Below are positions 1 to 64,000 of a DNA stretch of 64,000 nucleotides, piece by piece. The position numbers and the translations under genes are program-made. The stretch comes from a virus (taxonomy: Duplodnaviria; Caudoviricetes). Numbering within the stretch: the stretch's first letter is position 1; the number at the start of each line of letters is the position of its first letter. A model generated the notes under the pieces. That model searched no databases and had not been told where the DNA came from. It saw only the letters and a program-made list of their open reading frames with translations. Where the stretch lies: positions 32,001 to 96,000 of IMG/VR virus record IMGVR_UViG_3300029288_000092. One strand, given 5' to 3'.

Positions 1-2976
1 TCTGGAGAATCCAAAATTTGTAGCTTCTGGTTGTGTTGTTGGTAATGCCACCATATCCGATGACAATGCTTCATAAACATTTGTAAGAGTTGGATTTGCA
101 ATAAGTGATCTTGTAGCTGCTCCAGCATTACCATAAATTCTAGTAGATTCTCCGATTGTGTCTTGCCATAGAATCAAAACATCATTTGTAGCATCAACTG
201 AATCCAATAATGTTGTAGTGGTAGATATTGCTATATTACTATCAGCCACAATTTCTGCGCTAATATTTGCTAATGTTGCGTTAATATCTGCACCAATTGA
301 AAAATCAGTTCCAGCAATAAAACTTTCTGTGTTAGTTCCATCATATAGTGAAATAGTATCGCCAGTTTCCAAATTAGCAGATAACTTCAACACCTGTGCA
401 GCATAAATACCACCAGATGCTCCATCAACTAATTGATCACTAATAAGTAAAATTTCTTTCCATAATTTACTAACAGCAGCAACTGCTTGAAGCTGACCAT
501 AATTAACAGCATCACCCGGATTTGCACCATCTGCTAAATTGGTTATGCTATTGGAATCCATATCAATGTCACCAGACATGGTTCCACCAGCAAGCGGCAG
601 ATAATCTCCGGTCATCGAATCATATATTTCAGCTAATACCGCTTCAACATTTTCTCCAGTAAATCTAGTACCAGAATCAACCACGGGAACATCATCTGCT
701 GCAACTTGGTTTCCGGTAGTTCCCCAATCAATTTCTGCAGAACCAACTGCATCTGCAGCAATTTGATCAGTATCAACTGCAGAATTGGCAATTCCGAGTG
801 AAAGTGTTTTAGTTGAAGCACTTCCGGTGATAGTTAAATGTGTTGAAGTTATACTCATTGTATCGGATCCAGATGCTGTCAAATTATCGCCGATATCAAC
901 ATTAAATGTTTTCCAAGCATCTACAACTACGGAACCAATACTATCTCTTAATTCTTCTAAGGCACCATCAACATCAGTTGCAGTCCCTTCCCATGCAGTG
1001 CCAACAGGGACATCATCTGCTGCAACTTGAAACACATCAGTTCCCCAATTTATCTGAGTATCTTTAATTCCATCTGCTTTAACTGTGACTTGGCCAGTGG
1101 AAAATTCCATAGTGGTACTATCTATACTAACATATAAACTTCCATCTGTATATTGCAAAAGACCATTTCCAGCTCTAACAACATCCGCATTTAATTTAGC
1201 AGCGGTAACATTATCATCTATTATTTTAATGGTGCTTACAGAATTTGATCCCAACTTACTTTGTGTTATTCCAGAATCTTTAATACGAATAGATGCTGGC
1301 GTAGCAGAACTCGGAACATAACTTGGTTCCACAATATTATCAATTGCGCCACCCAGTGTTGCAGTTCCCCATTTGCCCATATAATTTGAACTAATCTCTA
1401 TTTTTAACGCTTCAAGTGATGCGTTGCTACTTGTCCAGGATGCATCACTTATCACTTCTACACTATCAACTGTTACATCTGCTAACTTATTTGTATAGTC
1501 TAATGTTACACCAATTGATAACCCGGATGCTGCTTCAGCAATAGTTGCAACAGCTGCAGCAGAACCTATTACTCCTTCATCTCCTTCTTTTTTGCCTTCA
1601 TCCATTTTTGACAAATACAAATTGACGTTTCCGCTTCCATCTGCTGATAAACTCAATCTGAATTCTGCTGTTGTCCCTGCAACATCAGTCCAAATTATAT
1701 AAGCGGTTGGATTTTCATATACATTATTAGATTCCAAAAATAAATCTGCAGAAAAAGAGTAAGTCCCAGTTGAAAATGGATCAATTTTTGATATAATAAT
1801 TCTATCAAAAGCAGAATCTGTTACTCTATATCCTGCACTAAGACCAGTTTCACCAGTTTTATAATCATCGTTATATAGTAATGAAGAATAACCAGATACT
1901 AATCTCCAATCATATTCTGTATCCGATCCATCGCCAACCCAACTCGTGGATGAAACTGCATTACCATCAACTCCGTCATCAAAATCATCCCAATCTGGAG
2001 GTTGCTGCGCATCGACCCACTCAATTGTTGAATCATCAACTTCATTTTCCAGAATAAAATTTCCAGATGTATCAAAATTATTACTTACAATCTTGGCACC
2101 ACTGACGAATGTCAAAGAAGTGTTTCCAATATTGGTAATATCGTTGCCATTCATATTGATGTCGCCCGACATTGTTCCACCGGCAAGTGGTAGATAATTA
2201 CCAACTGAGTCTCTTAATTCTTCTAAGGCACCATCAACATCAGTTGCAGTTCCTTCCCATGCAGTGCCAGTCGGAACGGATGCAGCATTAATTTGATTGG
2301 TACTGGTTCCCCAATCAATTTCTGCAGAACCAACTGCATCATCAGCAAGATGTTCTGTGTCAATTGCATTATCGGCAATCTGTGATGAACCAATACCATC
2401 GGCCTTAACTGCTACTTGATTTGAGCCATTAATTTCAATAGTAGTGTCATCAACTTTAACATCGAGCACTCCGGTTGTTAATCCAAGACCATCTCCAGCA
2501 AATGTGGCAGCAATATGAAAATCTGCACCAGCTGGTAAATATGACGTAATACTTAAAGAATTATCACTAGACGTGAATGCTAAATCGCCACCATTATCGG
2601 TTGCTGATACCTGAGATAAATCCGGAAAAGTAATTGTTTCAAAAAAATCACCAGAACCAATAGCACTATCAACATAAGATTTGGTAACCAGATCGGTGTC
2701 ACTAAATGTTTCTGCGGTTGTTGAAATAGTATAAGCCCCTATGCTCCAATCAGCACTTAGACTTCTGGTTCCATCAACTAATACAAAATCACTTTCACTT
2801 TTACTACCAACTTTATCAGCATTTAAATTTGTAATAACTCCAGTGTATGATATTGTAATAGGTGCAGCAACAGAATCATTTAAAGTAACACTCTTGACTT
2901 GAATAGAGTCATTAGTTTGATCATGCTTTTGAAATTCGCCATTTGCATTTAGCTTGATAAATTTTACATCAGCCAT
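1..2976 (-). CDS. Tail fibre-like structural protein, >990 aa, runs off the window (absent from the ORF track)
   Basis: ATG at 2976 with a GGAGG RBS. Manual translation gives MADVKFIKLNANGEFQKHDQTND...; fibre motifs YLPLAGGTMSGDINM, ITNLADGANPGDAVNYGQL, IADNAIDTEHLADDAVGSAEI. No stop seen before base 1. Confidence 0.85.
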   Translation of the reverse strand, partial: MADVKFIKLNANGEFQKHDQTNDSIQVKSVTLNDSVAAPITISYTGVITNLNADKVGSKSESDFVLVDGTRSLSADWSIGAYTISTTAETFSDTDLVTKSYVDSAIGSGDFFETITFPDLSQVSATDNGGDLAFTSSDNSLSITSYLPAGADFHIAATFAGDGLGLTTGVLDVKVDDTTIEINGSNQVAVKADGIGSSQIADNAIDTEHLADDAVGSAEIDWGTSTNQINAASVPTGTAWEGTATDVDGALEELRDSVGNYLPLAGGTMSGDINMNGNDITNIGNTSLTFVSGAKIVSNNFDTSGNFILENEVDDSTIEWVDAQQPPDWDDFDDGVDGNAVSSTSWVGDGSDTEYDWRLVSGYSSLLYNDDYKTGETGLSAGYRVTDSAFDRIIISKIDPFSTGTYSFSADLFLESNNVYENPTAYIIWTDVAGTTAEFRLSLSADGSGNVNLYLSKMDEGKKEGDEGVIGSAAAVATIAEAASGLSIGVTLDYTNKLADVTVDSVEVISDASWTSSNASLEALKIEISSNYMGKWGTATLGGAIDNIVEPSYVPSSATPASIRIKDSGITQSKLGSNSVSTIKIIDDNVTAAKLNADVVRAGNGLLQYTDGSLYVSIDSTTMEFSTGQVTVKADGIKDTQINWGTDVFQVAADDVPVGTAWEGTATDVDGALEELRDSIGSVVVDAWKTFNVDIGDNLTASGSDTMSITSTHLTITGSASTKTLSLGIANSAVDTDQIAADAVGSAEIDWGTTGNQVAADDVPVVDSGTRFTGENVEAVLAEIYDSMTGDYLPLAGGTMSGDIDMDSNSITNLADGANPGDAVNYGQLQAVAAVSKLWKEILLISDQLVDGASGGIYAAQVLKLSANLETGDTISLYDGTNTESFIAGTDFSIGADINATLANISAEIVADSNIAISTTTTLLDSVDATNDVLILWQDTIGESTRIYGNAGAATRSLIANPTLTNVYEALSSDMVALPTTQPEATNFGFSR
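719..2340. repeat. Dispersed intragenic direct repeats (719-753 = 2306-2340, 35 bp identical; 944-1003 ~ 2210-2269, 59/60 bp)
   Basis: Direct sequence comparison; the repeats encode duplicated fibre segments (DAVGSAEIDWGT; GTAWEGTATDVDGALEELR). Confidence 0.9.
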
Positions 2977-3008
2977 TTAAAATACCTCCAATTTTTTTTA
3001 GAAAAAAA

Positions 3009-3569
3009 CTACGAAATTTCCAAAGGTTCATTTTTTATAAATTCGATAGATTCAATAACATTATCCATAATTCTTAATATATTTTTTCTATTTTTTATTT
3101 TTTCATAATATTGAATATATTTATTTTTAGATTCTTCTATTGTATTTTCTAACAATATTTTATCAACATTATTTGCATTTTCATTTTTTAATATATATCC
3201 AGAACATAATTCATCATTTATTTTTTCAGATATTCCACCTCCACAATTATATAACAATTTTAAAGAAGGATAATTAAAAGATTTAACAATGTATTTTATT
3301 TTGTTTACATTAATTAAATTAAATAATAATTCAATAGATTTTTTTCCAATACCCTTTCCAGAATATTTTGGAAAAACACATATACACAAGGAATCATTAT
3401 TACGGATATATTCTATAAAACCAGCAATATTTTTATTTGACATTATAGTAAAAGAATAAGAAAGAGGAACTTTCTTTCCAGTTCCTATGAATGGATAATA
3501 ATATCTAGCAGCGATTTGCATAAGAATATCATCAACTCCAGCTTTTAAAGATACATTTATATTTTGCAT
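3009..3569 (-). CDS. GNAT-family acetyltransferase-like protein
   Basis: VFPKYSGKGIGKK (acetyl-CoA motif A) and NYPSLKLLYNCG (motif B). Confidence 0.7.
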   Translation of the reverse strand: MQNINVSLKAGVDDILMQIAARYYYPFIGTGKKVPLSYSFTIMSNKNIAGFIEYIRNNDSLCICVFPKYSGKGIGKKSIELLFNLINVNKIKYIVKSFNYPSLKLLYNCGGGISEKINDELCSGYILKNENANNVDKILLENTIEESKNKYIQYYEKIKNRKNILRIMDNVIESIEFIKNEPLEIS

Positions 3570-3576
3570 ATGAAAA

Positions 3577-3822
3577 TTATTTACTTTCTACTATTTTCAG
3601 ACCCATATTTTTTACACTATTCATTGCACTATCAAATGATTTAAATCCTTCATTCTCAGATATTATTTTTCCAGATTTATCATAAAATATAATACTATAA
3701 TGTTGAGTTCCTTCTTCAGTAACACCTCCTTTAATAACTGATATAGACCCAATATTACTATAAGGAATAAAAATTGCTTCATCTCCATAATTTTTAGAAA
3801 GAATTAAAAAATTTTCACACAT
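3577..3822 (-). CDS. Hypothetical protein (likely start MCENFL at 3822)
   Basis: ORF with an AAGGAG RBS before the ATG at 3822. Confidence 0.55.
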   Translation of the reverse strand: MCENFLILSKNYGDEAIFIPYSNIGSISVIKGGVTEEGTQHYSIIFYDKSGKIISENEGFKSFDSAMNSVKNMGLKIVESK

Positions 3823-3835
3823 ATTTATACTCTCC

Positions 3836-4897
3836 TTAATCCTTAGATGCCCAAATATATCTTTCACCGCTGGCGCCATTTATCACAGCTGCCTGAATAT
3901 TTCCTGTTGAGGTCATAGAAACACTTGACCAATTTCTACCACCATCAGATATGAAGTTAGTTAAATTTATCCAAGTTGCTCCATAATTTGATGACCCCCA
4001 TATATTCCCATTAGTTCCGGATGTTCCACTAGAGACCGCAGTTTGATATTTACCATCTGATGATACGGATATACCCCTCCAAACATAATAAAGACTTGGT
4101 ATAGCTGACCAAGTTGAGCCATAATTTGAAGAAACATATATATAATCATTAACTGCAACTGCAGTCTGATATTGCCCATCAGCAGACATGGAAACACTTG
4201 ACCAAGACCGTGTAGCATCTGATGTTAATTGTGACCAACTAGCTCCATAATCAGAAGATCCCCATATATAATTTCCAGAAGCAACTGCGGTCATATATTG
4301 CCCATCAGCAGACATAGCAGTTCCATTCCAGTTTCTATTTGTACTTGTTAGTTTTCCAGTCCAACTGGTGCCACTATCTGATGATATATAAACTCCAGGC
4401 CCTCCATAATTTCCTATTAACATATATGTTCCATTAGAAGAAATAGATGGACCTTTCCAACTATAAGGTGTAGCACTACCTTCAGGATCAACAGATGACC
4501 ATGACACTCCATAATTTGATGATATCCAAGTTCTTCCACTTTCTGCACCTGCTAATTGATATGCTCCATCAGACGACATGGCAACTCCTAACCAGGATCG
4601 TGTGGAATCTGATGTTAATTGTCCCCAGTTAACTCCATAATCTGATGAGCCATATATATATCCACCATAAACAACCGATGTCATATATGCTCCGTCACTT
4701 GAAATTGATATTCCATTCCACCACCTGGCGGTATTATGTATTACCTGCCAATCTAAACCATATATAGCAGGAAATGTTTGCTTCCAAGCAGATCCAGTGT
4801 ATACATACACTTCGGCATCTTTCCAATTGGTTCCATCATATATTTTAACTTCGTCCGAAGATTTCCAATTGCTTCCATCATATATATTAATAACCAT
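3836..4897 (-). CDS. Beta-propeller (BNR/Asp-box repeat) adhesin, probable fibre-tip protein
   Basis: About seven repeats of W..V.MS.DG.Y..A......I..SSDYG..W; N-terminal IYDGxNWK repeats. Confidence 0.75.
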   Translation of the reverse strand: MVINIYDGSNWKSSDEVKIYDGTNWKDAEVYVYTGSAWKQTFPAIYGLDWQVIHNTARWWNGISISSDGAYMTSVVYGGYIYGSSDYGVNWGQLTSDSTRSWLGVAMSSDGAYQLAGAESGRTWISSNYGVSWSSVDPEGSATPYSWKGPSISSNGTYMLIGNYGGPGVYISSDSGTSWTGKLTSTNRNWNGTAMSADGQYMTAVASGNYIWGSSDYGASWSQLTSDATRSWSSVSMSADGQYQTAVAVNDYIYVSSNYGSTWSAIPSLYYVWRGISVSSDGKYQTAVSSGTSGTNGNIWGSSNYGATWINLTNFISDGGRNWSSVSMTSTGNIQAAVINGASGERYIWASKD

Positions 4898-4906
4898 AAC
4901 TTCCCC

Positions 4907-7900
4907 TTACGCTGTATATTTGAAATAGACATCTCCAGCTACCATTCCACTGGAAGGAGGATCACTAGTTCCATATGTAAATCTACCATCTCTAGCATAA
5001 TAAGATGCAGTTTGACTATTCAAACATGTAGCATTTACATTTCCTGATGTATCAAATGCAGTGGATGACACTATAGAACCATCTGCAAATTTTAAAGAAG
5101 AATTATTAATATTACAAATTGAAAAATTACACATATCTAAATTACAGCAAATTTCAACAGCACCTGATGCTGGAATATTTATTTTAGTAACACCTGTTGT
5201 TTCTAAACCTAATCCATATGCATCATTATTTCCCAATGTTCTATTTGCTCCTGCAGTATCTCCACCATCACTAAAATCACCACCAGTTGGAAGAGTCATA
5301 TATGAAATTCCGTCTGCAGTAGAACATAATATACATCCATTGCAATAATTACTTGGTGTATCACATAAACTAATAAATGTTGTGCATGCTATATTGGTCA
5401 ACGAAACCCACCCAGTTCCTTTATATCCTTCAAAATCAGAACCAGACCATCTTATCATTCCACTTATATCACACCCAGAATTTCCTAATTGTATTCCACC
5501 CGTTACACATATATTTCCTTCCGCTTTTATAGAATAACTATCAACATTCCCTCTAGCGCATACACCAACTTCACCCCAGGCACAAACGCCAACAGTACCA
5601 GCACACATTTCTAAAGCAACATCATCATATATACCTATTCCAAAAACACCAATATCACCGCAAAGATAAGCGCTGACTGCTCCACTTCCACCAGTTGCAT
5701 ATGTTTCTAAAGCATACCCACCAACAGATGTTTTAACAAGATTTGCTACTGACCCAGATCCACTTTGTGTTGCTTGTATTATTGGATCAGCACAAAATAC
5801 ATTTAAATCGAGCATTGTGATATTTGCAACTGTTAGTCCCGTTCCAGATGGATTGACAACTACAAATTTATCTCCTTGACCGGTATAAGATGACATCCCA
5901 GTTCCACCCCTTGAAACACCTAAAGTTCCAGATGTTATGCATGATGTATCATGTGTATGAGATGCCAAAGCAGGGGTTGTAACAAATTCTAATGCATTAC
6001 CATCTCCATTCACTTTTAACCAACAATTAGCGGTATATGAACTTGGTGTATCAGTCAAATCAGTAAATTCTAAAGAACTTGCCGGAAGATTAGTTAATGC
6101 AGAACCATCACCATCGAAACTAGTTGCCTTTACTTGACCGTCAACTTCTAAAGTTTGTGTGGGAGTTAAACATCCTATGCCAACTTTACCGCCCATGATT
6201 GCCATGGTACTGCCTTGCGACAGCGTGTGCAAATTACCATCAAGTCCTATACCGAAGGAGTAAACCCCACTCGCCGTTGTATTTACTCCCATGGCTGTGC
6301 TGCTGGATCCCGTTGCGTGGTTTCCAAAACCAATAGCTACAGAATTATCGCAAGTGGCAGTAGCACCATTACCAATAGCAAAGGAGTAAACCCCACTCGC
6401 CGTTGTATTTACTCCCATGGCTGTGCTGCTGGATCCCGTTGCGTGGTTTCCAAAACCAATAGCTACAGAATTATCGCAAGTGGCAGTAGCACCATCACCA
6501 ATAGCAAAAGATTTGATACCGCTGGCAGTAGCACCAGCACCAGTAATGTTTCCCATCACACCTAAATTACAACATACACAGATGTCTCCGCCGCATTCTA
6601 TGCAAAGTCTAGTCTGATTGTCTGTTATGAATTCTAAAGAATAAAAATCGGTATTCCCTAGAACTCTGTTATAGCCTCGACACTCCCCCCCATTATTAAA
6701 TTCACTGGGAGGCGATGACACGATCCACTTATTAACCGAAGAAGTATAAACTAAAACATCTCCATCAGTCGGTGGCATATAAATAACATCATTCAAGTCT
6801 CGAACATTCCCACTAAAGTTAAGAGCAACCGAATCATTCATTCCAGGAAGTTCTACATTATCTATGGTCACAATTGGTTGATTTACATCACTAACAAATT
6901 GAATATGAATAGAGCCTAATGCATTTGGTGTCGTTCCAGCACTGTATGATGCCCCATTAAAGCCAGATAACGGAATCATTCCTCCACCCTGATCGACACT
7001 AATTGTTACTAAATTATTTGTTAGGTCTACATCCACTTGAATATCAAATTTATTAACAGTTACTGATGTATCTGGTGGAATTGATAACAATCCCCCGGAG
7101 TCAGTGGCTGAAATAGTCACATTGGTAGCACCCCACGTAGCAGATATCATTAATAAAAAAGTTCCCATTACTGTTTTATAATCTTGTAGAAACAACATAA
7201 TAGTTGCAGACTCATCAGGATGAAAATTGCTTTCCAACGTAGCCTTAGCTGTCCAGACACCCGATGATGTTGATTTATTAGCATTACTGGTCATCATGGA
7301 ACTACCCACTGGAACAACCAATGTTAGATCATCACCAACGCGGAATAAATTAGAACCCCCATCTGCGACATAAACAGGACTGTTTGCTACCGTGGTCCAT
7401 GCAAAATCATCCAATCCAATCCAAGGATTAATAATTGTTGTAAGAGGTTGTCCTGCAGTTTTGGAGGGGTCATCAAAATCTCCCCAATATAATGGGGCTC
7501 CCAAACAAGAAAATTGAATAGTTCTGTCATCAACTTCACCAGATAAATTTAGGCATCCGGTGGACTTAAATTTGTCCGAATGAATCTCTGCACTATCCAC
7601 AAACTTTAAAGATGAGTTTCCAATATTGCAGATATCACAACTACACATATCCAAATGTCCATTAGAAATAATACCCTGAGAAATTATGCAACCATCCACT
7701 GATAATTTATGGGATGGAGTTAAACACCCAACACCAGTATAATCCGCACCAATATATATTGTATTTCCTTGGGAGAGAACCGGTTTAGTCACAACATAAC
7801 TTTGTATTCCTAATGAACAATTTCCAGTTACACATATACTTCCAATTCCAATTGATTTATCAGCGCAAACAACAGTTCCATCACCAATAGCTACACTATT

Positions 7901-8689
7901 GCTCCCAAATAAAACCATTGCTTGATATCCAAGTGCTGCTGAATAAGGCACAGAAACAAATGAATTATTTCCCAGTGAAATAGAATCATTTGCGTTTGTT
8001 CCTGTTCCTGCTCCAGAACCATATGAAACAGATCTAAGTCCATTTGAGCATGCACCAGATCCAATAGCTGACGAATAATTACCATTAGCACAACTGGCTC
8101 CAGAAGCATATATGGAATCCGTTCCTGTTCCTTTTTTAACTGTTGGTGTCATCCATGTCAAACAAGATCCATTTGAACATAATTGACATCCATATATATG
8201 AGTTGATGGTGTATCTGTTAATTCTATAAATGAACTAACTCCACTTGGTAAATCTATTGCTTCCCAACATGAATTTGATTGGTCATAGCTTAATACTTTT
8301 CCATCTAGAAAAGATCCAGAATTTACATCATTTAATTCGTTTAAACCCAATGTTGAATTTTTCCAAGTTCCATCAATATTATATTTCAAAATCTGATCAG
8401 ATGTTATTGACGTTATTGAAACATCTTCAATATCATTTATAGATGATCCGGTAAAATCATTTATGTCTGTCCAATTATGATTGTGTATTGTAGAAGCCTT
8501 TCCATCCAAATCATCTTGTAAATTAGAAACATCTGATATTGAATGGCCATGTCCTTCAATTGATAATTCGGAAATAGTTCTAGTTTCGGCACCATCACTT
8601 AACACACCAGATGGTATATTTAAACAATCGATGGATTTTAATTCTTTTAATTCACCATCATCTATAATTAAAGGACGCTTATTAGCCAT
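4907..8689 (-). CDS. Long Cys-rich tail fibre with YadA-head-like repeats
   Basis: SxAIG/ATASG repeats, LTDTPSSY and GIGxxTP fibre motifs, C-terminal TYGTSDPPSSGMVAGDVYFKY. Confidence 0.8.
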   Translation of the reverse strand: MANKRPLIIDDGELKELKSIDCLNIPSGVLSDGAETRTISELSIEGHGHSISDVSNLQDDLDGKASTIHNHNWTDINDFTGSSINDIEDVSITSITSDQILKYNIDGTWKNSTLGLNELNDVNSGSFLDGKVLSYDQSNSCWEAIDLPSGVSSFIELTDTPSTHIYGCQLCSNGSCLTWMTPTVKKGTGTDSIYASGASCANGNYSSAIGSGACSNGLRSVSYGSGAGTGTNANDSISLGNNSFVSVPYSAALGYQAMVLFGSNSVAIGDGTVVCADKSIGIGSICVTGNCSLGIQSYVVTKPVLSQGNTIYIGADYTGVGCLTPSHKLSVDGCIISQGIISNGHLDMCSCDICNIGNSSLKFVDSAEIHSDKFKSTGCLNLSGEVDDRTIQFSCLGAPLYWGDFDDPSKTAGQPLTTIINPWIGLDDFAWTTVANSPVYVADGGSNLFRVGDDLTLVVPVGSSMMTSNANKSTSSGVWTAKATLESNFHPDESATIMLFLQDYKTVMGTFLLMISATWGATNVTISATDSGGLLSIPPDTSVTVNKFDIQVDVDLTNNLVTISVDQGGGMIPLSGFNGASYSAGTTPNALGSIHIQFVSDVNQPIVTIDNVELPGMNDSVALNFSGNVRDLNDVIYMPPTDGDVLVYTSSVNKWIVSSPPSEFNNGGECRGYNRVLGNTDFYSLEFITDNQTRLCIECGGDICVCCNLGVMGNITGAGATASGIKSFAIGDGATATCDNSVAIGFGNHATGSSSTAMGVNTTASGVYSFAIGNGATATCDNSVAIGFGNHATGSSSTAMGVNTTASGVYSFGIGLDGNLHTLSQGSTMAIMGGKVGIGCLTPTQTLEVDGQVKATSFDGDGSALTNLPASSLEFTDLTDTPSSYTANCWLKVNGDGNALEFVTTPALASHTHDTSCITSGTLGVSRGGTGMSSYTGQGDKFVVVNPSGTGLTVANITMLDLNVFCADPIIQATQSGSGSVANLVKTSVGGYALETYATGGSGAVSAYLCGDIGVFGIGIYDDVALEMCAGTVGVCAWGEVGVCARGNVDSYSIKAEGNICVTGGIQLGNSGCDISGMIRWSGSDFEGYKGTGWVSLTNIACTTFISLCDTPSNYCNGCILCSTADGISYMTLPTGGDFSDGGDTAGANRTLGNNDAYGLGLETTGVTKINIPASGAVEICCNLDMCNFSICNINNSSLKFADGSIVSSTAFDTSGNVNATCLNSQTASYYARDGRFTYGTSDPPSSGMVAGDVYFKYTA
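6255..6506. repeat. In-frame tandem duplication, 2 x 126 bp (42 aa), 1 mismatch
   Basis: 6255-6380 matches 6381-6506 except T6370/C6496. Confidence 0.95.
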
Positions 8690-8716
8690 TTAATTATCCT
8701 CCCAAATATAAATTTG

Positions 8717-8729
8717 TTTTATTTTGTTC
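8717..8729 (-). promoter_or_regulatory. Putative phage promoter motif GAACAAAATAAAA
   Basis: Intergenic, upstream of the RBS of the 8689 gene; recurs upstream of other minus-strand genes. Confidence 0.55.
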
Positions 8730-8738
8730 TATGATTTG

Positions 8739-9350
8739 TTACACTCTATCATCGACTATAGCTAAAACAGCTTCGACCGTTTCACATGCTTTAACAGATA
8801 GTATTAAGGCTGCAGACGTGTTAAAGACATATGCTTGTCTTACAGTGCCATAGTAAAAGAAGCCTTGTAATGCTGTGCTATCTACCAGCTCATAAGTATC
8901 ATTAGCTGTATTCCTGATCACCTGGGGAAACGTCAGTGCTCCTGCCTGAAAAGCAACAAACATAGCAACCCAAGTGTCCCTTGAATACTCATCAAGTGAA
9001 AAATACTGTTCACTAGTAGGAGGAAATTCAAACCCAGTTGGTTCTAAAACATTCTTATTTTTGTTGATGATGTCATCAATTTTATTGTTTTTAGCAACAC
9101 TAAGCAATCTAACATAATAAGATGTTTTATATGTCAAAACTATTTCATCAAGAGTTAGTTTGTCTCCTGCTGTCAATTCAATATCCGTAATGATTGATAA
9201 TACAGTACCGGTTGCTTCAATTCTGACAGCAATTCCAGGAAGTAAATTTAATATTGTACGTATTAATGTTAAATCATTTGGATTTATTTGATCGGTGTCA
9301 TAAAAATTATAATTTGTGTCTAGAGATCTCGTATATACATATGAAGCCAT
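8739..9350 (-). CDS. Tail fibre assembly-like protein (DUF4376-like C-terminal domain)
   Basis: AKxxKIxxI...GFEF...FSLDEYSR...RNTANDTYEL...VKACETVEAVLAI pattern; located between fibre genes. Confidence 0.6.
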   Translation of the reverse strand: MASYVYTRSLDTNYNFYDTDQINPNDLTLIRTILNLLPGIAVRIEATGTVLSIITDIELTAGDKLTLDEIVLTYKTSYYVRLLSVAKNNKIDDIINKNKNVLEPTGFEFPPTSEQYFSLDEYSRDTWVAMFVAFQAGALTFPQVIRNTANDTYELVDSTALQGFFYYGTVRQAYVFNTSAALILSVKACETVEAVLAIVDDRV

Positions 9351-9362
9351 GATTATTCCTCC

Positions 9363-11492
9363 TTATATAGTCTTATAATATATAAATACAAATCCGAGAA
9401 TATTGAGAACGACATCCATATTAAAATCAATTGTTATACCTGCAATATCATTTGCTGCTAGATCGGTGAAATATGGAGCCATATCAAATTCAGTTACTAT
9501 CCCGGAGGTCACAGAAAATGAAATTCCGGAAACTGACTGGGTATGATTTGTTGAACTTTCCCCAACGGTTGCATAACTCGAATCAATAGTTGCGGTTGTT
9601 GTTGAGTTATCTACAGCTGGAATGAACATAAGTTTTATAGATATCATACTATAAAAATCGGGAGGGGTAACAAAAGAAAACCTAATTGGATCTTTTGCAT
9701 TTTTTTCCATAATCTGATAATTTCCATAATTCTTATTATATGTAACAGGAATAAATAATTCTTGTACCTTAAAAGGAAATGATTTTGTGCATAGAATCCA
9801 CTGAGTTCCATCATCCAAATATAATCCACCAGTATCACTTGCATGGAAATATCTTCCAGGTGTCCCAAATGCTGGCATGTTGGCAAATGTATTTATCAGA
9901 GTTTTTCCTATGAAATGTTTATTGGAACCATCACCTATAAATACTTCTTTGGTATCAGTTGCAAACGCAACTTCTCCTAAACTGAGACTCCCAGAATCTA
10001 TTTCTGAACGAGTTCCACTCATTAATTTAATTTCAACATCTGGGCTCGTGATAGTTGCAGCATCTATAGATGTTATCCAATCATTCAAATTCCCAGATGA
10101 ATTACTCTTAGGAATTAAATTAGCACCAGGACTTGAAGTTGAAATTTCATCTAGCCCACCATCCTGATGAGAAGTTGCATGTGTTGTTGGATATCTATCA
10201 TCTGTCATTCTAGCATCAGAATTTGTTACATATTTATTTGTAGATGAAGGTGTTCCATCGGTACCATCCAAAGCATCTTTTTGATCATTGGTTGGTAAAT
10301 ATCCATGATCAGTTGAAGACATTAATCCATTCAATGAATCTGTTGAATATTGTGTTGCTTCGGTATGTTCATTGGCATCCAGATGATAATACTCATTGGT
10401 ATCCCCACCTTGTAAACCTGTTAACATATCGTGATGAGTGACACTTGCTCTCGGTAACCAATCACCACTGAGAACATACACATATTCGGTTTCATCATCC
10501 TTATTTAAAATTGCAAATCCAACATCGGGAATAATTTCAAACCACCCTGCCGTTTTATATTGGTATACATAACTCTCAGTCCATCCATTTCCAGACACAT
10601 CACATACATATCTATCATCAATAGCTGGACTTATTGGTAAACCAACTGAAGCATCCCAAAATGATATAATTGATTTCTGCCATGCTAAACCATCTATAGC
10701 AGAATCAATATTATCGTTGATTTTATAGGAAGACCATAATTTTGTGTGACTAGTATCGGCATCATCCAATTCACTATGAATTGATGTATCGTCAATATGA
10801 TCTCTAGCTTCTTCTGCATCAACCACATGCATAGAATCATTTATTTGTGTCACATAGCCAGTGGAAAGTTCAGATAATTTTACTTTCCCATATGTGGTTC
10901 CATCTGCAACATCATCTATGCTACCAGTCAAATCAGATAGTGCATATACACTAATTTTATTCCATGCAGTACCATCATCCACCCATGTTTCTTTTGTATC
11001 TGTTGCATAAAACAATCTCCCATTATTTCCGGCCAATGGTCTATTTATAAACAAATCAATCAATACTTTCCCATCTGGATTATTTGTTAGATTGTCCCAA
11101 TGAACACTAGATAATCCACTCGTTTGTAGTTGTGTTTGAGTGTAATATCTAATATCTCCTCTGGAATCTGTCAAATATTGTGTATGATCATCGGCATCCA
11201 GATTTAATAAAACAGAATGACTTATTGATGACGCAGCAGATGATGCTTGTTCCCAATAATAATCACCAGAAACATTTTTAAGACATACATATAAAATAGT
11301 CTGGTCTCCAATACCAGGAGCTATCCAAAATTTAGCATAATATTCTTCTGCTGGGGTTGGTAAAACACCAACCCCAATCACAGGCATATCAAATTCTGAA
11401 TTTAATATTAGTTTTTTTGAATCATCATATTCGACATGTCTAATAAACAATCCGGAATATTGCCCAACTAAACCATATTGTTTTTCTATCAT
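9363..11492 (-). CDS. Tail fibre/minor structural protein
   Basis: ADDHTQYL, HATSHQDGGLDEI, and an Mtd/hyaluronidase-N-like segment LSLGEVAFATDTKEVFIGDG. Confidence 0.75.
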   Translation of the reverse strand: MIEKQYGLVGQYSGLFIRHVEYDDSKKLILNSEFDMPVIGVGVLPTPAEEYYAKFWIAPGIGDQTILYVCLKNVSGDYYWEQASSAASSISHSVLLNLDADDHTQYLTDSRGDIRYYTQTQLQTSGLSSVHWDNLTNNPDGKVLIDLFINRPLAGNNGRLFYATDTKETWVDDGTAWNKISVYALSDLTGSIDDVADGTTYGKVKLSELSTGYVTQINDSMHVVDAEEARDHIDDTSIHSELDDADTSHTKLWSSYKINDNIDSAIDGLAWQKSIISFWDASVGLPISPAIDDRYVCDVSGNGWTESYVYQYKTAGWFEIIPDVGFAILNKDDETEYVYVLSGDWLPRASVTHHDMLTGLQGGDTNEYYHLDANEHTEATQYSTDSLNGLMSSTDHGYLPTNDQKDALDGTDGTPSSTNKYVTNSDARMTDDRYPTTHATSHQDGGLDEISTSSPGANLIPKSNSSGNLNDWITSIDAATITSPDVEIKLMSGTRSEIDSGSLSLGEVAFATDTKEVFIGDGSNKHFIGKTLINTFANMPAFGTPGRYFHASDTGGLYLDDGTQWILCTKSFPFKVQELFIPVTYNKNYGNYQIMEKNAKDPIRFSFVTPPDFYSMISIKLMFIPAVDNSTTTATIDSSYATVGESSTNHTQSVSGISFSVTSGIVTEFDMAPYFTDLAANDIAGITIDFNMDVVLNILGFVFIYYKTI

Positions 11493-11517
11493 TAGTTAAT
11501 CTCCAATCAAATTTTAT

Positions 11518-11660
11518 GTGAACTACCCAGACCACAATGATCTGAGCTTCCTACTTCATCGCTCTCGTTGTATGAGTAGCTCTGTAGGCTCTACGGCCAG
11601 TCCCTGGCCTATAAAATTCTGATTCTGTAACCCCATATTCTTAATGTTCTTCGCTGCGTT
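11518..11660 (-). ncRNA. Putative omegaRNA/reRNA scaffold (5' boundary uncertain)
   Basis: Overlaps the tnpB 3' end and the right-end hairpin, which is the established location of TnpB guide scaffolds. Confidence 0.5.
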
Positions 11661-12206
11661 TACATCTCTGTCATGTGTGGTGTTACACATAGAACAAGTC
11701 CATAATCTATCGCCAAGAGTTAAGTATTGATTGATAGCTCCGCAGCTGCTACACATCTTAGAAGATGGTTCGAATCTACCTATTCGGAGCAAGTTCTTTC
11801 CATACCAGTCACATTTGTAGGTTAGATACTCGTTGAACTTACTCCAACTCACATCAGCTATGCTTCTTGCTAAGCAGTGATTCTTTAACATTCCTGCCAC
11901 GTTTAAGTCTTCTATTATAAGCGCACTCACTTGGTTCTCATGAGTCAACTGGTATGTCAGCTTGTGTAAGAAATCTTTTCTTGTGTTAGCTATCTTTTCG
12001 TGTAGCAAAGCTACACTAAAGTTAGCTTTCTTTCTGTTTTCACTCCCTTTCATCTTTCTAGAAGCACGTCTCTGTAAGACTTGCAATTTCTTAAGACCCC
12101 TCTTAAGAGGCTTGAGATTATCAATCTTAGTCCCATCTGAAAAGGTAGCAAAGTGTTTGATTCCTAAGTCAATCCCAAGAGTAGTCGCTTCCGTCACTAC
12201 TGACAA
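11556..12206 (-). pseudogene. tnpB: TnpB, C-terminal 216 aa only (RuvC + Zn ribbon)
   Basis: GIDLG, IIEDLNV, CSSCG...CSMC and HDRDVNAAKNI motifs; N-terminal REC/WED region is missing. Confidence 0.9.
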
Positions 12207-12211
12207 GACTT

Positions 12212-13900
12212 TTAAATTGATATTCCAAGATGTGATGTTAGAGCGATAACTATTCTGTCAACAGATTCCTGTAAATTAATAGGATCTGCCACATTCCATG
12301 GATTCAAAATTGTTGATGTTCCTGTTTCAGGTCCACCAGAGAATGCATGTACAAATGAATATGAATTATCTGTTAATTTTGTTATAACATATGTTCCATC
12401 AAAATTTGTGGTTCCAGATATTGTAACAGTTTGATTATCAATCAATCCATGATTAGTATGTGTTACAACTGCATTTGATCCATCTCCGGTTATATTTACA
12501 GATCCACCGGAAACTGAAAATGTTTTAGAATAATTGAAGTTAACCAATAAATTATTTAAAGCATCTTTAACAGTCACACCCGAAACACTCGAATCATTAG
12601 CAACCATGCTCGCTGGTTCATATATAAATGCTGTTCCAGACAATGCTCCACCATTAACAAATAAACCTGAAACATATGTCACTGCAGATCCGGCGGAAAC
12701 TCCACCCCATGTTATAACACCATCTAAAGCATTTGATAACCCGACCACAGCACCATTATTTATATCTATTGCAGAACCACCACCAAGATTTGAAACAAAA
12801 GAACTGGTTGCCATAAAAACACCAGCAATTGATTTGACAACAGGTTCGGCTGGACTATTTGCAAACAATTGCATCTGATCAACAGAAATTCTTCCACCAA
12901 TCTGTTTCACTGCATATTTATTAATTGTATTTGCTTTTAAAGTTCCATTTGTTAGACTGATCAATCCTGAATTAGCTGTTAAAACATCATTCAGCAAAGA
13001 TTGAACAGTAACATTAAATCCTGTTAAATCTGCGTTTGTTGTTATTTGTCCATCAATTGAATATAAATTTAATGCATTAGTCGCACCATTAATTGATAAA
13101 ATTCCTTCAAATTTAAAATTACCAAGATCACATGTTCCGACGCCTGTTGCCAAATTTCCAGACACTGTTGTCCTATGTAATCCCGAACCAAAAAGACTGA
13201 CATTATCAGGCAAATTTGTAGAAGCATATGTTCCTGGAGCCAATAGAATTAAATCACCGGAAGAAGCAACACTAGTTGCAGCAGCCATAGTTAAGAAAGG
13301 ATTTCCTTCCGTTCCGTCTCCGTTTAAATCATCTCCATTCATAGAAACATGAATAACCTTACTAACCCCATGACCAACAAACGATAATTTTTCTTCTGAT
13401 CCAACAAATCCAGCCATCCATGAATCAGATGCTTCATCAAAATAAAGTCTAGTGTCTGTTAAAGTTCCCCTCTTTACAATAAATCCAGAAAAACCAGCAG
13501 TTACACCAGCACCAGTTTCTCCATCATTTAAAATAATTTCATTATCTTCTGTTTTGACTTGTGTAGTTTCAAGTGATGTAATATTCTGAGTAACAAAACT
13601 TCCCTGAACCGTAACATCACCAGAAAAAATTTTATTTCCACCAATGGTTTCATTTCCAACAACATGAACATAATCACTTTCAATAAAATCAGTAACATCT
13701 GCTTTTAAATGTGTATGACCACCTGGAAGCATAAATGCTGCAACATCATCAATATCAACTACATTATTAACGGATTCAATTTTTCCAGAAGGTATAAATG
13801 CTTTATCGTCATTATCTAAAGGTTCACCTAACGCCCTTGAATTTGGTTTCCTAGAAATCAAAACTGCTCTATTAAGATCTGCCATTTCTTTTTCCTCCAA
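12212..13900 (-). CDS. Tail fibre/spike with pectin-lyase-like beta-helix (likely start MADLNR at 13885)
   Basis: HVSMNGDDLNGDGTEGNPFLT...LAPGTY...VSLFGSG; C-terminal HGLIDNQTVTISGT...GTYVI beta domain. Confidence 0.7.
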   Translation of the reverse strand: MEEKEMADLNRAVLISRKPNSRALGEPLDNDDKAFIPSGKIESVNNVVDIDDVAAFMLPGGHTHLKADVTDFIESDYVHVVGNETIGGNKIFSGDVTVQGSFVTQNITSLETTQVKTEDNEIILNDGETGAGVTAGFSGFIVKRGTLTDTRLYFDEASDSWMAGFVGSEEKLSFVGHGVSKVIHVSMNGDDLNGDGTEGNPFLTMAAATSVASSGDLILLAPGTYASTNLPDNVSLFGSGLHRTTVSGNLATGVGTCDLGNFKFEGILSINGATNALNLYSIDGQITTNADLTGFNVTVQSLLNDVLTANSGLISLTNGTLKANTINKYAVKQIGGRISVDQMQLFANSPAEPVVKSIAGVFMATSSFVSNLGGGSAIDINNGAVVGLSNALDGVITWGGVSAGSAVTYVSGLFVNGGALSGTAFIYEPASMVANDSSVSGVTVKDALNNLLVNFNYSKTFSVSGGSVNITGDGSNAVVTHTNHGLIDNQTVTISGTTNFDGTYVITKLTDNSYSFVHAFSGGPETGTSTILNPWNVADPINLQESVDRIVIALTSHLGISI

Positions 13901-13913
13901 TTTTATAAATTAA

Positions 13914-13938
13914 AAGAGAGAGATTTTGTCTCTCTCTT
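13914..13938 (-). terminator. Intrinsic terminator-like hairpin
   Basis: Inverted repeat AAGAGAGAGA/TCTCTCTCTT at the end of the 13937 gene. Confidence 0.5.
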
Positions 13939-16870
13939 AGCTACCAACGATAGCATAATCAGAAATTCTAAATTCCATTTCTGTGGAACTTACAGAAAAT
14001 CCCAATTTTAAAACAATTTGTCCGGATCCACTTGGCGCAGTTTCAGTCATAGATCCTGCTGTAGATGCTGATAAATAAATATTTTTATTAGATCCAGTAA
14101 AAGATAATCCACTTAATTTTCCAAATTTTCTAACTGTTAATTCATCACCATCTATAGATTCAACTATACCCAAGACTCTGAAATAATCCGATTCACTTCC
14201 AGCCCTTGCCTTTGTTGCTTTATTACTATCATTTATTGCAACAACTTGACCAAGAGTTATAGTTTCACCACTATCTTTTTCATATACACTAAATAAATCA
14301 GATTCAATATCATTTAGAATACTTATATTTACGCCCGAATCTTGTAAATTTCCACTTACATCAAATTCTGCAAAATTTCCGTCTGTAAATGAAACTGTTT
14401 CAGTTTTATCATCAAGATCAGATTTCAAAGTATCTAACGCATCAGAAATTGTAGTTCCTGCTATAGTTGTATCATTATCAAAATCATCTGATCCCTGCCT
14501 AAAAAGCACGCCTAAACCATTTAATACCCCAACAAGAAAATGTAAATTATCAACAATAACAGAAGAATTGTTTATCACATCTCCATATAACATAACATCA
14601 ACCAATATATGTGGAATTGGAGCGGAGTTATCTAAAAGAATAGAACTTCCTCCTCCAACATTTATAGATGTTCCAGATGTTACCATCAATCTACCACCTG
14701 AAACATGAATCAATGGATCTATAGAAACATTTCCTCTGACATCCACTGAAGATAAATTTAGCGTTGCATTTGATTGTTGTATAGCTTTTTGGCCATCTGG
14801 TGCATGCACTGAAGAATTCATAAATGACACCACGGCATTTGGATCAGTATTTCCGACATATAATGGAACACCAGAAACTGACCTGATTGTGAAGTCATTA
14901 GATGTTAAATCACCAGCAGCTATAACAACATTACCAGTTGAATATACTGCATAAACACTTAAAGTCGCATTAGATGTTATTGTTCCACCTGAATGATTTA
15001 TATCCCTAAAAACTCCAGTACCACCAGAGAAAGAAATATTTCCCATAATATGTGTTCTATGCAATCCAGATCCTTGCAAAGATACATTGGAAGGAATAAC
15101 AATCCCGGACATTGTTTCATCATATACTCCGGGACCAAGATATATTATTTCACCTGCTGATGCTATGGATGCAGCAAATGCCAACGATTTATAAGGCATT
15201 GCGATTGATCCATTTTCTCCAACATGTGAACTATTTACATCGACGTATATTATTTTATTAAATCCAACTGACAACTGAAGATCACCAATGTTAGATGCAA
15301 CCCAATTTCCAGAACCAACATCAAACCTCAAAACATCATATGGGTTCGGAGAAGCAGCATCAACATCATTTAAACCGTCCAATGCCAAATCCACATACAA
15401 ATGATTTCCAATATCATATTTAATTGTATCTGCATCTACTTTACTAGCTAAATATCCAGCTGTATCTCCACTGTGCATTTTGACCAATTCATCAGTTCCA
15501 GATACAGTTCCAAATTCCAAACCCGATTCATCAACTTTAACAACTACGGATTTTCCTGATTGCCCAACATAATTACTAGGAACATCATTTAAGTCAATAA
15601 AATCATGAGTATGGGTGGTATCAGATTTCCCGGATAAGAAACTGTCAATTTCACTTTCTTGATAATATATATCATCGTGATTGTGTGCGTCAGGAGGAAA
15701 TGTGGATGGTTTATTATCAACATTATCCCAATGAACAGAACCACCACCACCAGAAGTATTTAATTCAGTTTTTGTATAATAAAGCGTATTGTGGTCATGT
15801 GATGCTGGAGCAAATACACCAGGTATAACTTCCATGACGTGCAGAGTCCCATCAATTCTTAAAGTAACACCATCAACTTTATCAACTAATCTTCCAGGAG
15901 ATGCATCCGTATAGTCAGCAAGAACATTTATATCTGACATGGCAGTAAAAATAAGACCGTCACCAGCTGGATTAACAACTACCGATTCTCCAGGAAATCC
16001 ATATCCAATCGGAGTATCTGTTAAATCAATAAATCTATGGGTATGAACCGTATTTGCTTTCCCGGATAAAGAACTATCAACTTGAGATTTAGTGTAATAC
16101 AAACTACCATGATTATGAAGACTGCTTGCATCTAACCCACCAGTTAATGAATTATGTTGTGTAGATGTAAGATGATAATATTCAACAAGAGGAACACTTC
16201 CACCCTGTAAATTTTCCAATAGTGAATGATCGACTTTAGTGGTTCCTACCGATAATAATGCCTTCAGTGTATTTAAGTGTTCGGTTGCTGTTAAATGCCA
16301 ATGCCCACTCGGAACATCTCCACCTAATAATCCACCCAACGCTTCGTGATTTCCAACACCAGGAAGATTAACCCAAGCAGCTCCATTATATAAATAAATT
16401 CTATCTTGATCCTCAACATAGGATGCATATCCTTTGTTTGGCATAGTATAAGACCAAGCTGGAATATTTGCATTATATTGAGCAACCTGATTTGTTTTTC
16501 CGGCCCAAGCTCCCGTAGCACCAGCAGGAATTATATACCTATCTCTATTTGCTGGTGTTGGAGGTGGTGTAATTGTAGTTGAACTTAAAACTGATTGTTG
16601 CCAATCAATCTGATTCACAATATCAATCACAAAATCATATATCTGCTGTGAAGACCACATAACAGCATTGCTCGGTCCACCAATATCATTTAACTGAGCA
16701 CCATCTAAAAATTGAACATTTAAATTATTAACAAGAGCGGTGCTATTTACGACAAATGGTGCAGCTACAGTTTCTGATAGTGCAAGAGTCTTTAATGACG
16801 CACCATGTATACTTGGATCAATAACTGCAGGATCATTTGTCGTAGTATCGAATCTTAATAAAACTTCCAT
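13937..16870 (-). CDS. Multidomain fibre: DUF2793-like domain, beta-helix and C-terminal capsid-cement-like domain
   Basis: TPPPTPANRDRYIIPAGATGAWAG...YVEDQDRIYLYNGAAW; YLGPGVY...VSLQGSG; GETITLGQVV...YLSASTAG..T.TAP. Confidence 0.75.
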   Translation of the reverse strand: MEVLLRFDTTTNDPAVIDPSIHGASLKTLALSETVAAPFVVNSTALVNNLNVQFLDGAQLNDIGGPSNAVMWSSQQIYDFVIDIVNQIDWQQSVLSSTTITPPPTPANRDRYIIPAGATGAWAGKTNQVAQYNANIPAWSYTMPNKGYASYVEDQDRIYLYNGAAWVNLPGVGNHEALGGLLGGDVPSGHWHLTATEHLNTLKALLSVGTTKVDHSLLENLQGGSVPLVEYYHLTSTQHNSLTGGLDASSLHNHGSLYYTKSQVDSSLSGKANTVHTHRFIDLTDTPIGYGFPGESVVVNPAGDGLIFTAMSDINVLADYTDASPGRLVDKVDGVTLRIDGTLHVMEVIPGVFAPASHDHNTLYYTKTELNTSGGGGSVHWDNVDNKPSTFPPDAHNHDDIYYQESEIDSFLSGKSDTTHTHDFIDLNDVPSNYVGQSGKSVVVKVDESGLEFGTVSGTDELVKMHSGDTAGYLASKVDADTIKYDIGNHLYVDLALDGLNDVDAASPNPYDVLRFDVGSGNWVASNIGDLQLSVGFNKIIYVDVNSSHVGENGSIAMPYKSLAFAASIASAGEIIYLGPGVYDETMSGIVIPSNVSLQGSGLHRTHIMGNISFSGGTGVFRDINHSGGTITSNATLSVYAVYSTGNVVIAAGDLTSNDFTIRSVSGVPLYVGNTDPNAVVSFMNSSVHAPDGQKAIQQSNATLNLSSVDVRGNVSIDPLIHVSGGRLMVTSGTSINVGGGSSILLDNSAPIPHILVDVMLYGDVINNSSVIVDNLHFLVGVLNGLGVLFRQGSDDFDNDTTIAGTTISDALDTLKSDLDDKTETVSFTDGNFAEFDVSGNLQDSGVNISILNDIESDLFSVYEKDSGETITLGQVVAINDSNKATKARAGSESDYFRVLGIVESIDGDELTVRKFGKLSGLSFTGSNKNIYLSASTAGSMTETAPSGSGQIVLKLGFSVSSTEMEFRISDYAIVGS

Positions 16871-16894
16871 TAGTTTATCCTCCCTAATAGATAT

Positions 16895-17488
16895 TTAGGA
16901 AACTCTATTGTTAAATTTTAGTCTTTTCCAAACAATTTTTTCTTTTCTATATGTATCATCGCCCATTATATAATATGTTCTTGCAAATAGGGCAATGGAT
17001 AATGCATCGTATAAGTCAAAGCCAGTATAATCTTCTGACCATGGAATCTTTTTAATATTTTCCAAACATACTTTTTTTGTTTCTTCCTTTTTAGCAAAAC
17101 CATTTCCAGTTACACATTTTTTAACGGCACATGGTGGAAAAATTTCATATTTAAACCCACCAGCTAATAACATCAGTTTTATATATCCACCAAGTTCTGC
17201 TAGTTTGGTGGTGCTATTAGATTTGGAATTATATGAATATCCCTCAACCCCAACAAAAGAATCTTTATATTTGTTTAGAATGTTGAATAAATTAATACTT
17301 ACAAAATTTATTTTCATTGTTAAATTAATATGCTGTTTATCGTGAAAATGTTTTGGAAGAATTATTTTGTTATGTTGAGGAGTTACTGTATCTCGAAAAT
17401 ATAAATAATCTATTATTTTTTTCTTCTCATCAATTACAACCATCCCAGTATTATTAACAGATAAATCTAAGCCTATAAAATTCATCAT
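16895..17488 (-). CDS. ruvC: RuvC-like Holliday junction resolvase
   Basis: IGLDLS...TG, VEGYSY, LAELGG, PCAVKKCVTGNG.AKKE, DLYDALSIA. Confidence 0.85.
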   Translation of the reverse strand: MMNFIGLDLSVNNTGMVVIDEKKKIIDYLYFRDTVTPQHNKIILPKHFHDKQHINLTMKINFVSINLFNILNKYKDSFVGVEGYSYNSKSNSTTKLAELGGYIKLMLLAGGFKYEIFPPCAVKKCVTGNGFAKKEETKKVCLENIKKIPWSEDYTGFDLYDALSIALFARTYYIMGDDTYRKEKIVWKRLKFNNRVS

Positions 17489-17793
17489 ATTCCTTCTTTT
17501 CCGAAAACAAAGACATACCGATCCATGTCCATATTAAATTTCTTATTTAAATTATCAAAATGTTTCTTAAAATTATTATTCATTTTATCTTTGATTAATA
17601 TTTCATATTTATTATTTTTTTCATTATAGTTGATTGAAAACTTATTACAATCATGTTTATATTTTAAAATATCCAGTAATTCTTGTAGAATTTTTTTGCC
17701 ATTATCATTTACTGTTTCTAACATCAAAGAAACCATTCTTTGTTTATATTTTGGAAATTTGGATTGGATTTTAGATGTTAAATCCGTTCCCAT
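17485..17793 (-). CDS. Hypothetical protein
   Basis: ORF with a 4-nt ATGA overlap onto ruvC. Confidence 0.6.
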   Translation of the reverse strand: MGTDLTSKIQSKFPKYKQRMVSLMLETVNDNGKKILQELLDILKYKHDCNKFSINYNEKNNKYEILIKDKMNNNFKKHFDNLNKKFNMDMDRYVFVFGKEGI

Positions 17794-17939
17794 ATTTGAG
17801 CACCCCCGTTTTATTTATTTCTGCAATACAATTTCTTCTTTTTCCAGATTATCCATCCATTCTTTAAATTTTTTTATTTCTGTGGATAATTCAGAAATAC
17901 ACTTATGTAGCTTTTCTTTTGTTGTCATATTTTCCCCCA

Positions 17940-18314
17940 TCACTTATTCTGTATATAGCTTTTAAAATATATTAGAAGTTCTTTTATTAAACTAGTTAAA
18001 GCCATTATTTCTTTCACTAAATAATCATACTGCTCAAATTCTTTTTCATGGAGATCATATAATTCACTTTCTAATTTATCATTTCTATTTATGATTTCAT
18101 TGAGTTTTTCTCTAACATATTCATGATGACTTTCTAAATTTTCTTTAGTTGCATATCCATTGGTTCCTTTACCAAAATTTACTTTTTTGATGACTATTAT
18201 TAAAACATAACCAAGAATAAATAGAGCAATGGCAGCCAAAGAATAATTTCCGAGTTTTGTGATGTCTATTGATGTCAAATTCATTATGTCTCCTTTAGCA
18301 ATATTTTTAGTCAA
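17940..18314 (-). CDS. Single-TM coiled-coil protein, possible holin
   Basis: LAAIALFILGYVLIIVI followed by a charged helix; function inferred only. Confidence 0.4.
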   Translation of the reverse strand: MTKNIAKGDIMNLTSIDITKLGNYSLAAIALFILGYVLIIVIKKVNFGKGTNGYATKENLESHHEYVREKLNEIINRNDKLESELYDLHEKEFEQYDYLVKEIMALTSLIKELLIYFKSYIQNK

Positions 18315-18323
18315 AAAAATAGT

Positions 18324-18833
18324 TTAGTTAATATTAATTCTCGATAATGCTTGAATTATAAATTTTTTCGATTCATATAAATATCCAATTTTTAAAGAAA
18401 CCCCGGTTGTTGGTTTGAGAGATGTTGCTGTTCCATTCGTTCCCATATAAATCGGACCGACAGCTCCCAAAACTCTAGTGGATTCAAACACACCAGTTGT
18501 TTGAAATTTAACTTGAGCACCAGCAACATAATTATCTGTTGAAATTCCTATAAAATTAACTTTTGCTGGGTTATCTTTATCAGCTTTAACTAACTGACCA
18601 GCAGGATTTAAAGCCAACATATCACCCTGTAATATTGTTTCAGCTGCAACGGCTACTCCAAATAACATTGCTATTTCCTCCTCTACCAATCTAGATCTTT
18701 CGTCTTCAGTTATATCTCTTCCAAAAATATCAGTTGTTGCATATTGGGATTCAAGATGTGCCCGAGTCATATCTATGATTTCACTATATGTATCTTGGGC
18801 ATAATGTATTCTCATTAAAATCCTCCATATCAC
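18324..18833 (-). CDS. Capsid cement/decoration-like protein
   Basis: AAETILQGD...LVKAD...FIGIS...IYMGTNG...KPT...KIGY, similar to the C-terminus of the 13937 protein. Confidence 0.55.
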   Translation of the reverse strand: MIWRILMRIHYAQDTYSEIIDMTRAHLESQYATTDIFGRDITEDERSRLVEEEIAMLFGVAVAAETILQGDMLALNPAGQLVKADKDNPAKVNFIGISTDNYVAGAQVKFQTTGVFESTRVLGAVGPIYMGTNGTATSLKPTTGVSLKIGYLYESKKFIIQALSRININ

Positions 18834-18843
18834 ATTATATTTA

Positions 18844-18856
18844 TTTATTTTTGTTC
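18844..18856 (-). promoter_or_regulatory. Putative phage promoter motif GAACAAAAATAAA
   Basis: Sits at the head of the leftward structural operon; recurrent motif. Confidence 0.55.
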
Positions 18857-19053
18857 ACCGTTAATATATTTTTTTATACATTGAAAAAGTAAATATATTA
18901 TTTTATTGTAGAGGAGTAGTTTATTTATTTTTTTCAATTGGTTATGCGGAGGTGTATTGGTTGTGTTAGAAGGTTTATTAATTTTGGTTATCGTTGCAAC
19001 ATTAGCAAGAATTGCAAATATAAAATAAAAATAAAATTTACGAGGTGGAATAA

Positions 19054-19203
19054 ATGTTGATCTGGTTATTATTAAAAATATCATTGGCCTCTTTGTTTTT
19101 ATTATTGATAGCAAAAACATATACAAAATTTTTCAATATACCAATTATGAATTTTGACAAAACATATTTTGTTGATTCTAGATTGGTAGAAATAGCTGGA
19201 TAA
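19054..19203 (+). CDS. Small membrane peptide (49 aa, MLIWLLLKISLASLFLLLIAK...)
   Basis: GAGGTG RBS, ATG at 19054, TAA at 19201; below the ORF-track size cutoff. Confidence 0.5.
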   Translation: MLIWLLLKISLASLFLLLIAKTYTKFFNIPIMNFDKTYFVDSRLVEIAG

Positions 19204-19250
19204 CTCCAGCTTTTTATTTTTAACATATAAAGGAGGAAGTATAAAGTGTA

Positions 19251-20072
19251 ATGAAAAAAAAGAAATACTTTATAGGATGTGATCCAGAAATAAGATTTAA
19301 CTACGACAAATATGAAATTGAATATCATTTATCAGGAAAACACATAGGGCACGATCATTGTAATAAAATAATTGAATTTAGACCTGATGCGGGGAAACCA
19401 ATTCAAGTCACTTCAAATATGGCATATCTTGTTATGTTATTCAAAAAATTTGTTAAAAAAGAAAATTATGATTTATTTTTGACCGGCGGAACCGGATCAC
19501 CATCCACCGGTGGCCATGTTCATTTTGATTATGGAAGTGAAGAAATTATAAACAGAACAATAAATATTATGGCTAAATGGAGCAACAAATTTAATTTATT
19601 AAGAACTGAACCTGGAAGAGATTCTAGGGAAAAACAAGGGTATGGAAATTATTTAGATAAAAGAATAAATGCTCCAACCAGTTTTGAATGGAGAGCACCT
19701 TCATCTTGGTTGAGTGATCCAAGGTGGACGTATTGTATGTTAACAATTGGTTGGGTGGCAGAAAAAAATCTGGATACTTTTGAAAAATCATTAGATTCGT
19801 GGAAAAAACACATAAGACACATAAAACAATATTTAACGGCAAAAGAATGGAAAATGTTTTATCCATACTATAATATGTGGTATTCATACGCAAATAAAAA
19901 CAAATATCTTCCAAATTTTATAAATATCGATAAATGGGAAGAATGGTTGAAAATAGTTCCAGCTAAAATAAAATTTATTTCTAAAAAGGCATTAGAACAA
20001 AATGAATTTGAAATAACGTATTTAATAAATAGAGAAACTGGAAAGTCTGTTCTTGTAAAAAGCAAAAAATGA
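19251..20072 (+). CDS. phiEco32-like COOH-NH2 ligase type 2 (amidoligase)
   Basis: IGCDPE, IEFRPDAG, TGGHVHF, R...GYG...R, FEWRAPSSW motifs. Confidence 0.8.
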   Translation: MKKKKYFIGCDPEIRFNYDKYEIEYHLSGKHIGHDHCNKIIEFRPDAGKPIQVTSNMAYLVMLFKKFVKKENYDLFLTGGTGSPSTGGHVHFDYGSEEIINRTINIMAKWSNKFNLLRTEPGRDSREKQGYGNYLDKRINAPTSFEWRAPSSWLSDPRWTYCMLTIGWVAEKNLDTFEKSLDSWKKHIRHIKQYLTAKEWKMFYPYYNMWYSYANKNKYLPNFINIDKWEEWLKIVPAKIKFISKKALEQNEFEITYLINRETGKSVLVKSKK

Positions 20073-20096
20073 TTTGTGAATCAGATTGGAGGAAAA

Positions 20097-20555
20097 AATC
20101 TCTAAAATCCAAGATTTTTTTCTCAGTGTATGAAGGGAGAAATTATATGACACGACCGTAGTTAAGTTAATTTGTGTTTATTTATTAAGATTTTATAGAG
20201 ATTATTTATTTGCTATGTCCTAACATAGCTATTTCAATTGCTTATTTTTACGGACTCATATCCTTTTAAGTAGTGTCTATGGGTTTTGTAAAAATAAGTT
20301 GTTATGACGACCGAAGGTCATAATAATATCCTGAAAATTGAAATAGGCCCGTTCCAGCCGAGACAAATGGAATACAATCATGTGAGTTTTAGACGAGGTA
20401 CTTATCACATGAATATACACTATTGGGTTTTAAGTGTATATGGTTGCACCTTGTAAGTGATGTTTTATTGGTTAATATTAGAGTACAAAATGACACTTGC
20501 CGTTATTCATGGATGCATTTATATTAGCTACCCATGAAGATTTATAATGGTGCAA
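20097..20555 (+). ncRNA. Large structured non-coding element, family unassigned
   Basis: At least 10 nested helices with G-U wobbles on the plus strand; no ORF of 60 aa or more. Confidence 0.6.
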
Positions 20556-20609
20556 GGAGAAATTTTCCAAAATATGTATTTAATTTTAAATTGATTGACA
20601 GGAGTTTTA

Positions 20610-21395
20610 ATGTGTAGAATTTTATTGATTAAAGATCTACAAAATTGGTCAATAGATAACCAATTATTGGAAGATCTCGATTACACCCAAGGAGGGGATG
20701 GAATAGGAATGGGGTGGTTTGAAAATGGAACACCAAAGAAAGTTGTAATTCCTATTTCTTCAACAAAACATATGGTCAATGCTGCAGTTAAACACTTGAC
20801 CAAATTAAAAGAAAATGGAATACAACAAATTTTATATCATACAAGAATGACATCAAGAGGTGCAAAAAACTTAGATAATATTCATCCATTTTTAATTAAT
20901 CTTGGTCCTCCAATGAATAAAAAGGCATGGTTCTGTCATAACGGAACCATTTCATCCGTTGGAAAAATAAAGGACAAAGAAGGTGAATGGAGTGACACAC
21001 GAACATTTGCAAAAATGTTAAATAGTCTTCCATGGGAAATAATTAAAATGAATCTGGAAGATAACCCAAACGAAACATTTGTGCTGTTAAACCAGGACGG
21101 GGAATTCATGAAGTTTCAAGAAAGAGTATATGATGGAAAAAGAATAGTAGATACTGAAGGACCAATAGAACATTCCCCAACCAGAATAGTTAATAATTCA
21201 AATATATCATATGGTTATAATAGCAGCGTGTGTGACCACTACAGAGATGACTATTATAAAAATGGAAGAAATATTTTTCCATACTCATCATCAAACAACA
21301 GTGGGAAAAAAGAAAATACAAATATAAATCATTCCAATGTAAATAACAAAAATGGAATTGATGATGATTATAATTGGCATGATGCATTATATTGA
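20610..21395 (+). CDS. Class II (Ntn) glutamine amidotransferase
   Basis: Likely true start MCRI at 20610 (AGGAG RBS) exposes the N-terminal Cys; DGIG, HTRMTSRG, NIHPF, HNGTI, SDT motifs. Confidence 0.88.
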   Translation: MCRILLIKDLQNWSIDNQLLEDLDYTQGGDGIGMGWFENGTPKKVVIPISSTKHMVNAAVKHLTKLKENGIQQILYHTRMTSRGAKNLDNIHPFLINLGPPMNKKAWFCHNGTISSVGKIKDKEGEWSDTRTFAKMLNSLPWEIIKMNLEDNPNETFVLLNQDGEFMKFQERVYDGKRIVDTEGPIEHSPTRIVNNSNISYGYNSSVCDHYRDDYYKNGRNIFPYSSSNNSGKKENTNINHSNVNNKNGIDDDYNWHDALY

Positions 21396-21435
21396 ACAAA
21401 TTTTCAATGAATACTAAAAATTAACGGAGGTTTGT

Positions 21436-21840
21436 TTGTTTATTGCATTTGCCGATCAATCAAAAAATTCATTCCAAGACATAACTAAAATTTGCAATAT
21501 TGCAAAAATGAATCTAGAAAGAAATGGAGTATTATCCGATTTCTCGTTGGTGAAAGAAAATAATTTTATAAAACTCGAATTCTTATGTTTCAATCCCAAT
21601 ACATCTGAGGAAGAAACAAGTCTTTTGTTTTTAACAGAAATAAATCTTCTTGGGTTAATTGATGATAAAAAACATAAAGAAATCGTCTTATCTTTATCAA
21701 ACAGAGATAAAAAATATGAACTAAGAAACTTGAAGGAAATAGAAAATAAATTAAATGATTTTTTCAATTTTCACATAAACATAAATAAATTTTTATTGGA
21801 GAACACCATAACAGAAGAAATTGAAAATTACGCATATTGA
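21436..21840 (+). CDS. Hypothetical protein
   Basis: GGAGG RBS, TTG start, followed by a terminator. Confidence 0.6.
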   Translation: MFIAFADQSKNSFQDITKICNIAKMNLERNGVLSDFSLVKENNFIKLEFLCFNPNTSEEETSLLFLTEINLLGLIDDKKHKEIVLSLSNRDKKYELRNLKEIENKLNDFFNFHININKFLLENTITEEIENYAY

Positions 21841-21885
21841 TTTCGTATATTTTTGCGGTTGCGTGTGATAAGCGCTACGTTATTT

Positions 21886-21913
21886 GAGTGAGAAAATTCT
21901 CACTCTTTTTTTT
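21886..21913 (+). terminator. Intrinsic terminator
   Basis: GAGTGAGAA-aa-TTCTCACTC followed by T8. Confidence 0.8.
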
Positions 21914-21924
21914 GTCCAGATTTT

Positions 21925-22413
21925 TCATCCATCCAAATTCTTTATTTTCTTAAATTCAGAAATTATTTCATAAACAACATTTATTCCAAGTTTTCTGAAA
22001 ACATCAGCATATTCAGTGTAATATATATCTCCGGGACTTGCCATCTGAGATATGTCCCTATGAAGAAATTTTACAAAATTTAATACATTTACTTTTACCA
22101 TATGAATGCTCAAATCCATAAAAGGCTGACCTAATAATTCGAACAAACCAATATCAAATTTTTCTTTAAATTGTTTATCTAAATATTCAAAAAAATCATT
22201 TCCAACATTAACAAGAGCATCATCCTTTGGAGATATCCATAAAAAATAAGGGGTGAATGTATATTTCAAACAATCATATAATTCTTTTTTATCAAAGTAT
22301 TCTTTTATTTTTTCTTCAGTCGATATTCCTCTTTCCTCAATTTCCTCGTATACTGGAATTGGAAAAACATCATCATAATCAGAATAGTCCCTGTAATTAT
22401 ATATTGATAGCAT
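21925..22413 (-). CDS. Hypothetical protein
   Basis: ORF coupled to thyX (TAATG overlap). Confidence 0.65.
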   Translation of the reverse strand: MLSIYNYRDYSDYDDVFPIPVYEEIEERGISTEEKIKEYFDKKELYDCLKYTFTPYFLWISPKDDALVNVGNDFFEYLDKQFKEKFDIGLFELLGQPFMDLSIHMVKVNVLNFVKFLHRDISQMASPGDIYYTEYADVFRKLGINVVYEIISEFKKIKNLDG

Positions 22414-23039
22414 TATTTATTTTCCTCCATTAGATCCTCAAAGAAAATAGAATATTCGGTTTTGGATAAAGTTCTTAACATCTTTTCAGCCAACTCTCTA
22501 ATTTCATAATGTGCTGCCTTTGTATTTCTCAATTTAATGAAATGCCTAAGACTTCTAATATTAAATGTTGCCATAAGATTTAATTTATAAACCCTAGGAA
22601 TAAATTGATTTATAATATCTTTATTTATATCCGGATTTCTTTGATAAAAATCTCTAATTTTAGATAAATATTCCACTGCCATTTTATTTAATTCTTCTGA
22701 TGAAGTGTTAACAATAAAATTTTCTATGCCCTCATCATTTTTTAAAAATGATTTTATAAATGTATATCTGGTGCTCTGAACCGAATAGGAAACACCAATT
22801 CTATGTCTAATCAAATGAACATGAGCATATTCAGAAATATCATTTATTTCCCAAGTAAAAGAGCAATGTTCAGAAACAGATTCATGCCCCTTTTCCAATA
22901 TAACTTTTCTTATAAGATCTTTATCTTTTTCACCCAAAGAATATAAATCACTATCCATTTTATCAAAAGAATCATGGCACATTCTAATTGCTTTTACAAC
23001 AACATCTGGAGGTGTTGCATGCATTAAAGAAACTATCAT
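22413..23039 (-). CDS. thyX: FAD-dependent thymidylate synthase
   Basis: GHESVSEH, RHRIGVSYSVQSTRY, NIRSLRHFIKLR...AHYEIR. Confidence 0.93.
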   Translation of the reverse strand: MIVSLMHATPPDVVVKAIRMCHDSFDKMDSDLYSLGEKDKDLIRKVILEKGHESVSEHCSFTWEINDISEYAHVHLIRHRIGVSYSVQSTRYTFIKSFLKNDEGIENFIVNTSSEELNKMAVEYLSKIRDFYQRNPDINKDIINQFIPRVYKLNLMATFNIRSLRHFIKLRNTKAAHYEIRELAEKMLRTLSKTEYSIFFEDLMEENK

Positions 23040-23053
23040 TTTTAACTCCTTAT

Positions 23054-24100
23054 CTATTTCCTTGAATATTTTCTTCTCAACCTATTTGACATATATTGAA
23101 TTGTTTCCATTGATTCACTTGTTAATCGTTTTGCACTATTGACATGCTTAATAATATTTTTCCCCTGTCTTAAAATTGTTTTCTTTCTAGGTAATGCCAT
23201 TTTTAGTTTACCCATTAAACTATATAAGACAGACACCCCACTACTAATAATTCCCATCAGTGCAGATATCGGTGTTGATAACAGATCAATAATATTTTTC
23301 ATTATCTTTTTGATTATAACATAAATTAATTTAATGACAGCCAATGATGCAGCAGCAAATAAAAAACCAACCAATATAATAATAATATTATATATTGCAT
23401 GTGCTAATTCAGAATATCCACCCATATATCTAGTCAATGCAGCTTGAGATTCACCAGCACCATCAAATCCTGTTAATTTTTTTCTAGCTGCAATAATCAC
23501 AGTATCAATCATTCTAATTGTCCTATATTTATTCGCATGAAGATATGTTTTAACATTGGATCCTGTTTTTTTCCAATTTAAATCTTCAATGGCACCAAAA
23601 ATTTCACTTGCAAGATATTTAAAATCTCTTCTGGATTCCAATCTCTGTTCCATTGCATCTTTGTATGCTTCAGGAACTTGTCTTAGTGAGAATCTCCATT
23701 TTAATGGCCAGCCCTTCCTCATTGGTTCAACACTTTTCATTGGGACTCTAACCTGAATAGGAAAAAATGGAATATAACTTTGTATTCTGGCCAATGTCCT
23801 TATAATAAAATCATTTATTTTTCTTTCAGTTAAAATAACTGTTTTTTCATAAGATGTATATCCACTTCTAACAACATAATTGGATACCTCTTTATATATT
23901 TGTTTTTTTGCTTCTTGATCTCCAGATTGTTCTATTAATACATTTTCATTCATAAAATGTTCAAATACAAAATTATCTGATTTTTCTATATGTTTTGCAA
24001 CATCCACACTTTCCATTAATCCCATATTATTTTCTATATAGTCTTCACGTATACATTCAGCTAAAAAAGAAATCTGTTTATCATTAAAATTAAGTTTCAT
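23054..24100 (-). CDS. Hypothetical membrane-segment protein, possibly virion-internal
   Basis: Hydrophobic segment near aa 235-265; N-terminus resembles that of the 41822..42586 protein. Confidence 0.6.
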   Translation of the reverse strand: MKLNFNDKQISFLAECIREDYIENNMGLMESVDVAKHIEKSDNFVFEHFMNENVLIEQSGDQEAKKQIYKEVSNYVVRSGYTSYEKTVILTERKINDFIIRTLARIQSYIPFFPIQVRVPMKSVEPMRKGWPLKWRFSLRQVPEAYKDAMEQRLESRRDFKYLASEIFGAIEDLNWKKTGSNVKTYLHANKYRTIRMIDTVIIAARKKLTGFDGAGESQAALTRYMGGYSELAHAIYNIIIILVGFLFAAASLAVIKLIYVIIKKIMKNIIDLLSTPISALMGIISSGVSVLYSLMGKLKMALPRKKTILRQGKNIIKHVNSAKRLTSESMETIQYMSNRLRRKYSRK

Positions 24101-24126
24101 TTATCCTCCGAGTCACAACAGAGTTA

Positions 24127-24139
24127 TTTATTTTTGTTC
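24127..24139 (-). promoter_or_regulatory. Putative phage promoter motif GAACAAAAATAAA
   Basis: Recurrent motif, upstream of the ATG at 24100. Confidence 0.55.
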
Positions 24140-24170
24140 GTTATATTTGATGTTTTTATAGTAACAGTAT

Positions 24171-24208
24171 CTACATATATAATATCTTGGCATCCGGAAA
24201 TGGATGCC
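24171..24208 (+). promoter_or_regulatory. Putative early promoter CTACATATATAA followed by a GGCATCC/GGATGCC hairpin
   Basis: The same 12-mer occurs at 26972; both precede plus-strand gene islands. Confidence 0.45.
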
Positions 24209-24238
24209 GTAAATTTTGAAATTAATTGAGGAGGAAAT

Positions 24239-24466
24239 ATGATTCAAATATTAAAAGAAATCTGTCTGTCAATCTTTATCGTTGCAATAACCTTTGCTGT
24301 CGGGGTCTGGTTTCTAGACCCTACTGGCCGCGAGATTTTGAACAACTGGATGGATAACTATTTCACTACTGGGTCCGAGCATGTGGCTCGGGCACAGGAC
24401 GAAAGAATATTTAAAAATATATATGGGTCTGGAACGACCCAAGAATACGAATGGGAAAATAATTAA
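24239..24466 (+). CDS. Small N-terminal TM protein
   Basis: GAGGAGG RBS and hydrophobic N-terminus. Confidence 0.65.
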   Translation: MIQILKEICLSIFIVAITFAVGVWFLDPTGREILNNWMDNYFTTGSEHVARAQDERIFKNIYGSGTTQEYEWENN

Positions 24467-24476
24467 GGAGGAAAAT

Positions 24477-24671
24477 ATGGAGAAAATCAAGAACTTTCTC
24501 AGCGATGCAACGATGTTCATCGGACCCGTGGTAGTGTATCACGGGATGTTCACCGCATACCATGGATTACTTCTCACATCTGTGGTAGAAACGACAGCAG
24601 GAATTGTCCTTTGCATGGGTGTTGAAAAGGCACACATGCTATACAAAAGAATGAGAGGAGAAAAATCATGA
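24477..24671 (+). CDS. Small hydrophobic protein (likely start MEKIKN)
   Basis: AAGGAGG RBS before an internal ATG of ORF 24381..24671. Confidence 0.6.
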   Translation: MEKIKNFLSDATMFIGPVVVYHGMFTAYHGLLLTSVVETTAGIVLCMGVEKAHMLYKRMRGEKS

Positions 24672-24940
24672 GCATGAAAGAAAAATCTCAAAAGCAGTAT
24701 GAAACTGAAGAAAGAAAGATGAGAGAAATGACAACAGAAGAACTCCTGGTAATCGCCAGGAGGCAACACTGCAAACATTCAGGATCCTGCCGAGAATCTG
24801 ATTTGCACGGAGAGAGGTGCAAAAACCAGTGCGAATTCAGAGAGCCATATGATATTTATTGCCCCCATTGCGGTGCATACTTGGGGAACGGGTATGATCT
24901 CGTCCCCGCCCTGGAGTGTGATTGTGAAGGTGAAGGCTAG
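24668..24940 (+). CDS. Small Cys-rich (Zn-binding-like) protein
   Basis: Several Cys residues including CPHC and ECDC; followed by a terminator. Confidence 0.65.
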   Translation: MSMKEKSQKQYETEERKMREMTTEELLVIARRQHCKHSGSCRESDLHGERCKNQCEFREPYDIYCPHCGAYLGNGYDLVPALECDCEGEG

Positions 24941-24963
24941 CGAAAGCTAGCCTCTTTCTTTTC
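24934..24963 (+). terminator. Intrinsic terminator with GAAA tetraloop
   Basis: AGGCTAGC-GAAA-GCTAGCCT followed by a T-rich tail. Confidence 0.85.
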
Positions 24964-24964
24964 T

Positions 24965-25270
24965 TTATTTTTTCAAAGTTATTTCATAAGAACATTGATT
25001 AACTATCAATGGTTTTTTCAATTTGGCACTATGCTTTTTATATAAATTCATGATATCATTAATATCTTTATAAAACCCTTCTGCTATTTTTTTGTCCCAA
25101 AATTTCAATATAAGTTTATGTTGTGTATCACCACTCAATTCAAAACAATGTTTATCTTTTTTTGTATATATTTTGCTTATTTTATCAACAGAATATATTT
25201 TAAAATCAACTAAAGAATTGACCTTTAGGTCTATAATAGATCTTCCTTTAGCTTTCGAATTAATCATCAA
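24965..25270 (-). CDS. Hypothetical protein
   Basis: ORF in the minus-strand operon. Confidence 0.55.
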   Translation of the reverse strand: MMINSKAKGRSIIDLKVNSLVDFKIYSVDKISKIYTKKDKHCFELSGDTQHKLILKFWDKKIAEGFYKDINDIMNLYKKHSAKLKKPLIVNQCSYEITLKK

Positions 25271-25430
25271 TCACATCCTTAAGTTTACAATTTAGACATT
25301 CTTCTACGGGGACAATTTTTTCCTCTGTATGATATGTGCATACAATATATTCATATTCTTCTTCATCTATACTCATAGTTTTGATATTCAATTTACTCTT
25401 AAATATTTTACAAAATTTACAAACACCCAT
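25260..25430 (-). CDS. Small CxxC protein (56 aa, MGVCKFCKIF...ECLNCKLK)
   Basis: Manual translation; GGGGGAG RBS. Confidence 0.5.
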   Translation of the reverse strand: MGVCKFCKIFKSKLNIKTMSIDEEEYEYIVCTYHTEEKIVPVEECLNCKLKDVIDD

Positions 25431-25553
25431 GACATACTCCCCCTTATCTACAATATTCTTCTAGCCCTTTGGGTTTGAAAAGTATATCCTTTGTGTTTGT
25501 TCTCCATGTTTTTGAAAGAGGAGAATCTATTTAGATTCTCCTCTCCAATAACG

Positions 25554-25769
25554 TTATTCAGCTTTCTTTCTTTTTTGAATAGTTTTACATTCGGCGACAC
25601 TTTCTTTTCTATATTTAGCCAGAAGTTTTCCAACTTTACTGGAAACTTTCCTAGCCTTAGCAGCAGCTGATTTGTTTTTCTTTTCTACAAATTTTTCATT
25701 TGCATTCTTAAACTCTTCCCACGATGCGAAAAGTTCGGCTAACAGTTCAGTCATTTTATAGTCCTCCAT
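25554..25769 (-). CDS. Histone H1-like (Hc1-type) DNA-binding protein
   Basis: EEFK...KF.EKKNKSAAAKARK.S.K..KLLAKYRKES resembles the Hc1-like core. Confidence 0.7.
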   Translation of the reverse strand: MEDYKMTELLAELFASWEEFKNANEKFVEKKNKSAAAKARKVSSKVGKLLAKYRKESVAECKTIQKRKKAE

Positions 25770-25793
25770 TTTTTAATTATATTTTAAAAATCG

Positions 25794-26369
25794 TCAACCT
25801 CTATCTTCTGAAATTGAACACTGATTAATCAAAAGTTCTTTCTTATCTTTTAAATCGTTGATATATTCAATAATATTACAAATATTAATTGGTTTATAAT
25901 TTAATTGTTCCACTGACACATTGAACCATACCATATCCTTTTCTTTTTTAATAAAGTAATAATTATTATGTATATGCCCATGGATATTGACTTTTATATC
26001 GTTATCCACAAGAATGTTTGAATTTAATGGGACATGACTCAATGCTATTTTCACATCATCAACATTTATAATATAAAATTTGTTTTTTATTAATTCAATA
26101 TTTAAATTGTTTTTAAACCAACTAACACCGGATCTTTCATGATTGCCTTTTATTAATATAATATTTCCGGTTATAAATTCTTTTAAATAATTTATTTTGT
26201 GATCTATTTTTCCAAACATAAAATCACCAAGGTGATATACAGTATCATCATTCTTAATAATATTTTTCCAATTATTTAAAATTCTATCTTGCCAATCATC
26301 CGGCCTATCACAATATTGTTTAATTTTTTCATGAAAAAAATGTGTATCTGAAATTAACCAAGTGTTCAA
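25794..26369 (-). CDS. Calcineurin-like metallophosphoesterase
   Basis: SDTHFFH, HLGD, KGNHE, SHVP, IHGHIH. Confidence 0.9.
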   Translation of the reverse strand: MNTWLISDTHFFHEKIKQYCDRPDDWQDRILNNWKNIIKNDDTVYHLGDFMFGKIDHKINYLKEFITGNIILIKGNHERSGVSWFKNNLNIELIKNKFYIINVDDVKIALSHVPLNSNILVDNDIKVNIHGHIHNNYYFIKKEKDMVWFNVSVEQLNYKPINICNIIEYINDLKDKKELLINQCSISEDRG

Positions 26370-26386
26370 AATTCAAATATCCTCGC

Positions 26387-26872
26387 TTATTCTACGATTT
26401 CTCCATCTGCAACTTCGGGAGTTATATTAAGGCTCTCAGAAATAATACCACATTCTTCTGCTTCAACAGTTTCTATTTTTGTTACTTCTTCCTTTACATC
26501 TTCAACTGCTACTTCTTCTTCTGGTTTCTGTTCTTGATATATTGGAATTAGAAGATTTTCTTTTTCTCCAAGTTTCTTGACAAAATGATATTGTTTTCCT
26601 TCGATTTCATATCTAAGTTTAGACGCTACAAAAACAGATGATAATTCTCTCATGATACTAACCTTGTATGCATTTGCAAGATTTTTAATATGTTCCGTGA
26701 CATCATCATCCTTTAATAAAACGATAAAATCAATTAGTGCATATCCTTCATTTTTTTCATCCATTCGATAAGTAACTTTAGCTTTTACAATGGGATGTTT
26801 ATCACCCTCGTTTTCACTTTCAGACATAGCAACCATTGCAATTCCGGGTTCATCAATAAAACCAATAAGCAT
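26387..26872 (-). CDS. Hypothetical protein with acidic C-terminus
   Basis: ORF with a GGAGG RBS. Confidence 0.6.
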   Translation of the reverse strand: MLIGFIDEPGIAMVAMSESENEGDKHPIVKAKVTYRMDEKNEGYALIDFIVLLKDDDVTEHIKNLANAYKVSIMRELSSVFVASKLRYEIEGKQYHFVKKLGEKENLLIPIYQEQKPEEEVAVEDVKEEVTKIETVEAEECGIISESLNITPEVADGEIVE

Positions 26873-26971
26873 TTCATAACCTCCATTTTTAATTAATTAT
26901 GGTTTCCCATTTTTATTTTGTTTATCTTTTGACAAACATCAAAAAAACATATGTTTTTTAATTATTATTTA

Positions 26972-26983
26972 CTACATATATAA
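26972..26983 (+). promoter_or_regulatory. Putative early promoter CTACATATATAA
   Basis: Identical to 24171-24182; upstream of the 27041 gene. Confidence 0.45.
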
Positions 26984-27040
26984 ATTAAATGTGTATATTT
27001 CTTTTTTCAAAAACAAAAAAAAGAATGAGAGGGGGCCATC

Positions 27041-27541
27041 ATGATCAACGTGTATTTCTTTTCTCTCGGTATGAAAATTGGAGTTCCAGTATGGGGATAT
27101 CTTACATATCGTGGGTATGAAAGATACCACCCAACCCACATAAGACTGGCAAAAGAAAAAATCAAAAATATTAAACCCTATGTCATACAATTAGGAAATA
27201 AGATGAAAAATCGATGGAAAAAATATATCGGCAGTTTCAACAAGAACAGCAAAATCACATTTTTACTAAACACTGATGACGACAGGTTTACTTGTGAAAT
27301 TGTCGGGGACATATTCATATGCAATATCAATAAGAACAATGAAATTGACACATCAGAATTGAAATACACTTGTCTTCTTCCAACGGAAGAAAAGTATGAT
27401 AAACTGGTGTGGAACTTCGAAGCAATAAGAGACAGCATACATTTTGCTTTGGAGATGGTTTGTGATATTGATAAAGCATATGAGGTTATAAATGAAATGG
27501 GAAATACGATGAGAGAGGAGTTGAAAGTGTGGAAAGGTTAA
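27041..27541 (+). CDS. Hypothetical protein
   Basis: GAGGGGG RBS. Confidence 0.6.
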   Translation: MINVYFFSLGMKIGVPVWGYLTYRGYERYHPTHIRLAKEKIKNIKPYVIQLGNKMKNRWKKYIGSFNKNSKITFLLNTDDDRFTCEIVGDIFICNINKNNEIDTSELKYTCLLPTEEKYDKLVWNFEAIRDSIHFALEMVCDIDKAYEVINEMGNTMREELKVWKG

Positions 27542-27894
27542 AGGTAAAGTTATGCCTGATGCATATACAAAATATATGCAATCAGGTTTCTAAAAATTAT
27601 GGAATTCCAAACTTAGTAATAAAAGACGCTAAGTTTGAATTCTTTAATATTTTAAATAAAATATACATAAGAAGTTTATTAATTCAAGTCATAACTGATC
27701 GTGCGTTCAGCACTGTCAAATATGAAAACGAATTAAAAAAACTTTTTAAAGGTAGGTTATTTGTAGATATTCATTTTGATATCCGTCCGAGAAGGGATGT
27801 AATCAAAATTGGACATGAAACAAAAACCTACTATTTTAGTTTTTTAAAAAGTAGGAATTTTCTAAGTGTTCCTATCTTAGAAAAAATTAAATAG
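27529..27894 (+). CDS. Hypothetical protein
   Basis: GAGGAG RBS, GTG start. Confidence 0.55.
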   Translation: MERLKVKLCLMHIQNICNQVSKNYGIPNLVIKDAKFEFFNILNKIYIRSLLIQVITDRAFSTVKYENELKKLFKGRLFVDIHFDIRPRRDVIKIGHETKTYYFSFLKSRNFLSVPILEKIK

Positions 27895-27921
27895 GTGTGG
27901 GGTCGCCACACCTATTTTTTT
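27889..27921. terminator. Terminator between convergent genes
   Basis: AAATAGGTGTGG-ggtcg-CCACACCTATTT followed by a T tract. Confidence 0.8.
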
Positions 27922-27924
27922 GAT

Positions 27925-30900
27925 TTAAATATCAAGTTCTTCCAACCCAACAATTCTCATGTAATCCTCTGTTAATTCTAATGCTGGATTTATTTTTCTT
28001 TGCTCTGGTAAATTAGCATGCCCACTTATTAATATATCGGACAACATTTTTCTTTTCAATGCCATATCATCACTTGCTGGACCAAACAGTTCTCTTATAA
28101 TTTTATTTGCACCATATGCAGATAATACCCAGCTGTCCAGTTCTCCAACAGTTTGACCTTTCTCTTTATTTGCAGCAGACGGTTGTTTTGTTTTCTGCGA
28201 ATATGAACCTATAGATCTGACTGTTAATTTTTTTTCTGCCATATGTTCCAGTTTATGAATAAACATATATCCAACCGGAACTTCTCCATTTGTTTTCATA
28301 TCATATTCTGGAAGGAACAATTTATATTTTGTTTTCAATCCAAGAATTTTCATTGCTTCCATTATATCTCTGACTTTTGGTGCATCAAATGGTGGAACTA
28401 TTATTGGAAAGAATCTTTCATTCCTCATTTCTTGAAATTCTATTTCTGACATGCCGATTAAAGATGCCATCATTTCTTTTCTTATTCTCTTGTCAGCAGT
28501 ATTATCAAGATGAGCCATGACTTTGAATAATAATTTTGTAAAAGCGGACTTGCTAAGATTCTTTGCTTCATCTGATAATTTTTTTGATATTAACCCACAA
28601 TAAACTTCAAAAACTTGTCCCATGTTAATACGACTATAAATACCAAATGGGTTTAGAATAATATCTATTTTCTCTCCCCATGGTGTTACTGGCATTTTAT
28701 CATCATCTTCCATAAGAGTAATAACACCTTTATTTCCATATCTATTTGAAAGTTTATCTCCGTCCTTAATATCTTTTTCTGTTTCCACATAAACTTTTAT
28801 AAGTGTTCCATCAATTTTCTCACCACGAATAGTATATTGTCCTACCCTTTTTGGATCACCAAATTTATCAACCAATTTTGTCATTGTCGGATTTATACTC
28901 TTGTGATTACAGTATAATTCAACAGAATAAATTATTCCCTTATTGGATTTCAATGTTATTGTTTTTTCAGTGGTGATATCTAAATCTCCAAAATCTTCCA
29001 TCTCACCAAGCAATGGAACTATATTTTCTGGAACAAATTCAACAAGCACATGTCTATCTTCTATGTGTTTATCAATATCAATATCAAAATTGACCAATTC
29101 ATCTTTCTGGGACAAAAATATTTCAAATACCATTGAGTGTCTACTTGTCAACGCTTTTTCACTATACAACCCTTTTCTTATAACAACTCCATCTTCAAAA
29201 TTAGAACCCTTCCATTGCATAAAAGCACATAACAAATTTCTTCCAAGTGCAAGCTGACCATTTTTAAATAAATGATTAGATACTATAACCTGCCCAGATT
29301 TAACCTTATCTCCAAGTGCAACATCAGATTTTAATTCACTAACGCTATGAAAACTTTGTCCACTTCTAAGAACAACTCTTCCTATTTCAATTTCTTCTGT
29401 TTCCCCATTCTTATATTGAACCTTTATACTATTCTCATTTATCTCCACTATCTTGCCATCATCTTGAGCAGTGACTATAAATTCACCAGAACTATAATTT
29501 GCTATTAAAGATTCATATCCAGTCTGGACTGCAGGAACTTCATTATTTATAATCGGAAGAGATTGTTTCATCTGATTGGAAGCCATAATACATCTTGTTG
29601 GCTCATTGTTTTCTATAAATGGAATAAGAGATGTCGTCGGACTTAACATTCCAGTTTTTAAATTATCATCTATTTTTTTTATTACTAAATGTCCATATTT
29701 TGTTCTATAGTTTGCAGAATTTGTCAGCTGTTGAACCATACCAATTGCATCTGACTGTGGAGTATCAATTGGATCTATATTCCCAAAATATGTGGGGTGA
29801 ACTCCTCTCATTTCAAGCAATTCAGCATTAGCATCTATTCCACCAACTCCTCTGTATGTTACGCGAGTTATTGATGAGATTTGCTCCAGGGGATTAACAT
29901 ATTCCGCAGTCTGTGTCAATGATGATGTTAAAATGTCAGTCATGATTTTATTCTGATCAATTTCAAGTTTAACCGATTTATTCCTTAATTTTGTTTCCCC
30001 ATTATATCTGGAATATGCCAAATCAAAAACATTCTTAATAGCCATTGGAATAATTTCAGTACTTCTAACACGCATTTTACTGATATCATTTCTTGCTTGG
30101 AAATATCCTTCAATTAATTTTGGGATAACATATTTATAAATATCAATAATATTTGTTGGTTCATTATTTGACAAAAGAATTTCCTTTGTTTGTTTATCAA
30201 TAATATTTGCATGGACGGTTTGAATATTATATTTTGCATTCTTATTTCCAGTCAAAGCGGAAATGACATTATTCCATAAATACTTTCCATCTGAGAATTT
30301 GGAAGTATAATCCTTTAAACGTTTGAAATCATTTTTTAATACTTCCCATTCTGGTTTATTAAATATGATATTAATCGTAGTATCTTTTGTTTTTAATTTA
30401 ACTAATGAATTCTCGACATTATCTCGCGTTATCTGAATCCCAAAAACTTTATATAATCCTTCTTCACCGAATGCAGCTAAAAACCCAAGGATAAATGGCA
30501 TTTTCATTCCAGAACAAAACATACTAAAATATGGCTCTTTAAATGTTTTAAATTCTATCCTTATAGGAGCATATATTGAATGAATATAAACTGTGTGCGG
30601 CTTTGGAAAATAAATTGGATTAGCAACCAATTGATTGATCAAAACCTTTTTCATTCCATTAACATATATATAATTATTTTCAATAATGGCCGGAACTTTA
30701 AATTTGACAATCTGCAACTGACCATTTGCCAATTTTAATTTTGCAGTATACTGGACAAAAACACTTTTAAAAACTTCAGTTGGCGCACTGGTAATAACCT
30801 CTTTCTTTATATCCATCAGTTTAACCGGGATATCATTATCCTTATATGAATTTAAAATTTCAGTTATATATTCATCCTGAAGTTGCGTCACTTCATTTAT

Positions 30901-32061
30901 TCTTTTAACCATCACGTTATTTAATAACTGATTATTGTGTATTTTTTTAATATCCATATTTTTGACAAGTGGATGCTTGGATCTATTTTTTATATCCATA
31001 GATGGCAATATAAATTCTTTTGTTTTTTCTATAACTTTCTTAGCTCCATGTTTAGAAATAGCTTTTTTATTTGTAGAATCATCAGTATTGAAAACATGCT
31101 TCAACACTTCAGCAGCTAATTCTTCATCAGTCTCAATATGTTTAAATTCTTCTTTTGTTTTACCACTTGTAATATTTGATCTGATAACTTCTTTTGCGGT
31201 GGAAATATCCAATTTATCATCTTTTCTAAAATTTTCATTACTCTTATTAACATTCCCATCTGTTTTTGATGTTTCTGCTTTAACTTCAATTTCACTTGTA
31301 GTTGGTGTCATTTCTGTTTCTTTCTGATCTGGCAACTCTTTGTTAACTTCCTCAGCTGGTTTTTCAGCAGCAATTTCTTCTTCAAATTTCATGTTTCTTA
31401 AATATGCCATTAATTTTCCAAGATTAAATCTTTTGTCACCTTTCCTATAAATCATTCTATATGTGACCGTATCATATTCTTCATTAAGCAAAAACATATC
31501 ATCAAAATAATTTGATCCCATTTGAATTTGTTTTAATAAAGGATATATTCTCCGTTTAAAAATATTTTTATCAAATGGCAATTTATTATTGAAATGATAA
31601 AAGATAGTAACTTTATATCCTTGATTTTTAAATTCTTTTGCAAAATCATTTAGAATATTGCTCAGCATCATAAATGGAACTTTCTGCCTCAGATCAGGAT
31701 ATTTATTTTGCAATATTTCCATCCATGGATTAAAATCGAAATAAAACGGTCTGTTCAATCCTAATATTTTTTCCTTTGTCATAAATGGAAATAATTTATA
31801 TGCTGCCCTAATATTTTGTAAATCACTGCCTTTTGGAAACATTCTTATAAATTTATATACAAATCTTGGTAATAATAAATTTCTTACGAACATTACCGGA
31901 ATATTTATTTTTGGAAATACATCCAAAAATGATTTGTTATTTTCAGATATATATATTATCGCAATCTTATCTCTTGGTGTGATATAAACCTTTTTATCTG
32001 TTGTAGAGAACAACATAAATTGATTTGGTTTTTTTGCTTCCAATAATAAATCATTTGACAT
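27925..32061 (-). CDS. rpoB: DNA-directed RNA polymerase beta-like subunit (unsplit) with N-terminal extension
   Basis: YIYVNGMKKVLINQL, RGVHPTYFGNIDPIDTP, MASNQMKQS, GSNFEDG, GDKLSNRYGNKGVI, DIILNPFGIYSRINMGQ, KLEHMAEKK, GQTVGELD. Confidence 0.95.
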   Translation of the reverse strand: MSNDLLLEAKKPNQFMLFSTTDKKVYITPRDKIAIIYISENNKSFLDVFPKINIPVMFVRNLLLPRFVYKFIRMFPKGSDLQNIRAAYKLFPFMTKEKILGLNRPFYFDFNPWMEILQNKYPDLRQKVPFMMLSNILNDFAKEFKNQGYKVTIFYHFNNKLPFDKNIFKRRIYPLLKQIQMGSNYFDDMFLLNEEYDTVTYRMIYRKGDKRFNLGKLMAYLRNMKFEEEIAAEKPAEEVNKELPDQKETEMTPTTSEIEVKAETSKTDGNVNKSNENFRKDDKLDISTAKEVIRSNITSGKTKEEFKHIETDEELAAEVLKHVFNTDDSTNKKAISKHGAKKVIEKTKEFILPSMDIKNRSKHPLVKNMDIKKIHNNQLLNNVMVKRINEVTQLQDEYITEILNSYKDNDIPVKLMDIKKEVITSAPTEVFKSVFVQYTAKLKLANGQLQIVKFKVPAIIENNYIYVNGMKKVLINQLVANPIYFPKPHTVYIHSIYAPIRIEFKTFKEPYFSMFCSGMKMPFILGFLAAFGEEGLYKVFGIQITRDNVENSLVKLKTKDTTINIIFNKPEWEVLKNDFKRLKDYTSKFSDGKYLWNNVISALTGNKNAKYNIQTVHANIIDKQTKEILLSNNEPTNIIDIYKYVIPKLIEGYFQARNDISKMRVRSTEIIPMAIKNVFDLAYSRYNGETKLRNKSVKLEIDQNKIMTDILTSSLTQTAEYVNPLEQISSITRVTYRGVGGIDANAELLEMRGVHPTYFGNIDPIDTPQSDAIGMVQQLTNSANYRTKYGHLVIKKIDDNLKTGMLSPTTSLIPFIENNEPTRCIMASNQMKQSLPIINNEVPAVQTGYESLIANYSSGEFIVTAQDDGKIVEINENSIKVQYKNGETEEIEIGRVVLRSGQSFHSVSELKSDVALGDKVKSGQVIVSNHLFKNGQLALGRNLLCAFMQWKGSNFEDGVVIRKGLYSEKALTSRHSMVFEIFLSQKDELVNFDIDIDKHIEDRHVLVEFVPENIVPLLGEMEDFGDLDITTEKTITLKSNKGIIYSVELYCNHKSINPTMTKLVDKFGDPKRVGQYTIRGEKIDGTLIKVYVETEKDIKDGDKLSNRYGNKGVITLMEDDDKMPVTPWGEKIDIILNPFGIYSRINMGQVFEVYCGLISKKLSDEAKNLSKSAFTKLLFKVMAHLDNTADKRIRKEMMASLIGMSEIEFQEMRNERFFPIIVPPFDAPKVRDIMEAMKILGLKTKYKLFLPEYDMKTNGEVPVGYMFIHKLEHMAEKKLTVRSIGSYSQKTKQPSAANKEKGQTVGELDSWVLSAYGANKIIRELFGPASDDMALKRKMLSDILISGHANLPEQRKINPALELTEDYMRIVGLEELDI

Positions 32062-32079
32062 TTTAAATCACCCCTATTT

Positions 32080-34149
32080 TCAGTATAGCATTTCAAGAAT
32101 AGAACTGCTCATTTGAGTTGTACCATCTATATCTTGATGATATGCTGTGATCAATCCTTGATGGAATGAATTCTGTATATCTTCAAACATCAATCCCAAT
32201 TTCCAATTATCCAAATATGGAATCGATTTTATTCCAACCTTATATGGATTCCATTTTTTAGTTAATCTTGCCAACAATCTATGATTATCAAAATCTCTCA
32301 AAATTTGAGACATCAATACTTCAATGTGAACTAAATCCATTGTCGTGATGTCATTATATTTATCCCATATTCTATTAAAGATTGTCAAAATATTCCTAAC
32401 ATTTTCACGCTTATCCAAATAAGAGACCAACTGATCTATAACCAGAGAAAAATTATCTTCTTGATCTGCTACAATAAAAAACTGTTCTCCTGCTTTCACA
32501 TCCAAAATAATTTTTTCTTTATCAATAAATACAATTTTATTTCTCAATATGGTTATACCCGTATCTGCTTCTAATAATACATTTCCTTTTGTTGGATGAT
32601 CTAATATCATGAATAAACTTGGGATAAGAATATTTCCTTCCTGTGTTTCTATTATTGAATTTTTTTGAATTGTTCCTAATAATATTTCCAGTTTGATGTT
32701 TTGCAATGCAATAAGATTTTGCCCATCCTGTTTGAATATTCCTTTCAATTCATTTTCATCTAATTGAGTTTGATTTTTTATAAATGCTTTCATAATATCA
32801 AAAATTTGAACAGAAACTATACCTCCGGTATGGAACGTTCTCATGACCAATTGTGTTCCACGCTCACCTATAGATTCCCCAGCAAGAACACCAATATTTT
32901 TAGTTTTGATGATTTCTCTTAATTTTCCATAACATGTGTGGCATATTTCTCTTGATTTGCAGAATACTGGAGATCTTAATTTTAAAACTTTAAATCTAGA
33001 AACATTATCTGGGGTCAATTCAATTAAATTCTCATTGTCATCCAAAACATATCTTCCATAAACCCTGCTGCTTATGTTGGGGCTATTGGCTATATCAAAT
33101 GTCCTGTTTGTCTTACAGTCGTGGACATCCTCGGATAATCTGCAACAACTCAACGCAAAAACTAATTTTCTAGTCAAGTATCCAGTGTCTGCAGTTTTTA
33201 GTGTTCTATCTGCCAATCCTTTTCTTGCACCACTACCAGATGCAAAATACTCCGATGGTTTTAACCCATCCACAAATGAAGAAGAAATTGATGTTGTCAG
33301 ATTATTACCAGCATCAGAAATTAATCCCTTCACTCCCAACATTTGTGTTATCTGAGACATCTTACCAGACGCTCCAGATATAATAGAATCATATATCGCA
33401 GATCCACTATTCTTTAATCTTTCAAGAATGACTTTTCCCATATCTTCTATTATTTTTGTTTTTTCCGATAAGTCATCTGTTTTCTTAAATAACTCTCTTA
33501 ATTTTATAATTTCTTTATCTTCGCTTATTAATAAATCATCCAATACAATACTTCTTGGATAAATTGTTATAACCTTATATGATAATTCTTGCAATTCCTG
33601 CACCACATTATTAAGCCTATCTTTATAAAACATTAATAATTTTTTGAACAGTGGTTGAAATTTCTTACTATTAATTGTTTCAAGAATATATCCATACTCT
33701 TCAGCATATTCTTTAAAGGAACTATTAAATAAATATTTTCCAACAGTTATTGTTTTACCTTTAATTTTTATTCCTTTTTCAATATTTTTAAGCATCTCAT
33801 TAATATCAATGACACTCCCAGTATACATTTCTTTAATCACATAATCTTTTGTCAATATATATATACCTTGAAAAATATCTTTTTTCAATTCCAAAGATGG
33901 TTGATACATTCCCTTATGAGAATTCATTGTCATTAATAGTTCTCTTGCTTCAGTGGTCGCTTCATCTGTTAGCAGGGCATAAACAGCCATAGTATCTTGA
34001 ACAAACACACCGTCGGCGGTAGAGAAGGTATACCAATCTTCAACTGTAAAATCATATCCAGTTGTTTTAGTTTCATCTCTAGTTATTTCTATTTCAGATA
34101 TAGGAATTAATTCAAGATTTTGTTTTTCAAGATTTTCTTTTATTGACAT
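32080..34149 (-). CDS. rpoC: Split-intein C-fragment (52 aa) fused to the RNAP beta' C-terminal half
   Basis: GYDFTVED...F..ADGVFVQD|TMAVY; bridge helix GARKGLADRTLKTADTGYLTRKLV; Zn site RSPVFC...IC..CYG; trigger loop SIGERGTQLVMRTFHTGG. Confidence 0.93.
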   Translation of the reverse strand: MSIKENLEKQNLELIPISEIEITRDETKTTGYDFTVEDWYTFSTADGVFVQDTMAVYALLTDEATTEARELLMTMNSHKGMYQPSLELKKDIFQGIYILTKDYVIKEMYTGSVIDINEMLKNIEKGIKIKGKTITVGKYLFNSSFKEYAEEYGYILETINSKKFQPLFKKLLMFYKDRLNNVVQELQELSYKVITIYPRSIVLDDLLISEDKEIIKLRELFKKTDDLSEKTKIIEDMGKVILERLKNSGSAIYDSIISGASGKMSQITQMLGVKGLISDAGNNLTTSISSSFVDGLKPSEYFASGSGARKGLADRTLKTADTGYLTRKLVFALSCCRLSEDVHDCKTNRTFDIANSPNISSRVYGRYVLDDNENLIELTPDNVSRFKVLKLRSPVFCKSREICHTCYGKLREIIKTKNIGVLAGESIGERGTQLVMRTFHTGGIVSVQIFDIMKAFIKNQTQLDENELKGIFKQDGQNLIALQNIKLEILLGTIQKNSIIETQEGNILIPSLFMILDHPTKGNVLLEADTGITILRNKIVFIDKEKIILDVKAGEQFFIVADQEDNFSLVIDQLVSYLDKRENVRNILTIFNRIWDKYNDITTMDLVHIEVLMSQILRDFDNHRLLARLTKKWNPYKVGIKSIPYLDNWKLGLMFEDIQNSFHQGLITAYHQDIDGTTQMSSSILEMLY
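33994..34149 (-). other. Split intein C-part (blocks F and G), ending Gln-Asp, +1 Thr
   Basis: Block F YDFTV..W.TF and block G DGVFVQD/T. Confidence 0.85.
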
Positions 34150-36083
34150 TTAATTTCCCCTAATTTTAATCTAAACTTTAAGTTTCCACAATCCCACAAC
34201 CTATATAACCCCTCTTGGGCTCTCAATATCCATTCTGGAATATCCAAAGGCTCATCTTTACGTTTTCTATATTTAAATCGATGATATCTATTCATATTTT
34301 TAACATACCAATAATTCAATCCTGTCCAACCAACATCCTCGAAACCAAGCGTTCTATATAAATCACCATTACTCCACCTCAAATCAGCATATGTAAAAAT
34401 TTCTTTTGGTTTATTTTCTTTTATAAAAAAAGAAAGAAATTTACTAGCCATTCCAGTAATGGTATAATCTATTTTAACAGCAAATCTTGACAATTCATAA
34501 ATATTATTATCTTTATTTTTGTTTCCTTTAGATATACTTGGTTTTGAAAATGTCATAACAGAAACCAATTCATTTTCATGGAAAGCACCATATCTCATTC
34601 CAGAGTTATCATTGCCTTGAATATGATTTTCATCTAAAAAACTTCTGCATATATCACTAGATATTTTAACGATTTTACATTTTCTAGCATATATTTTATT
34701 ATTATTTTTATGTAAGATGTTTCTTATTCTTGATTTTACAATTTCTTTTTTATTACACCATTCATCTTCAAATATTTGTATTAATTTAACATTCTTTTCT
34801 TCTGCCTTTTTATACTTTATATGGTGTCTTCCCATTTCCTCTTTTAATATATTTTTAATAAATTCTTTATTTTCTAAAATATTATCCTTATTATATTTTG
34901 TAATTTCCGGTCCTTCGGAATGCCACCATATTCCATTCATTTCTATACCGACATTATAATCCAGAAGATAAAAATCTATCTCCAATGGCGATATTATTTT
35001 CCTATCCAACGCAGTATATTTTACGTTCAATTCCATCAAAAAAGATTCCATCTCCAATTCCATATCTGTTCTATAGGATGGATAACAATCCATGCACCTA
35101 ACAGATGATTTATTAAATGTCAAGAAAGAAAATTTTTTTCCGCATTTATTGCAAATCGCAGTTCTTTTATCTGAATATACAAACATATCCTCTATTGAAT
35201 TCTCAAAAGTATAGTTAAGAATCAGATCATTATATATTAACTCCAATTTTTTCTTCCAGTTTTTATAAAAAGATTTTTTAACTTTAATTTTAGTTTCATC
35301 AGATTGACTAATGTTATCAACCCCGTATTTATTTTTAACTCCATCTTTTTGAAGTTTTTTACCTTCTTTACTCTGCCATGGATATTTTGTTCCCCAATTC
35401 TTCAAAGAAGTATTTATTTTTTTTGTTTTGAAATCTTCCGATTGGCTTATATTATCAACCCCATATTTTTCTAACATTGTCTGTTTCATTTTATCTTGAA
35501 CTTCTTTTGATTGTGCTGGATTATCAACTCCAAAATGTAATCTTGTAGTTTTTTTCTTTTTTTCTTTAATTAATTCTGATTGACTATTATGATCAACGCC
35601 ATATTTTTTTCTGGTGCTTTCTGTTGCTTTTTTTCTAACCTCTTCTGATTGTAATGACCAATCAACACCATATTTTTCTTGATTTATATTTTTTATTTTA
35701 TCAATTATTTTTTTGGATTTACTTGGGTTATCAACACCATAATTCTTTACCCATGTTTCTTTTTTCTTTTCGAGAATTCCGGGTATTTGACTCGCATTTG
35801 TAACTCCGTATTTTTTAATTAAAGTTTCTTTATTTTTATTAATAACATCCGGATCTGAATTTTTACATTTCGAGCAACAATATTTCCTATATCCGACATT
35901 TAAACCATCAAAAACTGTTTTATTCCCACATATTTTACATTTTCCTTCATTTTCATTTTCTTTGATATATTTATCATAGTAGTCATTGATGGATATATTA
36001 TGTTCCCATTTCATATGCCCAAATGATTTACAACCTAATTCTTTCCCGCATATTCTACAAATATGTTTTTCATTAACACTCAT
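34140..36083 (-). CDS. Free-standing homing endonuclease (Zn fingers, KYGVDN repeats, Vsr/PD-(D/E)XK-like nuclease, Hef-like C-terminal domain)
   Basis: CRICG...H...H, CKICG...YCC..C, about 8 (K/N)YGV.N.SQ repeats, EIDFYL...GIEMNG.WWH, IFEDEW, YARKC...NHIQG...YELSRF...TYADLRWS. Confidence 0.85.
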   Translation of the reverse strand: MSVNEKHICRICGKELGCKSFGHMKWEHNISINDYYDKYIKENENEGKCKICGNKTVFDGLNVGYRKYCCSKCKNSDPDVINKNKETLIKKYGVTNASQIPGILEKKKETWVKNYGVDNPSKSKKIIDKIKNINQEKYGVDWSLQSEEVRKKATESTRKKYGVDHNSQSELIKEKKKKTTRLHFGVDNPAQSKEVQDKMKQTMLEKYGVDNISQSEDFKTKKINTSLKNWGTKYPWQSKEGKKLQKDGVKNKYGVDNISQSDETKIKVKKSFYKNWKKKLELIYNDLILNYTFENSIEDMFVYSDKRTAICNKCGKKFSFLTFNKSSVRCMDCYPSYRTDMELEMESFLMELNVKYTALDRKIISPLEIDFYLLDYNVGIEMNGIWWHSEGPEITKYNKDNILENKEFIKNILKEEMGRHHIKYKKAEEKNVKLIQIFEDEWCNKKEIVKSRIRNILHKNNNKIYARKCKIVKISSDICRSFLDENHIQGNDNSGMRYGAFHENELVSVMTFSKPSISKGNKNKDNNIYELSRFAVKIDYTITGMASKFLSFFIKENKPKEIFTYADLRWSNGDLYRTLGFEDVGWTGLNYWYVKNMNRYHRFKYRKRKDEPLDIPEWILRAQEGLYRLWDCGNLKFRLKLGEIKCQ

Positions 36084-36097
36084 TTTTACAATCCTCT

Positions 36098-37630
36098 TTA
36101 TTTCTTTACCAAATATTTACCATCTGGTTCTAATAGCAAATCATTTGGTGTTATTTTTTTAAGGCAACCGTCCTTTTCGTCATACACAATTAAACTATGA
36201 TCCATAGATACCCAAAAATCCTCAAATCTATTTTTATCATCATGCAATTTGAACATTTCTAGATTTTCGTGTTTAGAATATTCTGTTATTTTTTTATTGT
36301 CAATATCGCCAGTGGAAAGATCTATGGCCTTAATCGATATATCTTTTATTGGTTTAAATTTAGTAACTATAATCCCAGAATCTTTTATCTTCGTTTTAAT
36401 TTTTTCCACCAAACCAGAATTTTCTATGTCACTAATATGTATTAATACTTCTTTCCCATCTACAAATAAAAGTATATTGCTTAAATTTGAATCACCGTCG
36501 AAGTCAGCGTTCAGTCCCTCGCATACGGCATTGTTTATTCTCAAAACACTTCCATCAACAATAACAGGTTCAAATGCCCTCCAACTATCTCTATGAAGAG
36601 CAGGATCTCTTTTTGCACAAATCATTCTATCTTTAGAAACTTGAATAACAATTTTCTTAATTTCGCCATATAAAGGAGAATCAGATTTGATCATGTTTTG
36701 ACTGATATCTTTCAAAACCTTTTTACATTTATCCAAATAATCTTCCTTTGGATACATTTGAGAAAGCATATCAAAATATATTTTTTCTTGCTGTAATAAT
36801 GAATGCAATATAAATGGTTCAAATATTCTTACAGCAATTCTCATTGTTATGCCCATCTTGTTTGGTGGCATTTCTGGGTCACCAACTATAACACCTCTAC
36901 CCGAATGATCTACCCTTTTTCCCAATAAATTAGATCTATAATATCCTGTTTTCTTTCCCAATTTAAGTTTAATAAATTCATATAAATTATTATATGCCAA
37001 TTGAATTTTAGAAACAAATGTTGAACGGGTCAATTCATCAAACCCATCCAGATTTGAAGGAATAGATCTACACACCTTAATAATTTTTATATAATATTCA
37101 TTAAGCTCATCAGGCATAAAATCACCAGTCTGTCTATTTGGGTATATAGGTCTTCTATCTGGAGGAATGATTGGTATTTTAGAAGTAAAAAGTTTTTTCT
37201 TATTATTTTTTAATATATTTGCAAATGCAGTTCTGTCAGGTGTATCCACCCTGAATTCAAGACTATTATACACCGTTATTAAACCAACAATACCATAATG
37301 CTCTGCATCTCTTTCGGCTAATTCTATGGCACCTTCTTTAGTTACATTAAATCCCAAATCTTGATTAACAATGTCTTTAATTTTTTGATCTAGTCTTATA
37401 AGTATTGAAAAAACAACGGGATTGAAAATCTTAACTCTTAAATCAATACAAGCATACGCTGAATGATATTTTTCACTTCCCTTAGAACCAAATATAATTG
37501 GGCTGAACAATCCAGTTTCAGAATATTGTTGTAATCTTTCATTTTTGAATATTTTTGAATCATTCACTATTGGCAAATGAGCGCAAAAACTTTCTAGATC
37601 TAATAAAGATAATTTGGTTTGCTCAGCCAT
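36098..37630 (-). CDS. rpoC: RNAP beta' N-terminal half (380 aa) fused to a split-intein N-fragment (130 aa)
   Basis: GLFSPIIFG, IPIIPPDRRP, NLLGKRVDHSGRGVIVGDP, KRDPALH, VCEGLNADFDGD|SNLS...; intein block B FWVSMDHSL. Confidence 0.93.
   Translation of the reverse strand: MAEQTKLSLLDLESFCAHLPIVNDSKIFKNERLQQYSETGLFSPIIFGSKGSEKYHSAYACIDLRVKIFNPVVFSILIRLDQKIKDIVNQDLGFNVTKEGAIELAERDAEHYGIVGLITVYNSLEFRVDTPDRTAFANILKNNKKKLFTSKIPIIPPDRRPIYPNRQTGDFMPDELNEYYIKIIKVCRSIPSNLDGFDELTRSTFVSKIQLAYNNLYEFIKLKLGKKTGYYRSNLLGKRVDHSGRGVIVGDPEMPPNKMGITMRIAVRIFEPFILHSLLQQEKIYFDMLSQMYPKEDYLDKCKKVLKDISQNMIKSDSPLYGEIKKIVIQVSKDRMICAKRDPALHRDSWRAFEPVIVDGSVLRINNAVCEGLNADFDGDSNLSNILLFVDGKEVLIHISDIENSGLVEKIKTKIKDSGIIVTKFKPIKDISIKAIDLSTGDIDNKKITEYSKHENLEMFKLHDDKNRFEDFWVSMDHSLIVYDEKDGCLKKITPNDLLLEPDGKYLVKK
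36101..36490 (-). other. Split intein N-part (Ser1, block B SxDH)
   Basis: Begins immediately after NADFDGD (36491-36511) and ends DGKYLVKK-stop. Confidence 0.85.
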
Positions 37631-37657
37631 TTATACACTCCTTGTATTTCAAAGTTA

Positions 37658-37670
37658 TTTATTTTTGTTC
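37658..37670 (-). promoter_or_regulatory. Putative phage promoter motif GAACAAAAATAAA
   Basis: Recurrent motif ~30 nt upstream of the beta'-N start; overlaps the upstream stop codon. Confidence 0.45.
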
Positions 37671-37988
37671 ACTAGTTTCCTTATTTGCTAAAGAATTTTT
37701 TAATTTTATTGTATCCATTATTTTTTTTCTCCTACTTTCGGATTTATCGTATATATCATCGTCGATTGTAAATACAATTGAAGGATTAATATCACTTCCT
37801 AATATATCTTCAGGAAATAATAATTTTGGCGGGGATAATACATTTTTCATTTTCTCATCGTCGTTAATATAATTTACCAAATACTCTTTTAGTGATATGC
37901 TTTCTTCATAATTATTAATAGAAACTATACCAGGAATATAAAACAAATTTTTAAATTTGTCAATCCATTCAGGAGTTAAATTCATCAT
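37659..37988 (-). CDS. Hypothetical protein in the RNAP locus
   Basis: ORF with a GGGGG RBS. Confidence 0.6.
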   Translation of the reverse strand: MMNLTPEWIDKFKNLFYIPGIVSINNYEESISLKEYLVNYINDDEKMKNVLSPPKLLFPEDILGSDINPSIVFTIDDDIYDKSESRRKKIMDTIKLKNSLANKETSEQK

Positions 37989-37998
37989 ACTTCCCCCC

Positions 37999-39414
37999 TT
38001 ACTCCATATTTCTTTCCATTGTCACCATGGTTAAGAAAAATTTTCTAATTTTCTCAAATTCTTCATTCTTATCATCAAATAATTTAATCATCGTATCAAT
38101 TATAATTTCAACCCAGTCATCTGTTATTGTAACGACATTTCCTTTGACGATATCATACACATAAGGCATTCTCAAATCTTCAATAATATAATTTAATAAA
38201 TTGATAACTATGCTTTTATCCTTTATACCATAGAAATTGACATCCTTTTCCATAATAGCAGTGTAGTATTTTTTTATTGTTTTCTTTCTAATATTCTTAC
38301 TGACAGAATTTTTTCTTGTTTTCACTACTCTCAATAACAATGATAATTTTTGAAAGAATGGATCTTCAGGATATAATTTTGAAATAAGTTGTGAAATAAA
38401 TAAATTATTCAATACGATATAATGTGTTTTTCTTTCATTTAAAAAGCTAGTAGAAATTCCAGTTATTTTTGATGTTATTAAATTTCCAATGGTATACATG
38501 ATTGGGGATACTGTTACATCTGCAGATCGCTGTATTAAATTATCAACACTTTCTTTATCAAATAAATATTTCAATCCAAATAAAATATGATTATTGAACA
38601 TAGATTCATTCATAATTAATTTATCGACATCAAGTGCCATCAAATATTGCTCAAAGTAATTTTCATTGTTATCGCTAATAATAGTAGAATTTATATTAGT
38701 TCTAATAAGCCATGTGAACTTTTCGTTAATAACTGAAACAATAAATGTCATTGGATTCTTTTTAACTCCAAAATCATATGTAACTAAAAACTGATGCATG
38801 AAAGAATTAAACATCATCAGAGAGTATCCTATGTTTTGGTATCCATATTTAATAGATACTAAATTCCATAACATTTTATCAGATAAAGAAAATTTAAAAG
38901 ATAATTGCCTAATCAGTCTATAAAGAATATCAACAAATCCAGCATTATATAATTCACCTGTTACCACAAACATAAATTTTTTATAGAGATATTCTGTAAA
39001 ATTATTTTTATCAAATATAAAAGGAGAAATCAATTTTAATGAAATTATTGTTTCCAATAACATTTTCATCATTTTTTCATCTATATAAAGAGATTTGCCT
39101 GTTTTCTTGGTTGGATTACAATAATTGGAAACATCAATGTCCATCATCTCAAATCTTTTCTTTGAAATAAAAGAAACATCTTTTAATTTCTCAAAGAAAT
39201 TATCCCAATCTTCTGCAACATAATATTCGATTAATGATCTGATGAATGGTTCATATTCTGAAACTAATAATGTTGATCCTTTGATAAAATCAATTATTTC
39301 GTCGCAAGAATTTCTCATTGTCAAATTCTTTATAGCAAACTTCCACTTATATCCATCGCTGAATATAAATTCTCCAAATTTATTACTTTTTTCCTGAGAT
39401 TGAATAAGTTTCAT
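37999..39414 (-). CDS. Hypothetical helical protein, candidate RNAP specificity (sigma-like) subunit
   Basis: First gene of the RNAP cluster, 471 aa; function inferred from position and size only. Confidence 0.35.
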   Translation of the reverse strand: MKLIQSQEKSNKFGEFIFSDGYKWKFAIKNLTMRNSCDEIIDFIKGSTLLVSEYEPFIRSLIEYYVAEDWDNFFEKLKDVSFISKKRFEMMDIDVSNYCNPTKKTGKSLYIDEKMMKMLLETIISLKLISPFIFDKNNFTEYLYKKFMFVVTGELYNAGFVDILYRLIRQLSFKFSLSDKMLWNLVSIKYGYQNIGYSLMMFNSFMHQFLVTYDFGVKKNPMTFIVSVINEKFTWLIRTNINSTIISDNNENYFEQYLMALDVDKLIMNESMFNNHILFGLKYLFDKESVDNLIQRSADVTVSPIMYTIGNLITSKITGISTSFLNERKTHYIVLNNLFISQLISKLYPEDPFFQKLSLLLRVVKTRKNSVSKNIRKKTIKKYYTAIMEKDVNFYGIKDKSIVINLLNYIIEDLRMPYVYDIVKGNVVTITDDWVEIIIDTMIKLFDDKNEEFEKIRKFFLTMVTMERNME

Positions 39415-39493
39415 ATTTAACGCCCTCCGAAAAAATTTTCTTTGTTATGATATATGTACTTTAAAAAATCTAAAAAAAAATAAATATAAACAC

Positions 39494-39530
39494 AAAAAAA
39501 TGGGCACTCTGAGAAAACCCAGAGTGCCCA
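39494..39530 (-). terminator. Intrinsic terminator after the major capsid gene
   Basis: TGGGCACTCTG/CAGAGTGCCCA stem followed by a T tract on the minus strand. Confidence 0.85.
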
Positions 39531-39582
39531 AAATATTTATGTTTCAAACCTGTTATTAAAACAGGAGGGCTCTAAAATAATA

Positions 39583-41067
39583 TTACGTTATTTCCAGCAC
39601 ACCAAGACCTTTGTGATGCACGAATGCAGTTCCATACCTGGTCAGCACGCTGAAAGATGGTTTATATCCCTTGGGATACGGAATGACCAATCCAGGAGTA
39701 TGCATAATCAAATAGAACACTGATTTATGCTCTTCATTCGGACCCGGTTTGTAGACGAGCAGCATTTTGTTCTTTTCCTGTACAGGTGAATCGATGACAG
39801 TCATATTGCCACCTTCAATCTCTGCAGCTTTATAACCGACAACCGATTTGCCCTGACGATCATAATCAACTCTATAAGTATCCAGATCCCTTAACAGAGC
39901 TGCATTAAGAGTGTTCGCGGCCATAACATTAGCTTCACCAAGTCTGGTGTCATTCGAGATCTCAGCAGAGATTTCGTTGATTGGGGTGATAATGTTTTCA
40001 TGCCACGATTTCGGACCCCAGTCATAGCCAACAGGAGCATTCTTAGTGAACTGCTGAATATGGGTAGCAGGAACCAGAGCTGGATTATAAACCACACCAG
40101 TCAAAGACTTAAGAATGTAGTTGTCCAGATCAAGAGCAATCTGCGAACCAATCAGGTCGAGAATAATGGATTCAAGTTCAACATCATAAAGAGACTTGAC
40201 ATCCATTTTCTGCTGCACAGTATATGAAACTTCGATCTGCCTGTCAACGATCGGAATCCTGATCTTGTCAATTTCAATTTCCATTTTTGAAGAAACTGTA
40301 TTTTCTTCGATAGAAACTGTTGCTTCGACCTTAGCCTGAGTAGCAACACCATTCACCGAGCTAAATGTGATTGTTCCATTCAGGAAGTCAACTTTTCCAG
40401 TGACAACATCAGTTGCTGCACCGAGAGTTACGGGAATATAGAAATTGCCATCAACAGTTGTGATCTGGTCAACTCTATAAATGTTTGCGCCATCAGTGAT
40501 CTCAAGAATCTTAAGATCTCTTTCAATGTGAGCAGAAGCAGGAGTTAACCCACCAGCAGCTGCCAGAAGATCGGTAGAACCTGGGACCGCACAAACGAAT
40601 CCACCTGGAACACCAAGGGTCGGGCCTCTGGAGATATCGGTGCTCATTGAAGGAGCATCATAGTTATTCACATCGTTCCATCTGTTGAACTTAGCTCTCA
40701 TGATGGGTTTGATGATGTCCACTTTATCAGTGGTTGCAAAAGTGATAAGATCTTTTGCAATCAAACGAGGATAAAACACGGGAATCAACGGCAGTGAAAG
40801 AACTTCATAGTGGGACAATGAACCTTTTGCATTTTCCATCAAAAGAGTTTCCCTGGTTCCTTTAGCCATAGTCTTAATATTAATCCTGTCATGTGCATCC
40901 GTGAATGGGGCTGACAGCGACTCCACATAATAATTGAATGCTTTCTCATCAGCTAACACGTTAGTATTCTGAAGAGGATTTGAAAGATCAATACTAAAAT
41001 TTTTCTTAATACCCCTGAAACTTTCAATCAGTAGGTCTTTCGTAACAAAACTGTTTTGCTTAGCCAT
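39583..41067 (-). CDS. Major capsid protein (T4 gp23-like)
   Basis: LPLIPVFYPRLIAKDL, IEVSYTVQQKMDVKSLY.VELE..ILD.I..QIALDLD, ANVMAAN, LTRYG; C-ending codon bias typical of high expression; downstream of the prohead protease. Confidence 0.88.
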   Translation of the reverse strand: MAKQNSFVTKDLLIESFRGIKKNFSIDLSNPLQNTNVLADEKAFNYYVESLSAPFTDAHDRINIKTMAKGTRETLLMENAKGSLSHYEVLSLPLIPVFYPRLIAKDLITFATTDKVDIIKPIMRAKFNRWNDVNNYDAPSMSTDISRGPTLGVPGGFVCAVPGSTDLLAAAGGLTPASAHIERDLKILEITDGANIYRVDQITTVDGNFYIPVTLGAATDVVTGKVDFLNGTITFSSVNGVATQAKVEATVSIEENTVSSKMEIEIDKIRIPIVDRQIEVSYTVQQKMDVKSLYDVELESIILDLIGSQIALDLDNYILKSLTGVVYNPALVPATHIQQFTKNAPVGYDWGPKSWHENIITPINEISAEISNDTRLGEANVMAANTLNAALLRDLDTYRVDYDRQGKSVVGYKAAEIEGGNMTVIDSPVQEKNKMLLVYKPGPNEEHKSVFYLIMHTPGLVIPYPKGYKPSFSVLTRYGTAFVHHKGLGVLEIT

Positions 41068-41072
41068 TATAA

Positions 41073-41483
41073 TTACCTCCTAATATTTTCCAATATCTTG
41101 GACTTTACTTCTTCTATTATTTTATTCTGCTTTTCCAGCTCATTAAACGACATTGTTTTCAATTTCTTCATTATAAGTTTAATGTCACTTCTTAATTGCA
41201 GTGAAAGGAATTTTTTCTCGGCAATAAAAATTAAATTATTGACAATTCTTTCACTAAGTTGCATTTTTTTGTATTCATAGTTTAAACTTTTCAATTTTGA
41301 TAAAATGTCATTTAACTTTTTTAAAATAATTTTAGTCTCATTCTGAATACCTAAATACCTATTTCTAATCTCTTCATTCTCTCTATCAACAAAAGGTTTT
41401 AGGTAGAAACCAAACTTATTTCTGACTTCAATCAATCTTTTTATTGGATAGTTACTTTTTTCTTTTCCAATAATATCCATCAT
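41073..41483 (-). CDS. Hypothetical basic coiled-coil protein
   Basis: ORF in the head operon. Confidence 0.55.
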   Translation of the reverse strand: MMDIIGKEKSNYPIKRLIEVRNKFGFYLKPFVDRENEEIRNRYLGIQNETKIILKKLNDILSKLKSLNYEYKKMQLSERIVNNLIFIAEKKFLSLQLRSDIKLIMKKLKTMSFNELEKQNKIIEEVKSKILENIRR

Positions 41484-41495
41484 TTTTCTAAATCC

Positions 41496-41768
41496 TCACT
41501 CTTCTTTAATGAGTTTTTTGAGTTTATCCAACCCAATTGCTATATTTTCTTCCGATTTAACAATTTTAGTTTTAAAAACTTTTTCCTGTATTTCGGAAGT
41601 TGATAACTTCTTTTTCAAAAATTCCAATTTACTAACTGCTGCTTCTAACTTTTCTTTTAGATACTTAACTCTTTTACCCTCGGATCCAAATCCCTGGGTA
41701 ACTATCTCCATCATGGTATTTATTAAATTCTGTTTATTATTTTGTTTTTGTTCATAAATGTTAATCAT
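41496..41768 (-). CDS. Hypothetical protein
   Basis: ORF in the head operon. Confidence 0.55.
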   Translation of the reverse strand: MINIYEQKQNNKQNLINTMMEIVTQGFGSEGKRVKYLKEKLEAAVSKLEFLKKKLSTSEIQEKVFKTKIVKSEENIAIGLDKLKKLIKEE

Positions 41769-41821
41769 AAACTACACCCCTATTTTTTCATGGTTGTTTT
41801 TTACCAACATATATCAAGATA

Positions 41822-42586
41822 TTAACTTGTTTTCTCCTTGACATTTTTAAGATAATCTTTTGCTTTAGACGCAAATTTCTTTGTTTCTTCTTCTGGTGAT
41901 TTCCCAGAAAAGAATCTAAGAATTCTTCTTCCAACTGGAACTAATAATTTGGCACTGACAACTCCAACAACTGCCAAAGACAACCACATCATTGACGTTG
42001 ATAATAATTCTCTTGGTATTTCAATTGTAAGAGGAATATTATTTCTAGATTTTATTCCGATTAATGTTGAAAGATCTTTTATCATTCCTTTGAGGTATGG
42101 AATAGCTTTTTTATATTCCCCAGATCTAACAAATTTTTCGAATTCTGATTTATTAGACAATGTAGTATTTTTTATTTCTTTAATAATTTCAAGACTATCT
42201 TTTACTAATTCTTTATCGACTTCCTCTTTCAGCACTGCAGACTCACCCATTGCACTTTTCATGGCCAATTCTCTACTTGCTTGACTGTGCTTTATAGCCA
42301 TATCTGTTTTAGAACCCAACATTGCAGTTAAAGCTGCCAATAAAGCCACAGAAACTTTTCCAATATTATTAACAACCAATACACCAAGACCTGAAATAAT
42401 TGGAGCTATCACTGCAGATGATCCTGCGATTTCATTCAAATATTTTTCTACTATATATTTATCTTCCATTTCAAGAATACTTTTAATATTACTTTCATTG
42501 AGAATGTTTAATGAACTAGATATAGTTTCTATTTTGATACATTCAGAAAAGAAATGTAAATTATTTTTGGTTAATTTCAATTTCAT
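41822..42586 (-). CDS. Hypothetical virion protein with hydrophobic segments
   Basis: N-terminus resembles that of 23054..24100; LNES/ILE motifs. Confidence 0.55.
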   Translation of the reverse strand: MKLKLTKNNLHFFSECIKIETISSSLNILNESNIKSILEMEDKYIVEKYLNEIAGSSAVIAPIISGLGVLVVNNIGKVSVALLAALTAMLGSKTDMAIKHSQASRELAMKSAMGESAVLKEEVDKELVKDSLEIIKEIKNTTLSNKSEFEKFVRSGEYKKAIPYLKGMIKDLSTLIGIKSRNNIPLTIEIPRELLSTSMMWLSLAVVGVVSAKLLVPVGRRILRFFSGKSPEEETKKFASKAKDYLKNVKEKTS

Positions 42587-42599
42587 TTTATATCCTCCC

Positions 42600-43256
42600 T
42601 TAGCACCATTTATTCAGAGTTTCAAATAATATTTTTTCAAAGTTTTCGCTTTTAACACCACTGGATAAATTTCCAATTTTTAAGCTTTCCTGAATATTAT
42701 AAAATTTTTCCTCTGAAAGATTTCTAAAATGGGCTTCCATATGTGATGGTGTTGAAACAGCATCATATGATACCAAATAATCAATATGATCCACAACAAC
42801 ATGGTCACCAACTCTATTTCCTTGACCTATGGCTCTAAGAGAAAATCCCAGCGGAACATCATCTTTAATTATTTTGACAACCTGGTCACCAAGACCAAAC
42901 AATGTTGATTCAACAATTCCCCACAATTCGTTATTTTCAAACCAAAATTTAGTGATAACATGTGAGCATCTTTCCCATAATACAGTCGAAAGTCTCAATT
43001 CAACTGCTTGTTCATCACCATAATTTGCAAGCATTGGATGATCTAATTCACCAACAAATCCTCTTGGATTTATAAGAGTCTCCATTTTGAATTTGAGGGC
43101 TTCTTCTAACGCTCGTTTTGTGTAGATCCTACCGTTTCTATTTTTACCGTCTACTGTTTGAAGAACAGCTTTAAATATTACCTTATTAGGAAGGCGAGTA
43201 AGAATAGTTCTTTTTGTTAGATCGGCTCCTTCCATAACTAAAAATCTATTTGACAT
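42600..43256 (-). CDS. Prohead core protease (T4 gp21-like)
   Basis: NRNGRIY, GELDHP, SHVIT, GFSLRAIG, YDAVSTPSH..A. Confidence 0.92.
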   Translation of the reverse strand: MSNRFLVMEGADLTKRTILTRLPNKVIFKAVLQTVDGKNRNGRIYTKRALEEALKFKMETLINPRGFVGELDHPMLANYGDEQAVELRLSTVLWERCSHVITKFWFENNELWGIVESTLFGLGDQVVKIIKDDVPLGFSLRAIGQGNRVGDHVVVDHIDYLVSYDAVSTPSHMEAHFRNLSEEKFYNIQESLKIGNLSSGVKSENFEKILFETLNKWC

Positions 43257-43662
43257 TTCTATTTCCTCCCATTATGTTTAATTTATTTTTATTTTTATCT
43301 TCATGAGTTTCTTCAGTTGATTTTTTCTCTTCTTCTTCTTTTTCTTTTTTCTCTTCTTCATTAATATATTTAACCATATGTTCATCCATCTTCCAGACCA
43401 ATTTTAAAATAACACCCAATATTCTTTTTAATATAACTATATCTGGAATTTTATCTTTCAATTCATCAACAATTTCATACATTACAGTTATCTTATTATT
43501 TATTAAATCATTTATTGGGCAATTAGGATAATATCTTCTAAATCTTTGAAATGTTCTATCAAAATTAAAAACTATATTTACAATCTGTTTAGATGCCCAC
43601 TTAGTTTCCAATGATTCATTGAGAAAATTAGAATGTTGGAGTTTCTTCTTCTTCATTTGCAT
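43246..43662 (-). CDS. Hypothetical protein (start uncertain)
   Basis: ORF between portal and protease. Confidence 0.5.
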   Translation of the reverse strand: MQMKKKKLQHSNFLNESLETKWASKQIVNIVFNFDRTFQRFRRYYPNCPINDLINNKITVMYEIVDELKDKIPDIVILKRILGVILKLVWKMDEHMVKYINEEEKKEKEEEEKKSTEETHEDKNKNKLNIMGGNRNVK

Positions 43663-45532
43663 TTGAATCCAATTCCCCCTCTATATCTTTTTCTGTCTTA
43701 TTGAGTAAATCACTATCAATATATTTATTGATGAATTTTTCTTCTGATAAATCTAGACCCTTAATGACTTCTTTAAATTCCTTAAGAGCACCAAAATATT
43801 CACTTTCTCTTGTTAATTCAACACTCCGTGGCCTTGGAAATAAAACATCAACAAAATAACATTCTTCACCATACACCATTTTATATATGGCCCTAACTAA
43901 GCGATTAAGAGTTATTTCAAAACACTTCTGATAACTGATTATTGTTTTTGCAAAAATTATATTTTCATGCGACAATGTTGCTCTACTTTCTATATTTTCT
44001 TCAACGCTTAAATATGGGGGAGGAACATCCAATCCAGCAATAAATGAATCTCTCATTGCTTTATAGTCATCTATCTTCGCATCTAATCCAGCAGGAGGAG
44101 TTACAGTATCAAACTCCACAAATCTTTTTCCATCTTTCATAGGAATAAATATATCCTCGAAAGTTGTAATCATGGAAGGAACCGTATCCACACCACCAGT
44201 ATCTCCAAGAGAGAATTTTCTTCTCGAATATAATTCTCTCCAACGTTCAATTATATTTCTAACATTTTTTTCTGCGCCCATTTCAAGTGCAATTAATCTT
44301 TTTTCTGTTGACCTAGTTAGACGCATAAGTGCCATCAGTGTTTTAAAAAGAACAACCATCTTAGCATCAAATTCCAAAAATGCAAATATTGATTCCCCAA
44401 ATGGATCATATTCATCAGAATCTATTTTAAAATGAAACATCATATCCGGAGGAACAAATCTCATTTCAGCAACATTATTTCCCATTCTTGCACTCGTGTT
44501 ATCATTATAAAATAAATACATTCTGGTTAACATTATTTTAAGATCCCTATTGTTATCTATCTCTTCCACTATTTTTGCATTATGTGCCAGATGACCTTTT
44601 ATTTTTCTTAAAAATTCTTTCATGTGATCATTATTTGCTATTTTATATAAAATATTATTTTCAATTTTTGGAGCATTTAATAAATCTTTTGGAAAAATAA
44701 TATACCCAAAACAAACCTCATCACCTATCCTAACAACCAAACCAGGATTATGTTTTACGAGTAAAATATTTTCCAGACTGGTATTATTAGTCCCAGCTTC
44801 TTTGTCTTCTTTGTCTTCTTGATCTTCAGCTTTATCAACTATCGTTTGTGCTATTTCCTCATTCTCAATTAATCTTCTTAATGATATTTTATCAAATGGA
44901 GAAGATTTAACTTTAAATTTAATATTCAATGTTTTTTTAACATCTTCTTCAAGATTGAGAGATTCTGTCAGCACACCTTTCTCCCTCAATTCTTTATTCA
45001 TATCTAATAACTCTATAAAACTATCACCATATTTGCATGTAGTTTTAGTAGTTTTTTTCATTTCACCTTTGAAATCCAATGTTTCTAGAATTTCCAAAAT
45101 ATTTCTTTTTATCTCATTTTCTTTTTCTTTTGTGACTATATCCATATTCTTTCTAATATTAAATGCAGTGTCAGTAATACTATCTGGTGCCAATATTTCT
45201 GAAGATATTACATTCAATGCTTTTTTTGCATATGGTATTTTTCTAACCATGGCATCATATTCTTTATATCTACCAACTCTTTCAGCTATTGAAAATTTAA
45301 ATGATTCACTATGTGAACCACTGAACATTTTACCAACCAAATCAGTCATTTCAGAATTATTTAAATTGTTCCCTTTATCGTTTACTAATTTACCAATAAC
45401 TTGTAAAAAGGAGTCAGTCCTTCCTAACTGCTTATCTTTTATAAAATCATTTATAACAACATCAGTTTTTAGACCGGTTGGATCTGTTTCCCCGCCTAAT
45501 AGTTTCTGCAGCATTACATCAAAATAATTCAT
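43628..45532 (-). CDS. Portal protein (T4 gp20-like)
   Basis: RYKEYDAM...ALNVISSE, CKYGDSFI, PFGESI, RLTRSTEKR, EDIFIP, AGLDVPPPYL, FAKTI...Q. Confidence 0.9.
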   Translation of the reverse strand: MNYFDVMLQKLLGGETDPTGLKTDVVINDFIKDKQLGRTDSFLQVIGKLVNDKGNNLNNSEMTDLVGKMFSGSHSESFKFSIAERVGRYKEYDAMVRKIPYAKKALNVISSEILAPDSITDTAFNIRKNMDIVTKEKENEIKRNILEILETLDFKGEMKKTTKTTCKYGDSFIELLDMNKELREKGVLTESLNLEEDVKKTLNIKFKVKSSPFDKISLRRLIENEEIAQTIVDKAEDQEDKEDKEAGTNNTSLENILLVKHNPGLVVRIGDEVCFGYIIFPKDLLNAPKIENNILYKIANNDHMKEFLRKIKGHLAHNAKIVEEIDNNRDLKIMLTRMYLFYNDNTSARMGNNVAEMRFVPPDMMFHFKIDSDEYDPFGESIFAFLEFDAKMVVLFKTLMALMRLTRSTEKRLIALEMGAEKNVRNIIERWRELYSRRKFSLGDTGGVDTVPSMITTFEDIFIPMKDGKRFVEFDTVTPPAGLDAKIDDYKAMRDSFIAGLDVPPPYLSVEENIESRATLSHENIIFAKTIISYQKCFEITLNRLVRAIYKMVYGEECYFVDVLFPRPRSVELTRESEYFGALKEFKEVIKGLDLSEEKFINKYIDSDLLNKTEKDIEGELDSNANEEEETPTF

Positions 45533-45535
45533 TCA

Positions 45536-45958
45536 TCATTCTCCTTTTTCCATGAAATTTGAATATAATACCTCTGATGCTTTTATTAATTTATCATCGA
45601 TAATATAATTGTGAAAAACAAGTGTCAAGTATAATTTCAAATTTCTCTCTCCACCATAGGACTTACATGCTAATGAATATATTATATCTCCACACATAAT
45701 TTTAAAGAAATCCCTAAAAGATGTAGAGTACAATATAAAATCTTCCTGTGATAATCTAGTGTTATTATTTATATATACTGCTAAATCTCGTATCCTAAAA
45801 ATATCATAACACTGTTTTGCTTTATATATTATTATATCATTTATTTTCATATAATTTTCAGTACACTTAATTCTTAAATCCATTGTACTTTTCATGGAAT
45901 GAAAAACTGTCAAATTAATGATGATAATAAATAAAAAAAAGATTATAGTCCAAATCAT
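45536..45958 (-). CDS. Hypothetical N-terminal TM protein
   Basis: Hydrophobic N-terminus. Confidence 0.55.
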   Translation of the reverse strand: MIWTIIFFLFIIIINLTVFHSMKSTMDLRIKCTENYMKINDIIIYKAKQCYDIFRIRDLAVYINNNTRLSQEDFILYSTSFRDFFKIMCGDIIYSLACKSYGGERNLKLYLTLVFHNYIIDDKLIKASEVLYSNFMEKGE

Positions 45959-45959
45959 A

Positions 45960-46262
45960 TTAATTGACCTCTATATTATTATCTTCAGATATGGTCTCAT
46001 TCTCTTCTATTGAAATTCTAACACCTTCAAGAGATTTGATTTTTTCATCCATATCAATATTATTTTCTTCAGCACCATGTCCAATTACAAAATTTATACT
46101 AGAACCTCGAATTATTGCAAATTCTGATTCATTTTCTACACATAAAACAAGTGAATTTGACATAGCTTTTTGTATAAGATCTTTTGCTTCTGCCTTATCC
46201 TTGTCTTCAGTGGTAATTATAATTGGTTTTGAAACATCAGACATAAAAAATGTCAATTTCAT
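45960..46262 (-). CDS. Hypothetical protein
   Basis: ORF with a GGAGG RBS. Confidence 0.6.
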   Translation of the reverse strand: MKLTFFMSDVSKPIIITTEDKDKAEAKDLIQKAMSNSLVLCVENESEFAIIRGSSINFVIGHGAEENNIDMDEKIKSLEGVRISIEENETISEDNNIEVN

Positions 46263-46294
46263 AATATTTTAGCCCTCCGGATTAACGTGTTTGA

Positions 46295-46323
46295 AATGGG
46301 GAGGATTAAATTCCTCCCCATTT
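46295..46323 (-). terminator. Terminator-like hairpin
   Basis: ATGGGGAGGA/TTCCTCCCCAT stem after the scaffold operon. Confidence 0.7.
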
Positions 46324-46335
46324 TATTATAGAAAG

Positions 46336-46644
46336 TTATTCTTTCTTATCGTCTTTATCTTTTTTGTCTTCTTTCTTCTTATGGAAAGGTTGTTCCTCTT
46401 TTGATTCTCTCCTGATATCCTTGAGAGGCTTATCAGTTTTTTCAACTTTCACAACTTCTTTCTTTCCATCATCAAGCGGTGTGACAGTATACTGATTTTC
46501 CAATATACCAACAGCTTTCAATCTAACTTTAAATTCCTGTAATTCTTTTTCATTGAGCATGACTAAACGAAGAGGAGTTCTGAACATTCCTCTCTTCCAC
46601 TCAATCATCTTACCAGGAAGTTTAACATAAACCAAATATCTCAT
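46336..46644 (-). CDS. Hypothetical protein, high-expression-type codon usage
   Basis: GGAGG RBS. Confidence 0.6.
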   Translation of the reverse strand: MRYLVYVKLPGKMIEWKRGMFRTPLRLVMLNEKELQEFKVRLKAVGILENQYTVTPLDDGKKEVVKVEKTDKPLKDIRRESKEEQPFHKKKEDKKDKDDKKE

Positions 46645-46661
46645 TGCATATACCTCCGAAT

Positions 46662-47939
46662 TTATTTCTTCTTTTTATTTTCCCCAAACCTCAGCCATTC
46701 TTCAAATTCCTCATAATCTTCCTCATCCTGAAGACTTTTAAAATTTGTTTTGCCTTCTTCTAATTTTTTTCCTTCTTTGCCTTCATCCTGTTTGTCCAAT
46801 CCATTGTCTTCGTCTTCTTGGACTTCATCAGTTTCGGTTTCTGAAAAATCTTCACCAAGAACATCGCTGCCTTCTTCTTCTTCCAAAAAGCTAAGATCTT
46901 CCTTGAAAATATCAAGTTCGCTATATTCATCACCAAGATTTACTTTCTTTGGCTTAGGTTTGCTTGGCTCCATCACATCGATTTCAGTGGAGATAGAATC
47001 GTCCATGCCTTCTGTTTTGGCTTGCTCAATGAGATCATCCAGATAAGTGTCGGCCATTTCGAGATCTTCCTGTATGACCGAACTCTTCATGATCTTCCTC
47101 ATCTCTGATTCCAGCTGCTGGAATTCTTTAATAAGATGTGCACTTTCCTGCTCAATTTCCTCTTCTTCTTCGGTTTCTTCTTCCATGGGGACTTCAATTT
47201 CTTCCTCATCTTCGGCTTCGGATTCAACTGAATCTTCCTCACTGAACTCTATATCATAAACTTCTTCTGCGGGATCAGCAGCAAATTCTTCATCTGAGGC
47301 AACTTCAACATCACCCATTTCATCATCAACCATAATCTGATCTGGCTCTTCTACACCATCCTGTTGTTCCATAGCTCTTACTGGAGCAAGAGGAGCAACA
47401 TTCTGCTCTTCAAGTTTACCAACTTCAACTGGACCTTCTTTTGGGACCACATTGGATTTGTTTTCCAAACCTTTTTCAGCATCAATCTGTTTTGGTTCTT
47501 CAACAGCATCTTCCGATTCAGTTAAATTTTTTGATTTTTTAGGATCAATCTTTTTCTTCATTGCTTCGGTCTTTGGAAGTTCTTCTTCTTTCTTCTCTTC
47601 CTCATCCTTGGCTTCAGGAGAAACCTCTTCACCTTCAGGAGCTTCTTCTGGCAATTCTTCTACTGCAACTTCACCTTCTGCCGGTTGCTCTTCACCAGGA
47701 AGTTCTTCCGATGGCTCTTCTGATGGCATTTCTTCAGCTGGAAATTCTTCTGAACCAGCTGGCGGAACTTCTTCACTTTTCAAATCTTCGATTGATTTTA
47801 GAAATTCCTCACGTTTAGCAGTCTCTTCGGCTTCGATCTCAGCCGTAGTTTTGAGATTAGAAGCAACATCATTATCTTCAGAATATATTTTCTTTAGAAC
47901 TTCTGCCGCTTCAATTAAATGTTCTGACCTAGTTTTCAT
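46662..47939 (-). CDS. Highly acidic prohead scaffold/core-like protein
   Basis: Glu-rich low complexity with multiple L/I-x-E sites; near portal and protease. Confidence 0.6.
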   Translation of the reverse strand: MKTRSEHLIEAAEVLKKIYSEDNDVASNLKTTAEIEAEETAKREEFLKSIEDLKSEEVPPAGSEEFPAEEMPSEEPSEELPGEEQPAEGEVAVEELPEEAPEGEEVSPEAKDEEEKKEEELPKTEAMKKKIDPKKSKNLTESEDAVEEPKQIDAEKGLENKSNVVPKEGPVEVGKLEEQNVAPLAPVRAMEQQDGVEEPDQIMVDDEMGDVEVASDEEFAADPAEEVYDIEFSEEDSVESEAEDEEEIEVPMEEETEEEEEIEQESAHLIKEFQQLESEMRKIMKSSVIQEDLEMADTYLDDLIEQAKTEGMDDSISTEIDVMEPSKPKPKKVNLGDEYSELDIFKEDLSFLEEEEGSDVLGEDFSETETDEVQEDEDNGLDKQDEGKEGKKLEEGKTNFKSLQDEEDYEEFEEWLRFGENKKKK

Positions 47940-48006
47940 AATTATTCATCCTCCTAGTACTAGATTCGACTGATAATTTTTTAGTGTTTTTATCAAAACA
48001 CATCGT

Positions 48007-48019
48007 TTTTATTTTGTTC
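48007..48019 (-). promoter_or_regulatory. Putative phage promoter motif GAACAAAATAAAA
   Basis: Intergenic, upstream of the scaffold gene. Confidence 0.55.
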
Positions 48020-48030
48020 AAACCTTTTAA

Positions 48031-50658
48031 CTAAAAAGTTTCCATTTTAGATTCAATCTGAAGAATTGGTTCTAAAATTCTATTAACTATATCTTTCCAG
48101 CTGACATCCAATATTCTTTTCGAATCAATGACAAATATATCCGGAATTGCGTCATAATGTTGTGGAATGACTATACAATTTATTGTCTTAAATTTATTTG
48201 TCTTTATAAAATTTGAATATTTTTTACTTTGTTTATTATCCATAGTGGTTGGGTCTATTCCTTTTATTGGAAATAAATATCCTTTAGTTCCGGGATTGAA
48301 GTCAACATCCAATAACTCATTCCATATCAGCATTCCTTTTATGTGCTGTGGAAGATTTTTATAATTTTCCAAATCTTTATTAAAATTAACTGGTTTACCA
48401 ATATTAAGATTTTTTTCTTTTATTAGATTCACAATTTTTAATTCTACACCATTCACATATTTTAAAATATTTTGGACATCTATTTTCCCATTTTCGCTTT
48501 TTAGAATCAATTCCATCAATTCTGCAATTCTGTCCCTAGAAAATTTAGGAACATCCGATCTCTTTGTTTCTAGACCAGAAAATTTTATTTCATCTCGTGG
48601 TAATCCATTTTCATTTATCATCCACAGAGCATATCTTTTCTTGGTTACCATATACAAAGTCTTAGCAATCCATTCTTGTTTAACATCTAAAAAACAATTC
48701 TTAGAATCTAACCCATGAAATGGAATATATTTATCTATTATAAATTGTTTATTAACTAAACCTGAAATATAGGGAGCCCATATCTCAAGAATATCTTTAA
48801 CATAATCTTGACTTTTACTTTTTTTCAATAATTCAGATAATTCAATAAAAATTGAATCCGTGTCTGTATAAATAACATTGGAAATATTTGTATCCTTTAA
48901 ATAAAATTCATTTGAAAATTTATTTAGAATATGATCAAAATCTATTTCTTCAATTTTTTCTTCTTTTCTTAAAGAATAATCTACCACCATTCCTGTCATC
49001 TTGATTAATTCCTGGCCTGTAGAAGTAATAGCAGATCCTAGAATTGGATTAAAATATCTATAATTTTCATTTGTTAGTGCACCATACATTGCATTTGCCA
49101 AAATCTTAACGGCCCACTGCGCAATAAAATTATTATTGGCTTCCAAATCCTTATTTTCTTTTGTAAATTTCTTCCAGTTAGATTTATACACTGATCTTAA
49201 ATTATTCAGATCGGTCAAAATCGTATTATATAAAGATATTCCTTTTTCATGTTTTGAAAATATAGCACCATTAATTGTGAGATAATTTCCTTCTATTATC
49301 TTCTTAAATTGGTCTGATGATATTTTAATCATATGTTCTTTATCAGTATATGGGTAGCACCTTAATATAATTTTATCATCTGGCAATTTATTTTTATATA
49401 AATAATCATAGGAAATTTTTTCATCCACACTAGCCAATATAGTTTCAACGCCCATATTATATGTTCTGATGATAGATGGATACAAAGAACTATAATCCAA
49501 ATCAATAACCCACTCATATAATCCACCAACTGGAGTTTTGACATACGCTCCACGAATTGGTTCCAATGCTTTACTTTTTCTATTGGTGATGATTGCTAAA
49601 TCATTTTTTCTAGCAAACTTAACTAATAATCCATCAATCAAACCAATTGTTGATAACGATTTCTTCCAATCCACACCACAAAATGATCTCAGTTTATTCT
49701 GCAATTCAATATGCTTTACTTTTTTATTGATTTTGCAAATAAGAGCCACATCTTGTTTATTATATTCTATCATTTTATTTGGATCTCTTTTGAATAAAGT
49801 TCTAATATCTCCTTCATATGTGTGTTTTCCTTCACCCAATTCATGCTGTGCAACCATATCCAATTTATTGGATGATAATTCTCCCATCGAAAATCCTTTA
49901 TATAATTCCAACATATCAAGGATAACAAACCCACTATAAAAAATATCTTTATATTTATGATTCACTCTGACACAATTCAATAAGGATAATTTTCTAACAT
50001 CCATTCCAATCTTAAAAATTCTTCCGGCAATATATCCATAATCAAAGAAAGCAAACCACGATGTTAAAATATCAACATTTGTTTTTTTAAGATCCATACA
50101 AAAATACATCAGCATTTCTTGTTCAGTATCAAAGAAAAATGTATTTGTATTTTCCCATCTGTCATACAATATTCCGTTTGATTTTAGAGCAAGAGTTTTT
50201 ATGCTGTCCTCATCAATCCCATATGATATCATACAAATTGGAGCAAACGCATCTTCATTGTTTGGAATTCTATTATGATTAGTTAAATCAAGCTCAATAT
50301 CTAAAAATAATATTTTTGGACTGAAATTATTTTCTGGATATGACAAATAAAAATCAACAGTATGCCTATTTTCAATACTAAAATCTCTTTCAAACGTAGT
50401 ATTATTTTTATCGTATTTTTTCATTTCTCTATAATTACCACGAATTATATTGCAATCTTTTATTTTGGCAATTGGTTCCTTTGTATCACAGGAATAAAAA
50501 TAATAGTTATCTTTATTTTTATATCTATAAATTATTTTTTTATCTTCCTTGGTTCTAAAAATATAATATAAATGGTCATCAACATATTGAATATCAATCA
50601 ATCCGGGATTGTCAAACTTAACCATCAATTCTCTTATTTCATCAGTTAAAAACGACAC
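48031..50658 (-). CDS. polB: Family B DNA polymerase with 3'-5' exonuclease
   Basis: FLDIE, YN..DV, DLDYSSLYPSII, KILANAMYG, YTDTDS, KKRYA. Confidence 0.95.
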   Translation of the reverse strand: MSFLTDEIRELMVKFDNPGLIDIQYVDDHLYYIFRTKEDKKIIYRYKNKDNYYFYSCDTKEPIAKIKDCNIIRGNYREMKKYDKNNTTFERDFSIENRHTVDFYLSYPENNFSPKILFLDIELDLTNHNRIPNNEDAFAPICMISYGIDEDSIKTLALKSNGILYDRWENTNTFFFDTEQEMLMYFCMDLKKTNVDILTSWFAFFDYGYIAGRIFKIGMDVRKLSLLNCVRVNHKYKDIFYSGFVILDMLELYKGFSMGELSSNKLDMVAQHELGEGKHTYEGDIRTLFKRDPNKMIEYNKQDVALICKINKKVKHIELQNKLRSFCGVDWKKSLSTIGLIDGLLVKFARKNDLAIITNRKSKALEPIRGAYVKTPVGGLYEWVIDLDYSSLYPSIIRTYNMGVETILASVDEKISYDYLYKNKLPDDKIILRCYPYTDKEHMIKISSDQFKKIIEGNYLTINGAIFSKHEKGISLYNTILTDLNNLRSVYKSNWKKFTKENKDLEANNNFIAQWAVKILANAMYGALTNENYRYFNPILGSAITSTGQELIKMTGMVVDYSLRKEEKIEEIDFDHILNKFSNEFYLKDTNISNVIYTDTDSIFIELSELLKKSKSQDYVKDILEIWAPYISGLVNKQFIIDKYIPFHGLDSKNCFLDVKQEWIAKTLYMVTKKRYALWMINENGLPRDEIKFSGLETKRSDVPKFSRDRIAELMELILKSENGKIDVQNILKYVNGVELKIVNLIKEKNLNIGKPVNFNKDLENYKNLPQHIKGMLIWNELLDVDFNPGTKGYLFPIKGIDPTTMDNKQSKKYSNFIKTNKFKTINCIVIPQHYDAIPDIFVIDSKRILDVSWKDIVNRILEPILQIESKMETF

Positions 50659-51324
50659 TCATTCCCCCATTCTTTCTTTCCAAATTTTAAAACTCTCCAT
50701 GGATTTTGTATGAAATAGTATATCCCCATTGGATAAAAATATATCGTCAGCAACTAAAGTTATTCTCCCAAATCTTTTTTTCATTTCAAATTTGAATTTG
50801 TTCTTTGATTGTTGATAACATGCACCAATCAATTCTGTACATGCTAATCTTGAATCGTCTGTAAATTTGAAATCAAAATCATATGGTGTTCCAAGATATT
50901 CATATGCTTTTTTGGCTGCCATCATTCTGTCTTCTATTGATAAATTTGGTCTAAAAACAACAAAATGATCAGTCCTAAAAAAGTTTATAGCATTCTCTTT
51001 TATTACGCCCTCTGACAACGCATGAATAACTTGATGTTTTCCATCATCTTTACCAACGTATAATCCAGCGTGATTTAATTCACCCGGAATGAATCTGGCA
51101 TCTAAGTATGAATCATATTTTCTAAGAAATACATCTCCAGGCTGAAAAAAATCATTCATTAATAATTCTACACAATTATATAATTCATCCCCTGAAAATG
51201 AAAATGTTGGGGGATTTATTCCAAAAACAAATCTGAATCCTTTTTCTTTTGTAATACTAAAATGAAATGTAGTGTCTCCAATAAGGGTGAATAAATATCT
51301 TTGAATATTGTATCGTATATTCAT
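50659..51324 (-). CDS. Permuted papain-like NlpC/P60 enzyme (YiiX/YebB family)
   Basis: PGDVFL, NHAGLYVG, YLGTPYDF, LACTELI (His precedes Cys). Confidence 0.85.
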   Translation of the reverse strand: MNIRYNIQRYLFTLIGDTTFHFSITKEKGFRFVFGINPPTFSFSGDELYNCVELLMNDFFQPGDVFLRKYDSYLDARFIPGELNHAGLYVGKDDGKHQVIHALSEGVIKENAINFFRTDHFVVFRPNLSIEDRMMAAKKAYEYLGTPYDFDFKFTDDSRLACTELIGACYQQSKNKFKFEMKKRFGRITLVADDIFLSNGDILFHTKSMESFKIWKERMGE

Positions 51325-51596
51325 TTGTTTCCTCCATTAGTGTTTTTTAAACTTTCTGCCATAGCGTCCAATACTGAAATATGCCATAACTTTTCAACCC
51401 AATAAATAATTAAAAAAACAATAAATGTTGTTTTAAAATACATTAGGAAATTTACAGGCATCCCACCGACAATATTTCCCAACATAATAATTATTAATTC
51501 TTTATTTACTAACCACGTTATCCCCGTCAGCATAAATGAGAATATGGAACATATAATAAAACCAAACACGGTCAAGTATAAAATAGAAAAAAACAT
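51321..51596 (-). CDS. Small membrane protein
   Basis: Two to three hydrophobic segments. Confidence 0.55.
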   Translation of the reverse strand: MFFSILYLTVFGFIICSIFSFMLTGITWLVNKELIIIMLGNIVGGMPVNFLMYFKTTFIVFLIIYWVEKLWHISVLDAMAESLKNTNGGNK

Positions 51597-51605
51597 TAAC
51601 CCCCC

Positions 51606-53060
51606 TCAAAAATATTGGCTTATACCATCAATATTAGAAAAATCAGCAATTGAATCTTCACTTTTATTTTGTTTAGCAAACATAGAGATTCCTGATTCTT
51701 TTATCAGCATCTTACTATAATCTATATTAAAATTTGCACATCCAAGGGGACCATTTCTATTCTTTTTGATATGCATTGTTAAATTATATAAATTATTTCC
51801 AATAATGTTGTCAGCCATATCTGCTTGCAAAAGACCTATAAAATCAGCATGTTCTGCTTTTTTTCTTGATTCTGTAACACTTCCCAATCCAGGGGTTTTT
51901 GAATTATATCCTTCCGAATTTAATTGTGTTGCAGTCAAACTTGGTATTCCATATTTGATTCCGACCATTTTCTGTTCCATTGTTATATGACCTAATTCCA
52001 ATCTGTACATTTCTGTTTTATTAACTGACGCAAATAAATCCAAATAATCAAACACTGCCATTTTCGCCTTGAGCCCTGTTTTTGATATCATCTCATCCAT
52101 GTAGATCATAGCATCATTGATATTACTACTATAGGGCAAAAGATATTTCATTACAATTTTTTTATTTGATTTCTCAAGATACTTAAACATATTTTTTGCA
52201 TCACCATTTATAACTTCTCCCGATGAAGCCTTGTCATAATATGGAAGCATCCTAATTGTTCTCTCCAAACTTTCACCTATGAAGTTTTCTAATGTAAAAT
52301 AAAAATATAGTCCATCTCCATTTTCTTCATTAAAAGCTGCACCACATAAAAAATTTAATAAAGCTATTGATTTTCCAACACCGGGTGTTCCGCCAAAAAT
52401 ATAAATTCTACCATTTTCCAACCCACCCTTTAATATATTTTTATCAAAATTTTGGAATCCTGTTTTTATTTTTGATTTTGGATCATTATTTTTTTCTATA
52501 AGTTTTAAACATTCATCGTACGAATCTTCGTTTTCCAAAACAAACTCACTGGTATTCACTTTATCATCATATCGTTTTTTCAAAAGTGTTCTAATATATA
52601 TTTTGCTTATCAAATTTTCATACGTTTTTATCATTTCATCGCCACCAGTAAAATCTCCACTCTCAAACTTATCCAAAAAATCAACTAATAGATGTTTATC
52701 CTCTTCAATTATTATTCCTTCTTTTTTAACCTGCAGCATTTCTAGAACAGACTTACACCTAACGCTGTCTAACAATACTGTTGTTTTATATTTTAAACTA
52801 TCATAAAACTGAGAAAATTTTCCAAACGTAGAAATATTTTCTATTATTAAATCTGGGGTTGTTTTCTCCCAATCTATTTTTGTCGTAATATATTCAACCA
52901 ATTCAAACTTAGGGAGAATTTTTATTGGTAGATCTTTATTTTTTGCATATGTCATAACAACTATAATATCATTTCTAACTATGGCTTCATCATAATAATT
53001 ATCTACTTTTTTACAAAAATATAAATCTAATATCTTATCTAAAAATGTTTCAGAAATCAT
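51606..53060 (-). CDS. Replicative SF4 helicase (DnaB/T4 gp41-like)
   Basis: GGTPGVGKS, FTLEN, FDYLDL, TATQLN, ESRKKAEHAD, KNRNG. Confidence 0.92.
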   Translation of the reverse strand: MISETFLDKILDLYFCKKVDNYYDEAIVRNDIIVVMTYAKNKDLPIKILPKFELVEYITTKIDWEKTTPDLIIENISTFGKFSQFYDSLKYKTTVLLDSVRCKSVLEMLQVKKEGIIIEEDKHLLVDFLDKFESGDFTGGDEMIKTYENLISKIYIRTLLKKRYDDKVNTSEFVLENEDSYDECLKLIEKNNDPKSKIKTGFQNFDKNILKGGLENGRIYIFGGTPGVGKSIALLNFLCGAAFNEENGDGLYFYFTLENFIGESLERTIRMLPYYDKASSGEVINGDAKNMFKYLEKSNKKIVMKYLLPYSSNINDAMIYMDEMISKTGLKAKMAVFDYLDLFASVNKTEMYRLELGHITMEQKMVGIKYGIPSLTATQLNSEGYNSKTPGLGSVTESRKKAEHADFIGLLQADMADNIIGNNLYNLTMHIKKNRNGPLGCANFNIDYSKMLIKESGISMFAKQNKSEDSIADFSNIDGISQYF

Positions 53061-53072
53061 ATTGCGGCCTCC

Positions 53073-54083
53073 TCATTTTTTTACAATGGAAACTAATTTT
53101 TCAAAATCTTTTTTGTAAAGCTCTTCATTATATACACCTCTCAAAATTGCAGCCGGATGAACTAATACAAAACAAGGAATATTCATCCTATCATATTTAA
53201 ATATAGATCCATGATTATCTGTTATTTTTCCAGTTATTCCAAATCTCTTCATTGATATTGCACCAACGGTGATTAACATTTTTGGTTTAACAGTATTAAT
53301 CAACTCATCTAAATTCTTTTCACAACTCAATACATATTCCGGATTAATTTTATTATCAGGAGGTCTACAAAAAACACTATTTCCTATGAGATATTTCAAT
53401 TTGTTTTTTACAATATATTCTTTAATATATTTTCTTAGTAATTCTCCGGATCTCCCAACAAATGGAACTCCCGCTTCAGCTTCATTTTTTCCCGGTGCCT
53501 CTCCGACAAACATAATATCCACTCCGCATACATTTGATTTGCTATTTGTATCAAACAAGCATAGAGGTTCTGATATCAGAGCACACTCCGAACATTTACT
53601 CTTAACATCTTTAAATTTTGCAATTAAATCCTCAAACTTAATTTTATCTATTTTTGTTTTAGATTTTCTATTTGATATTTTTTTAGATACACCAGTATTT
53701 TCATCATAGTATTTTTTATATTCTTCATGTAATAATAAAATTTCATATGATTTTAATAGTGGATATTTATTTGAAATTTCAGAAATTTCTTTATTTCTGT
53801 TATTATAAATAAATTTTGAATGAAATAAATCAAATTTGGATAAACCGAATTGTTGAATCATGAATTTTATTGTTTTGGAAAATTCCTCGAAAGGCATTCC
53901 AATACAATAAAAATTATTAAGATATTTATTGACATACAAACAAGCTTTCTTGCTTCTCATGAAAAGATTGAGCAGATAGTGAACTGAAAATTTATTTTTA
54001 TTTTCAATAACTATTTCAGGCAATTCACTATCTGCTCCATCATATAACCAATCAAAATATACACCATATGGACTCATAACCAA
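53073..54083 (-). CDS. Family-4 uracil-DNA glycosylase with an N-terminal helical domain
   Basis: CSECAL, MFVGEAPG..E...GVPFVGRSG, NSVFCRPP, HPAAILR. Confidence 0.85.
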   Translation of the reverse strand: MVMSPYGVYFDWLYDGADSELPEIVIENKNKFSVHYLLNLFMRSKKACLYVNKYLNNFYCIGMPFEEFSKTIKFMIQQFGLSKFDLFHSKFIYNNRNKEISEISNKYPLLKSYEILLLHEEYKKYYDENTGVSKKISNRKSKTKIDKIKFEDLIAKFKDVKSKCSECALISEPLCLFDTNSKSNVCGVDIMFVGEAPGKNEAEAGVPFVGRSGELLRKYIKEYIVKNKLKYLIGNSVFCRPPDNKINPEYVLSCEKNLDELINTVKPKMLITVGAISMKRFGITGKITDNHGSIFKYDRMNIPCFVLVHPAAILRGVYNEELYKKDFEKLVSIVKK

Positions 54084-54126
54084 ACCTCGTTTTTTAATTT
54101 GTTAAGATTTTTTAAAAATCAAAAAA

Positions 54127-55227
54127 TCAATAGCTTAAACCATCAATTACATTATTCTTCACCATATTATAATTAAGAGAACTATTGACAATATCTTCAG
54201 CTTGAATATTTTCAAATCCTTTTCCTTTTATCTTCAATTTACTAAAGAAATCCTTAAATCTTTCCAACGCTGCCTGTATCTTTTCTGTATCCTTAGAAAG
54301 ATAAAATAATTTTTGGATTTCTTCACCAACAGTTCTCAATGTTTCGGACATTGCTTTGAATGGACCAGTAAAATATGAATATCCAAGAGTTTCAGATAGT
54401 TGTTTATATGTTTTATATAATAAATATGTACTCATTACAAAAAAACTAATCAATGTTGGCAATGCTGAAAACCCAGCCAGCATAGAAACAAGTTCAGTTG
54501 CAAATGGAATTGTTGTAATTGGAATCAACATATTTGCTCCAGTTATTACCACGAGCGCTAACAATGCGGCGTATTCTAATAGCTTCCATGCCGTATTAAA
54601 ATTCCAATCTTTATTATATAATTCATTTATTGTTTTAGTAAGTATATCAACAAAATAATTGAATTTTCCTTTAGCTGCAAATAAAAGACCATATAGTGCT
54701 ACTCCAGCATACGGTAAAATAACAAAAATAAAAACAACAGAATATAGTATTGGAATAGTCATTGTTAATAACATTGGAAGTAGATTAATAATAATATTCC
54801 CCATAACAATAACAGCCAATATAATACCAAACCATTTTAATGCTGCCATAAAATATCTAAAACCATTCAAAATCTTATCTTTCATGCTTATTGGAAAATC
54901 AAATTCCATTTTAATTTCTTGTTGATTTTTGGATTTTATCAAACTGAGTTTATTGTTTAATTCTAAACTTGACTCATCGGCTAATTCCGATATCATCTCA
55001 GTTATAGAATTCAAACTATTTTCGGATCCATCCTTTAAAAATCTTTTATAAAGTCTAGTAACTTCAGCAAATGATTTATCCAATTTCCTTCTAACATTCT
55101 TATTTTTAATGGACATAACCGCGATTTTAACCCTATTTAACATCTTGGACATCCCCATTGGTTTAACTGATTGAATGTTCAAATGTTTAGCGATCGATAA
55201 TATATTTTTAACTTCGGATTCAAACAT
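54127..55227 (-). CDS. Multi-TM hypothetical protein
   Basis: Four long hydrophobic segments. Confidence 0.6.
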   Translation of the reverse strand: MFESEVKNILSIAKHLNIQSVKPMGMSKMLNRVKIAVMSIKNKNVRRKLDKSFAEVTRLYKRFLKDGSENSLNSITEMISELADESSLELNNKLSLIKSKNQQEIKMEFDFPISMKDKILNGFRYFMAALKWFGIILAVIVMGNIIINLLPMLLTMTIPILYSVVFIFVILPYAGVALYGLLFAAKGKFNYFVDILTKTINELYNKDWNFNTAWKLLEYAALLALVVITGANMLIPITTIPFATELVSMLAGFSALPTLISFFVMSTYLLYKTYKQLSETLGYSYFTGPFKAMSETLRTVGEEIQKLFYLSKDTEKIQAALERFKDFFSKLKIKGKGFENIQAEDIVNSSLNYNMVKNNVIDGLSY

Positions 55228-55245
55228 TTTAGATCCTCCTATAAA

Positions 55246-55677
55246 TTAATCTTTCGTTTTAAAGAATATCCAATTATCCTTATCCATTTTATGAATAACA
55301 TATTTACCCTTTAATTTTTTAGAATTTATAATTTCAATCACAACATCATTTGGGGTTGTGACTATTCTTCTAACATTTCCACTATCCCATATCACAAATT
55401 TTCCACCACCATATTCACCTTTTGGAATTTCACCTTTGTAAGTTAACCACCAAATTTTATGAACTGGCTGTTTAACAGCTAACACTTTCTCTCCGGATTT
55501 AAGTGGTATTCCTTTTCTAATTGCCCAAGAATCCAATTTACCTCTATCATTTTCAATTCTCAAATCATAATGCAACCCAGCCTTATATGCAGAGTGCTGG
55601 TGTATAACATATCTATATTGTTTATTGCTATATAACTCAAGCAATTTGCATGCAAATTCCATAAATATATTTTTCAT
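55246..55677 (-). CDS. Stand-alone LigD 3'-phosphoesterase (PE) domain
   Basis: YVIHQH.A...LHYDLRIE, SWAIRKG, LAVK..VH, GEIPKGEYGGG...IWDSG. Confidence 0.9.
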   Translation of the reverse strand: MKNIFMEFACKLLELYSNKQYRYVIHQHSAYKAGLHYDLRIENDRGKLDSWAIRKGIPLKSGEKVLAVKQPVHKIWWLTYKGEIPKGEYGGGKFVIWDSGNVRRIVTTPNDVVIEIINSKKLKGKYVIHKMDKDNWIFFKTKD

Positions 55678-55686
55678 TTTAAATCC

Positions 55687-55941
55687 TCACCCGACAAAAA
55701 CATCATCAGATGCCTTTGTTATTATGGATCCCATATCTGTGCTATCACCGAGAGCCTGTGAACTTTTATTATTTATGATTACATTTCTAGAACCATTTAA
55801 TTTTCCAACATCGGGAAGAGTATTATCGTCTTTAAGTGCAGCTTTTTTGCTATTTATAAAAACATTATCTGATGATGGTCCACTTATAGTTGATGTTCCA
55901 CTATCCAATTCATCATTTATTCTAGCAATTGCTTTTGACAT
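55687..55941 (-). CDS. PAAR-like spike tip (T4 gp5.4-like)
   Basis: AIARIND, S.NVFIN.KKAA..D, GS.NV.IN.K....GD, S.DVFVG. Confidence 0.8.
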   Translation of the reverse strand: MSKAIARINDELDSGTSTISGPSSDNVFINSKKAALKDDNTLPDVGKLNGSRNVIINNKSSQALGDSTDMGSIITKASDDVFVG

Positions 55942-56873
55942 TATTCCCTTTCCCCTTCTGGCAAATCAGGAGTTGTTGTTATAGAATCTGGATTTGCTTC
56001 TCCACTATTTAAATATATATTAGAACCATCCATTGCAATTTTATCACCGGATTGTATTTCTAAAGATCCTGTTAATTTATTTGTCTCTTTGCCAGAAACT
56101 TCCTTTGTTATATTACCATCAACTTTGTATTTTACATTTCCTTTTACATGTATATTTACATCACCTTCCAACGTGATATGGGAATCTTTTTCTATTTGTA
56201 TTTTTAAATCACCTTTCATTTTAACATGCAATGTGTCATCTTTCTGAACAAGATTTATAAAATTTCCTTTATAATCTTTTATAAGAATTTTTTCTTTACT
56301 ATTTCTTTCGTCCATCAATATAACACTCTGATTGTTATCTATTGTATAAACACTTCCACTAGCATCGTCTTGTTTTGGATCATACAATCTTTTCTTTCCA
56401 GTTAATTCAACTCTTTCATCATCTGGATCATCACTCACTATAATAACTCTTCCCCTAGGGCTTCGCATTATAGTCCATTTGCTCCACCATTTTCCACCCA
56501 ACTGATTTTCTGGTGGAACCGGTTTGTGAGAAATATCCATGGCGCACATATAATACGGTCTATTAGGATTATCACATTCAAACCAGATCCAAACAAAACT
56601 TCCATCTTCTGGTATATAACACGTCCCGTAATGATGACACCAAATCTTTTCATTGTCTCTTTTATTTCTTCCGCCAACTGGATTGTTTGCTGGCCATGCC
56701 CACATACCTTCATCTTTTTTAAATTTATCTTCTTTCATTAAATCTGGAATAAACACTTTGACTCTGCCAAACTTCTCTTTGTCTTTAACATCAATAACTA
56801 TGGCTCTATAAAAATTATCATATGATAATTTTCTTTCGTTTGTTCCTAATTCAAAAAACGTCTTTTTTTCCAT
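55941..56873 (-). CDS. Baseplate central spike (gp5/Vgr OB-fold + beta-helix)
   Basis: YRAIVIDVKD.EK.GRVKVFIP, P..GSFVWIWFE.DNPNRP.Y, 8-aa repeats VxGN. Confidence 0.85.
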   Translation of the reverse strand: MEKKTFFELGTNERKLSYDNFYRAIVIDVKDKEKFGRVKVFIPDLMKEDKFKKDEGMWAWPANNPVGGRNKRDNEKIWCHHYGTCYIPEDGSFVWIWFECDNPNRPYYMCAMDISHKPVPPENQLGGKWWSKWTIMRSPRGRVIIVSDDPDDERVELTGKKRLYDPKQDDASGSVYTIDNNQSVILMDERNSKEKILIKDYKGNFINLVQKDDTLHVKMKGDLKIQIEKDSHITLEGDVNIHVKGNVKYKVDGNITKEVSGKETNKLTGSLEIQSGDKIAMDGSNIYLNSGEANPDSITTTPDLPEGERE

Positions 56874-56883
56874 ATTAAATAAA

Positions 56884-57798
56884 TTACACCTCTAAAGATG
56901 AAATCAAATATTTTGTAATTTTCAGTGTCATCTGCATGGCAGTTTCATATGGAAGATTATAGCTTAAATTTCCATATGCATCGGATATCATTGAGGCATA
57001 TATCAATGGGAAAAATCTATCTAAAGACTCCATCATAACTAATGCTTCAAGTGACATATGATGTGCGATTCTAGATGTTACCGCTTGCATGGTAATTCCA
57101 AAATAAACAAATTTATCAAGATAATCTATCCACTTTATTGTATCAAAATTCAAACTGTCCAAATCAACAGAACTCTTGACCAGTTCTGGAAATTTCTCCA
57201 GTGATGTCAACTTATAGTTTGAAATAACAGAAGAATAATGTTTCTTGAATGGTTGACCCCAAAGATTCACGACAGTATGGATACTTGATAAATAAATAGA
57301 GTTATTTACCAAATCCAAATCGTTAAATACGCCATATGATTTCCCAAACATATTCATCATAAAACTATGTATAATTAAAACTTGATAATCCACCCACAAA
57401 TTTATATTTTTAAATGCTGGCACATTAAAATATGCCCAGTATACTAATCCATACGATATAATAGAAATTAATTCCGCTTTAGAATATTCTGTCAATCTTT
57501 TTGTAAAATTAATTAATATTTCACCACTTTTTGCCACATAACAGCTAAGAGGATATCTACTATCAGAAATTAAAACAATACGACCTTTACCACGAAAAGA
57601 TTTTACAGTAAAAATCTGTTCTATATTTTGAATAAGATAATCCACAAATTTATCAAGAAGTTTATTGGAAATTCTTATTTTTGTGTTCTTCAACATATTG
57701 AATAAAATTTTATCTTTATCCCCGTTACTTAATAAGAATCTTTTATAATCATCATCATAATAATTCTTTAATTTAACAAGTGAAAACTTCTGAACCAT
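56884..57798 (-). CDS. Hypothetical protein
   Basis: ORF coupled to its neighbours. Confidence 0.6.
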   Translation of the reverse strand: MVQKFSLVKLKNYYDDDYKRFLLSNGDKDKILFNMLKNTKIRISNKLLDKFVDYLIQNIEQIFTVKSFRGKGRIVLISDSRYPLSCYVAKSGEILINFTKRLTEYSKAELISIISYGLVYWAYFNVPAFKNINLWVDYQVLIIHSFMMNMFGKSYGVFNDLDLVNNSIYLSSIHTVVNLWGQPFKKHYSSVISNYKLTSLEKFPELVKSSVDLDSLNFDTIKWIDYLDKFVYFGITMQAVTSRIAHHMSLEALVMMESLDRFFPLIYASMISDAYGNLSYNLPYETAMQMTLKITKYLISSLEV

Positions 57799-58199
57799 TA
57801 CTCCTCCTGCACCACATTTATGTCGTCCTTTATGTAATTTCTCATAACTTGTTTGACTGCTCCCATTGTTGGTATATATACTTTTTCCAATTTAAATTCT
57901 TCAATAAAAAAACAATTATTTACAAATAAAAGCATATGCCAAAGATTAACAGTTTTATAAATATCGAAAGATAAATAATCTGGTCTATAGATATATTTTC
58001 TATCTAAATCAACTAATACCGAATTTTGTCTTAAAAAATCATAATTTTGTGCTAATAATTCAATATATGGATTGTCAATAACAACACTTCCACTGTCAAA
58101 AAAACTATCAGTTATCTGATATTGATTTCTAAAATATGTGATATCAAAAATATCCAGTGATCTATTTTTGCTATCGACATCTATTCTGCTAATTGGCAT
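57798..58199 (-). CDS. Baseplate wedge protein (gp53/LysM-like)
   Basis: YIYRPDYLSFDIY....LW..LLFVN...F....VYIP. Confidence 0.75.
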   Translation of the reverse strand: MPISRIDVDSKNRSLDIFDITYFRNQYQITDSFFDSGSVVIDNPYIELLAQNYDFLRQNSVLVDLDRKYIYRPDYLSFDIYKTVNLWHMLLFVNNCFFIEEFKLEKVYIPTMGAVKQVMRNYIKDDINVVQEE

Positions 58200-58759
58200 T
58201 ATTTATTATCTCCATTATAGTCCCATCCAATATGAGTTGACCCTTTTACTATTAAATATTTATTGACAACTTCCAATGCTTCTTCTCTCAGTGTATAATT
58301 TTCCATAAACCACTTATAATCTCCGATAACATAATCAACAGGTATCTTCAGATATCCGTTGTGAAATTTTTCATGTAAAGTGACCACCATTGGAATTATT
58401 CCTATTTTCATATTAAAATGAAGAAGCATAATATCAATTGCAATATCAAATGATGAAAATGGTTTTTCTTCTGATAAATATTTGTCTATAACGGCTTCCG
58501 TTATGTTCTGTAAGCTTATTGGGTGATGATGAAATTCAATTGTACATTCATCAATTATTTCATTTGTGAAAAGACATTTTATTAAACCTCTATCTTGAAT
58601 TAAAAACTTTTTCCATTCTTTATATTCAGCACTATGACGTACCATAGATTTTACAGAGTTTATAAATCTCTTTTCTGATTTATCATCATAAAATATGTTT
58701 CTTTGAAAAGGCAGTCCCCCCATTGGGGTTGTGCCCTTACAAACAATATTTGGATCCAT
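58199..58759 (-). CDS. Hypothetical protein, HNH-like motif
   Basis: CLFT...IEFHHHP...LHEKFHNG. Confidence 0.45.
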   Translation of the reverse strand: MDPNIVCKGTTPMGGLPFQRNIFYDDKSEKRFINSVKSMVRHSAEYKEWKKFLIQDRGLIKCLFTNEIIDECTIEFHHHPISLQNITEAVIDKYLSEEKPFSSFDIAIDIMLLHFNMKIGIIPMVVTLHEKFHNGYLKIPVDYVIGDYKWFMENYTLREEALEVVNKYLIVKGSTHIGWDYNGDNK

Positions 58760-59805
58760 TATTTGCTCACCAAACCCTTTGCTATAGATAATCCTTTAAC
58801 AAGACCAAGAGTTGGGACTTCGGACATTATTTTATCAAGCTGATCTTTTGTGAAAAATTGTGTTTTATCTGCTAGTGTATTAAACGCTTTCAACATACTC
58901 AAATTGACAAATCTAACATCAAAATCTAGGGATGAGACTGCACTTGTGATTCCACCGCTGATGTGCTCATATGTCATTCTTCTGGTTATAAAAATCAATC
59001 TAGATTTTTCTGGAATATAAAATATAAATCCAGCCCAACCAAGTTTTGTCAGATTAACAAGAGTGTCTCTATCAAAAACTTTATCCCTATATTCAGATGG
59101 CAACTGTGAAATATCAATCAGGCAATATGCAGTTCTCATGATATCCGGGAGAGTTTTTCCAAATGAACTTCTAGAAAATAATTCAGTCCCAATTGATTTA
59201 TCAAAAACTTGAGGATATCCTTTTAAAACCTGATTTATACTAATATTCATACCCTTTCTGATAAAGGATATGATATTTCTAGATAAATAATTTAAAATTC
59301 CAGGACCACTTATATTCACATCTCTTATGAGAGTGTCAGTAAAATCAAACTTCAATTTATTTGACAACGCTTGAATAGTCATTATGAAATTCTCTTTTAA
59401 AGATCCAACATTTATTTGTAACATAATTGGCTTTATTAGATTATCAACTGAGACAGCATCTACTTCAATTTTATTTTTACTTCCATCATCTTTCTCATGT
59501 TCTTTTCTGTTATCACCTTTGTACTTTCCATCTCCACCTTCACCTTTTCCGGCGGATGCTTTAGTAATTGAAAAAAAACCTTGATCAACTTCTATGGCAT
59601 TTGTATTAAATATTTTCTTACCTTTTTTAACAAATATACTTTTGAATTTATTTGCACCATATAACGCAGTTAAAAATTCAGTATATGTTGCCGAAAAACT
59701 AATTATATTTTGATCAATATCTTGCCAATATATAAATGGAAAAGTGAAAACAGACATTGCCTGTATAGTATCGGCATTCAACTCAACTTTTGATTCCATT
59801 AACAT
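58759..59805 (-). CDS. Hypothetical protein, possibly virion-associated
   Basis: ORF begins MLMES. Confidence 0.55.
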   Translation of the reverse strand: MLMESKVELNADTIQAMSVFTFPFIYWQDIDQNIISFSATYTEFLTALYGANKFKSIFVKKGKKIFNTNAIEVDQGFFSITKASAGKGEGGDGKYKGDNRKEHEKDDGSKNKIEVDAVSVDNLIKPIMLQINVGSLKENFIMTIQALSNKLKFDFTDTLIRDVNISGPGILNYLSRNIISFIRKGMNISINQVLKGYPQVFDKSIGTELFSRSSFGKTLPDIMRTAYCLIDISQLPSEYRDKVFDRDTLVNLTKLGWAGFIFYIPEKSRLIFITRRMTYEHISGGITSAVSSLDFDVRFVNLSMLKAFNTLADKTQFFTKDQLDKIMSEVPTLGLVKGLSIAKGLVSK

Positions 59806-59811
59806 ACCTTA

Positions 59812-60360
59812 TTACCTCCGGAAAATATTTATAGCATCTTTTTCAATTACAGTATCAAATGAATATATTTTACTATCCAAAATAGAAAATAAAATTATTC
59901 TCTGTTTTTCTAAATATATCTCAGAAATTATTAATCTGGTAAATACATCCTTTAAAATATTATAATCCACATCCTTTTGATTTAAAACCAAAAATATATG
60001 AAAAAATATATCATCTAATATTCCATAATCTTCAAAAGAAATATCTTTATAATTAAATTTTGTTTTATTTAATTTAAAATATTCTGCAACATAATTCTTA
60101 ATTATTTTTCTAATAGTATTTGAGTTTACATCAAATTCTTTTAATTCATATTCTAGACTAGAAAATATTTTAGATCTGGCATTTAATGTAACTATATCTT
60201 CCTTATTTTTTACAGGTAGTTGTTCAGTATCATTTATAATAATTTTTTCTATATTGTTGTTTATTATTTTATCTATTTTTTTATCATTTATAATCGGAAA
60301 ATCGTTATCTGTTCTTTTGCCATTCACATAATCTAAAATTCTAGTTATATTGTTTCCCAT
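59812..60360 (-). CDS. Hypothetical protein
   Basis: ORF with TAAATATG-type coupling to the upstream gene. Confidence 0.55.
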   Translation of the reverse strand: MGNNITRILDYVNGKRTDNDFPIINDKKIDKIINNNIEKIIINDTEQLPVKNKEDIVTLNARSKIFSSLEYELKEFDVNSNTIRKIIKNYVAEYFKLNKTKFNYKDISFEDYGILDDIFFHIFLVLNQKDVDYNILKDVFTRLIISEIYLEKQRIILFSILDSKIYSFDTVIEKDAINIFRR

Positions 60361-60827
60361 TATTTATTAATGTCGCTGTATTTTAGTGCACCATTCACAC
60401 AATCTTTGATGGTAGCACGAATAAATTTAATATGTAATTCTGATTTTTTATATCTATTTTTAACAGTGCTATTCTCTGTCAACTGTAAAATGTTAGGTAC
60501 AACTAACATGTTCAATAATGCACACTCTAACAATTTTTCTTTATAATTTTTATTATTATCTACATTTTCTAAAAATCCACTATATACTTGTTCTTTTGTT
60601 CTATATATTGCTTTATCTGGTTGAAAACATAACGGTTTATATCCTTCTTGTTTCCACCAATTCAAGAGTGAATGTACTATTTGCCTTTTACACAAATAAT
60701 AATCCACTCTATCGGATTTACTCATTGACTCTAAAAATTTTTTAACATCATTAGAAAAAATCCTATCTATATTTCTCCAGATCTGTTCTGTTATAATAGA
60801 TAGTTGTGTATTAGAAAACTTTTTCAT
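60360..60827 (-). CDS. Hypothetical protein (likely start MKKFSN)
   Basis: GGAGG RBS before the ATG at 60827. Confidence 0.55.
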   Translation of the reverse strand: MKKFSNTQLSIITEQIWRNIDRIFSNDVKKFLESMSKSDRVDYYLCKRQIVHSLLNWWKQEGYKPLCFQPDKAIYRTKEQVYSGFLENVDNNKNYKEKLLECALLNMLVVPNILQLTENSTVKNRYKKSELHIKFIRATIKDCVNGALKYSDINK

Positions 60828-60852
60828 CGCACAACCTCCAAGCGGCACGTTG

Positions 60853-60865
60853 TTTTATTTTGTTC
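60853..60865 (-). promoter_or_regulatory. Putative phage promoter motif GAACAAAATAAAA
   Basis: Intergenic, at the head of the baseplate operon. Confidence 0.55.
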
Positions 60866-60881
60866 GTTAAGTTTCAAAATT

Positions 60882-62024
60882 TCAGTTCAAATCAACAACA
60901 TCATTGCCACTATCAATATTTTCTTCCACTATATTCATATTTTTATTAACTTCTCCAGGAAGAGGTCTATATCTAGTTGATAACTCCGAAATAATATCTG
61001 ACACTTCTTTATCCCACATTTTTTTGAATTCAGCATCCTCAATATATTTTAAATACGCACCACGTGTTCCGTTCCAAGTGGCTTCTGGTTGATTAGTCAG
61101 TTTACTCCATCTTCCCGATGTCATTCTTTTTTCGGCTCTCAATAAATTATAATTTGTCCAAAAATTATCAAACCCACTATTATAATCGAGAATCATTTCA
61201 AATTCAATATTTGGAGCAAATAATCTGCTCTTAATACATTTTGCCCTAACAACAATTCCATTAAATCCATATTGCTTTTCTTCCAGTATAGCCGATTCTC
61301 TTAATTCAATTAACTGAGAAATATTATATTGAAGCGCATTCCCGCCCGGAAGCATTTTTTCTCCAGATAAATATCTAAGATCTGATGGCTGTTTAAATAA
61401 ACCCATTTGAATTTTATCTCTAAATTGATTTATTGCAATTAAACTGATATTATATTTTTCTAGTTTATCAAGATATTTTGGCAACAATGCAGATAATAGT
61501 CTGGCTCTCAAACCAATAGTGTCATTAATATTATCACTTTCGGAATCTTTTTCTGTCTTAGTATTTGCAATTGAGTCCCAGATTATTACAGTTTTGAAAT
61601 CATTAAATTTATCTTTATTTTCATCGAGGAATCTACACGTGGTATCAATTATCTTAAAAACCTGTTCTACTGTTTTAGCTTCTCTAACTTTTATTTTTGG
61701 ATTAACAACTCCCAATTGAGCTAATCTAAAAGTTGACATTGCATTTTCGGAATCCAGATATAATCCAAGAACCTTCCCTTCATATACCTTTTGAGCATTA
61801 CCGATTACATTTCCAGCTAGCGTTGTTTTCCCACACCCTGGTCTACCAGCAACACAACTTAAACCACCAACAACCATACCACCACCAAGAAATAAATCTA
61901 GTAGTTGAATCCCCGTTGGGATTGTTTGTTTTTGATCATTTGCGGTAACTAGATCATCAACCTCTTTTTCAATAAAATTATCATACATTTCTTGAACATT
62001 TTTTAACACGGACTTTTCACTCAT
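60882..62024 (-). CDS. uvsX: RecA/UvsX-like recombinase (likely start MSEKSV)
   Basis: IPTGI..LD..LGGG, GRPGCGKTT, YLDSE, IIWDSIA, INQFRDKI, PGGNAL. Confidence 0.92.
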   Translation of the reverse strand: MSEKSVLKNVQEMYDNFIEKEVDDLVTANDQKQTIPTGIQLLDLFLGGGMVVGGLSCVAGRPGCGKTTLAGNVIGNAQKVYEGKVLGLYLDSENAMSTFRLAQLGVVNPKIKVREAKTVEQVFKIIDTTCRFLDENKDKFNDFKTVIIWDSIANTKTEKDSESDNINDTIGLRARLLSALLPKYLDKLEKYNISLIAINQFRDKIQMGLFKQPSDLRYLSGEKMLPGGNALQYNISQLIELRESAILEEKQYGFNGIVVRAKCIKSRLFAPNIEFEMILDYNSGFDNFWTNYNLLRAEKRMTSGRWSKLTNQPEATWNGTRGAYLKYIEDAEFKKMWDKEVSDIISELSTRYRPLPGEVNKNMNIVEENIDSGNDVVDLN

Positions 62025-62436
62025 CTTTATTTTCCTCCTCTTGATTAGAAACAAAAGTATTATCATTTTTATTCTTTACAACTTTATTTATATCTTTTAT
62101 TGTAACACCAGTTTCAATAAGAAATTTATCAATAATAGACATTCTTTTGAACACATCATCATCTTCTTCTTTACTATCTAATTTTTCGACAATTGATATT
62201 TCATCCTTTACCAATTTACCAATCTCTTTTCTCATATCAAAAATTAATTTATAAAATTCAGTTATAGTTCTTAAAGTTCCTTCCAATAAATGTTTATTTC
62301 TTCTAAAATCATTGCTATCGGTTGGCATTAATGTTTTTATGCCTTCTATATGTTGTTCTAATTCTAAAATCATAGATTTAATTTTTTCTCTATTTTCTCT
62401 ATATTCAAATAATAAAGTATCGGTGTTAATACCCAT
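62017..62436 (-). CDS. Hypothetical coiled-coil protein
   Basis: ORF coupled to its neighbours. Confidence 0.55.
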   Translation of the reverse strand: MGINTDTLLFEYRENREKIKSMILELEQHIEGIKTLMPTDSNDFRRNKHLLEGTLRTITEFYKLIFDMRKEIGKLVKDEISIVEKLDSKEEDDDVFKRMSIIDKFLIETGVTIKDINKVVKNKNDNTFVSNQEEENKDE

Positions 62437-63542
62437 CACGCTTCCTCCCATATTAAAATATGATAAATATGATTTGCAAAAACTTTATTTATAGTTAATA
62501 CATTCCCTAATACAGAATATTTATCCTGTGACATTAAAGTTGCGTCATCAAAAACTTGCACCATTCTATTTGCTGTTATTTCCAATTTCAAATCAATTTC
62601 AACATTTTCTTCTTCTGTATCTGGTTCCAAAAACATAACATCTTTTCTGTTATATGTTTTTTTGTCACATATCATTTGACTACGATCAATTAAATATTCA
62701 TATTGCCTTGGATCATAAACATTATGACCTGTAACCCAAAACCTACACTGTGAAAAATCAAATTTATAATCTACTCTTGTCACAAGATGAACTGGCAAAT
62801 CCATTTCATATTCAAATGTGGTTTCCAATCTATAGTCTGGAATATTATTTGAATCTCCAAACTTATTTGCACTAGGTGATGGAGTTCCACTCATTCTTAT
62901 TAATGGGTTGAGTGTAATTGGATGTGCGTACACATCTTTAGCTATAACCCTGAAAAGTCTTTTTTCAAGCAAACTTGTATTCCATGCCAATTGCTGATCA
63001 ATATTTAAAACGTCATTAACATATCTATATTCGACAATTGGAGCAGGAATATGTAAATATGAGTGTATATAGTCCGGAGAAAAATATCTATCCTTTCCAC
63101 CAAAATATTGAATCAATTTTAATTTCATATCCAACATTTCATCCATGGAACTTAAAAACATATAAACTGTGTATGTCCCTTTATATCTATTATAGACCGG
63201 GGTTATTTTAACATACTCATCTTCATATATCGGATCATATAAATGCCCACCAAATCCACCACCAAAATTGCTATATCTCCATAAATAATTAGTTCTCTCA
63301 TCATTATCTAAATCCCCAGTTGGATCTAATGAAACACAGGGAAGAGGAATGCCTGTTATCTCTCTTCCCATATTTTCATAATATTTTGTAATTTGAAAAA
63401 TCGTATTATCTGCAGTTGTCATAATTCCAATTTTAAATCTTGGATAAAAAACATCTAAGAAAAAATCAAGCATTGATTGATGAAATGTTCCAAGAATATT
63501 GCTTATAAAATGTAGTTGATCTGCATACACTAATCTTGCCAT
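62436..63542 (-). CDS. Hypothetical structural-like protein (possibly neck/tail completion)
   Basis: LPCVSL motif and beta-rich composition; weak assignment. Confidence 0.35.
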   Translation of the reverse strand: MARLVYADQLHFISNILGTFHQSMLDFFLDVFYPRFKIGIMTTADNTIFQITKYYENMGREITGIPLPCVSLDPTGDLDNDERTNYLWRYSNFGGGFGGHLYDPIYEDEYVKITPVYNRYKGTYTVYMFLSSMDEMLDMKLKLIQYFGGKDRYFSPDYIHSYLHIPAPIVEYRYVNDVLNIDQQLAWNTSLLEKRLFRVIAKDVYAHPITLNPLIRMSGTPSPSANKFGDSNNIPDYRLETTFEYEMDLPVHLVTRVDYKFDFSQCRFWVTGHNVYDPRQYEYLIDRSQMICDKKTYNRKDVMFLEPDTEEENVEIDLKLEITANRMVQVFDDATLMSQDKYSVLGNVLTINKVFANHIYHILIWEEA

Positions 63543-63559
63543 TTTAAAATACCCGCCTA

Positions 63560-64000
63560 TTAAAGATTTGGAGTATCGCTGTTTGCGTCATTAATCCACT
63601 TAGTTAATCTGGAATCAAAAATACCCATTGCACATGTCCTAACATATTTTTGTTTTTTACTTCTGGAAATAAATTCATATGTCATTAGCAAATTATAGAG
63701 AGGATAATCAATTTTCATAGAACTGATTCCCCAAGTAAATAAATTTCCAACATAATTATGGACGGTAAAATCCTTAAATGTTAATCTAGATTTCGTAAAC
63801 ATATAAGATTCAGAATGTAAGTGATCCCAATCATCATCCTTAACATAACCAGTTGGAAAATTAAACATATCAACCGTTGGACTGTTTTTAGTCACCAATC
63901 TCAGATGTCTTCTCAGAAATTTCCTCTGGTGAATATACGGCCAAACATTGACGGCCATATTATGTTTGTCGTACAGCTCATCTTTATTGTCGCACAAGAT
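63560..64000 (-). CDS. Partial hypothetical protein (5' end outside the window)
   Basis: Frame is open to the window edge. Confidence 0.5.
   Translation of the reverse strand: MLCDNKDELYDKHNMAVNVWPYIHQRKFLRRHLRLVTKNSPTVDMFNFPTGYVKDDDWDHLHSESYMFTKSRLTFKDFTVHNYVGNLFTWGISSMKIDYPLYNLLMTYEFISRSKKQKYVRTCAMGIFDSRLTKWINDANSDTPNL

Follow-up and report, generated by a model that had tools for sequence, protein, structure and literature searches.

A conserved, previously uncatalogued multi-helix RNA directly follows PF14395-type ligase genes in a clade of uncultured giant phages

Large RNAs that keep a complex conserved fold are rare in bacteria and phages, and OLE, ROOL, GOLLD and the omega RNAs have each opened new biology. 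OLE RNA lies in an operon with oap genes as neighbours and was recognised by covariation, while the ROOL and GOLLD RNAs are usually found near tRNA genes, as separate units. The phiEco32-type amide-ligase gene set, which is seen in many phages, was reportedly predicted in 2009. A role for this cassette in cell-wall modification and superinfection exclusion is suggested in PMC10580990, citing Iyer et al. 2009. The RNA that we describe here is embedded in a cassette of this type, whose product and target remain long unsolved. It belongs to a small RNA family of two divergent types, one or other of which directly follows each PF14395-type ligase gene in a clade of uncultured giant phages.

The window (the whole 64,000-nt stretch of phage DNA that was analysed) carries a gene for a phiEco32-type COOH-NH2 ligase at 19251..20072 on the plus strand (Pfam PF14395, E = 1.2e-8), the constant neighbour upstream of the RNA. 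Downstream lies a class-II glutamine amidotransferase (GATase) gene that begins at ATG 20610 and runs to 21395 on the plus strand (Pfam GATase_4, E = 1.7e-6), with a Shine-Dalgarno (SD) sequence AGGAG at 20600-04 ahead of the ATG. The GATase protein begins with Met-Cys, the start that an N-terminal nucleophile enzyme of this kind needs. The RNA is on the plus strand, as are the genes on either side. Terminator-like sites were found before the ligase gene (19194-19211) and after a 134-aa gene (21886-21905), and none was found between the 3′ end of the RNA and the GATase gene. Neither a promoter nor a terminator delimiting the type-1 RNA was found. The sequence AAATCCAMRAT was considered as a phage promoter and rejected, since it is not enriched in the window (20 matches, one of them exact, compared to 22.5 expected). 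Sequence searches of Pfam, PHROGs and the PDB gave no further information on the 134-aa gene, or on the ligase beyond PF14395.

The interval between the two genes, 20073-20609, was described in the initial annotation as an ORF-free gap, and this is confirmed by stops in every frame: TAA, TAG and TGA are each present in all six frames, which also rules out stop-codon recoding as the cause of the gap. A 30-aa ORF at 20069-20161 that overlaps the ligase stop (ATGA) is absent from two of the relatives, L002 and L019. The longest plus-strand ORFs (50, 55 and 27 aa) show no mutual homology, and no frame, start and stop are conserved across homologues as they are in a protein-coding gene. Reading the sequence, we identified an SD-like GGGAG at 20135-20139 followed by a four-codon mini-ORF, ATG ACA CGA CCG TAG, at 20147-20161 (plus strand). 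An SD 6-8 nt ahead of an ATG and 1-8 codons is found at the same relative place in 4/4 type-1 lineages. The encoded peptides (MTRP, MNSS, MNICNQCS and MY, each ending at a stop codon) are not conserved in sequence.

The gap encodes a previously uncatalogued multi-helix RNA of ~357 nt. Its conserved structured part, 20212-20568, is shorter than the ~460 nt proposed initially, and it is almost certainly a real RNA structure under selection. Three related metagenomic phage lineages keep the gap at the same place. In the type-1 relatives that have the next gene on the contig, the gap behind the ligase orthologue (64-69% identity) measures 541-551 nt; third-codon identity of the ligase is only 0.47-0.49 among these relatives, yet the gap length is kept. 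Behind more distant ligases (37-43% identity) the gap measures 577-639 nt. The sample comprises four type-1 and three type-2 lineages only.

The window gap has a minimum free energy (MFE) of −131.2 kcal/mol as compared to −107.8 ± 6.6 kcal/mol for dinucleotide shuffles (z = −3.56), and 0/100 shuffles were as good. The gap thus folds better than shuffled sequence, a comparison that the initial annotation had named. Homologous gaps fold at z = −3.2 and −3.5. Within an 80-nt core, 10 of the 22 pairs show double compensatory changes, a number reached by 0/500 shuffles; 90.7% of cells in the core are paired, and controls with slid partners give 0-3 pairs. RNAalifold on MAFFT alignments recovers the core only. 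MAFFT misaligns the variable helices, and the 5′ and 3′ domains were therefore examined helix by helix. H2, H4, H7 and H10 covary at most positions, in a fixed register beside invariant loops, and H11 covaries at one position. Thus the helices are kept in homologues with compensatory changes in independent lineages, above both shuffled and slid controls, as is expected of a conserved structured RNA in general.

The type-1 RNA (H1-H11, plus strand throughout) consists of a three-way junction, an H-type pseudoknot and several hairpins with strongly constrained loops, and its helices recur with compensatory changes in the window (W), L002, L019/L006 and L007. H1 (20212-18/20223-29) is a 4-8 bp hairpin of differing sequence at the same position in 4/4 lineages, and its loop is a GNRA tetraloop in L002 (GCAA) and L007 (GAAA). 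H2 (20229-39/20336-46) closes the three-way junction and encloses H3 and H4; it is anchored on an invariant UAGG and has double compensatory changes at 6/9 aligned pair positions. H3 is a long hairpin (20240..20299) whose outer 15 bp are 20240-54/20285-99. At its apex is a pyrimidine-rich motif, UCCUUWWAA, that is common to W, L002 and L019; the stems are not alignable position by position. H4 (20298-308/20317-27) carries a conserved 8-nt loop, RNCCGAAG (20309-16). Beside this loop the four lineages have 11, 6, 6 and 3(+7) consecutive pairs in fixed register, 8/11 positions covary, and L002 has three U-G pairs.

The pseudoknot (20346..20373) is formed by S1, GGC 20346-48 with GCC 20357-59, and by H5 (20351-56/20368-73), with GAGACAAA as loop 3. 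Two lineages have GGC:GCC as S1 and two have GGU:ACC, and 4/6 pairs of H5 show double changes. H6 (20378..20412) has a lower stem at 20378-85/20405-12, in which 5/8 pairs show double changes, and a 3-nt bulge at 20402-04. Its upper part, GUUUU/GGWAY (20386-90/20397-401) with the hexaloop AGRCGA (20391-96), is nearly invariant and includes two U-G pairs in every lineage. H7 (20413-21/20433-41) directly follows H6 in W, L002 and L019 as a perfect stem of 9-12 bp with differing sequences. H8 (20444-50/20549-55) and H9 (20453-59/20494-500) are present in the W fold and are specific to the window; no convincing equivalents were found in L002 or L019. H10 is an irregular hairpin (20506..20538) with a 7-bp stem (20506-12/20532-38), the motif AUGCA ... 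GCUAC and a variable apex. Its stem covaries across W, L002, L019 and the further lineages L008 and L026. The conserved RNA has its 3′ edge at H11 (20556..20568), a small GGAGA/UUUCC hairpin that W, L002 and L019 share; one of its pairs covaries, and no U-tract comes after it.

All helices drawn in the initial annotation are present in the window's own sequence. Seven of them are conserved with covariation: H1, H2, H4 (drawn as 20299-308/20317-26), H5 (drawn as 20352-56/20368-72), the lower stem of H6, H7 and H10. The outer part of its 20240-60/20278-99 stem also recurs at the same place in relatives. Three helices are confined to the window, namely H8, H9 and 20097-109/20189-203.

The pattern throughout is of stems that covary around fixed loops (RNCCGAAG, RCCGAGACAA, GUUUUAGRCGAGGWAYUU and AUGCA...GCUAC). 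This bears on the idea that the gap is a generic spacer rich in hairpins, which would do no more than stabilise the mRNA or block nucleases or Rho and would have no function specific to its fold. H8, H9 and the 5′ helix, which are lineage-specific, speak for such a spacer. We nonetheless consider it highly improbable, because loops of 8-19 nt are nearly invariant while the adjacent stems and the third-codon sites of the ligase have turned over, the pseudoknot covaries, the same architecture is found in four lineages, and the H10 motif recurs in the paralogous module described below. Intrinsic terminators and simple stabiliser hairpins were also rejected. A G+C-rich stem with a U-tract is matched in the gap by H1 alone, and L002 and L019 do not keep its U-rich tail. 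There is hardly any variation in the loops of H4, H5, H6 and H10.

A function at the level of DNA, for example as a replication origin, packaging site or attC-like recombination hairpin, has in its favour that both strands of the gap fold better than shuffles (z = −5.2 for the minus strand) and that the downstream gene differs between the two modules of this phage. The plus-strand MFE is 25 kcal/mol below that of the minus strand. Plus-strand helices contain ~10 G-U pairs per sequence compared to 0 A-C, which bears out the plus-strand G-U bias noted initially, and such pairs would turn into mismatches on the opposite strand or if the DNA formed a cruciform. Together with the pseudoknot and the multi-branch architecture, and with a syntenic position that is fixed and shows no cassette exchange within a type, this leaves a DNA-level function extremely unlikely.

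Conservation of small protein genes or of a decayed gene could also be envisaged, for example a micro-protein M..H(V/I)(S/G)FRRG(T/I)Y.. read over H5-H6. W, L002 and L019 have a common ATG and frame over H5-H6 with similar peptides of 21-34 aa, and 3/6 variable loop sites are third-codon positions. In L007, however, this frame has no start codon and meets a stop within H6. The C-terminal halves of the peptides are wholly different in sequence and length, the frame through the H4 loop differs between lineages, and stop codons occur in all frames. The amino-acid changes (V/I, H/Y) coincide exactly with complementary changes in the stems. We give a coding explanation almost no credence.

Rfam 15 (4227 covariance models at the gathering threshold) gave no matches in the whole window or in six homologous loci. 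At E ≤ 10, a search of 19900-20800 returned only six noise matches (snoRNA, miRNA, and RAGATH-30 with 17 bits against a threshold of 59.5). No match was found to the Rfam 15 models of ROOL, GOLLD, OLE, raiA, HEARO, RNase P, tmRNA, group I/II introns, riboswitches or self-cleaving ribozymes, and the glutamine riboswitches (glnA RNA and the Downstream-peptide motif) had no match at E ≤ 10. ARAGORN found no tRNA or tmRNA genes in the whole window. The first reading of this sequence had recognised no tRNA, tmRNA, RNase P or group I/II intron and had proposed an Infernal scan that included ROOL, GOLLD and introns. These searches agree with it, and with covariation in relatives they uphold its central proposal of a novel structured RNA on the plus strand.

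A group I intron was rejected: the Intron_gpI model has no match at E ≤ 10, the ligase ORF ends in TGA, the GATase gene has its own SD and Met-Cys start, and no conservation is seen from H4 to the 3′ strand of H2, where a P7 strand would be required. A tmRNA was rejected as well: ARAGORN found none, and the mini-ORF, unlike the tag frame of a tmRNA, has an SD and an ATG of its own. The initial annotation had also raised a ribozyme, and nothing was found that points to one. A ribozyme that cuts the ligase and GATase cistrons apart by cleaving or processing itself would be in keeping with the compact conserved core, in which a pseudoknot and an irregular hairpin carry invariant nucleotides. This we regard as very unlikely, in that no known class matches even at E ≤ 10 and a small self-cleaver would not need most of the 357 nt. 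Nor is the element an intron, since the ligase ORF has a stop codon and GATase must begin at its own Met-Cys.

The same phage encodes a second PF14395 ligase, with 42% identity between the paralogues. This gene is followed by a 639-nt structured gap ("type 2") and then by a divergent ATP-grasp gene instead of GATase, and a strong covarying hairpin of 10-11 bp lies between the type-2 RNA and the downstream gene. The H10 irregular hairpin is the one element common to type-1 and type-2 RNAs. A strict H10 descriptor matches 5/6 ligase-downstream gaps compared to 0.3 chance matches per 239 kb. A covariance model of the core (R1) gave no significant match in the type-2 gaps or in the rest of the phage record, where the type-1 core is single-copy. 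Homology between the two types is suggested only by H10 and a short 5′ motif. The downstream gene differs in type 2 while the ligase is always upstream, and therefore the constant partner is the PF14395 ligase, to which the RNA appears to be tied.

The known distribution of the RNA is seven metagenomic lineages, which for now limits its generality. Searches of GenBank phages by blastn and tblastn with the region, the ligase and the GATase gave no match, nothing was found by single-protein pattern scans of viral contigs or by a scan of GTDB genomes with the ligase alignment, and a core-motif pattern scan of viral contigs had 0 matches. The same core-motif pattern, an exact one, had 17 matches in metagenomes. 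The true homologues among them are L012 (on the same contig as L003) and L019 only, and the remaining 15 are unrelated sequences, mostly of much higher G+C.

The invariance of the ligase invites the explanation that the RNA is a stable noncoding RNA, processed from the operon transcript, that works with the ligase as a scaffold, cofactor or substrate carrier, in the manner of OLE or omega RNAs beside their partner genes. The PF14395 ligase is the only invariant neighbour over both RNA types and both paralogous modules, and the two RNA types, which have diverged in parallel with the ligase paralogues (42% identity), both keep H10. The strong covarying hairpin at the end of type 2 could protect a 3′ end. 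The size, multiple junctions and conserved loops are more like those of large noncoding RNAs than of leaders. However, the type-1 RNA has no delimiting promoter or terminator. The ligase also has no obvious extra RNA-binding domain, because at 273 aa it is about the same size as a homologue from a cultured phage that has no RNA (287 aa). We consider a ligase-partner RNA possible but rather unlikely. A bolder version makes the RNA a working component of the amide-ligase system, either a carrier or substrate that would hold a carboxylate-bearing adduct built or amidated by the PF14395 ligase, with GATase in module 1 or ATP-grasp in module 2, or an obligatory cofactor of the ligase. We think this improbable. 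The carrier or substrate reading would have a logic akin to tRNA-dependent transamidation.

We tentatively favour, with somewhat less than even confidence, an intercistronic RNA domain that acts in cis by binding a protein or ligand over a stable RNA partner of the ligase. The RNA is probably co-transcribed with the ligase gene as an intercistronic part of a ligase-GATase mRNA. The cis domain would bind a specific protein or small molecule, an obvious candidate being the ligase itself or a product of the cassette, and binding would set the amount of downstream amide-bond enzyme that is made and perhaps also affect transcript processing or stabilisation. SD-like and anti-SD-like elements are candidate relays of the signal to ribosomes, namely the mini-ORF SD, the UCCUU loop of H3 and the GGAG:CUCC hairpin H11. 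The ribosome-binding site of the GATase gene may also pair with the 5′ flank, and this pairing would be a further candidate. A duplex between a 5′-flank segment and the GATase translation start region can form in W, L002 and L019, which is weak evidence: the 5′-3′ closing helix is AT-rich, has 7-9 bp, differs in position in each lineage and could be a chance pairing, and duplex folding of the 5′ against the 3′ flank yields long duplexes in AT-rich sequence that do not discriminate.

Co-directional genes on either side and no terminator-like site at the 3′ end of the RNA speak for the cis-acting domain. Its size speaks against it, as does the differing downstream gene of type 2 behind a strong hairpin. 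The same two features of type 2, a divergent ATP-grasp gene downstream and a strong hairpin between, leave unsupported the specific proposal in the initial annotation that the RNA controls the GATase.

Two divergent RNA types, each after one of two paralogous ligases in the same phage, point to a specific relationship between ligase and RNA. As a regulator, the RNA would be unusually large; as a partner or substrate, it would alter the understanding of the whole cassette. Should the carrier/substrate or cofactor reading be true, the phiEco32-type cassette would gain an RNA target.

Among described systems, OLE RNA (about 610 nt, Firmicutes, with neighbouring oap genes) is alike in being a large multi-helix RNA in an operon beside a linked protein gene, and it too was recognised by covariation with conserved loops and junctions. 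The present RNA differs from OLE in that Rfam detects no sequence or structure match, the host genome is that of a phage and not a bacterium, the neighbour encodes an amide-bond ligase rather than a membrane protein, and the distribution is tiny. ROOL and GOLLD are alike in being phage-borne, hundreds of nt long and complex in their conserved folds, with no agreed function. Their Rfam models are negative here, and the type-1 RNA lies within an enzyme operon, in a window without tRNA.

As in riboswitch or protein-binding leaders and in MS2-type translational coupling, the type-1 RNA lies between an upstream cistron and the next ribosome-binding site, in a gap that contains a mini-ORF together with SD-like and anti-SD-like sequences and whose 5′ flank may pair with the start region. 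Unlike them, it matches no aptamer class, the pairings of a putative expression platform are not conserved column by column, and the type-2 downstream gene is different. The type-1 RNA is two to three times larger than riboswitch aptamers, and to our knowledge ~360-450 nt exceeds any known riboswitch or translational operator. The flanking PF14395 ligase and class-II GATase, together with the ATP-grasp-like gene of the second module, recall the phiEco32 / PA11-TC6 type cassette (COOH-NH2 ligase, amidoligase, GATase and ATP-grasp). The cassette genes of phage TC6 (MG676466) lie end to end, without a large gap or an RNA between them, whereas here the cassette is split in two modules, each made up of a ligase, an RNA and a partner enzyme.

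A selected RNA fold travels with PF14395 ligase genes. In the parent IMG/VR virus record (119 kb, an estimated ~38% complete, ~28-30% G+C), whose bases 32001-96000 form the window, a gene for a phiEco32-type COOH-NH2 ligase (PF14395; 19251-20072, plus strand) is followed on the same strand by a class-II glutamine amidotransferase gene (GATase; 20610-21395), whose product starts Met-Cys, and the RNA occupies the gap between them. TAA, TAG and TGA each occur in all six frames of this 537-nt gap, so an alternative genetic code leaves it closed. The plus strand folds to −131.2 kcal/mol, as compared to −107.8 ± 6.6 for dinucleotide shuffles (z = −3.56); the minus strand reaches only −105.9 kcal/mol, yet has z = −5.2. 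The structured, ORF-free gap seen in the initial annotation is thus borne out, both by the stop codons and by the shuffle comparison that the annotation had proposed. Terminator-like hairpins lie upstream of the ligase (19194-19211) and downstream of the gene after the GATase (21886-21905), and none was found between the RNA and the GATase. No ORF of at least 90 aa is listed on either strand of window 1-3008; the remainder of the window is tightly packed.

Among 5.8 billion proteins, relatives of the window ligase are very scarce, and their contigs have the identical order of ligase, ORF-free gap and next gene. Counting only contigs that reach the next gene, the gap is 551 nt in lineage A (L002, L003 and L004, a single lineage) and 541 nt in lineage B; the lineage C contig (L007) ends within the gap. 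For lineages A and B, too, the gap folds more stably than its shuffled versions (z = −3.2 and −3.5). A metagenome-wide scan with one exact motif from the RNA core yielded only the ligase-derived loci and L019, the source of the nearly complete lineage B gap. At third codon positions the window ligase shares an identity of just 0.47-0.49 with those of lineages A, B and C, and neutral sites are therefore near saturation. The RNA family is known from just seven lineages, each of them metagenomic.

A ThyX thymidylate synthase gene (22413-23039, minus strand), also found in relatives, and a conserved gene of ~350 aa are convergent to the ligase-RNA-GATase unit in the window, L002 and lineage B, so the entire neighbourhood is syntenic. 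In lineage B only (ENA ERZ27252253, 10,843 nt), a gene resembling that of T4 endonuclease V (Pyr_excise, 121 aa) is inserted after the GATase, ahead of the next small gene. Just 5' of the ligase is a gene for a small predicted membrane protein of 39-66 aa (window 19054-19203, plus strand; L002 5606-5806; L006, of lineage B, 1407-1607; L007 1758-1877). This protein, which might serve the ligase as a substrate or partner, has a weakly conserved C-terminal tail (G-Y/C-E-Y/F-x-L/V-E/D-P/S-H/R-L/M-V).

The conserved section of this RNA, here called type 1, spans 20212-20568 (~357 nt). Hairpin H1 has GNRA loops in lineages A and C, H2 (20229-39/20336-46) closes a three-way junction, the long hairpin H3 carries the apical motif UCCUUWWAA, and hairpin H4 has the 8-nt loop RNCCGAAG. 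Directly 3' of an invariant UAGG is an H-type pseudoknot made of H5 (20351-56/20368-73) and S1, in which GGY (20346-48) pairs with RCC (20357-59) inside the H5 loop; loop 3 of the pseudoknot is GAGACAA(A). In H6 a bulge of 3 nt separates a lower stem of 8 bp from an upper stem (GUUUU/GGWAY) that includes two U-G pairs, hardly varies and is capped by the hexaloop AGRCGA. H7 forms a 9-12 bp hairpin. H10 has a stem of 7 bp, then AUGCA...GCUAC; its apex measures 9 nt in the window and is enlarged by 40-50 nt insertions in lineages A and B. H11 is a small hairpin (GGAGA/UUUCC). The helices drawn in the initial annotation are all present in the window, but three of them (20097-109/20189-203; H8, 20444-50/20549-55; H9, 20453-59/20494-500) have no convincing equivalent in lineages A or B. 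In the first ~135 nt of the gap the sole feature common to the lineages is a strong SD 6-8 nt 5' of an ATG that opens a mini-ORF of 1-8 codons, present in four of four type-1 lineages (MTRP, MNSS, MNICNQCS and MY, each ending in a stop); the peptide is not conserved. A 30-codon ORF (20069-20161, plus strand), in frame with the 4-codon mini-ORF, overlaps the ligase stop at its start (ATGA); L002 and L019 lack this overlap, which is therefore probably fortuitous.

Searches with a covariance model built on the core (80 nt; S1, H5 and H6) recovered precisely the four lineages, at E = 1e-17 to 1e-22, with no further match in the rest of the phage record. Of the cells in the alignment guided by this model, 90.7% are paired, and 10 of 22 pairs have changed on both sides, the covariation that the initial annotation had suggested looking for. 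None of 500 shuffles equalled the double-change count, the percentage paired or the covariation score, and a shift of the 3' partner by 1-3 columns left only 0-3 double-changed pairs. The window and lineage A have GGC:GCC as S1; lineages B and C have GGU:ACC. For the 5' and 3' domains, which we aligned helix by helix with a script rather than an unbiased aligner, helices anchored on invariant neighbours show compensatory changes at most positions of H2, H4, H7 and H10 and at one of H11. Six to 11 consecutive pairs recur per lineage at a fixed register beside conserved loops, with a chance probability of ~4e-3 down to 5e-5 per lineage (0.40 per pair at the given composition).

The type-1 helices contain ~10 G-U pairs per sequence and no A-C pairs, so the structure is an RNA read from the plus strand and neither a cruciform in DNA nor an antisense RNA; selection on RNA rather than DNA had already been read from the G-U bias in the initial annotation. 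Coding could be an alternative source of the conservation, since an ATG and frame across H5-H6 are common to the window, A and B (M..H(V/I)(S/G)FRRG(T/I)Y..). We rejected this micro-protein because lineage C has no start codon in frame and a stop within H6, the peptides (21-34 aa) diverge wholly past H6, amino-acid differences coincide exactly with complementary stem changes, and the reading frame of the H4 loop varies among lineages. A ribozyme, a plain spacer, a coding segment or a DNA element, taken together, are improbable accounts of the gap.

Tentatively, and at a little short of even chances, we read the RNA as a cis-acting regulatory domain. A cis role would be favoured by its position within the operon on the strand of the flanking genes, by the missing terminator before the GATase, by the conserved SD and mini-ORF, by the pyrimidine-rich, anti-SD-like H3 loop and by H11 as a GGAG:CUCC hairpin. 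A 5'-flank segment that can pair with the GATase start region in the window, A and B would add weakly to this, because these helices are of 7-9 bp in an AT-rich RNA and differ in position.

A profile search with the ligase alignment brought up a second PF14395 paralogue in the phage record, P0079 (102873-103676 of the whole record), 42% identical to the window ligase, and directly 3' of it is a 639-nt ORF-free gap (z = −3.9). P0079 and this gap lie at 102873-104315, ~6.9-8.3 kb past the window end (locus L029 1492-2943), and the gene P0080 follows. The gap is homologous to gaps of 583 nt (L026) and ~577 nt (L008) after 37-41% identical ligases. The gaps of this kind, here called type 2, possess a separate set of covarying helices, the conserved loops CUGAUAAAAAAG and GGCGGRWAGC, and a strong covarying terminal hairpin of 10-11 bp; the type-1 core model did not detect them. 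The gene that comes after them is not a GATase gene; its product (P0080 in the window's phage) is distantly related to the ATP-grasp protein encoded in the cassette of the cultured phage (210 collinear residues, E = 1e-3). Near the 3' end, before the terminal hairpin, is a small ORF of 22-26 codons (L026 4231-4311 and L029 ~2778-2855, both plus strand) with a strong SD (GGAGGUG / GAGGUGA); its nucleotides are partly conserved but not its frame, which makes it doubtful that it codes for a protein. The type-2 ligases, too, have small ORFs in front of them, which do not align with the type-1 membrane-protein ORFs.

The H10 hairpin is present in both RNA types. Scanning with a strict descriptor (a stem of 6 bp or more, RUGC, 3-62 nt, GCUAC, stem) gave a match in five of six gaps, and the sixth (L026) has H10 with one bulged A; shuffled genomes give 0.3 matches per 239 kb. 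One extra site in the 119-kb record (record positions 13970-14024, ahead of the window; minus strand, G-U-rich stem) is probably a chance match. A further feature common to the window gap and the second gap is AAAAUCCAAGAU, located ~30 nt in from the 5' end of each and not enriched elsewhere. The common H10 would suit an RNA that is a partner of the ligase, as would the constancy of the ligase as neighbour while the downstream gene varies, an RNA divergence that parallels that of the ligase paralogues, and a size and architecture typical of large ncRNAs. We consider such a partnership rather unlikely, and a cis-acting domain stays our favoured reading.

The window's flanking genes belong to a phiEco32/PA11-type amide-ligase cassette, for which the role put forward, superinfection exclusion and modification of the cell wall, is still a guess (PMC10580990, citing Iyer et al. 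2009). Genes for the same enzymes abut without such a gap in the cultured phage TC6, whereas in the window the RNA lies between them. No Rfam 15 family matched the window RNA or any homologue in the scan that the initial annotation had recommended, and no tRNA or tmRNA was found, in agreement with its first impression. OLE RNA is large and lies within an operon beside the gene of its partner, and ROOL and GOLLD are large phage RNAs; these, together with riboswitch or operator leaders, are nearest to the type-1 RNA, by analogy only.

Follow-up and report, generated by a model that had tools for sequence, protein, structure and literature searches.

A candidate split intein and a homing endonuclease gene interrupt the catalytic loop of a phage RNA polymerase beta' gene

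In an uncultured large phage, the catalytic beta' subunit of RNA polymerase is encoded in two pieces, which most likely have to be joined post-translationally. In a 64,000-nt stretch of the virus record IMGVR_UViG_3300029288_000092 (hereafter the window, whose positions are used as coordinates), ORF calling places beta' in two minus-strand ORFs with an endonuclease ORF between them. We consider it probable (roughly 85%) that the interruption is a working split intein that needs no cysteine, and that beta' is a fractured gene as described by Dassa 2009, with a new host protein and a new site. The layout of split intein and endonuclease is already known from DNA-replication genes; what is new is the RNA polymerase beta' host and the site, and we found no literature report of a split-intein fractured-gene layout in an RNA polymerase. 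We infer the splicing of beta' from conservation. The locus is organized as follows:

36098-37630, minus strand: beta' N part ORF, 510 aa (380-aa N-extein plus 130-aa putative IntN)
36491-37630, minus strand: beta' N-extein, 380 aa, ending NADFDGD; matches Pfam RNA_pol_Rpb1_2 and TIGR02386
36098-36490, minus strand: putative IntN, 130 aa (36101-36490) plus TAA stop (36098-36100)
36084-36097, minus strand: 14-nt spacer, AGAGGATTGTAAAA, with a Shine-Dalgarno-like AGAGGA ahead of the endonuclease ATG
34140-36083, minus strand: endonuclease ORF, 647 aa
32080-34149, minus strand: beta' C part ORF, 689 aa (52-aa putative IntC plus 637-aa C-extein)
33994-34149, minus strand: putative IntC, 52 aa, ending GVFVQD
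32080-33993, minus strand: beta' C-extein, 637 aa plus stop, beginning TMAVY; matches Pfam Rpb1_4 and Rpb1_5
27925-32061, minus strand: RNA polymerase beta, 1378 aa; matches Pfam Rpb2_6, Rpb2_3 and Rpb2_7
37659-39414, minus strand: two ORFs (471 aa and 109 aa) upstream of beta', in the same transcription unit

An initial reading of the letters (the sequence-only reading) had described a beta' gene in two ORFs with a 647-aa endonuclease between the halves, and the ORF coordinates match it to the residue. The N-extein, endonuclease and C-extein ORFs occupy three different frames. A Shine-Dalgarno-like purine run precedes the ATG of both the endonuclease ORF and the C-part ORF, and the ATG of IntC (34147-34149) falls within the final 10 nt of the endonuclease ORF, which gives an insert of 2497 nt (393 + 14 + 1944 - 10 + 156). 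As read from the sequence, the operon yields three proteins: the 510-aa N-extein-IntN, the 647-aa endonuclease and the 689-aa IntC-C-extein. The beta gene lies directly downstream of the beta' C part in the same operon, an order shared with the intein-free relative L002; the 471-aa and 109-aa upstream ORFs had no family match and are syntenic with ORFs of 472 aa and 92 aa in L002. The capsid gene is followed by a terminator-like hairpin (39501-39530), past which the transcription unit showed no convincing terminator. The terminator scan returned four matches versus 2.0 in shuffles, and two weak 5-pair hairpin matches fall within the C-fragment ORF (34008-34021 and 33254-33270).

Up to residue 381, the N part is covered by a match to Pfam RNA_pol_Rpb1_2 (E 5e-24). 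Its extein ends in CEGLNADFDGD at D380 (last base 36491), and NADFDGD, a motif of the double-psi beta-barrel, contributes the three Mg-binding catalytic Asp of the active-site loop; Rpb1 domains 4 and 5 follow downstream in the C part. On the NCBIfam rpoC profile TIGR02386, the exteins abut, since the N part (profile positions 313-447) stops at 447 and the C part (443-911) begins at 443. The closest relatives, P0004 and P0005 (74-79% identical), have the same gene order as the window and single uninterrupted beta' ORFs of 1016 and 1017 aa, which read ADFDGD-TMAIY and ADFDGD-AMAIY at the junction; this indicates that the 2497-nt insert is exact. The N-extein is 79% identical to residues 1-380 of the intein-free P0004 and the C-extein is 74% identical to its residues 381-1016. 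The lengths of these relatives agree with the earlier proposal that the joined exteins read NADFDGD-TMAVY in a beta' of 1017 aa (380 + 637). Only one beta' catalytic domain was found in the 119 kb of the contig, which represents an estimated 38% of the genome.

Both intein fragments present conserved splicing motifs. Position 1 of the intein would be Ser381 (codon 36488-36490), directly after NADFDGD. Block B of IntN reads S-M-D-H (residues 475-478; His478 codon 36197-36199); an alignment of 20 N-fragments shows no variation at His478 or His454 and almost none at the Ser and Asp of block B. This block aligns with TVDH of the Pab PolII intein (listed as polC), the best PDB sequence match of IntN (E 0.06, at block B), and IntC alone had no PDB sequence match. 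The Pfam Intein_splicing profile gave a sub-threshold match on the N-fragment (E 0.026, 14.8 bits versus a cut-off of 35.8) and no match above cut-off across the contig; the relative P0085 bears a precomputed PF14890 match. In IntC, block F reads GYDFTVED and block G reads GVFVQD, the terminal Asp52 (codon 33994-33996) being followed by Thr53 (codon 33991-33993), a residue of the nucleophile type, at position +1 of the C-extein. Eleven positions are invariant across 14 aligned C-fragments (Y32, D33, T35, E37, T41, F42, D46, G47, F49, Q51 and D52). The consensus of block G, with a penultimate His and a terminal Asn, is replaced by a Gln-Asp that is invariant in the family. This terminus departs from the consensus yet does not exclude intein membership, because Asp and Gln termini are documented as working variants, their cyclization being described for other inteins (PMC4031507). 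Across the family, the first intein residue is Ser in 29 cases, Thr in seven, Ala in two and Cys in one, and the terminal QD is followed by Thr in 18 and by Ser in three. Thr or Ser occupies position +1 in 21/21 intein-bearing alleles versus 35/154 uninterrupted ones (Fisher p 2e-12; like our other conservation statistics, this test takes as independent a set of alleles that are phylogenetically related). An Asp at position -1 favors side reactions in some studied inteins. With this Asp and with neither a penultimate His nor a terminal Asn, splicing efficiency could be low.

The fold of this family was modeled on a relative with a contiguous 175-aa mini-intein at the same beta' site (L008:1803-2327), which is 38% identical to the window's IntN and 56% identical to its IntC by pairwise alignment (36% and 45%, respectively, by multiple alignment). 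The model reached a pLDDT of 93.7. Among the PDB matches listed by Foldseek (about 45, to rank 50), all were intein or Hint-type; the best was 7oec (TM 0.78-0.80) and the second-best was the cysteine-less Aes123 PolB1 split intein 9hth (TM 0.72-0.74). These results suggest that the intein family at the beta' site has the Hint (horseshoe beta) fold, and together with the match to the Pab PolII intein they support the Hint-type nature that had been claimed for the two halves. Co-folding of the halves, also anticipated, was recovered in the predicted complex of IntN (376-510) with IntC (1-60), with an ipSAE of 0.83 versus 0.00 for the best of three controls; this mark is reached by 58/80 solved complexes and 2/110 mismatched pairs and, since split inteins are common among solved structures, it shows likeness to them rather than proof of binding. 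The docking runs agreed in at least 84% of contacts, with a partner pLDDT of at least 79.

The endonuclease matches PHROG 3339 'homing endonuclease' (E 5e-117) and Pfam DUF7487 (E 1e-54), and it is single copy within the contig. Its N-terminus holds Cys clusters, residues ~82-275 form eight 23-aa modules of DNA-binding type (DUF7487) and its C-terminal domain of ~187 aa is weakly Mom-like. The match to Pfam Vsr was sub-threshold (E 0.017, or 0.003 on a sub-sequence; 15-18 bits versus 27). [quoted passage not shown] Homologues annotated as Hef or homing endonuclease were found in 428 phage records. The Hef-type/Vsr-like endonucleases of Campylobacter phages CP220 and vB_CcoM-IBB_35 are ~30% identical over >90% of the length and are likewise free-standing with a restriction-endonuclease-like core; no member of this group has been linked to a beta' target.

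All computational checks suggested in the sequence-only reading had favorable outcomes, and the unsplit and contiguous-intein alleles it envisaged do exist among relatives at the window's beta' site. In metagenomic phages, intact alleles are empty or carry either a contiguous mini-intein or a contiguous intein with LAGLIDADG, and split alleles are canonical or atypical (IntN of ~30 aa), each with or without an endonuclease. Members L004 and L012 have the intein split ~30 aa from its N-terminus. The halves lie 11-95 nt apart in L009, L013 and L012, and the split without endonuclease leaves gaps of 95 nt in L009 and 12 nt in L013; this persistence of the split in L009 and L013 is understandable only with halves that remain functional. 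Independent samples repeat the split layouts: L004, L005 and L006 were recovered from three assemblies. The intein also looks mobile: on a tree of 138 N-exteins, its presence requires at least 16 changes, and the window belongs to a well-supported clade of eight whose other seven members are intein-free. Distant phages resemble each other more closely in the intein than in the exteins.

[quoted passage not shown] IntN and IntC would associate into one Hint domain, in which Ser381 would make an N-O acyl shift, Thr53 of the C-fragment would attack the ester formed via Ser381 and the terminal Asp52 would cyclize instead of the usual Asn; an O-N shift would then yield the native 1017-aa beta', NADFDGD-TMAVY, with the junction peptide ...NADFDGDTMAVY... 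The endonuclease would be the selfish driver, presumably cutting the intein-free beta' of co-infecting relatives and spreading the whole insert by homing. Because the Mg-binding loop and the double-psi barrel would form only after ligation, the polymerase would need trans-splicing for activity. The sequence-only reading went further on two points for which our analysis gave no support: a post-translational switch, and a dependence of phage transcription on trans-splicing, since with a contig of this completeness a second polymerase could be encoded elsewhere. It seems unlikely that this intein lineage was split twice independently and stays split after loss of the endonuclease, with whole clades needing trans-splicing and Asp cyclization acting as a true post-translational timer. 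If it were so, one split would lie at the canonical endonuclease site and the other ~30 aa into the intein; these clades of large phages would obtain no active polymerase at all without trans-splicing; and the slow Ser1/Gln-Asp/Thr+1 chemistry would make the start of phage-driven transcription late or dependent on conditions (pH, Mg, temperature), so that the split intein would be a timer rather than a neutral parasite.

Alternatively, the intein halves might be splicing-dead relics that hold the beta' pieces together non-covalently, as a zipper, in a permanently split enzyme. The Gln-Asp in place of His-Asn in block G and the sub-threshold Intein_splicing match are compatible with this, and multisubunit polymerases tolerate natural splits, as in cyanobacterial gamma/beta' and phiKZ/AR9-type phages; our beta' searches also returned NCBIfam gamma-subunit matches and split phage homologues. 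We nevertheless find it quite improbable, because the class-1 splicing residues are all present and, between alleles with just 30-37% extein identity, either do not vary or vary only among nucleophiles, and because the +1 residue is limited to Thr/Ser only where the intein is present. Given the established structure of RNA polymerase, a folded 182-aa domain that separates the third catalytic Asp from the residue following it in the loop is also hard to reconcile with catalysis. Moreover, the terminal Asp is a documented working variant (PMC4031507).

The broken beta' gene could instead be dispensable and in decay, the phage relying on the host's polymerase or on another encoded in the unsequenced part of the genome, but this is highly improbable. 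Two polymerase sets do occur in some jumbo phages and the contig covers an estimated 38% of the genome. However, neither extein is truncated or has an internal stop, and they are 74-79% identical to those of intact relatives; the beta gene and both syntenic ORFs upstream of beta' are likewise intact, the beta' catalytic domain is single in 119 kb and the split layout is kept in many lineages. Removal of the insert as RNA, by a group I/II intron with an endonuclease ORF, would have precedents in phage polymerase genes, where group I introns with endonuclease genes are frequent (literature on AR9-like and Jug phages), and Vsr-like endonucleases are also found in introns. RNA splicing, named in the sequence-only reading as the competing route, found no computational support: covariance models detected no group I or II intron (no Rfam family at E <= 1 in 31500-38500, bar one chance-level match), and an intron would not leave 130 + 52 in-frame residues that jointly form a Hint domain. 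A single contiguous intein gene broken up by misassembly or a frameshift error is at odds with three ORFs in three frames with their own stops and starts, with the ribosome-binding sites before the endonuclease and C-fragment starts, and with the recurrence of split layouts in L004, L005 and L006 and in L009, L013 and L012. Whether as intron or as artefact, this explanation is extremely improbable.

The candidate split intein most resembles the fractured genes of Dassa 2009, which include gp41-1, NrdJ-1, IMPDH-1 and others (PMC2677866). Shared features are two co-oriented adjacent ORFs, the first ending in IntN (followed by a stop) and the second opening with IntC (preceded by a start), an intervening free-standing endonuclease gene of the Vsr-like class, frames that overlap or abut, and an occurrence mainly in phage and metagenome DNA. 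This likeness had been proposed earlier and is reinforced by the Vsr-like active-site spacing of the window's endonuclease. In contrast to those genes, the host is a transcription enzyme, the site lies within the Mg-binding catalytic loop, the chemistry would be Ser1/Gln-Asp/Thr+1 and IntN is long (130 aa). Contiguous RNA polymerase inteins are known from Mja rPol A', from Mja and Nph rPol A'' and from eukaryotic/viral RPA2/RPB2/RPC2 (Goodwin et al. 2006, PMC1635734). They also occupy conserved regions of a multisubunit enzyme near the active center, but they are cis-splicing, archaeal/eukaryotic and mostly Cys-based with LAGLIDADG, and none is described as split in PMC1635734. Atypically split inteins (AceL-TerL, IntN of 25 aa; GOS-TerL, IntN of 37 aa) and cysteine-less ones (Aes123 PolB1, 9hth) have been described (PMC11766414). 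The split of L004 and L012 is similar to that of AceL-TerL, and the Ser1-based, cysteine-independent splicing domain is common with Aes123 PolB1. These inteins reside in other hosts (DNA polymerase, terminase), end in Asn instead of Gln-Asp and are only 16-18% identical in the structural matches. For inteins ending in Asp or Gln (Amitai, Dassa and Pietrokovski 2004, cited in PMC4031507), cleavage is thought to proceed via Asp/Gln cyclization; the examples in print are contiguous and in other proteins, whereas Gln-Asp is fixed in 21/21 members of the window's family, split members included. As in cyanobacterial gamma/beta' and phiKZ-/AR9-type polymerases, the catalytic subunit is encoded in pieces. 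Those splits fall between domains and the pieces stay separate, whereas the break in the window is within the catalytic loop and flanked by putative intein halves.

If beta' is indeed spliced, natural protein trans-splicing would extend from replication/repair enzymes to the core of transcription and, with a junction within a universally conserved metal-binding loop, the active site would be absent until two proteins are ligated. The allele series at the beta' site constitutes a good system to study endonuclease-driven gene breakage and the origin of split inteins. The beta' split inteins, cysteine-free and with natural long-IntN and short-IntN versions, are candidate orthogonal ligation tools; their terminus is an unusual Gln-Asp, and their native junction is Asp(-1)/Thr(+1).

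The beta' gene lies in a tightly packed run of minus-strand ORFs that starts after a strong terminator at 39501-39530 and is arranged as follows:

37659-39414, minus strand: two ORFs of 471 aa and 109 aa without a family match (no Pfam or PHROG match)
36098-37630, minus strand: 510-aa ORF (N-fragment), matches Rpb1 domain 2 as far as residue 381
34140-36083, minus strand: 647-aa ORF, endonuclease
32080-34149, minus strand: 689-aa ORF (C-fragment), Rpb1 domains 4 and 5
27925-32061, minus strand: 1378-aa ORF, RNA polymerase beta subunit

The N-extein ends in NADFDGD (D380) and is followed by 130 residues, from a serine onward, and a TAA stop, while the C-fragment opens with 52 residues ending in GVFVQD, followed by TMAVY. 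Against the rpoC profile of NCBIfam, the match of the N part runs to position 447 and that of the C part begins at 443, so no portion of beta' is missing in between. The two closest homologues in a collection of 5.8 billion proteins (74-79% identical) are each encoded as one protein, of 1016 and 1017 aa, with the junctions ADFDGD-TMAIY and ADFDGD-AMAIY; one of them comes from contig L002, where the gene order matches that of the window (capsid, 472 aa, 92 aa, beta', beta). What sets the window apart is therefore an insertion of 2497 nt (33994-36490, minus strand) between the third catalytic Asp codon and the one after it, a point that corresponds to D464|Q465 in E. coli beta' numbering. This mapping of ORFs and junctions reproduced every figure of the sequence-only reading (130, 52, 647 and 380 + 637 = 1017 aa). 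The 510-, 647- and 689-aa ORFs occupy three different reading frames; the endonuclease ATG is preceded by a 14-nt spacer with AGAGGA, and the ATG of the C-terminal intein half (IntC), which follows AGGGGA, falls within the final 10 nt of the endonuclease ORF.

The source IMG/VR record spans 119 kb (estimated 38% complete, ~30% G+C), and its contig also encodes tail, T4-type capsid, DNA polymerase and DnaB helicase genes. When the region was compared with 50,697 phage records by DNA megablast, no match resulted, its relatives being distant and detectable at the protein level only, and a search of viral contigs for relatives of the C-fragment confirmed none. The sole convincing terminator of the region is the one upstream of the beta' operon: two terminator-like matches within the C-fragment ORF are minimal 5-pair stems, and the region has four matches in all against 2.0 in shuffles. 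Promoter-like sites showed no excess over shuffles in the region, and this promoter and terminator scan gave no evidence for control elements borne by the insert. The 471-aa and 109-aa ORFs, which belong to the same transcription unit as beta', are syntenic with the 472-aa and 92-aa ORFs of L002, and their products are candidates for polymerase accessory subunits. In the beta subunit, Rpb2 domains are recognizable from about residue 717 (Pfam) or about residue 520 (PHROG), and the long N-terminal stretch upstream of them is without a match.

Taken from the window alone, the sequence evidence that the two extra segments are intein halves is weak and points in one direction. Of the Hint and intein searches proposed for both halves, the PDB sequence search with the N-terminal half (IntN) gave as its best match the Pab PolII intein, over block B (SMDHSLIVY vs TVDHPVLVY, E 0.06); the Pfam Intein_splicing model matched well under its cut-off (E 0.026), and IntC had no match of its own in the PDB sequence search. 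An exhaustive HMMER search with the N-fragment recovered many N-fragments of 480-540 aa that match it from end to end, and the C-fragment search recovered many C-fragments sharing the leader of ~52 aa. Invariant positions are H454 and the block-B His (H478) among 20 aligned N-fragments, and Y32, D33, T35, E37, T41, F42, D46, G47, F49, Q51 and D52 among 14 aligned C-fragments.

One relative carries a contiguous mini-intein of 175 aa at the insertion site of the window (P0132, locus L008). Its structural model, built from a 14-row alignment that included the halves of the window, reached a pLDDT of 93.7, and all the top Foldseek matches listed against the PDB (~45 rows to rank 50) were intein or Hint-type domains. 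These included 7oec (TM 0.78-0.80), the cysteine-less Aes123 PolB1 split intein 9hth (TM 0.72-0.74) and the RadA, TFIIB, PolII, DnaE and DnaB inteins. A PDB profile search with the intein alignment listed only beta' chains, the DFDGD extein columns being dominant. The proposal that the halves would co-fold agrees with their predicted docking: residues 376-510 of the N-fragment and 1-60 of the C-fragment scored 0.83, against 0.00 for the best of three controls. The runs agreed on at least 84% of contacts with a partner pLDDT of at least 79, and the tightest predicted contacts join the last strand of IntN (505-508) to IntC residues 14-17. Among 80 solved complexes the mark used is reached by 58, and among 110 mismatched pairs by 2; split inteins are common among solved structures, so a pass denotes likeness to these rather than proof of binding. 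Charge complementarity was considered and rejected, since both halves are negative (IntC -8, IntN -3) and present no simple electrostatic pairing.

The catalytic set consists of Ser1, the block B Ser-x-x-His, the block F Asp, a terminal Gln-Asp and a +1 Thr, without the usual penultimate His and terminal Asn. Inteins that end in Asp or Gln have been documented to splice via cyclisation of that residue, sometimes slowly (PMC4031507). The Gln-Asp terminus was present in all 21 family members examined, and 37 of 39 intein-bearing sequences have a nucleophile as residue 1. A +1 Thr or Ser was found in 21/21 intein-bearing alleles vs 35/154 uninterrupted ones, where Gln predominates (Fisher p 2e-12, counting alleles as independent despite shared ancestry). 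Moreover, between phages whose exteins are 30-37% identical, IntC is 46-71% and IntN 38-50% identical. Together, these patterns of conservation argue that the splicing chemistry is under selection and has not decayed.

The main rival to splicing is that the halves act as a splicing-dead zipper holding the two parts of beta' together. We disfavour this explanation because the conservation is specific to the nucleophiles and because a 182-aa domain would then sit inside the catalytic loop. That the fractured beta' is instead a decaying gene is likewise disfavoured, the exteins and neighbouring genes being intact; the incompleteness of the contig leaves this reading some room, though the beta' catalytic domain is the single one within the sequenced part of the genome. 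It is unlikely that the interruption is removed at the RNA level or reflects an assembly artefact: no intron model matches, either explanation would leave the Hint halves inexplicable, and split layouts recur in independent assemblies. The predicted trans-splicing of beta' by a split intein, as the sequence-only reading had proposed, is supported by every computation available, from the exact insert to the Hint fold modelled in a relative and the predicted docking. Since the contig is incomplete, dependence of all phage transcription on splicing stays hypothetical, and the suggestion of a regulatory switch is speculation.

The proposed search of relatives for unsplit or cis-intein alleles found both kinds, intein-free (L002) and contiguous (L008, P0028), all at the site of the window. 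The site presents the following series of alleles:

L002 and most relatives: empty site
L008: contiguous mini-intein
P0028: contiguous intein bearing LAGLIDADG at the break point of the window
The window: canonical split with a DUF7487/Vsr-like endonuclease
L009:4457-7989: canonical split without endonuclease, 95-nt gap
L013:3533-6448: canonical split without endonuclease, 12-nt gap
L004:3291-8346, L005 and L006: atypical split (IntN ~30 aa, IntC ~150 aa) with a DUF7487 endonuclease
L012:1947-3754: apparent atypical split without endonuclease, 150-aa IntC leader

Among the proteins retrieved, IntN tails were canonical in 17, short in about 10 and longer in 10 (contiguous or truncated), and IntC leaders were short in 13 and long in 8, a census that shows wide occupation of the site. 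L004, L005 and L006 are three independent assemblies, and in L004 a 471-aa DUF7487 endonuclease separates the intein halves. A degenerate DNA pattern for the junction of block G and extein found only two viral and two genome contigs because it was too strict; it nevertheless led to L013 and L012, split alleles that lack the endonuclease. In L012, a gap of only 11 nt separates the long-IntC ORF from an upstream 435-aa ORF, which is a putative N-fragment only and in which DFDGD was not found. The split alleles L009 and L013 lack an endonuclease and the split state therefore outlasts it, which suggests that the halves still function. In P0028 (1170 aa, contig-truncated), a LAGLIDADG_3 domain is inserted where the intein of the window is broken. 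This intein has been used at one and the same point by two unrelated types of endonuclease.

On an unrooted FastTree tree of 138 N-exteins, intein presence requires 18 changes, and well-supported branches force no fewer than 16 of these; shuffles averaged 23.2 changes and 1 of 500 was as low as the observed value. The supported clade of the window has eight members, of which the other seven are intein-free. The element is therefore patchy and mobile, and its presence in the lineage of the window is most simply a gain, on a tree that fits gain or loss alike. The exteins have a G+C content of 44% and 39% over the 90 nt on each side (36491-36580 and 33904-33993) against a background of ~30%. This bump was rejected as a co-conversion footprint because an intein-free relative has part of it (40% and 34% vs 33%); flank composition mostly reflects the amino acids of the motif and gives no evidence for recent homing.

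The endonuclease contains eight modules with an exact 23-aa spacing (DUF7487, E 1e-54) and a nuclease core (D370, E381, W386-W387-H388) whose spacing matches that of D51, F62 and F67-W68-H69 in E. coli Vsr. It has the Glu called specific to Vsr-like homing endonucleases by Dassa et al. and matches PHROG 3339 "homing endonuclease" (E 5e-117); no NCBIfam model matched it, and its single-sequence AlphaFold model has a pLDDT of 34. In all, 428 phage records contain homologues, often in multiple copies, and those of Campylobacter phages are annotated Hef or homing endonuclease; the contig of the window has a single copy. The last 187 aa (34143-34703, minus strand) bear a weak, sub-threshold likeness to the Mom family (PF25680, E 2.5e-5, 24.5 bits vs a cut-off of 27.1).

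In layout, the beta' locus of the window conforms to the "fractured genes" described by Dassa et al. (2009). Recorded RNA polymerase inteins are contiguous, namely Mja rPol A' and A'', Nph rPol A'' and those of eukaryotic and viral second-largest subunits (PMC1635734), and archaeal COG0086 inteins are on record (PMC4760082). Jumbo-phage reviews mention inteins just in passing. Within the incomplete coverage of our literature search, neither an intein at NADFDGD nor a phage RNA polymerase with a split intein turned up in any paper, an absence that does not prove novelty. What is new is the host protein and insertion site for a known kind of element, and the site offers a useful series of natural alleles and a Gln-Asp chemistry that is unusual and free of cysteine. 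Natural atypical split inteins, a class that L004-type relatives share with AceL-TerL and GOS-TerL, have been called rare (PMC11766414).

A second break of beta', ~407 aa into the C-extein, occurs in many relatives (P0056-P0078, ~784-aa forms; L013:5063-7449, 461 + 331 aa). L012 (QMSR01000115.1) was assigned to a Thermoplasmata MAG and L013 (JAIPGF010000024.1) to a Candidatus Izimaplasma MAG; both are probably phage contigs that ended up in the bins of cellular genomes.
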